Position numbers and translations under genes: made by a program. The notes below the pieces were generated by a model. It ran no database searches. It had not been told where the DNA came from and worked only from the letters and a program-made list of their open reading frames with translations. From positions 1 through 25,274 of the IMG/VR virus record IMGVR_UViG_3300037634_004491: DNA of 25,274 nt; one strand, given 5' to 3'. The DNA comes from a virus. Its lineage: Duplodnaviria > Caudoviricetes. Within the stretch, counting starts at the first letter, position 1; every line of letters starts with the position of its first letter. Positions 1 through 25,274 of this stretch are shown here, piece by piece.

Positions 1-114
1 TTCATTCTAAATATATTAAGAACAATCTCAAAGCATGCTAGATTGTGAACCTTCTCTTCAAACGTGCTTTTGCCATCTTTTGGCATCTTCCATTCAAAAT
101 TCATATTGTCTCCT

Positions 115-396
115 TTAATCAACAAAATATGATACTATAAGCTGGTGTGCGTCTTTCCATATATTAATCCTGTACTTGTTCTGGAACTTCTCATTCCCAA
201 GACTACCTCTTTCAGTATGGTGACCACGGCAGAGTGGTATACAGCTAAAGTCTTTCTTCGTGTTTGTAACTGTACCACCCTTGCCTGCTCCACCCATTCC
301 TCTAGCCTCCAAGTGATCTGGATCTACTGGGAACTTGCCACATACTCTGCAGCCGTTAGAGCGAATGTACTTAATATAGTCTTTGGTGTCAATCAA
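115..396 (-). CDS. HNH-like / DUF968-type Zn-binding putative nuclease
   Basis: CRVCG...DPDHL...GMGG...D..CIPLCRGHHTE pattern typical of phage DUF968/HNHc-like proteins. Confidence 0.65.
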   Translation of the reverse strand: MIDTKDYIKYIRSNGCRVCGKFPVDPDHLEARGMGGAGKGGTVTNTKKDFSCIPLCRGHHTERGSLGNEKFQNKYRINIWKDAHQLIVSYFVD

Positions 397-581
397 AGGC
401 CTAGTCTCGACTCTACTTTCTTAGTTCTAAGTCCGAGCTCATCTAATGCGCTCAACAATCCTTCGACATCATTCTCTGTCTTTTCCATTCTTAATAATAT
501 ATCGTCAATATAAGTCATGCTTATTGCAGGCTCTTTTTTATCAACGCCATTCTTTACTTTAGTTGTAGCCTTTCCAGCCAT
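393..581 (-). CDS. hypothetical protein (C-terminal coiled coil)
   Basis: ORF track; AAGGAG RBS upstream; overlaps start of next gene. Confidence 0.7.
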   Translation of the reverse strand: MAGKATTKVKNGVDKKEPAISMTYIDDILLRMEKTENDVEGLLSALDELGLRTKKVESRLGL

Positions 582-691
582 GTTAATTTCTCCTTATTAG
601 TGTTTTGTTCGTGTATCTTTGCCTCTTTTTCAGACGCAAATTTCTTGCCGTCAGATGTAATCCAGACAGTATCAAGCTCTGTCGTTATCAT
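554..691 (-). CDS. small hypothetical protein (45 aa, MITTELDTVWITSDGKKF...)
   Basis: Translated by hand; AAGGA RBS; fills the gap between neighbours. Confidence 0.55.
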   Translation of the reverse strand: MITTELDTVWITSDGKKFASEKEAKIHEQNTNKEKLTWLERLQLK

Positions 692-727
692 ATTATTCCT
701 TTAAAAGTAGGAGATAAAATTTAAGGA

Positions 728-1126
728 TTATTCTGGAGAGTTCCAGTACTCTATTTCCACCAAACCCTCTTCTGCGTAGACCTTTGTAGCCTCCAGAGCG
801 CAGACGATCGCATCATCTTTCCAAAAAGTACCAGTCAGTGCGTCTAAATAAAATTTAACAATGTTATCTATGTCAGGTTTAGATGTATGTAGCTTAGGTG
901 CATCAGTTTTTAGTAAGTGAGAGTAACGTCCCGTTCTATAGTGAGATTTTGGTCTAGGCATGTTGAATATCATCGAAACAGATAAAGCTCCTTCTAGGGG
1001 GTGTTTTGGCGCAAATTTAGCGCATTCCTCTTTAAACTTAACCTTGTCTTTAGATGATGGGTCATACATGAAGACCTTATTCCCAGCTCTTCTAGCTTTG
1101 TGGCGTTGTTGTGATAGTGGTCTCAT
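728..1126 (-). CDS. rusA: RusA-family Holliday junction resolvase
   Basis: F.MPRPKSH...HTSKPDIDNIVKFYLDAL....WKDDA motif with catalytic Asp residues; start placed at ATG 1126 after GAGG, just past the upstream stop (ORF track extends to 1249). Confidence 0.9.
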   Translation of the reverse strand: MRPLSQQRHKARRAGNKVFMYDPSSKDKVKFKEECAKFAPKHPLEGALSVSMIFNMPRPKSHYRTGRYSHLLKTDAPKLHTSKPDIDNIVKFYLDALTGTFWKDDAIVCALEATKVYAEEGLVEIEYWNSPE

Positions 1127-1127
1127 C

Positions 1128-1499
1128 TTAACCTCTAGAACTCCAGATTGTTGTCTGGGTTTCCTCTTGGGCCTTTCTTTCCTCTGCATACTTGAGGCCT
1201 TCCCTGACTTCGCTTTGCTTTGCTTTTCTTGATTCATACTTCCTTCCACGAGTAGTTGGATAAAGCTCTTGACACTTCCTCCGTGCTCGTCTTATGGTCT
1301 CTGGTCTTGATATAGTGCCCTCGGTTATGTCGTCCAAGTGCTCAAGCCATGTTCTTTGTTTTAAGTTATACTCCATTCCCTTTCTTTTGTACTCATTGTA
1401 ATGAATAACCTTCTGTAAGAGAACGTCGTTATCTCGTGCCTCTTGGTTGCTTTCCAAGACATACTTTACCATTTCAATCATATTGCTAAGGTCAGCCAT
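1128..1499 (-). CDS. hypothetical phage protein
   Basis: 123-aa ORF, coupled to neighbours, PETIRRARRK.QE segment. Confidence 0.7.
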   Translation of the reverse strand: MADLSNMIEMVKYVLESNQEARDNDVLLQKVIHYNEYKRKGMEYNLKQRTWLEHLDDITEGTISRPETIRRARRKCQELYPTTRGRKYESRKAKQSEVREGLKYAEERKAQEETQTTIWSSRG

Positions 1500-1639
1500 T
1501 AAAACTTTTCCTTATATGTGATTGTGGTAACAGTGTCTTTACACCAGCTCAGTATTGCTTGAACCAGTGTTGGGTTAGCGTTCTTTGTTATTACTGCCTT
1601 GGATATCATCTCGTGTACTTTTGCTGTGTCTTGTCTCAT
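1499..1639 (-). CDS. small hypothetical protein
   Basis: GGAG RBS before ATG 1639; stop overlaps next ATG. Confidence 0.5.
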   Translation of the reverse strand: MRQDTAKVHEMISKAVITKNANPTLVQAILSWCKDTVTTITYKEKF

Positions 1640-1763
1640 ACTTACTCCTTTTTTTGTAGTTATCCCAATTCCCTGTGCTCTTGATCCAGTCACAGGCTTC
1701 CTTAAGTTTTAATCTTAGTAAATCATTCTCTCTTTCAATCTTCTCTATCTCAATCAGTCTCAT
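1575..1763 (-). CDS. hypothetical protein
   Basis: ORF track; ATGA overlap with the upstream gene. Confidence 0.55.
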   Translation of the reverse strand: MRLIEIEKIERENDLLRLKLKEACDWIKSTGNWDNYKKRSKYETRHSKSTRDDIQGSNNKER

Positions 1764-2011
1764 TTTTTTCCCTCACATTTTGGACACTCAACTTCTTTTA
1801 ACTTATATGTGGGAAAATCATCATAATATACGGGGACGCGCTTTTTCCCAATAAGTCCGTACTCCCAAGCTATCTCACACTCAGGACACATCGATACTGG
1901 AAAGTCTCCATAACTATAATTGTTTACCTCCCCAGGTGTCTTTTCGGGGGGGTTAAAATAATAATTAGGGATCCACCATGTCCTTTTTTTGTCTTTTTTT
2001 CCCAAATTCAA
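1760..2011 (-). CDS. Zn-finger hypothetical protein
   Basis: CPEC...CPKC pairs. Confidence 0.65.
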   Translation of the reverse strand: MNLGKKDKKRTWWIPNYYFNPPEKTPGEVNNYSYGDFPVSMCPECEIAWEYGLIGKKRVPVYYDDFPTYKLKEVECPKCEGKK

Positions 2012-2358
2012 ACATCGTCTCTCTTTTCCTCCCGTTTGTCAAACTGATAAAATACTTCCATCAACCCAACCACATCTCTTTTTGACATTGTAATATCGTG
2101 CCCATCAATAGTTATATTAATAGAGCTCAGCACAACATTAGGCCGCTTTACAGTGGCCTCTTCTTCATGTAATATCTCGGCCCCCAGTATGGCGGGCTTT
2201 CCTTGTCTTGCCCCCATCTCGGCCATCCTTTCCTTATACTCTTCTATCCATCCTCTTAGCGCTGACAGTGATATGTCATACTTCCTCGCTGTAGCCGAAA
2301 GCGGCTGGCCATTGACACACTCTTTAACTGCTTGATTCTTGAAGCTCTGGTCGTACAT
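2008..2358 (-). CDS. HTH DNA-binding protein (IS3 OrfA / HTH_Tnp_1-like N-terminus)
   Basis: MYDQSFKNQAVKEC..GQPLSATARKYDISLSALRGWI resembles HTH_Tnp_1; likely start ATG 2358 after GAGG. Confidence 0.65.
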   Translation of the reverse strand: MYDQSFKNQAVKECVNGQPLSATARKYDISLSALRGWIEEYKERMAEMGARQGKPAILGAEILHEEEATVKRPNVVLSSINITIDGHDITMSKRDVVGLMEVFYQFDKREEKRDDV

Positions 2359-2548
2359 CTTCGGCCTCCTCGTTTTGTTTTGTAATAAACTCTCTGATCT
2401 TGTCACTGTCGCCATTCATCTCTATATAGTGGGATAGCGTCATAAATAATGTATCAATAGCATGGTTTTGCTTTTGTATTTCCATCATAAGTATATCAGT
2501 CCTCTTCTCTAACTCCCTGTTGTTGCTTGGCTTCCTTTTAGTCTTCAT
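2324..2548 (-). CDS. hypothetical protein
   Basis: ORF track; coiled-coil-like; overlaps neighbours. Confidence 0.6.
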   Translation of the reverse strand: MKTKRKPSNNRELEKRTDILMMEIQKQNHAIDTLFMTLSHYIEMNGDSDKIREFITKQNEEAEDVRPELQESSS

Positions 2549-2792
2549 CTTCTATCCTTGTAAAAAAGCATGGCGTGTTCTCTCCAACATAAGCACCCGC
2601 TGTGTTAAAATAAAAATATTCTACAGCCTCTTCATATGTCATGTCTGTGGCTAATATTTCTATACATTTATCTTTGTCATAACAGGCAATGCTGGGCATG
2701 CCTGCCCTTTCAATGTATCCGACAAGCGCATCATCAAACCCGTCTGCAAACAGCATATCTTCGTTCACCTCAGCTACCGCTTCTCTGTTCAT
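2538..2792 (-). CDS. conserved phage hypothetical protein
   Basis: ADGFDDALVG...YDKDKCIEIL...EEAVEYF.FN..GAYVGENTP resembles a widespread phage hypothetical family; start moved to ATG 2792. Confidence 0.75.
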   Translation of the reverse strand: MNREAVAEVNEDMLFADGFDDALVGYIERAGMPSIACYDKDKCIEILATDMTYEEAVEYFYFNTAGAYVGENTPCFFTRIEDED

Positions 2793-2988
2793 GTAATTTG
2801 TTCCACTTTTTAGCGTTCTTACCACCAGTTTCTCTTCTAGCACACTTCTTACATACATGCAGCTGCCTCCAATCTACCAGTGTAACGCTGTCTGGTGTTG
2901 CAAGGTATTTTTCCCTGCCTCTATGGCCACATATCTGACATGCAAATATATCACTGACACTTACTTTTTCTATATATCTAATTTTCAT
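2770..2988 (-). CDS. Zn-finger hypothetical protein directly downstream of the array
   Basis: CQIC...CKKC; ATG lies inside the last degenerate array repeat. Confidence 0.65.
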   Translation of the reverse strand: MKIRYIEKVSVSDIFACQICGHRGREKYLATPDSVTLVDWRQLHVCKKCARRETGGKNAKKWNKLHEQRSGS

Positions 2989-3604
2989 CGCTTATTGTTT
3001 TTGGGTTGCTCAACATATTTGACTCGCTTCACGATTATGGTGTTCTATTTGCTATTGGCACACTCTGGGTGTATGTTTGTATTCGGTCGCGTGGTTCACT
3101 TGATAAGTGTGGTTGTCTCCATTCCTGTGGTTCACTTTTATCCAACGGTTGTCTAAATTAGGTTGGTTCACTTCATTAAACTGGTTATCTGTACCATTTC
3201 GGTTCACTCTCTCCATGTGGCTGCCTTACAATGGTTGGTTCACTCTTTTCATCTGGATGTCTGCATTTCCCTGATTCACTTATTTGTTCTGGCCTTCTAT
3301 TAGATTTTGGTTCACTTGTATTATTCGGCTGTCTAGGTTTTATTGGCTCACTTGTCAAATGTGGTTGTCTCAATTCTCCTGATTCACTTTTATACCTTGT
3401 TTGCATTATGCGTTCTGGTTCACTCTCACCTTCTGGTTGCCTTTGCATAACTGGTTCACTTGGCTTGTGTGGTCTACTTGCACACATTGGTTCACTAAAC
3501 AAATATGGTTGTCTGTCTGGTAATGGTTCACTTTGCAATAATGGTTGTCATCCTGCCGTTGGTTCACTTGGGATATTTGGATGTCTTTAGGGAAGTGGTA
3601 TTAA
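2984..3604 (-). ncRNA. TIGR-like dual-repeat guide-RNA array, 17 x 36-nt units (9-nt edge repeat AGTGAACCA, 9-nt spacer, 9-nt loop repeat AGACAACCA, 9-nt spacer)
   Basis: Plus strand: TGGTTCACT-like at 3020, 3056, 3092...3560 (16 copies, 10 exact); TGGTTGTCT-like at 3002, 3038...3578 (17 copies); exact 18-nt offset, no indels; partial edge repeats at 3596 and 2984; intervening 9-mers unique. Confidence 0.9.
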
Positions 3605-4476
3605 ACACTATCTCTGCCATGTTTGAGTCCAAGCTTAGCCTCACTATAAGGAGCATGAACTTCCAGTCCCTCAATCTTTCTCCACACTTTATATAGATCT
3701 ATAATAAACATCTTTACCATGTAACGAATACACATGTTATGCTTGTGACCCTTAGACTTATCATCATGGTCAGGAGTATTATTTAATCTATCTTTATAAT
3801 TATCGTACACAGCTCTATATGGATTGTCTTTGACTCCAGCCCTTAAGAATGAGCTTCCGAGAACTCCAACCAGCTTAGTCTTTAAGAATGGATTGAATGA
3901 GATCCCCTTCTTAGTCTTAACCTCACCCTCTCTACTGGTGTACTCAGTATCAATAAGATGCTCTTTCTTTCTACTACGACCCCTGCCGTCTTGAGCTACA
4001 TCAAGCCCTGCATACTTCCATATGCTGGAGGAATACTTTGCCTTCTCTATGTCTATCTCTGAAATAATAACTCCAGCCATAGCTGGCCCTACACCCCTTA
4101 CTCCCTTTAAGAAGTGAGTGTATATCTTATACTCATCCAGCACCTTACCTAGCTGTCTAAAATGCTTTGCCTCGTCCCTCTCTAGCGTGAAGTACTGGTC
4201 AATAAGTACCAGCTCAGTCATGTTAGATATAAGACTATCCCCATTTTTAGAGAATGTTCTAGGCAGTGATGCCATACCATCTGTTATAAGCTTGTACTCA
4301 GCCTTTAAATAGTCGAGCACTTTCTTAGCGTCCTGATCGGCCGCATCTTCTTTTACACTAGGCTCCATGCCCAGCTTTGATTTAAAGTTGGCCACTATAC
4401 GGCCTCCCATCTGTATTCTAAGAGCCTGTATATCATAGGCTCCTCTTACGATTGACTTTAGGTTACTTGTGTTCAT
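3601..4476 (-). CDS. tasA: IS110/Nop-domain RNA-binding protein without a nuclease domain (TasA-like)
   Basis: Helical N-terminus, then FLKGVRGVGPAMAGVIISEI...SSIWKYAGL...FNPFLKTKL...YR..YDNYKDR...H..AIRY-like segment (IS110 Transposase_20/Nop-like); no N-terminal DEDD/RuvC or HNH; adjacent 36-nt array. Symbol assigned from architecture. Confidence 0.82.
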   Translation of the reverse strand: MNTSNLKSIVRGAYDIQALRIQMGGRIVANFKSKLGMEPSVKEDAADQDAKKVLDYLKAEYKLITDGMASLPRTFSKNGDSLISNMTELVLIDQYFTLERDEAKHFRQLGKVLDEYKIYTHFLKGVRGVGPAMAGVIISEIDIEKAKYSSSIWKYAGLDVAQDGRGRSRKKEHLIDTEYTSREGEVKTKKGISFNPFLKTKLVGVLGSSFLRAGVKDNPYRAVYDNYKDRLNNTPDHDDKSKGHKHNMCIRYMVKMFIIDLYKVWRKIEGLEVHAPYSEAKLGLKHGRDSV

Positions 4477-4732
4477 CTCTTTGTTTCCTTTTTTTTAGCG
4501 TTCCGTTTCTTGAGTGCCCATGCTCTCTTAGCTTGAGTATTACTGAGTTGCCACCAAGCTGTTCATAGCGCTTCTCAATTGTGTTTATTAAAGCTTCGGT
4601 TATGGTTGTTCCAGTTATCTCACTCACACTGCCAGCCCCCATCTTATAGTAGTACAATAGTAGCTGTGCATAACTGTTTCTTATAAAGTTCATCCTTGTT
4701 GTTGTACGCTTATTCATTTCTACGCCTTTCAT
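4463..4732 (-). CDS. hypothetical protein overlapping the tasA-like start
   Basis: ORF track; start could be an internal Met. Confidence 0.65.
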   Translation of the reverse strand: MKGVEMNKRTTTRMNFIRNSYAQLLLYYYKMGAGSVSEITGTTITEALINTIEKRYEQLGGNSVILKLREHGHSRNGTLKKRKQRDEHK

Positions 4733-4884
4733 TATAATTGTAGTAGTTTCTTCTGTTTGGCGTATCTCTCAACATTGTACTCTCTCTTGCACTTGTGGCA
4801 CATTGAGGCTCTCGTCAGTGCGTTCTTGTAGAACTGGTCTAAAGACTTGTCTTCCTTGCACCGAGTGCAAACCTTAGTTCTCAT
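4732..4884 (-). CDS. small Zn-ribbon protein (50 aa, MRTKVCTRCKEDK...CHKC)
   Basis: Translated by hand; two CxxC pairs; ATGA/TAATG coupling on both sides. Confidence 0.65.
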   Translation of the reverse strand: MRTKVCTRCKEDKSLDQFYKNALTRASMCHKCKREYNVERYAKQKKLLQL

Positions 4885-5075
4885 TTGCTTGCTAAATCTA
4901 CTAGTTGTTGTAATGGCGGATATTTGCTATAGTCGTTATGATCTGTAAATCCTCCAGAAAATGCCGTCTTTCTTTCAATGCAAGAGGAACATCTACAAAA
5001 TGCTAGTCTTGATTCACATGATAGGCATCCACAGTCATAAAGATGGTTATTTCTATTACATTTAAACGGCTTCAT
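4881..5075 (-). CDS. Cys-rich hypothetical protein
   Basis: ORF track; several Cys pairs. Confidence 0.55.
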   Translation of the reverse strand: MKPFKCNRNNHLYDCGCLSCESRLAFCRCSSCIERKTAFSGGFTDHNDYSKYPPLQQLVDLASK

Positions 5076-5086
5076 TTATAGCTTCT

Positions 5087-5491
5087 CTAATTTTGCTCAA
5101 CCCTGTTCTCCTTATAATATTCTGCGATATCTTTCTTCATAGTATTAATAAAACTGTTTATTGGATCTTCTGACTCCCCACATTCAAGCCACCTATCCCA
5201 AACCCAATCCCTACTATAATATTCCTTTGGATATTCATTATTTTTTAAAACATATTCTTCCATATTTAACTTGTCATTCAACTCGTAGAAATTGTCTTGA
5301 GGAACTCCAAGCAAATCAGCCACTATATCAAGCAGATCTAGCGGGAATATTTCATGTATATCACACTGTCTTCCTAAGGCCTCATCTAGCTTGTCCATTT
5401 TTAAATCGTGTTCTAGTTGTATTTTAAGTAGTGCTGCTATGTGTTTATCTGTCATCATTCTTTCTCCTTTATTAATTTCTTGAGCAGACAT
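5087..5491 (-). CDS. hypothetical protein
   Basis: ORF track; an AGGAG RBS suggests the start is at the internal MMTDK. Confidence 0.65.
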   Translation of the reverse strand: MSAQEINKGERMMTDKHIAALLKIQLEHDLKMDKLDEALGRQCDIHEIFPLDLLDIVADLLGVPQDNFYELNDKLNMEEYVLKNNEYPKEYYSRDWVWDRWLECGESEDPINSFINTMKKDIAEYYKENRVEQN

Positions 5492-5655
5492 TGTTGTGGT
5501 ATGTGCAGGAATGCACGTTGCTATTGCTCATCAAGGCTAACATGGAATGCCTGCTCAATTCTAATGCACCAGCCAGGCGCAGTTTACGCATATCGCGAGG
5601 TTCTACGCCTATATAGCTGGCATCAGGTGTGATAGTGTTTATACTATCCACCATC
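5472..5655 (-). CDS. hypothetical protein (approximate start at MVDSINT)
   Basis: GGAGG RBS before the internal ATG; ORF track extends to 5738. Confidence 0.4.
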
Positions 5656-5727
5656 TCACTCCTCCGTAGAGTATAATAGCCCAAAACAATACGGAAAATA
5701 AGGCTAATATTATATATACCAATGCCC

Positions 5728-5916
5728 TCACTCTTCATCCATTCCCTCTAAAAACACATCAGCAACCCGTGTGTTACCAGTCTGGCTAATAGTCTCAAAG
5801 CCCTTACGGCACTCTTTTATTACAGAGTTGCTCTCTTGAAGTAGTTGTTTTACATGTTCTAGCTCCCTACGAAGTAGCGCTATGTATTCTTTTAGTTTTT
5901 CTTGATCGTTTTCCAA
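5728..5916 (-). CDS. coiled-coil hypothetical protein
   Basis: ORF track. Confidence 0.55.
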   Translation of the reverse strand: MENDQEKLKEYIALLRRELEHVKQLLQESNSVIKECRKGFETISQTGNTRVADVFLEGMDEE

Positions 5917-6730
5917 GGGTTTTTACGAACTCCTTAAACTCGGTTGGGGCTTCCTCTTGGGGTAAAGACTTTCGATCTTCAACCTCCTTACGCCTAGTGT
6001 CAGCCTGTTTAGTTTCTTTATGTTTAGCTTTAGCCTTGTCTTGAAATCTTCTCCATCCATCCTCTAAGAAGAACTTGTTTGGGGCGGCCTTGTACTCATC
6101 ATTGAGTCTTGCATCGCAGTATGTCTTCCACTCTTCCACGCCCATGATGTTTAAAGCCTCAGCTAAAATCTTCCTTGTTTTAGAGGTCACACTCTCGCCC
6201 ATAAGGTTCTCCTCACCTACAAAATACTTATAAAGCCTTGCAATGTGAGATTCGCTTTGAGGGGTATCCGTGTTTATTACATTACCTATACCTTTACCTG
6301 TGGGGCTAGTGAGCCCCTCACTAGGGGCTACACAGCCCCTTATTATTAGACTTTCTTTTAAGGTTAAGGAGTCTTGCTCAGGTAGCACATCAAATATCTC
6401 AGGAAAGGACTGAATTCTATCAGACATAGAAGATATAATACCTTTATGAGCGTTGTTATTAGGGTTTAATGGCAGGTTCTTCTGGTGCTTGATGTATTTC
6501 ATTATCCATATATATCCATCTCTATAGATAACGGATTTAGAGAGGGACGTTACAGCCCCTCTCACATCCTCAATACCAGTGTGAAACTTTATCAATCTCT
6601 CATTAATCTCTAGAAATCCAGCTATATCACACATATCACATAGATATACAAACATAACCTTGTCTTCCATCGTTAATTCAGAGAACCAAACGTCATCCCA
6701 CTTCTTAGTATTTGTAAACTTAACTGCCAC
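5867..6730 (-). CDS. phage replication initiator / replisome-organizer-like protein
   Basis: N-terminus KFTNTKKWDDVWF...KVMFVYLCDMCDIAGF resembles winged-helix phage initiators; central linker carries repeats; follows the SSAP gene. Confidence 0.65.
   Translation of the reverse strand: MAVKFTNTKKWDDVWFSELTMEDKVMFVYLCDMCDIAGFLEINERLIKFHTGIEDVRGAVTSLSKSVIYRDGYIWIMKYIKHQKNLPLNPNNNAHKGIISSMSDRIQSFPEIFDVLPEQDSLTLKESLIIRGCVAPSEGLTSPTGKGIGNVINTDTPQSESHIARLYKYFVGEENLMGESVTSKTRKILAEALNIMGVEEWKTYCDARLNDEYKAAPNKFFLEDGWRRFQDKAKAKHKETKQADTRRKEVEDRKSLPQEEAPTEFKEFVKTLGKRSRKTKRIHSATS
6281..6340. repeat. GGGGCT/AGCCCC inverted repeats, putative origin iterons inside the initiator gene
   Basis: GGGGCTagtgAGCCCC (6302-6317) and AGGGGCTacacAGCCCCT (6323-6340); origin role inferred by analogy with lambda O. 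Confidence 0.55.
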
Positions 6731-7215
6731 TAGAAGGGTATTGCTTCCTCTGGCTCAGCAGGAGTCCTGCTAAGTAGTAGTGTCGTCATTTGAATGACCT
6801 GATCAAGCTTCTGCTCAAGCCTTGCCAACTCCCCATCTGTATTAGATGCTGGCGCTGTAGCCATTTGTGGTGGCATAACAGGGGTGGCAGTCTGTGGAGC
6901 TTGTTGGACTAACTCGTCCTTATTCATGCCGTTGATTTGAAAGAACGGGAAGCCTCCCTTTGGATTCTCCACCTTCTCTATCTTTAAGGGTTTTCCTACC
7001 TTATCTGGCATAACCTTAAGCATCGCATCAAGGGTATCTGAAGCCATAAAATACTGACTACCAGTACATAGCCATTTATGCCAAATAAACGATGTTCCGT
7101 CGTCTTTTGTGGTCTGACCTTCTATAGGGGCTTCTTGTTCTAGGGTTATTAGTTGTGGTATTGGTGATCCGTCGATGTCAGGGTTACTGAACCTTATTTG
7201 TGTTCTGTCTTCCAT
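6730..7215 (-). CDS. hypothetical protein, possibly SSB-like
   Basis: Between SSAP and initiator; Pro/Ala linker and acidic EEAIPF C-terminal tail like SSB tails. Confidence 0.5.
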   Translation of the reverse strand: MEDRTQIRFSNPDIDGSPIPQLITLEQEAPIEGQTTKDDGTSFIWHKWLCTGSQYFMASDTLDAMLKVMPDKVGKPLKIEKVENPKGGFPFFQINGMNKDELVQQAPQTATPVMPPQMATAPASNTDGELARLEQKLDQVIQMTTLLLSRTPAEPEEAIPF

Positions 7216-7894
7216 GGTACTCCTTATCTTTTTGTTCGTTGTCGTAAAGATTGGCCTCTCCTACTACATATGCCATCCACTCATTAACCTGTGACACTGT
7301 TGGGTCTCCATCAATAACTTGAAGAACCTGTTTTTGCATCTCAGTTCCCCCATTATTATTGGTGAATACTGTATGGGTGGTGACTAACTCTCTAATCTTC
7401 TCCACGTCTGCCTGTTGTGCTTTTGTAAGCTTGCTCTTTTTCTTAACAGGAGCCTTATCTTTACTGGCAGGTGGACTTGCAGATTCTTGAGGTAGATCCT
7501 CACCAGCATAAATGTAGTGTCCTAATCCAAACATGGAGATACATTTAACTAAACATCTCATCTTAGTGTCGCTGATTTGACGAGCAGTTGGGTTTTCTAT
7601 AGCATTGTTTCTGTAGTCCATCACTGGAAGCCACATCTTGCGAACCAAGTCCTCTATCCGAAGCTCACACTCAACAGAGCAAGTACCATCGTCATATATC
7701 AACACGTCTTTAGTGACGTATGACTGACCATTTGGATACTCCCATTCTGTAAAAGTGTATGTAGCTTCTGGAAAGTGGTTCATAAGTTCACCCCATGCCC
7801 ATGCCCATGACAGGTATGTAAGGTTGCCCTTCTTTTCGGTTTTGTTGTTTACGTCTATAGAAGACAATGTCTTCCATACGGTTTCGTTTTTCAT
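7184..7894 (-). CDS. sak: Sak / DUF1071 (Rad52-like) single-strand annealing protein
   Basis: EKKGNLTYLSWAWAW...MWLPVMDYRNNAI...MRCLVKCISMFGLGHYIYAGEDLP. Confidence 0.88.
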   Translation of the reverse strand: MKNETVWKTLSSIDVNNKTEKKGNLTYLSWAWAWGELMNHFPEATYTFTEWEYPNGQSYVTKDVLIYDDGTCSVECELRIEDLVRKMWLPVMDYRNNAIENPTARQISDTKMRCLVKCISMFGLGHYIYAGEDLPQESASPPASKDKAPVKKKSKLTKAQQADVEKIRELVTTHTVFTNNNGGTEMQKQVLQVIDGDPTVSQVNEWMAYVVGEANLYDNEQKDKEYHGRQNTNKVQ

Positions 7895-8097
7895 CTTCGT
7901 TCTCCTTTTATGTTTTCGACTAATGTGACGAAATGATTTTCCATCTCCTCGGTTAGTCTGCGTTTTCTGTTCAGTATTAGTGATAAATATGGTGCTGATA
8001 TTCCCAACTTATCAGCTATCCAAGACTGCTTTATACCGTTCTCTTTAATAATCTCTTGAAGTTCCATGTATGCCCTATTTTTACTGAACCATCCCAT
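7891..8097 (-). CDS. XRE/Cro-like HTH regulator
   Basis: IKENGIKQSWIADKLGISAPYLSLILNRKR HTH pattern. Confidence 0.85.
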   Translation of the reverse strand: MGWFSKNRAYMELQEIIKENGIKQSWIADKLGISAPYLSLILNRKRRLTEEMENHFVTLVENIKGERR

Positions 8098-8191
8098 GTT
8101 GTAATATACAGCTTGTTAATTATTATTTACAAACCATTTATAGACCTTAAGGGTTTTTAAGTGGCAGGATATATTCATATATTAGGACATG
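8095..8191. promoter_or_regulatory. divergent promoter region, candidate leaderless starts
   Basis: TATATT-N5-ATG on both strands (8103-8108 minus, 8178-8183 plus); TTGTAA -35-like hexamer 18 nt upstream on the minus strand. Confidence 0.45.
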
Positions 8192-8389
8192 AAAAAGCCA
8201 AATAAAATATACACCTTAACTATTGTTTACAATGACGACTCAGAAGAGGTTGAATATCTACAGGAAACAATCTGCGTAGATGATATGGAAGAAGTTGATA
8301 ACGCTTCCATACTTGTTGACCTCTCAGACTACTGGGACGAGGACACATTAAAGCAGCTTACAGATCACCACTATGTAGCTGAGGCTTAA
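8189..8389 (+). CDS. small acidic hypothetical protein
   Basis: Only credible plus-strand gene in the left arm; fills a gap; converges on the RHH gene. Confidence 0.65.
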   Translation: MKKPNKIYTLTIVYNDDSEEVEYLQETICVDDMEEVDNASILVDLSDYWDEDTLKQLTDHHYVAEA

Positions 8390-8562
8390 ACGTGCCCCAA
8401 GCTTGACTTGACCATGTCAGTCATCTTATCTCTCATTGTTACACCATCTTTAACACATTGAGCCTTAAACTTAGTGAAAATCTCTTTGTCAATGGGTAGC
8501 ATGAATATGTGTACACTTTCATCATACTGGGGATATCTAAGTCTCTGAGCTTTCTTATCCAT
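8386..8562 (-). CDS. ribbon-helix-helix (Arc/ParG-like) DNA-binding protein, 58 aa
   Basis: Translated by hand: VHIFMLPIDKEIFTKFKAQCVKDGVTMRDKMTDMVK; AAGGAG RBS. Confidence 0.65.
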   Translation of the reverse strand: MDKKAQRLRYPQYDESVHIFMLPIDKEIFTKFKAQCVKDGVTMRDKMTDMVKSSLGHV

Positions 8563-8695
8563 CGCTATTCTCCTTTTCTTCTATTTGTATTTCTATTGTT
8601 TCTAAATTGAGCTCCAACTCTCTGAGCTCCAACCTTCTACTGGACACTTGATTGCGCATCTCTATTCTTACTTTATATAACTCATCTAACTCCAT
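8555..8695 (-). CDS. small coiled-coil protein (46 aa)
   Basis: Translated by hand; GGAGG RBS. Confidence 0.5.
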   Translation of the reverse strand: MELDELYKVRIEMRNQVSSRRLELRELELNLETIEIQIEEKENSDG

Positions 8696-8703
8696 TTTCC
8701 CTC

Positions 8704-9060
8704 CTATTTAAAATATATAAATGCTTGTTTTCTTTCCCAATCGAGCTCAACCCTGTCAGGATAGACCTGTCTATTGGTGAGGTCTATGTGCTCCTCAACC
8801 TCCCACTCATCATCATTGTTTCCATCAATTGTGGATGGTGAAAACTGTTTTACACACAGTTCATAGTCTCCGATAGACACCTCTATCATAGACACATTGG
8901 CAGTGATATCTTTAATGCCACTTTCCCCAACATCTACATTAACACGATAGTGTACTACTGCACCACTGTGAACCATCTCAGGCTCTCCATCTACATCTGT
9001 GGTGAACTCCATCGGAAAGTTATTTAGGTCTGTGTATCCTGCTTCACTTTTAAACCTCAT
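8704..9060 (-). CDS. acidic hypothetical protein
   Basis: ORF track. Confidence 0.7.
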   Translation of the reverse strand: MRFKSEAGYTDLNNFPMEFTTDVDGEPEMVHSGAVVHYRVNVDVGESGIKDITANVSMIEVSIGDYELCVKQFSPSTIDGNNDDEWEVEEHIDLTNRQVYPDRVELDWERKQAFIYFK

Positions 9061-9244
9061 TGCTCATCTCCTTTTTTATTTCTGAAATTTCTCCCCAAGT
9101 CCAAGCACCCATACCATCTTCCCACATATCCCCACCATCAATACGACCATCATCGATCATTTCTTGAACCTCTTCTTTACTTTTTGCCTCGACCTTCATT
9201 ATAAGGTCTGTTTCCATAACTGCTGTAATTAAAAACTCTTTCAT
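9050..9244 (-). CDS. small acidic hypothetical protein
   Basis: ORF track; VEAKSKEE motif common in small phage proteins. Confidence 0.65.
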   Translation of the reverse strand: MKEFLITAVMETDLIMKVEAKSKEEVQEMIDDGRIDGGDMWEDGMGAWTWGEISEIKKEMSNEV

Positions 9245-9633
9245 CTTTTGCTCCCATCATATAATTCATTTAGTGATAGTGATTGACTTTTGTATTTTTG
9301 AATAAACTCCTTAATATCTTTCCCCAGTATTTCTAGTATTTCATTAGCAGTGTGTACTTGCCCCCTGCGATATGATACTGCTTCACGATCTACACCAAGC
9401 ATAGCACGTTTCTCAAGGCTATCAAGCTGACTTTGAGTATCAAGTGCTATATTTTTACAGTGTTTTAGCATTTTATTCTCAACCCAGTACTCAGTCATAT
9501 TTAATACATTAACTATATCAACTATTTCGTCAGCCTCGCAGTCAAGTGATTCGGTTAGTTGGTCTATTATATCCATGTAAGAATATAACATTTTATTTCT
9601 CATTTGCTGTTCTGTTGTCTTCAAAACGGACAC
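9241..9633 (-). CDS. hypothetical protein
   Basis: ORF track; GAGGA RBS. Confidence 0.65.
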   Translation of the reverse strand: MSVLKTTEQQMRNKMLYSYMDIIDQLTESLDCEADEIVDIVNVLNMTEYWVENKMLKHCKNIALDTQSQLDSLEKRAMLGVDREAVSYRRGQVHTANEILEILGKDIKEFIQKYKSQSLSLNELYDGSKR

Positions 9634-9848
9634 TCCTCTTCTTTAGGTTTATCTAGGTAGGTTGGTTCTGTAGACTCAATCGGTTCACATATAGTCGCAG
9701 TATATAAGCCCTTTCTATTGAACAGCTTTCTATACTCTGCTTGAGCCTCATCCAACGTGTCGAATGCCATCCAATCTGAACGATATTCAACCTCATTAGG
9801 TATCAACTTTTTACTCTTTCTTTCTGTTGTGTAACATACTATGTACAT
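9621..9848 (-). CDS. hypothetical protein
   Basis: ORF track; AAGGAG RBS. Confidence 0.65.
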   Translation of the reverse strand: MYIVCYTTERKSKKLIPNEVEYRSDWMAFDTLDEAQAEYRKLFNRKGLYTATICEPIESTEPTYLDKPKEEECPF

Positions 9849-10012
9849 ATGGTCTCCTTTAAAAAATCGGTAAAGTCATCTTCACTATAATATCTTATGA
9901 GTTTATGCTCATACTCTCTGTATTTATGTAGCAAATCCATCATTGCACCGACATCGTGCAGTGAAAAATGCTTCTCTAATGCCTTTTCTATGTTGTCAAA
10001 CGTCTCGGTCAT
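9839..10012 (-). CDS. small hypothetical protein (57 aa, MTETFDNIEK...)
   Basis: Translated by hand; AAGGAG RBS. Confidence 0.6.
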   Translation of the reverse strand: MTETFDNIEKALEKHFSLHDVGAMMDLLHKYREYEHKLIRYYSEDDFTDFLKETICT

Positions 10013-10028
10013 TTATTCTCCTTTATGG

Positions 10029-10283
10029 TTATCTTGTTTCCATTTCTTCATCTAAAAATGGAACACTATTTAAAAAATTTCTAAGACGAACTAATTGCTT
10101 TAAGTCTAATTCATCGTTGACAATTGTCACCTCTTCTTCTATTTGAAGATCGTAAAGCTGAATATCTGCGTGACGTTTTCTACCACCAAGCCATATTTCA
10201 AATTTTAAATGCTTTATTTCATCACTGTTGGGAGCGCCAACATCTAAATCATATCTTAATTTATTCACCCTCTTGTTATGCAT
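10029..10283 (-). CDS. hypothetical protein
   Basis: ORF track. Confidence 0.65.
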   Translation of the reverse strand: MHNKRVNKLRYDLDVGAPNSDEIKHLKFEIWLGGRKRHADIQLYDLQIEEEVTIVNDELDLKQLVRLRNFLNSVPFLDEEMETR

Positions 10284-10579
10284 TATTTATTCTCCCTCAT
10301 TTTTAAGACACAACCTATAAAGCTGTGTAAGTCTATTAGTTGTCTTATTGAAACTTCTTCTGCTATACATTCTTCTTTAATTGTCTGTCCAGATAGTCTT
10401 ATATTGAAGTGTGGTTCCCATTTTTCATTGTCTATCATACAAACATTAAACTCAAGCCATTTATCCCGTTCTCCTGTCCAGTCCTTATCTCTGACGTGTG
10501 GAGAAATTTCCATTTCCAATGTCATATAATTAAGTCCTTTTCTTTTTATCATTCGCTCCCCTTTTTTAATATATCCCAT
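10283..10579 (-). CDS. hypothetical protein
   Basis: ORF track; start uncertain. Confidence 0.6.
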   Translation of the reverse strand: MGYIKKGERMIKRKGLNYMTLEMEISPHVRDKDWTGERDKWLEFNVCMIDNEKWEPHFNIRLSGQTIKEECIAEEVSIRQLIDLHSFIGCVLKMRENK

Positions 10580-10705
10580 CCATATTCCCTTAATTTTGCC
10601 ACACCACCCATAGTGCGTGATTGAATCCTACCTCTATCCCAATTAAGGTTTACTATTATTATCTCACCTTTTGGTGTTACAATATGAACCTTCATTTACC
10701 CTCCC

Positions 10706-10921
10706 CTATCTAATGCCACTGAATAAGTTTTTGCACAACTCTAATGCCTCTGTTTTACTGAAGCCTTGCTCAACAAGAGTATCGTATTTAATTTTAGTCA
10801 ATTTCGCTACACTTCTCATATGCCCTTCCATTTCCAGATTGTCCCAACCTGAACTAATCTCCAATCCCTCATCTGTAGGAACGACATTGTCTAATAGTTT
10901 ATTTAACTTATTTTCATTCAT
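10706..10921 (-). CDS. hypothetical protein (...YDTLVEQGFSKTEALEL)
   Basis: ORF track; start moved to MNENKL (ATGA coupling). Confidence 0.65.
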   Translation of the reverse strand: MNENKLNKLLDNVVPTDEGLEISSGWDNLEMEGHMRSVAKLTKIKYDTLVEQGFSKTEALELCKNLFSGIR

Positions 10922-11073
10922 TCTTCTTCCTCTTTTATTGGTTGCCACCATCCGACTAGATGCTCAAGGTATGAGCCTGTCATTAGGCATACAAGTATTA
11001 AAAATATAGTCCACTCGAATGGATTGAGTACGATAAATAGTTTCAACTCGTGTAGTAAGTTATATACTGTCAT
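10918..11073 (-). CDS. small membrane protein (51 aa)
   Basis: Translated by hand; hydrophobic WTIFLILVCLMTG stretch. Confidence 0.5.
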   Translation of the reverse strand: MTVYNLLHELKLFIVLNPFEWTIFLILVCLMTGSYLEHLVGWWQPIKEEEE

Positions 11074-11170
11074 TATCGTTCTCTTCATCTAAACATTCAT
11101 GGCACATTCTTTCATCTAAATCGCCAGTTAAATGGTCATAATGATGTTCGCATTTTATACAAGTAAACAT
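11060..11170 (-). CDS. Zn-finger microprotein (36 aa, MFTCIKCEH...MCHEC)
   Basis: Translated by hand; two CxxC pairs; AAGGAG RBS. Confidence 0.55.
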   Translation of the reverse strand: MFTCIKCEHHYDHLTGDLDERMCHECLDEENDNDSI

Positions 11171-11172
11171 AA

Positions 11173-11325
11173 CTATCTCCTTGTTGGTTCGGTTGGTCTT
11201 TTTATATCATGCCCTATCTCATTCAAGCAGTCCAAGATAGTTCTCAAGTCTTGATTATTGCAGGACTCAATACACTCATTAATTATTGCCTTCAGTTCGT
11301 GTTCTTCTATTTCATATTCAGTCAT
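11173..11325 (-). CDS. small hypothetical protein (50 aa)
   Basis: Translated by hand; AAGGAG RBS. Confidence 0.55.
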   Translation of the reverse strand: MTEYEIEEHELKAIINECIESCNNQDLRTILDCLNEIGHDIKRPTEPTRR

Positions 11326-11334
11326 TACTTCTCC

Positions 11335-11595
11335 TTATAGTTTAAGTTCAAATAAATCTAGTTCATTACTTGTGTCCGTGGACGGATACTCATCGTCATC
11401 ATACCTAACTAATCCATAGACATTTATCACATACTCTCCATCTTTTCGTGTAAATATGTTTAAGTCCCAAGTATTGCCCCCATACCACCAGTCATCTTCT
11501 CTTGTCCACTCGTCATACCATCTTTCCAGTAAGATGATAGCATCAATTTCGTCGTAGTTAGGCTCAATAGGTTCTATTTTATTAGGTAGTTTCAT
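11335..11595 (-). CDS. acidic hypothetical protein
   Basis: ORF track. Confidence 0.65.
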   Translation of the reverse strand: MKLPNKIEPIEPNYDEIDAIILLERWYDEWTREDDWWYGGNTWDLNIFTRKDGEYVINVYGLVRYDDDEYPSTDTSNELDLFELKL

Positions 11596-11831
11596 TACTT
11601 GGTCTCCTTTGCTTTTTCCATTGCTATATGGTCTTGTTCTTCGTGATAGAGCCGATCATCTTTATCTGCTGGGTGTTCACTCATTTCATTAACTATTTCT
11701 TTTATTGGTATCATAAATGTATATCTCCAGACATATTCATCAAAATCTCTACCGACTATTTTAACAGGACACTTGTCCAACCACTCATAGAACTCATTTG
11801 GCATATCATTCATTTCATAAGTTATTTTCAT
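11595..11831 (-). CDS. hypothetical protein
   Basis: ORF track. Confidence 0.65.
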   Translation of the reverse strand: MKITYEMNDMPNEFYEWLDKCPVKIVGRDFDEYVWRYTFMIPIKEIVNEMSEHPADKDDRLYHEEQDHIAMEKAKETK

Positions 11832-12004
11832 TCTTCTTCATCTCCATTAAATAGTTTTAGTTTAATTATTACATCCTCATCCTCGTTAGGAGTCCAACTC
11901 CACTCAAATACCTTCCCTCTCTGTAATTCATAGAGGTCGCTGTCAGTTAGATTAACATCACAGCTATAACGTGGCTTTGCATTGATTGTATGAGGTCTAG
12001 CCAT
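11828..12004 (-). CDS. small acidic protein (58 aa, MARPHTINAK...)
   Basis: Translated by hand; AAGGAG RBS; coupled on both sides. Confidence 0.6.
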   Translation of the reverse strand: MARPHTINAKPRYSCDVNLTDSDLYELQRGKVFEWSWTPNEDEDVIIKLKLFNGDEEE

Positions 12005-12153
12005 TATATATTCTCCTTAGTATAACCCTCAAACCAATCTATTCCCTCTGATTTGGGGTCGTTACAATGTTTTTCTGCCTCTTCCAAGGTCAACCCACGT
12101 TTGACTACCTCAGGCTCACCATAGAACTGATACCTTACTATTTTATAAGTCAT
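12004..12153 (-). CDS. small conserved phage protein (49 aa, MTYKIVRY...KRGLTLEEAEKHCNDP...WFEGY)
   Basis: Translated by hand; AAGGAG RBS; GLTLEEA..HC.DP motif recalled from other phage early genes. Confidence 0.65.
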   Translation of the reverse strand: MTYKIVRYQFYGEPEVVKRGLTLEEAEKHCNDPKSEGIDWFEGYTKENI

Positions 12154-12437
12154 TTATTCTCCTTATTAATTTCATCTTTTGTTTTATATTCCCAATCCTT
12201 AAAATCAGACATATGGTCAGCACCTGTTACTCCACACACTATCTCGTCAGCCTCTTTCACATTCGGATAATATATATACCCATTATCAAACTCTCCATCT
12301 CTTTCATTCCAATGTTCATACTTGTATTTAGACTCAAATCCTGCTAATTTCAACTCTTCCATAAGATATTCGCCTCCACTATCGGAGTACCAATCACAAG
12401 CAATATAAAATCCTTTCTTTTTAATTAAGGGTGTCAC
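12150..12437 (-). CDS. hypothetical protein
   Basis: ORF track; GTG start with AGGAG RBS. Confidence 0.65.
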   Translation of the reverse strand: MTPLIKKKGFYIACDWYSDSGGEYLMEELKLAGFESKYKYEHWNERDGEFDNGYIYYPNVKEADEIVCGVTGADHMSDFKDWEYKTKDEINKENK

Positions 12438-12449
12438 TTTGTATTCTCC

Positions 12450-12683
12450 TTATATATGTCGATTCATATGGCACATTCCAAACTCACATTTAGTATCATT
12501 TAAAGATAAGCCTGAGGGTGTCTCCCCCCAAGCCTTCCCTATATATAAAAAAGGTAAGAATATCCTTAATTGACTGGTGCATTGTTTATCTTCGTGTTGG
12601 CTATTAAAAAAACCATCAATACCGAACCATATGTTTCCCCTAACTATAAAATAGATAGAAGGTATGATTATTTCTTTCTTCAT
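12450..12683 (-). CDS. hypothetical protein
   Basis: ORF track. Confidence 0.55.
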   Translation of the reverse strand: MKKEIIIPSIYFIVRGNIWFGIDGFFNSQHEDKQCTSQLRIFLPFLYIGKAWGETPSGLSLNDTKCEFGMCHMNRHI

Positions 12684-12886
12684 ATCACCCTCTTTATTTT
12701 CATATCATTAATTTGCATATCTCGATTGATCTCAAGTCTAGCAAGAGTAATTAGGTGTACCTCTTCACACTCAAGCACCACCTTCTCACCCTTTGCTAAC
12801 TTATTTAGTATAGCCACTAGTGAAAAGCACGTCGGATGGTAGTCAATTGTATCGTCACCTTCATTTATTAGATAATGTCTATCCAT
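12680..12886 (-). CDS. hypothetical protein
   Basis: ORF track; GGAGG RBS. Confidence 0.6.
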   Translation of the reverse strand: MDRHYLINEGDDTIDYHPTCFSLVAILNKLAKGEKVVLECEEVHLITLARLEINRDMQINDMKIKRVI

Positions 12887-13071
12887 TACACAACCTCCTC
12901 TGATTCAAGGTATTCAATCATATCTTGGTATCGGTTACGGATAACTCGGTCAGTAAAAACACTAACAGACCCCTCTTGTCTAACCTTCTTACAGACTCCT
13001 ACAGATAAGGGGTGATCTTCCTTTAGCCTCTTTAACCATTTAATTACATCTTGTTTATTTTGTATTTCCAT
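12886..13071 (-). CDS. hypothetical protein
   Basis: ORF track; TAATG coupling. Confidence 0.6.
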   Translation of the reverse strand: MEIQNKQDVIKWLKRLKEDHPLSVGVCKKVRQEGSVSVFTDRVIRNRYQDMIEYLESEEVV

Positions 13072-13313
13072 TAGACAATCTCCCCATTAAGCTTGATATA
13101 AGTGCATCCTGCATTAGGCATCCCAAAGTCGTCTAGAGGCTCAAATCCATCATAATCTCCATAAATCATGCCTTCGTAGTAGCAGTTGTCGTCGTCATCG
13201 TACATTGAGAATCTTGCTGACTTTTCATTGATGGTAGCATCTCCACTATCGACACCAACCTCGTCGTTTAGGCTCTCTAAATGTACCTTTGTAATTTTCC
13301 AATAGTATCCCAT
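13071..13313 (-). CDS. acidic conserved phage protein (FSMYDDDDNCYYEG...FEPLDDFGMPNAGCT)
   Basis: Start at ATG 13313 with AAGGAG RBS (ORF track extends to 13406). Confidence 0.7.
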   Translation of the reverse strand: MGYYWKITKVHLESLNDEVGVDSGDATINEKSARFSMYDDDDNCYYEGMIYGDYDGFEPLDDFGMPNAGCTYIKLNGEIV

Positions 13314-13317
13314 TAGA

Positions 13318-13473
13318 CTATCTCCTTTGATTATTGATATTATATTGACGAGGACAACTGTTAGTATTTGTTTTAGTTTCTCGATGGTAGCTAGTACTAA
13401 ACTCATACTCTTTACGTTCCTCGTCGGTCAATCCTGTTGTTCCACCTTCTTTGTCGATATAGCACATTCCCAT
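13318..13473 (-). CDS. small hypothetical protein (51 aa)
   Basis: Translated by hand; TAATG coupling; GGGGG RBS-like run. Confidence 0.45.
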   Translation of the reverse strand: MGMCYIDKEGGTTGLTDEERKEYEFSTSYHRETKTNTNSCPRQYNINNQRR

Positions 13474-13652
13474 TATTTAGTCCCCCTTGATGCACCCCAT
13501 TTGTATGCCAACTCGTTCCATTTGTCGTTAGAAAGCAATACTTTGGACTCATTTGCCCGTTTAAGGTCTGCTTTTTTAATTTCTACCCTTGTCTTCCCAT
13601 TAAGCACCATCTCGGCTACTATTTCAGCATTTGAATTAGATATGTATTTCAT
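13473..13652 (-). CDS. small hypothetical protein (59 aa, MKYISNSNAEIV...)
   Basis: Translated by hand; fills the gap after the Gp88-like gene. Confidence 0.5.
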   Translation of the reverse strand: MKYISNSNAEIVAEMVLNGKTRVEIKKADLKRANESKVLLSNDKWNELAYKWGASRGTK

Positions 13653-13672
13653 CTCTCATTTCTCCTTGTTAT

Positions 13673-14509
13673 TTAGTGTAATTGAATTACTATTTCAAAA
13701 TCTTTAAACGTGTCCAAATTCCCACAAGCATGACCGATATTGGTACATTCACCACATACCGACGGACAAACAAATACTTTATGGTCAAAATTGTCTCTTA
13801 TATTCTCCCCCTTCTCGACCTTCATAGCAGTAAACTCTCCTCTCACAAAGTATAGACCTTTGAGGAATTTCTTAAGGTCATCATATTTCCCACCATTGGA
13901 GAGATTTAGAGCATAATTGGAAGGGAATTTGTAACCTTCATCATGCAATTTAAGGAAGAGATTTAGAGACTTGGAATATCCGTAGGTAATTAGTCTTGGA
14001 TTGTCTCTAATTAACTCCATCCAATTGACGAGGTCTGTTTCAGTAAAGAAATCTCCATCCACATAGAGCCTAAAATCCACCTTCTCAAGGTCTCTAAATT
14101 GACTGGTGTTCAAGACCCTCTTCAGTTCCCTCTTTATGGTGTCAAATTCGCTCATTAAGAGAGTATTTTGCACCTGTCGAAGGAAACTAGCAGGATATCT
14201 CCATGCCTTGAATGAATAGCAGTAAGTTTTACAGGCTCCTGCTCCAATACAAGTCACTACAGGCAATGTACTAAAATTTAGAAATGGCAGTTTGCTGTTC
14301 CCTACCTTGAACATCTCAAATTGCAGTTCTTCGGTCTCTCCATCGAGCCAAGACAAGAACCTTCTTATGTGATACTCGTTAGAGTTTACTTTATACTCGG
14401 TGTGTCCCTCTATAAAGTTGTTCAATATTACTCTAATTCCGTCCCTGTCATTAACTCCTGCAAGTTTTGAAATTTGAGTTTTGATCTCGTTGGTAAATAC
14501 TTTCTTCAT
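13673..14509 (-). CDS. phage Gp88-like protein (radical-SAM-like Fe-S protein)
   Basis: GNSKLPFLNFSTLPVVTCIGAGACKTYCY.FKA, FRLYVDGDF, YGYSKS and C-terminal CPSVCGEC...C motifs. Confidence 0.75.
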   Translation of the reverse strand: MKKVFTNEIKTQISKLAGVNDRDGIRVILNNFIEGHTEYKVNSNEYHIRRFLSWLDGETEELQFEMFKVGNSKLPFLNFSTLPVVTCIGAGACKTYCYSFKAWRYPASFLRQVQNTLLMSEFDTIKRELKRVLNTSQFRDLEKVDFRLYVDGDFFTETDLVNWMELIRDNPRLITYGYSKSLNLFLKLHDEGYKFPSNYALNLSNGGKYDDLKKFLKGLYFVRGEFTAMKVEKGENIRDNFDHKVFVCPSVCGECTNIGHACGNLDTFKDFEIVIQLH

Positions 14510-14706
14510 GGTTTCGGTTTCCTTTTCTTATTCGGGTTTGTATTTCTTGTCGATGGCGAGGAGTCCGAGTCCTCATAAGTCCTATTCCACCCATCGATAT
14601 AGGCAACGATAAACTTTGTTATCTTCGAGTCAGTCGGTATGCATAGGAAACTCTGTCCTGTACGTCGGCAGATTACATTAAACTTTGTCTCGTCGATGGA
14701 ATTCAC
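14506..14706 (-). CDS. hypothetical protein
   Basis: ORF track; ATGA overlap with the Gp88-like gene; start uncertain. Confidence 0.45.
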   Translation of the reverse strand: MNSIDETKFNVICRRTGQSFLCIPTDSKITKFIVAYIDGWNRTYEDSDSSPSTRNTNPNKKRKPKP

Positions 14707-15620
14707 TCAAATCTTGTGAGGTTTACCCTTCTGTATGGTGAACTCGTCGACTACTGACTTGTCCTATCTCCATCCTTTAACTCGTCCTAAACTCTGACCT
14801 TTCTCCATCGGTGACCATCATTCAACCCTCCGTTACTATGTCACCTGTTTTCAGTATGGCATCTCTTTCTCTCGTTGGTTAGGAGTCAATTCTATTGAGG
14901 GTCTTGCCCTGCTGTATACTCCCAACGTCGATTACTCGAAATGTTGTCCCTGTTATGATTATTTAGGTTATGTAAAAAAGCAATGCATTAATCAACTGAC
15001 ATAATATACATTAGATATCTAATATCTTTAACATAAATAAAATAATAATTGAATATAGCGACGAGGTCAGAGCCTCAAGTCAGCCTCAAATATTGATAAA
15101 TATTAGTAAATGATACATAGCAAAACACCCAAATCCGAAGTAATACTGACGGCATTAGGATTGGATGCACAAAGCATGATAGTAGTATAGCGACGAGGAT
15201 CGCCTCAAATCATGGTGGACTTTGCCTCAATCATTACTCATATACTATATAGACTAATAGACTAAATGGTATCCGATACCCGTTACACCGATGAGTAATA
15301 TAATGAGTGGTTGAGAATGGTATAATAAAAGAATATCTATGAGAGTTACCGAGGAGAAACGGATTGTATTTGTACAGGTTAGTAACCATTGTCCCCTTCT
15401 TTACGCTGACGTGTTACCGACGGACACCGACGGAAGCAAATGGTTACCGACGAGGTAATGGTTAGGAAAAAAACCAAAGTTAACGTAATCCGAAAACCGA
15501 AAAACCCTCGACGCCCCGCCCCCTTTAGGTTATTGGTCACGCATTATTTTCCACCATTTTTTTAGGTTTTGTACTTTTGTAAACAATCCTTAACTTATCC
15601 TAATTAATTAAGGGAGACAT
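14707..15620. promoter_or_regulatory. large divergent intergenic/control region between the two arms
   Basis: No ORF of 60 aa or more in the track; strand switch; AT-rich core; palindrome ATTAGATATCTAAT at 15010-15023; repeated TATAGCGACGAGG and GTTACCGA motifs. Confidence 0.6.
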
Positions 15621-15624
15621 AGAC

Positions 15625-15783
15625 ATGCCAGCAAACAAACCATATCCAGGCGAGAATCCAGCCGCTGCACGAAAGAGAATAGCTGCTAATAAAGCTAAGA
15701 ATCCTGGTTCTATTAAGACTAAGGCTGATATGATGGCCGAAAACATATCCAGTACCATTAAAAATATAGGTGGTGGATACTAG
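15625..15783 (+). CDS. small basic protein (52 aa, MPANKPYPGENPAAARKR...)
   Basis: Translated by hand; AGGGAG RBS. Confidence 0.6.
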   Translation: MPANKPYPGENPAAARKRIAANKAKNPGSIKTKADMMAENISSTIKNIGGGY

Positions 15784-15862
15784 GGCCTTACTAGGGGCTA
15801 CCTAGGGGCTAGCTGGGGCTCATTAGCCCCACAGGTAAAGGTAAAGGTAAAGGTAATAGGTA
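15780..15862. repeat. CTAGGGGCTA repeats, GGGGCT-N4-AGCCCC palindrome and AGGTAA tandem; second copy of the rep-gene element
   Basis: 15815-15843 matches the reverse complement of 6289-6317 at 28 of 29 positions. Confidence 0.8.
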
Positions 15863-15906
15863 TACGGGTATACCGCGAAGTTTAAAATAAAAAAGGGGGT
15901 ATCACA

Positions 15907-16053
15907 TTGATTGAAGCAATTGTACTATCAACCCTACTAAGTGTAGAGCCAGCGTTTAAAAATCAGACCTATGAAGCAGAAACCAGGCTTGAGAGAAAGC
16001 GCTCGCATAAACGCAGAAGAAAGATTAGAAAGCCAATAAAAGGACTTAGATGA
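15907..16053 (+). CDS. small basic protein (48 aa, TTG start, MIEAIVLSTLLS...RKRSHKRRRKIRKP)
   Basis: Translated by hand; GGGGG RBS-like run; ATGA overlap with the TerS start. Confidence 0.55.
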   Translation: MIEAIVLSTLLSVEPAFKNQTYEAETRLERKRSHKRRRKIRKPIKGLR

Positions 16054-16775
16054 GAACCTATAAGGTAAAAGGCCTGGAACATCATGTGTATGACCTGGAG
16101 TCTGAACTGCCAGACAATATTAGTCCTATAAAAAATTGGCGCGACGGGTTCCCAGGGGATTGGGTTCGCGCTGATGATAATGCTTATGTGCAGATCTTAG
16201 AAAGAAAGAAAATGGGCGCTGGTGAGGTCGTGAGGACATGTGTCGGAACCTATAACGTAAAGTATACCATGGATACCGCTGAAAGAGAAGATCGCTATAA
16301 CATAAGTGGTAAGTCTAACGCAAATAGAATTAAAGAGCGCAAAAAGGCCAATCCAAGAGAGGTTCAGTTCGCACGCAAAGTACTTAAAGGAAAAGACGCA
16401 GTTGATGCTTATTTAGAGGTATATGACGCAAATAGTAAGAACTATGCTAAAACGCGTGCCGCGCTCTTAATGAAAACAGAAAGGATAGAAAAGCTTATGA
16501 ATCCAGGAAAAGAAGAGATGGACAAGGTATTTAATGATTTAGGTATTGATTTGGAGCTTCTAATTCAAAGAGTCAAGACTGAGGCCTTAGATAGCAAGAA
16601 CGGTAGCGACAGACTAAATGCTTTAAAAATGTTGTGCGATTTCTTTGGGGTTGGAGGTCAGAAAAAAGTCACTGAAGTTGCTGGAATATTTCAAGGCTTT
16701 GAGCCAGCCCAATTAGAAGAAGTAAAAAGACCGTCCTTGCCAGAGTACCAATCTACTGGCGATGAAACGATTTAA
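16050..16775 (+). CDS. terS: terminase small subunit (putative)
   Basis: Directly upstream of TerL; FARKVLKGKDAVDAYLEVY...A..LMK HTH-like segment and DRLNALKML. Confidence 0.65.
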   Translation: MRTYKVKGLEHHVYDLESELPDNISPIKNWRDGFPGDWVRADDNAYVQILERKKMGAGEVVRTCVGTYNVKYTMDTAEREDRYNISGKSNANRIKERKKANPREVQFARKVLKGKDAVDAYLEVYDANSKNYAKTRAALLMKTERIEKLMNPGKEEMDKVFNDLGIDLELLIQRVKTEALDSKNGSDRLNALKMLCDFFGVGGQKKVTEVAGIFQGFEPAQLEEVKRPSLPEYQSTGDETI

Positions 16776-18343
16776 TGGCCAATATAAACACTCAAAATGT
16801 TTCAGAAGCAGAAGAACTGCTTTTGGCAGCCAAGAATGATATAATCGCTTTTGGCAAGCTGTTTTTGCCAGATGATTTTTCAAGATCTGAGACCCCGTGG
16901 TTTCACTATCAAATAGTTGACGCAATAGACAGTATGGATGGGGATCTACATAAGTACCGCAATCTAGCTGTTATAATGCCTAGAGGACATGGAAAGACCG
17001 TTATAACAAAGGCAGATATTATGAGATCCTTTTGTTTTACTGAAGAACCACTATTTTACGGATGGGTATCTGCAACGCAGAAGCTGGCTGTTGGAAACAT
17101 GGATTACGTAAAAACCCATCTAGAGTTTAACGACAAGATTAAGTATTACTTCGGTGATATGAAGGGGAGGAAATGGACAGAAACCGATATAGAGCTTTCA
17201 AATGGATCTAAACTTATTTCAAAATCCAACATTTCTGGTATTCGTGGTGGTGCTAAGCTCCACAAGCGTTATGATCTTGTTGTATTGGACGACTTTGAAG
17301 ACGAAAACAATACGCTTACTCCAGAGTCTCGGTCGAAAAATGCAAATATGGTCACAGCTGTTGTTGCTCCTGCTTTGGAGCCTCACGACGGTCGTCTTCG
17401 CATTAATGGCACACCTGTTCATTATGATTCTTTCATTAATAACCTTATTACCAACTATGAAAAAGCTCAAAGCGAAAATAAAGACTTTTCTTGGAAAGTG
17501 ATGTTATATAAGGCAATTGATCTAGATGGAAACTCATTGTGGCATAGCTGGTTTCCAAAAGAAAAATTAGAAGAAAAGAAAAAGTTTTATGTTGACTCTG
17601 GACAGCCCCATAAGTTTTATCAAGAATATATGATGGAGGTGCAGTCTGCTGAAGACTCTATTTTCAATATGAGGCATGTCAAGCACTGGGATGGGTTTTA
17701 TAAGTTTGATGAAAATGAAATGATGCCGTATCTGTACTGTGACGGAGAAAAAGTGCCAGTCAATATTTTCGCAGGCGTGGATCCAGCCACAGACTCAGAA
17801 AGAAGAGATAGTGACTTTAGCGTTATTATGGTTGTCGCATGCGATATTAATGCTAATATATATGTGCTGGATTATATAAGAAAGAGGTCTTTGCCAGTAC
17901 TCGGCATACCAGGAGAAAATAAAAAAGGTATAGTTGACTATATGTTTGAGCTCAATAACAAGTATACTCCAACACTGTTCACCGTTGAAGACACATCAAT
18001 GTCAAAACCAATATTTCAAGCACTCAGGAGCGAGATGAGAAGAAAGAATGATTTTAGCTTACGGTTCAAGGAAGAAAAGCCTGGAACAAAGCAAAGCAAG
18101 CTTGATAGAATACAAGGAGTTTTAGCTCAAAGAATGTCAATTGGTGCGGTGAGAATACGAGACTCCCATTATGATCTCCAGCATGAGATACTTACTTTCG
18201 GCAAAAGAATGGCTCACGATGATACCATAGACGCGCTCGCCTACGCAGTCAAATATGCTCATCCACCAAGCGGCTCTGAAAGTCAGACTGGAGACTGGGT
18301 AAGAAGACAAGTTGATAGACCGAAAAGTTGGGTGCTAGCTTAA
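16775..18343 (+). CDS. terL: terminase large subunit
   Basis: Walker A MPRGHGKT, Walker B LVVLDD, GTP coupling motif, FYQEYM, nuclease AGVDPA and HDDTIDAL. Confidence 0.95.
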   Translation: MANINTQNVSEAEELLLAAKNDIIAFGKLFLPDDFSRSETPWFHYQIVDAIDSMDGDLHKYRNLAVIMPRGHGKTVITKADIMRSFCFTEEPLFYGWVSATQKLAVGNMDYVKTHLEFNDKIKYYFGDMKGRKWTETDIELSNGSKLISKSNISGIRGGAKLHKRYDLVVLDDFEDENNTLTPESRSKNANMVTAVVAPALEPHDGRLRINGTPVHYDSFINNLITNYEKAQSENKDFSWKVMLYKAIDLDGNSLWHSWFPKEKLEEKKKFYVDSGQPHKFYQEYMMEVQSAEDSIFNMRHVKHWDGFYKFDENEMMPYLYCDGEKVPVNIFAGVDPATDSERRDSDFSVIMVVACDINANIYVLDYIRKRSLPVLGIPGENKKGIVDYMFELNNKYTPTLFTVEDTSMSKPIFQALRSEMRRKNDFSLRFKEEKPGTKQSKLDRIQGVLAQRMSIGAVRIRDSHYDLQHEILTFGKRMAHDDTIDALAYAVKYAHPPSGSESQTGDWVRRQVDRPKSWVLA

Positions 18344-18609
18344 TGGCTGATGATGTGATAAAATTAATACAAGAGTTGGGCTTTCCTATTGCTATAAGCT
18401 GTGCATTAGCATTTGTTTTATATAGGGTGGTAATGTGGCTCTTGCGTGATGTGGTGGAATCGACCCTAAAAAGATTTGACTCCAAACACAAAGTATTAGC
18501 AGAAAAAATGGATCATAATATTGACAAGACCGAAAGATGTGAAAAGTATTTAAATGAAATTAAATCAGATTTAAAGGTTTATACTGACATAACAATGAAA
18601 GGGAAATAA
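18343..18609 (+). CDS. single-TM membrane protein with coiled coil (holin-like)
   Basis: IQELGFPIAISCALAFVLYRVVMWLL hydrophobic helix; TAATG-coupled start at 18343. Confidence 0.55.
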   Translation: MADDVIKLIQELGFPIAISCALAFVLYRVVMWLLRDVVESTLKRFDSKHKVLAEKMDHNIDKTERCEKYLNEIKSDLKVYTDITMKGK

Positions 18610-20888
18610 TGGCAAAGCAGACAGCAAAAACAAAAGCCGATAGAGTAAGAGATCTTTATGTTAATCTAAATGGTGCAAGTCGCCAGCGATGGGAAAAGAT
18701 TAATCAACAAGGACATGACTTTTATCTAGACAACCAACTTACCCAAGAGGAAAGCGAAACCCTTGAAAGACAAGGTATGCCGACGTTTACCATTAATCGT
18801 ATTATCCCTATTGTTGAGATGTTAAACTTTTATGTGACTGCGAATCAGCCACGCTGGCAGGCTGTTGGGGCAGAGGGATCTGATGTGGATGTTGCCAATG
18901 TGCATGCCGATGTTGCTGACTACATCTGGTATGAAAGTGATGGGCAAAGTAAGTTTAGTCAAGTTATTAATGATGCGGCAACAAAAAGCGTTGGCTATTT
19001 TAAGATATCAGTAGATGCGCACTCTGATCGGGGTCTTGGGGAAGTCCGTGTTGATACGGTTGAGCCTTTTGATGTATTTATTGATCCAAAAAGTAGAGAT
19101 ATATTTTATCGTGATGCAGCCTATATAATGGTTCATAAAGTTATTCCCCAGTCACACCTTCAAAAGATATTCCCAGAATATGCTACTAAAATTAAAAATG
19201 CTGGTGAAACAGAAAGAGATAATTATAGCTATAGTCAAAAAGCGGAGGGCGGTGATTTTCAATATAAAGATGTGATTGATGAAACCTTTGATTATTTTGG
19301 AGAAGAAGACCGCAGGCTTGACTACTATGAGATGTATGAAAAAATTAAAATTCCATATATGAATGTGTTTTACCGAATTGAGCCAACCCCTGAAGAGATT
19401 AGTAAAATACGGGCTCAGGTCGATATTGAGATGGAAGCAATACAAAAAGAATTGCAAGTAAAAATGCAGGAAACTATATTACAACTCAACCAGCAGTTGC
19501 AGGCTGGCAATATAATAGAGGAAAGATTTACTCTTGAGCTAGAAAAGTTAGAGAAACAAACAGAGCAGCAAATTATCCAAACAAGAGAGCAAAAGATTTC
19601 TCAAGCAATGGAGGCAGTTAGTCGTGTTGAGAATAATGTCGTTTCAGAAAAAGAATTTAAAGTATTAATGAAGGGTGAGCTTAAGAATAGTCTTATAGAT
19701 GCGATTAAATTTTATGAAGCTAGAATTAAGTTAACCTGTGTGATCGGTGACACTTTCATGTATGAAGCAGTGCTGCCAGGACTAGAATACCCAATAGTGC
19801 CTATACACTATAAGTGGACAGGAACTCCATATCCCATGTCTGCAGTAGCCCCATTGGTAGGGAAGCAACAAGAGCTGAATAAAGCTCATCAGTTAATGAT
19901 ACACAATGCCTCATTAGGCTCCTCCTTAAGGTATCTCTATCAAGAGGGAAGTATAGACGAAGACTATTGGGAGCGTTATGCATCTGCTCCTGGCGCACTC
20001 TTACCAGTAAGGCAGGGCTTTGAGGCTCCAAGTATTGTACAGCCAGCCCCAATCTCTACAGCATTTGCAAACATTGTCGAGCTTGGCAAGACAGATATGG
20101 AATATCTAGCTGGAATTTATTCTTCAATGCAGGGAGATATACAGGCTCAGCATGACACATTTAAAGGTCTCCTGGCAAATGATGAGTATGGCACTCGTAG
20201 GGTTAAGACTTGGATGAAAAACTCAGTAGAACCATCATTGCAGCATTTAGGTGAAGTAGTTAGGGATTATGCGCAGGCTACCTACAAGTCTAATAAGGTA
20301 TTTAGGATAGTAGAGCCTAATAATGAAAATATTAAAGATGTTGAAGTTAATATTATTCAATATAATAAGTATGGTGATGCAATTGGCAAATTTTTTGACT
20401 ATGAAACAGCTAAGTTTGATGTTAGATTAATTGCGGGCTCAACTATGCCAGTAAATCGTTGGGCATATTTAAAAGAGCTTATGGAAATGCTTAAGCTAGG
20501 TATAGTGGATGATATAGCGGTTCTAGCAGAGGCTGATATAAAAGGTAAGGATAAGATTGCTCAACGTAAGAGCCAGATGGCACAGATGCGTCAGGCCCTT
20601 GAAAAAGCTCAGCAAGAAATCAAAGAAGGCAAGGGTACTATTGAAACCCTCTCAAGACAGCTTGTGCAGGCAGGCATTAAGGATAAGCAGAGAATGGTTG
20701 AACATGATATGCGAAAACAGCTGCTTGATACGAGCGCAAAACTAAAGGGAGACACTGCTGTCGCAAGGGCAAACCAGGATCTCCAAAATGAAAGATCGAA
20801 GGACATGCAAAGAAACCAAGAGAAAGAGTTCAAACAACTCGTTCAAAATGGTTTGGCAGAAAAAAAAGAAGGTAATAACTTACCGTAA
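18609..20888 (+). CDS. portal protein (P22-like)
   Basis: 759 aa after TerL; GHDFY...Q...PTFTINRIIP, VFIDPKSR, YPIVP, QQELNK motifs; C-terminal coiled coil. Confidence 0.88.
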   Translation: MAKQTAKTKADRVRDLYVNLNGASRQRWEKINQQGHDFYLDNQLTQEESETLERQGMPTFTINRIIPIVEMLNFYVTANQPRWQAVGAEGSDVDVANVHADVADYIWYESDGQSKFSQVINDAATKSVGYFKISVDAHSDRGLGEVRVDTVEPFDVFIDPKSRDIFYRDAAYIMVHKVIPQSHLQKIFPEYATKIKNAGETERDNYSYSQKAEGGDFQYKDVIDETFDYFGEEDRRLDYYEMYEKIKIPYMNVFYRIEPTPEEISKIRAQVDIEMEAIQKELQVKMQETILQLNQQLQAGNIIEERFTLELEKLEKQTEQQIIQTREQKISQAMEAVSRVENNVVSEKEFKVLMKGELKNSLIDAIKFYEARIKLTCVIGDTFMYEAVLPGLEYPIVPIHYKWTGTPYPMSAVAPLVGKQQELNKAHQLMIHNASLGSSLRYLYQEGSIDEDYWERYASAPGALLPVRQGFEAPSIVQPAPISTAFANIVELGKTDMEYLAGIYSSMQGDIQAQHDTFKGLLANDEYGTRRVKTWMKNSVEPSLQHLGEVVRDYAQATYKSNKVFRIVEPNNENIKDVEVNIIQYNKYGDAIGKFFDYETAKFDVRLIAGSTMPVNRWAYLKELMEMLKLGIVDDIAVLAEADIKGKDKIAQRKSQMAQMRQALEKAQQEIKEGKGTIETLSRQLVQAGIKDKQRMVEHDMRKQLLDTSAKLKGDTAVARANQDLQNERSKDMQRNQEKEFKQLVQNGLAEKKEGNNLP

Positions 20889-20914
20889 TCGTAAATCAAA
20901 GGAAAATACGAAAA

Positions 20915-21817
20915 ATGGCAAAAAAGAAAGAAGGTAACTCCGAACAAGTTGTAGAAAAAGTAATGGATACAATAGTTGAGGACTCCAATGCAGACTTTTT
21001 TGATGCATTAGAAACGCAGGTTAATGGTGCAATACAAGATGCCCCAGCGGAACAGGCTGCAGTACAAGAGCCAGTTTCAGATCAGGTAACTCCACAAGTG
21101 GACTCCAGTTCTAGGGAAGTGCCTCAGAATCCTAATTGGGAAGATGAGAGCAATCCGTACAAAGTACGGTACAGCGATTCATCGCGTGAAAATACAAAGA
21201 ACAAGGCTGTGCTTGATAGGCTCAAACCCTATGAGTCTTTGATAGGCGTGATGGAACAAGATGCTGAATTAGTAGATATAGTACGTGGTTATTTAGATAA
21301 AGGAACGAAGCCTGACATGAAACAATCGCTAGACCTTGGAGACGACTTTGTGTTTGATATGGATGAAGCTATATCAGATCCAAACTCAAAATCTGCTCAA
21401 GTATTCAATACTATAGTAGACCAGAGAGCCGATCAAAAGGCTGGTGATAGAATCGCAGCTGAAAGGCAAAAAGCTCAGCAGGCAGCACAGAAGAGAAATA
21501 TGCAGAGCCAAACTAAACAGTTTGTAGATGCAAATGGAATGAACAAAGACGAGTTCTCAGAACTTAGCAAGTGGGCGCAGACTCATCAACTTTCTTGGGA
21601 TGATATAAATTATCTTAAGAATCGCGATAAGGCAAACGCTAAGATTGCTAACAATTCTAAGCAACAAGTCTTAGATCAAATGAAAAATGTGCAGTCTATG
21701 CCAGCAACAGCCAGCGCAGCTGGAGGTGAAAATCCTGGAGATCGTGACCATAATGACTCTATATTCGACTTAATTCAGAAAGCAGACAATAATCTAGACA
21801 ACGTATTTGGTGAATAG
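20915..21817 (+). CDS. capsid scaffolding protein (putative)
   Basis: Acidic and helical, RYSDSSRE motif, between portal and MCP. Confidence 0.7.
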   Translation: MAKKKEGNSEQVVEKVMDTIVEDSNADFFDALETQVNGAIQDAPAEQAAVQEPVSDQVTPQVDSSSREVPQNPNWEDESNPYKVRYSDSSRENTKNKAVLDRLKPYESLIGVMEQDAELVDIVRGYLDKGTKPDMKQSLDLGDDFVFDMDEAISDPNSKSAQVFNTIVDQRADQKAGDRIAAERQKAQQAAQKRNMQSQTKQFVDANGMNKDEFSELSKWAQTHQLSWDDINYLKNRDKANAKIANNSKQQVLDQMKNVQSMPATASAAGGENPGDRDHNDSIFDLIQKADNNLDNVFGE

Positions 21818-21861
21818 ATAGGTTTTTCTGTTTGCCAGGTCAAATATAAAGGAGATCAGAA

Positions 21862-23376
21862 ATGGCTGATTTATTTTATACGGGCAGTACGACTTCTAGT
21901 CTGAATCTTGACACTGGTGCAACTTACGGCACTATTGATACTGGCGATTTAAGGCGAAAGTATAATTTTGGTGATAGAGTTTCAGAGCTAGCAATAGCAC
22001 AAGACCCGTTTTTTCGATTCGTATCGAAATTAAATAAAAAACCAACAGATGATCCTCATTTTCAGTTTACTGAGAAGAGAGGTTCATATCATAAGCGCTA
22101 TGCTTATGTAACAGACCATGGAGCAACATCTGCTCTAGGCAACTCTGGGGATTCCACATGGGATTCTGGAGAAAGTGATCAAGGTGACACCTATTATTTC
22201 AAAATGGGAACTGACTATTCATCAGCTGGCAATCGCCAGAACGTATATGGCCAGTCCAATAATGATATATCAGTAGGTGATTCCAACACAAAACCAGAGT
22301 TCTTCATGGAAGGTCAATTAGTTAAAATCAATACACATACAGCAGGTGAATCACCTGGTTCTGGTGGCGGAGAAGTTGATAACTATGCAATAGTTAAGGT
22401 TGAATCTGTTGCTGATAGTGGCAGTGAGTTTGTTGTACTAAAAACTAGTGTCATTAAAGCGCCTTTTTCATCAGCTGCTTCAGTAGAGATTGCATCATTT
22501 GATACTGATACCCCAAAGGGTACTACTATCCAGGATTATGATAAGTCTATTGCATCTCAGTTAGAGCAGCAAAGATGCTATGTGGTTGGTAATGCAAATA
22601 AAGAGGGATCTGGATTCCCAGAAACCTGGAAAGATCAACCTTACTCACTAAAAACTGGCGCAACTCAGATTTGGAAAACCACAATGGCTATGTCCAATAC
22701 TGCTCGTGCAACAGTTCTTAGATACGAAGGTAATGAGTGGGCAAGAATCTGGAAAGAAAAGCTAATCGAACATAAGTGGGATATTGAAGCTGACTTATTG
22801 TTTGGTACTCAGTATATTGATACTAATAACGGTATCCAGTATACTCAGGGTGCTGTAGACTATGTGTTGACTAATGGTAATATCTTTACGTTAACAACAG
22901 CTACAAAAACAGCAGACGACTTCCTAGATGATATGTCTAACTATCTAGATCCTCGTTATAATGGCAGCTCAGCTAATGTATTTTTCTGTGATACAGAGAC
23001 TTACAATTGGTTGCATAAATTAGGTGGATACTTCAAGAACAACATGGAAGTTTCTTCTAACTTTAGCGCTGACCTAGCTGTAACAGGTCGTAAAAAAGTG
23101 CTCGGTCTGGACACAACAACAATCTCAACCGTTTATGGTGACATGAATGTTGTACGTAATGTACATTTGGATGGAAGTCCTGTAAAAATTCTTGCTATGA
23201 ACATGAAGAACTGTTTTTATCGTCCACTGGTTGGCAATGGTATAAACCGCGATACTGGTATTTATGTAGGTGTGCAAACACTTGAAAATAGTGGTATTGA
23301 TCGTAGAGTTGATCAAATCTTAACTGAAGCTGGTATGGAATTCGGTATGGCCGAATCTCATGCTATCTGGAAATAG
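21862..23376 (+). CDS. major capsid protein
   Basis: 504 aa after scaffold; strong AAGGAG RBS; TQIWKT, EHKWDIE.DLLFG, DQILTEAGME segments of HK97-fold MCPs. Confidence 0.85.
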   Translation: MADLFYTGSTTSSLNLDTGATYGTIDTGDLRRKYNFGDRVSELAIAQDPFFRFVSKLNKKPTDDPHFQFTEKRGSYHKRYAYVTDHGATSALGNSGDSTWDSGESDQGDTYYFKMGTDYSSAGNRQNVYGQSNNDISVGDSNTKPEFFMEGQLVKINTHTAGESPGSGGGEVDNYAIVKVESVADSGSEFVVLKTSVIKAPFSSAASVEIASFDTDTPKGTTIQDYDKSIASQLEQQRCYVVGNANKEGSGFPETWKDQPYSLKTGATQIWKTTMAMSNTARATVLRYEGNEWARIWKEKLIEHKWDIEADLLFGTQYIDTNNGIQYTQGAVDYVLTNGNIFTLTTATKTADDFLDDMSNYLDPRYNGSSANVFFCDTETYNWLHKLGGYFKNNMEVSSNFSADLAVTGRKKVLGLDTTTISTVYGDMNVVRNVHLDGSPVKILAMNMKNCFYRPLVGNGINRDTGIYVGVQTLENSGIDRRVDQILTEAGMEFGMAESHAIWK

Positions 23377-23388
23377 GGGGTATTAATC

Positions 23389-23892
23389 ATGGCAAATCCA
23401 TTATATGGACAAAATAAAAACGATGGTGATATGGCTCTCTATGGCAGGGGCAAGGCGCAAGTTATCTTAAATGGCGGGACTACTGTTGTATTAACTAATG
23501 AAGACAGTGGTGCATATTGCATTTTTGATACTGCAGGAGCTTCTCAGTTCACACTGCCTGATCCTGATCTAGGAGTACGCTTCACCTTTATAAGTGTTAT
23601 TCTAGCGACATCTGATCATGTAATACAGTCAAACACTAATGATGAGGGATTCTTGGGTGGTATAATCGGAGCTTCAACAACAGAAGCTAAGGCTATAGCC
23701 CATGGTGCAGCAACTGATGGTAATAATGATTTTATTACCTTAGATGGGGCAACATTGGGTGGAGCACCAGGAACAAGAGTTGAAGTTGTTGCAATCCTTG
23801 ATGCTTCAGCGGCTAAATGTTGGGCAGTGAGTGGTCAAATAGCAGCTGTTGGTTCTTCAGTAGTAACGCCATTTGGTGATGCACAACTGTAA
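23389..23892 (+). CDS. putative capsid decoration / auxiliary structural protein
   Basis: MANPLYGQNK start; L...DSG...FTLP....GVRFTF beta-rich fold; follows MCP. Confidence 0.55.
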   Translation: MANPLYGQNKNDGDMALYGRGKAQVILNGGTTVVLTNEDSGAYCIFDTAGASQFTLPDPDLGVRFTFISVILATSDHVIQSNTNDEGFLGGIIGASTTEAKAIAHGAATDGNNDFITLDGATLGGAPGTRVEVVAILDASAAKCWAVSGQIAAVGSSVVTPFGDAQL

Positions 23893-23903
23893 GGGGGTAG
23901 ATA

Positions 23904-24326
23904 ATGGCTGATGGAAGTGGAACTAAGTTAGCTGGAAAAGCAAGTTATGAAGAAGGTGCATACATGTTTAACATGAATGATGCTTCTGCCTCAACTCATA
24001 CGTTGGATATGGGAGATAGCGGAAAGGTCTACATGGTATACAGCACTGTAGCTAGAACTATAACTTTACCAGCAGTTAAAGCTGGACTTAAGTTTAAGTT
24101 CATAATGACAGACACAACAGCCGATAGTTCAATCGCAACTAATGAAGGCACTGCCCTGTTAAAGGGTGCAGCAGAATGTGGTGATGCCTATTTAACTCTT
24201 GCTGGTACTACTATTGTACTAGAAGCAGCAGGGGCGGTAGGAGACCATCTTGACTTTATTTGTGATGGTACTTATTGGTATGTTAGCGGTCATGGTTCAC
24301 ATGATGCTAGCTTTTCAGTATCTTAG
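23904..24326 (+). CDS. putative capsid decoration / auxiliary structural protein, related to the upstream gene
   Basis: L...DSGKVY...ITLPAVKAGLKFKF...GD.LDFICDGTYWYVSG. Confidence 0.55.
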   Translation: MADGSGTKLAGKASYEEGAYMFNMNDASASTHTLDMGDSGKVYMVYSTVARTITLPAVKAGLKFKFIMTDTTADSSIATNEGTALLKGAAECGDAYLTLAGTTIVLEAAGAVGDHLDFICDGTYWYVSGHGSHDASFSVS

Positions 24327-24344
24327 TAAATAAAAAGTAGATAA

Positions 24345-24391
24345 GGGCTGCCCCGCAAGGCGTTCATCTCGACTCCTCGTCGGGGTAGTCC
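24345..24391 (+). other. GC-rich stem-loop in the intergenic region
   Basis: GGGCTGCCCCG (24345-24355) pairs with CGGGGTAGTCC (24381-24391) with two G-U pairs; no U-tract. Confidence 0.5.
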
Positions 24392-24433
24392 ATGTCTCGT
24401 TCACGGTAAACCAAACCTTAGAGAGGAAGAAAA

Positions 24434-25274
24434 TTGGCAACATTTGAAACACAAGTAGAAGCATTAACTGGAATCGCAATCGACGGTTCCTCCGACCCAA
24501 CTCAAACTGAGTTATCAGCATTTCTAGTAGATGGCGTTAAAGACGTTGTTAACAGAATGATTGAGGCTCGTCCTGCAGAACTTTCCAAATTTACTGCAAC
24601 ATCAAACGAAACTGATGCAGTGGTTAAAACAGGAAAAATATTATCTGTTGTTAGGGAGCATGATAGCACAACTATACTGAGAAAGTGTACAGCAATAGAC
24701 CCAGGCGACAGGTATGACGCAACAGATACAGATAGTCTAAATTATCGTTCAAAGACAAGTCCTGGCTATTATGAATTAGATGGGCTAATACGCACGGTTC
24801 CAGCGGCTGGCTCTGGGAATAATGATGTGGTAGTGACTCAGGTATCTTATGATACGGGTGTTGTATTTGGTGATACTGTAGGAAGTGGGATAGATAATTT
24901 CCCAACCGAATATGAACACTTGGTTGGAATATACGCGGCAATAAAATCTATAGGGGCTAAGATGGGAGCTATAAGGGCTAGCTTATCTAGCTTTTCAGTA
25001 ACTGCAGTTCCGCCAGACATGCCCACAACAGCAACATCAATTCCTACATATGAGGATCCAGACACTGATGATGCTGGAGGTCGATCTATTAGCGATGAAA
25101 TAGATCAAATGCTTACATATATCGAAACAGATGAGGATGTAGAATTAGCAAGCGCAAAAGGGGTAGAGATAAATCTCAGATTTAAACGCGCATTAGATCA
25201 ATTTAATTCAGATATAGCAAAGTACAAGACAGAAAATGAAGGCGAAGTGTCTCATTATGCATCTGAAATCAATT
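24434..25274 (+). CDS. head-tail adaptor-like structural protein (partial, runs off the window)
   Basis: TTG start after GAGG; MATFETQVEALTG...FPTEYEHLVGIYAAIK; absent from the ORF track because no stop falls in the window. Confidence 0.65.
   Translation, partial: MATFETQVEALTGIAIDGSSDPTQTELSAFLVDGVKDVVNRMIEARPAELSKFTATSNETDAVVKTGKILSVVREHDSTTILRKCTAIDPGDRYDATDTDSLNYRSKTSPGYYELDGLIRTVPAAGSGNNDVVVTQVSYDTGVVFGDTVGSGIDNFPTEYEHLVGIYAAIKSIGAKMGAIRASLSSFSVTAVPPDMPTTATSIPTYEDPDTDDAGGRSISDEIDQMLTYIETDEDVELASAKGVEINLRFKRALDQFNSDIAKYKTENEGEVSHYASEIN

Follow-up and report, generated by a model that had tools for sequence, protein, structure and literature searches.

A marine tailed phage very probably encodes a TIGR-Tas system, a type of RNA-guided system reported in 2025, whose Tas protein here lacks a nuclease domain. 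The DNA that we analyzed (the window, 25,274 nucleotides) is a fragment of this phage. We propose that its 291-amino-acid gene at 3601..4476 on the minus strand is a nuclease-less TasA, and that the stretch of 612 bases following its stop codon (2993..3604, also on the minus strand) is a 17-unit dual-repeat TIGR array. With the 36-nt guides that we predict from this array, a TasA dimer would bind matching DNA but not cut it. The identification alone is ordinary (another phage dual-repeat TIGR-TasA locus). This one array is known in 16 versions from close relatives, and these versions bear on how TIGR arrays grow, which the literature calls unknown.

A Tas protein without a nuclease domain

The 291-residue protein belongs to the Tas family. 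It matches the NCBIfam model NF052498.1 (TIGR_Tas_endo, "TIGR-Tas system RNA-guided endonuclease") with 111.7 bits, above the cut-off of 100, and the match spans positions 3–215 of the profile's 215. Using phmmer against the sequences in PDB, we found similarity to TaTasR (9mty; E = 1.2e-13) and to SpTasH (21kl; E = 3.6e-9). We also compared an AlphaFold model of the protein (pLDDT 75.5, pTM 0.71) to known structures with Foldseek. The ten best matches were all TasH or TasR, with a probability of 1.00, and they were followed by IS621 (E = 9e-4) and ISCro4. An earlier reading of this DNA, made from the letters alone (the sequence-only reading), had called the locus TIGR-Tas-like and had suggested a comparison of folds and HMMs; the profile, sequence, and fold matches, together with the published dual-repeat anatomy, agree with that identification.

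The sequence-only reading had also described an IS110 Transposase_20/Nop-like region with no DEDD recombinase domain, and this holds as well. Pfam's Transposase_20 matches below its threshold (20.1 bits, versus a cut-off of 21.3; E = 8e-4), and a Pfam scan of the 291-residue protein found no DEDD, RuvC, or HNH domain. Furthermore, residues 1–104 contain no histidine and no cysteine, and the AlphaFold model has only helices through residue 156, with the first strand not before residue 160. Having a coiled coil and a Nop domain but no nuclease domain, the protein is a TasA, not a TasR or a TasH.

TasA is intact and conserved: an alignment of 21 family members has 73 invariant columns. In SpTasH, Y289 and H296 are described as processing residues (PMC13421893). 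Y277 of our protein aligns to Y289, and H286, a residue shared by all 21 aligned family members, sits two residues past the position of H296, an offset that we counted against the TIGR-TasA reading. From this alignment we predict that Y277 and H286 are the RNA-processing pair.

A dual-repeat array adjoins tasA

The array adjoins tasA with no gap and is on the same strand. Each unit comprises an edge repeat (consensus AGUGAACCA), the 9-nt spacer A, a loop repeat (consensus AGACAACCA), and the 9-nt spacer B, with unit n starting at 3604 − 36n. With the minus strand laid out in rows of 36 nt, all 17 units are exactly 36 nt long and there are no indels. No two of the 34 spacers are the same, and a pair differs on average at 6.5 of the 9 positions (Hamming distance). 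The 36-nt periodicity greatly exceeds what chance would give: the best 540-nt stretch has a self-match of 0.557 at lag 36, compared with 0.332 ± 0.012 for the other 110 lags from 5 to 120.

A strict 9/9/9/9 pattern had been reported from the sequence directly after the stop of the gene. The position, the 17 units, the 34 different spacers, and the lack of indels all stand, but the repeated 9-mers are consensus sequences and are not strict. The edge 9-mer AGTGAACCA is exact in 10 of the 17 units. (Allowing up to one mismatch on the array strand, 14 of its 16 matches in the window are inside the array.) The loop 9-mer AGACAACCA is exact in just 3 of 17 units, and two units have loops, AUGCAAACA or AUACAAACA, with neither AG nor CCA; we counted both of these findings against the TIGR-TasA reading. 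The final two units have AGTGTGCCA and AGCGAGTCA. Edge and loop repeats both have the form AG.....CCA, that is, a box D-like start and a box C (CCA) end.

Shortened edge repeats bound the array. The first one, TTAATACCA (3596..3604, minus strand), is shortened at its 5' end; it keeps the CCA and holds the stop codon of tasA (TAA at 3603..3601). Among the 19 close loci that are in phase (L096 is out of phase), the first edge repeat is TTAATACCA or TTAATACTA in 18, and it is ATAATACTA in L106. The last edge repeat, AGCGATGAA (2984..2992, minus strand), lacks part of its 3' end, retains AGCGA, and includes the ATG of the next gene (at 2988). This shortened repeat (AGCGATG) is found in every close locus that reaches the end of the array. 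The dual-repeat anatomy, the location of the array on the gene's strand, and the shortened end repeats follow the pattern described by Faure 2025 (PMC12045711).

The edge repeat contains two covarying base pairs. Across 1276 units from 98 loci, positions 2 and 7 are paired in 96.9% of units, versus 83.3% expected from base frequencies, and positions 3 and 6 are paired in 98.0%, versus 79.6% expected. The pairs include A-U, G-C, and G-U as well as C-G, U-A, and U-G. Two base pairs in the edge repeat have been described for TasR, and the 2/7 and 3/6 pairing in the window's family fits this. The folding of the array RNA is worse than that of its own shuffles (z = +2.17).

We found no tRNA genes, and in a search of Rfam at E values of 1 or less, the sole match was to a miRNA and is attributable to chance. 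Such arrays can be recognized by reading the letters without tools, whereas Tandem Repeats Finder missed this one when run on the window.

The gene and the array are linked in relatives

Using megablast, we found no match between 2900–4500 of the window and the phages in GenBank, and a scan of viral contigs with the single protein found no relatives. A profile scan of the viral contigs (with alignment A1) found 141 relatives, and we kept 80 of these as distant loci. A 36-nt periodic array lies beside the tas gene in 76 of the 80. By motif, we identified the array in 74 of the 80 loci (62 downstream of the gene, 11 upstream, and 1 on both sides); 6 loci have fewer than three units. In every case, the relatives' arrays are on the strand of the gene. 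Some relatives have 37-nt units. The spacers differ between homologous loci, so homologs with similar arrays and different spacers, which the sequence-only reading had said to look for, do exist.

The sequence-only reading had left it to a search whether the clade is new; the clade has relatives in the published catalogue. At least four rows of Table S1 of Faure 2025 contain the first 31 residues of the protein, and by eye, two of these rows appear to be identical to relatives at 81–83% identity. Judged by these sequence matches, the locus is a fresh member of a described TIGR-TasA cluster that is already in the 2025 catalogue, and the clade is not new.

The neighboring genes are not linked to tasA in this way: across the 80 distant loci, none of six neighboring genes co-travels with it. 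The upstream gene (4463..4732, minus strand; 89 amino acids) overlaps the start of tasA by 14 nt, which places tasA inside a long leftward operon. The downstream gene (2770..2988, minus strand; 72 amino acids, with CxxC...CxxC) starts inside the last repeat of the array, so it is likely on the array's transcript. It is not part of the system; it is present in 15 of the 26 close loci and in none of the 80 distant loci. We also considered a split TasH, with the other part encoded by a 50-amino-acid ORF at 4732–4884 that has weak matches to HNH PHROGs. We rejected this candidate: the ORF encodes a CxxC...CxxC zinc ribbon that lacks an HNH motif, and none of the 80 distant loci has this ORF.

Searches for targets

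We searched for sites that match both spacers of a unit. For self-targeting, we compared the 16 downstream units (leaving out the first unit, at 3604) to the 25-kb window with the array masked, in both strand arrangements and with gaps of 0–2. The best matches had 3 mismatches, and there were 8 of them, versus 1–7 in 10 shuffles. Comparing 940 spacer pairs to 448 kb around the relatives gave no exact matches, and the one-mismatch matches numbered 7 and 1, versus 0–8 in controls. Similarly, 883 pairs (including the window's first unit, with gaps of −1 to 2) had no exact matches in 793 kb of kin phages, taken around relatives of the terminase. One-mismatch matches in the kin phages numbered 24 and 7, versus 6–21 and 5–24 in re-paired controls. 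Because neither the 25-kb window nor the kin phages yielded a site, the guides are most likely aimed at host genes or at rival mobile elements.

Other explanations for the array

We considered that the array might be a relic, or that it might have another use, either as a decoy that soaks up the Tas protein of a host or rival, or as a site where processing separates the expression of the downstream genes from that of the upstream operon. The array does lie within an operon. We found no terminator-like site on the minus strand between the array and the 72-amino-acid gene, which begins in the last repeat, while the typical published dual-repeat array has a terminator after its last edge repeat; we counted this difference against our proposal. 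The many degenerate loop repeats and the empty target searches would also fit a relic or another use. However, the tasA gene is intact, with its 73 invariant columns in 21 sequences. Furthermore, the spacers turn over while the repeats and their base pairs stay, and a relic would decay in both. We consider this explanation to be improbable.

It is more improbable still that the array is a set of iterons, or DNA-level sites at 18-bp intervals to which a phage DNA-binding protein would bind, such as at an origin. The motifs are short and in one orientation, and they are within a region of replication and recombination genes (a PHROGs scan of 29 ORFs of the window identified a Sak-like annealing protein and a RusA-like resolvase near the array). 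But the bases at edge positions 2/7 and 3/6 change in a compensatory way, which suggests pairing in RNA; the array is linked to the Tas gene in 74–76 of 80 loci, always on the gene's strand; and the relatives with solved structures bind exactly such RNA.

Since 36 is a multiple of 3, the stretch might encode a protein made of 12-residue repeats (SEPxxxRQPxxx), and mechanically called ORFs of 117 and 119 amino acids do overlap the array. However, there are stop codons in all six frames in 16 of 16 versions of the array (in the window's version, each frame has 3 to 26), and the 37-nt units of some relatives shift the frame. The nine spacer positions are near random (1.67–1.98 bits), with no codon-position pattern. 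These results exclude identical 9-mers under codon-level selection, which the sequence-only reading had named as its refuter, and we give a repeat protein almost no credence.

Nor do we see any real prospect of a degenerate IS110-type transposon with a bridge RNA, or of the miniature CRISPR array that the sequence-only reading had already rejected: the weak Transposase_20 match, a match to PHROG 4285 (labelled "transposase"), and the weaker fold match to IS621 (E = 9e-4) point that way, but there is no DEDD domain, the N-terminus is helical, the RNA element consists of 17 tandem units and not of a single bridge RNA with two loops, the repeats measure 9 nt instead of 25–36 nt with two spacers per unit, and none of the 29 window ORFs scanned matched a cas family in PHROGs.

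The proposed role of TasA and its array

Our preferred explanation is a nuclease-less TasA with its own guides, and published relatives suggest how it would work. The array would be co-transcribed with tasA in the phage's leftward early operon, as there is no gap between them, no terminator, and no convincing promoter of the array's own. (Promoter-like sites were not enriched, with 12 versus 8.0 ± 2.4 in shuffles.) Two TasA protomers would grip the AG...CCA ends of the edge repeat and of the loop repeat. The transcript would then be cut in the middle of each edge repeat, probably by TasA's own C-terminal Y277/H286. By analogy with those relatives, the two spacers of each resulting 36-nt RNA would pair with opposite DNA strands of an 18-bp site, spacer A with one and spacer B with the other. 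By our reading of the 8-nt 3' overhang in published work, one strand of such a site would consist of spacer A and then the reverse complement of spacer B. The bound complex of TasA and guide may block transcription or replication.

Sixteen versions of one array

A search of sequencing runs found the stretch, whole or in part, in 24 runs from 18 studies, none of them listed as RNA, and we collected 26 close contigs of the phage lineage. Marine metagenomes contain this lineage often enough to yield many versions of one array. We have 16 versions, 12 complete arrays, and 133 unit families from the lineage.

The versions differ by whole 36-nt units on near-identical and collinear phage backbones. 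Private units are commoner toward the end near tasA. The edge repeat shifts from AGCGAGUCA in the distal units to AGUGAACCA in the proximal units, by way of G-U intermediates. Two units are common to all 12 complete arrays, and both have a loop of the form AU.CAAACA with a compensated U-A pair.

We tentatively suggest that the 16 versions are a readable record of how a TIGR array evolves, although we think this is possible rather than probable. Units would be added in a polarized way by copying the proximal repeat, so that the order from far to near is the order from old to new. Such a process would resemble adaptation but without Cas1 or Cas2, and the two universal units may have a fixed special role. 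With its 133 unit families, collinear backbone, and gradient in the form of the repeat, the lineage lends itself to testing models of how units are gained, lost, and recombined. The lineage's guides are also a large pool for target hunting.

Comparison with known systems

Like the window, CRISPR systems have an array of repeats and spacers by the gene for the effector, and their variants differ by whole units and have a conserved far end. In TIGR arrays, by contrast, two repeats of 9 nt alternate, and each guide has a pair of 9-nt spacers that read opposite DNA strands. TIGR systems also have no PAM, no Cas1 or Cas2, and no known route for acquiring spacers.

The window's protein shares the Nop-type RNA-binding fold with the IS110 bridge-RNA recombinases (IS621; fold match with E = 9e-4) and with the box C/D Nop5 snoRNPs; there was no Nop5 structure among the Foldseek matches listed. 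Faure 2025 (PMC12045711) describes two-part guides with flanking box C/D-like motifs as common to IS110, snoRNPs, and TIGR. IS110 elements have a DEDD recombinase domain and a single bridge RNA, and the tasA locus has neither.

Among the solved structures, the best sequence match is TaTasR (9mty). Its array has the same layout of 9-nt repeats (UGCGAGCCA and UGAAACCCA), and its edge repeat likewise forms two base pairs. Unlike the window's protein, TaTasR is archaeal and has an active RuvC domain that cuts both strands. The repeats of TasR arrays start with UG and those of the window start with AG, which we counted against the TIGR-TasA reading.

The best fold matches (E = 1e-8) are to SpTasH from Salicola phage CGphi29 (PDB 9w03, 9w04, and 21kl), which is also phage-encoded. 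According to Table S1, its repeats are AGCGAGCCA and AGACAACCA, which are nearly identical to those in the distal units of the window's family. In contrast to the window's protein, to which it is 27% identical, SpTasH has an N-terminal HNH nuclease and cuts DNA, and its spacers are 8 nt.

FpTIGR-TasA from Flavonifractor plautii, as described by Faure 2025 (PMC12045711), is also a dual-repeat system with a solo Nop protein, of about 290 amino acids by eye, versus 291 in the window. It is described as having no nuclease domain and a 36-nt dual-repeat array directly downstream, with 9-nt spacers. By eye from Table S1, FpTasA and the window's protein share an N-terminal YDIQ.LRI..G.RIVA, a NPFLKTKLVGVLGS motif, and a C-terminal PY.(E/V)AKLG..H. 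The repeats of the Fp array differ (edge AGUGUACC and loop AGUAACCC, also by eye from Table S1), and so does the setting, a bacterial contig instead of a marine phage. FpTasA pulls down and binds 36-nt RNAs (Faure 2025, PMC12045711).

MbTasA and catalytically dead TasR proteins, which are nuclease-free, are reported to bind DNA in a guide-dependent and reversible way and to repress transcription (Xu 2026, bioRxiv preprint 10.64898/2026.09.09.750476). We liken MbTasA to the window's protein by this published activity only. The window's system is dual-repeat and has the predicted Y/H pair. The activity of MbTasA is our prediction for the window's system, which would likely steer TasA to bind and silence matching DNA.

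The Tas protein

The protein of 291 amino acids that is encoded by 4476..3601 (minus strand) is related to TIGR-Tas proteins. It matches the NCBIfam model NF052498.1 ("TIGR-Tas system RNA-guided endonuclease") with 111.7 bits (the cut-off is 100), across profile positions 3–215 of 215. Its sole match in Pfam is to Transposase_20, below threshold, and in PHROGs it matches a "transposase" family (2.5e-32). The solved structures closest to it in sequence are 9mty (TaTasR, E = 1.2e-13) and TasH entries (E = 3.6e-9). We modelled the protein with AlphaFold2, using 21 relatives (pLDDT 75.5, pTM 0.71); the model is helical to residue 156 and then has a mixed Nop-type domain. When this model was compared to the PDB with Foldseek, the top ten were TasH and TasR chains (E = 1e-8 to 4e-7, probability 1.00), with the IS621 and ISCro4 recombinases ranking after them. 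These comparisons of HMMs and structures had been suggested by a sequence-only reading, which described a Nop/IS110-like protein without a DEDD domain; they support that description, and the TIGR-Tas-like interpretation overall is correct for both the protein family and the array anatomy.

We found no HNH, RuvC, or DEDD domain in the protein, and residues 1–104 contain no histidine, no cysteine, and no predicted strand. So, the protein is a TasA, and "endonuclease" in the name of NF052498.1 does not apply to it. SpTasH uses Y289 and H296 to process its own guides (PMC13421893), and this Y/H pair is described as retained in dual-repeat systems (Xu 2026, bioRxiv 10.64898/2026.09.09.750476). In our alignment, Y277 lies opposite Y289 of SpTasH and H286 lies two residues past the position of H296. 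Both are invariant in 21/21 family members.

The array and its RNA

The array begins at TTAATACCA (3604..3596, minus strand), which contains the TAA stop of tasA, and runs down to 2993 on the same strand, with 17 units of exactly 36 nt. Each unit consists of four 9-nt segments: the edge repeat, spacer A, the loop repeat, and spacer B. The periodicity that had been claimed is real: self-identity at a lag of 36 is 0.557 (in the best 540-nt window), versus 0.332 ± 0.012 at other lags. All 34 spacers are distinct, as had also been claimed. The repeats had been called strict, but exact copies of AGTGAACCA occur in 10/17 units and of AGACAACCA in 3/17, so these are consensus forms. Across the 15 best units, repeat columns have 0.95–2.0 bits of information and spacer columns mostly under 0.4 bits. 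The G+C content of the spacers is 36.9%, versus 39.3% for the window.

To examine pairing within the repeats, we used 1,276 units from 98 loci, gathered by anchors that were blind to the tested positions. A standard pair joins edge positions 2 and 7 in 96.9% of units, versus 83.3% expected from base frequencies, and positions 3 and 6 are paired in 98.0%, versus 79.6% expected. Counting units, which are not independent events, the 2–7 pairs are A-U 494, G-C 452, G-U 290, and A-C 20, and the 3–6 pairs are C-G 836, U-A 351, U-G 61, and C-A 23. The slid pairings 2–8 and 3–7 showed no excess in these 1,276 units. In the TasR structure, the edge repeat makes the box C/D pair and one further pair that is "always supported by covariation" (Faure 2025, PMC12045711); judging from these sequences, the putative 2–7 and 3–6 pairs of this family fit that arrangement. 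The RNA of the whole array is less stable than shuffled sequences (z = +2.17; 20/20 shuffles fold at least as well), which agrees with a published remark that long duplexes are absent from unprocessed TIGR arrays.

One strand of a predicted target would read as spacer A and then the reverse complement of spacer B; we deduce this arrangement from the published 8-nt 3' overhangs. Our searches for targets used both strand arrangements. They gave no matches beyond chance in the window itself, and none were found in 448 kb around relatives or in 793 kb of kin phages, which were retrieved via the terminase.

Genomic context and linkage of the gene to the array

The window is a fragment of a tailed phage and spans the entire 25,274-base viral record, which is estimated to be about 45% complete. 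On the plus strand, genes at 16–24 kb have matches to the small terminase, large terminase, portal, and major head protein. Among the minus-strand genes at 0.7–15.7 kb are those of a RusA-like resolvase, a Sak-like annealing protein, an HTH regulator, and a GP88-like protein. The whole stretch or part of it is contained in 24 runs from 18 studies that are labelled "marine metagenome"; 4 of these runs are possible sources of it. The gap separating the leftward block from the rightward packaging genes holds two short tandem repeats (15779–15862: the 11-mer ACTAGGGGCTA ×3.9 and the 6-mer AGGTAA ×4.8), which may be a regulatory or packaging site.

tasA and the array sit within the long leftward, early-type gene block. 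The preceding gene and tasA overlap by 14 nt, no terminator-like site was found on the minus strand after the array, and promoter-like sites are as frequent as in shuffled sequence; so, tasA and the array look to be co-transcribed with the operon. The module is flanked on either side by minus-strand zinc-ribbon ORFs (CxxC...CxxC) of 50 amino acids (4732–4884) and 72 amino acids (2770–2988), which are confined to close relatives. The 50-residue ORF has weak matches to the PHROG "HNH endonuclease" but lacks the HNH motif. The downstream, 72-residue ORF starts at an ATG (2988) within AGCGATGAA, directly after the last unit. A protein of 135 amino acids (2008–2415, minus strand), encoded about 0.6 kb downstream from where the array ends, contains an HTH_Tnp_1 domain (E = 2e-8) and weakly matches IS66-like TnpA and IS3.

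Among proteins of similar length, we found 2,379 relatives at E ≤ 1e-3. In 80 viral contigs that encode a relative at 49–73% identity, the edge repeat is A[A/G]CGAG[U/C]CA and the loop repeat is AGA[A/C]AACCA or variants. An array with 36-nt periodicity adjoins the gene in 76 of the 80. By a motif filter, the array is downstream in 62 loci, upstream in 11, and on both sides in 1; the other 6 loci show fewer than 3 units, one of them on a contig that ends 160 nt past the gene. Units are on the gene's strand in 79/80 loci; the other, L072, has 3 weak matches on the opposite strand. We sought six neighbouring genes of the window in these 80 loci and found none of them, so the mobile module is tasA and the array alone. 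The sequence-only reading had asked whether homologs carry similar arrays with different spacers: these distant loci do carry arrays, and close loci give 16 distinct compositions.

ORF034 of the Ralstonia jumbo phage phiRSL1 (our locus L001), which is annotated as "transposase," is 36.6% identical to the window protein. It is followed by a 1.4-kb gap without an annotated gene (L001 3969–5395; NC_010811.2 about 14217–15643), in which about 35 degenerate 36-nt dual-repeat units can be seen by eye; these are below the periodicity threshold. Neither Ralstonia nor RSL1 is mentioned in the main text of Faure 2025 (PMC12045711) or among the Table S1 rows listed.

Versions of the array across the population

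A scan of metagenomes gave 26 contigs encoding proteins that are 82–100% identical to the window protein. Arrays could be read in 19 of these, with 16 distinct compositions and 133 families of units; 12 of the 16 compositions are complete, with 15–27 units. In the contig L085, the gene (873/873 bases) and 500 downstream bases are identical to the window, and exactly one unit is missing. In L086, whose gene is 95.3% identical, 7 of the window's 17 units are shared. Contigs from three other studies, aligned on the window, have joints within the array, and at joints whose inserted letters are known, the length changes by a net 36, 72, or 144 nt.

The order of units is kept (25 of 1,714 shared-unit pairs are inverted), and sharing rises with distance from tasA. 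The 12 complete arrays start, after the stop, with units of 6 families, and all of them end in the same unit. On average, a unit of the tasA-proximal quarter occurs in 2.3 of the 12 arrays, compared with 5.9 for a unit of the distal quarter. Position and sharing have a rank correlation of 0.30 (reached in 0/2,000 within-array permutations), or 0.21 without the last unit (1/2,000), although these tests are not independent as the arrays are related to each other. Units just before the last one vary too, so change is not restricted to one end.

In every complete array, the edge repeat passes from AGUGAACCA near tasA to AGUGAGCCA and AGUGAGUCA and then, at the far end, to AGCGAGUCA or AACGAGUCA; the 60%-identity clade has this far-end form. 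Both pairs are retained at every step (C-G → U-G → U-A and G-U → G-C). This series could result from polarised addition in which the proximal repeat is copied, from homogenisation that weakens with distance, or from recombination between arrays along with differential loss; the data do not separate the three.

Two interior units are common to all 12 complete arrays (window 3424–3389 and 3100–3065, minus strand; also in L083–L108, the close metagenome loci). Their spacers are GAACGCATA/AGGTATAAA and CGCGACCGA/TACACCCAG. These are the two units with the loop repeat AUGCAAACA or AUACAAACA, in which G2 → U and C7 → A retain the 2–7 pair. In L091, L092, L096, L098, and L108, 1–5 units per array are 37 nt long, with one 10-nt spacer, and the array's phase is shifted. 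In L086 (2824–2967) and other close loci, one spacer B (GTTTAATGA) is found alongside two different spacers A in a single array, and several units resemble point mutants of each other (such as AAGTCGCCT/AAGGCCTTA and AAGTCGGCT/AAGGTCTCA). These sequences suggest recombination at the loop repeat or drift of the guides.

We also considered that the repeats might be DNA iterons, but then neither compensatory pairs nor strict linkage to a Tas gene would be expected. A coding repeat is ruled against by stops in all six frames of all 16 array versions, by the 37-nt units in relatives, and by the near-random spacer columns at every position. An IS110 transposon and a CRISPR array each fail on a defining feature.

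Comparison with known TIGR-Tas systems

This same architecture is defined by Faure 2025 (PMC12045711), who report that the 36-nt RNAs carried by FpTasA, TaTasR, and SpTasH have both ends in the middle of the edge repeat, and that each of the two spacers pairs with a different strand of an 18-bp site. TasA and dead TasR are guide-dependent, reversible repressors of transcription (Xu 2026, bioRxiv 10.64898/2026.09.09.750476). The sequence-only reading had raised the possibility of a new clade, but the first 31 residues of the window protein open at least four rows of Table S1 of Faure 2025, so the clade is already catalogued. The exact window protein is not among the matching rows listed. Those rows share one 50%-identity cluster, and, by eye, two of them appear to be relatives from our protein search (P0009, 83% identical, and P0011, 81% identical). 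The locus is a further TIGR-TasA member of this catalogued clade, and its interest lies mainly in its natural series of array versions.
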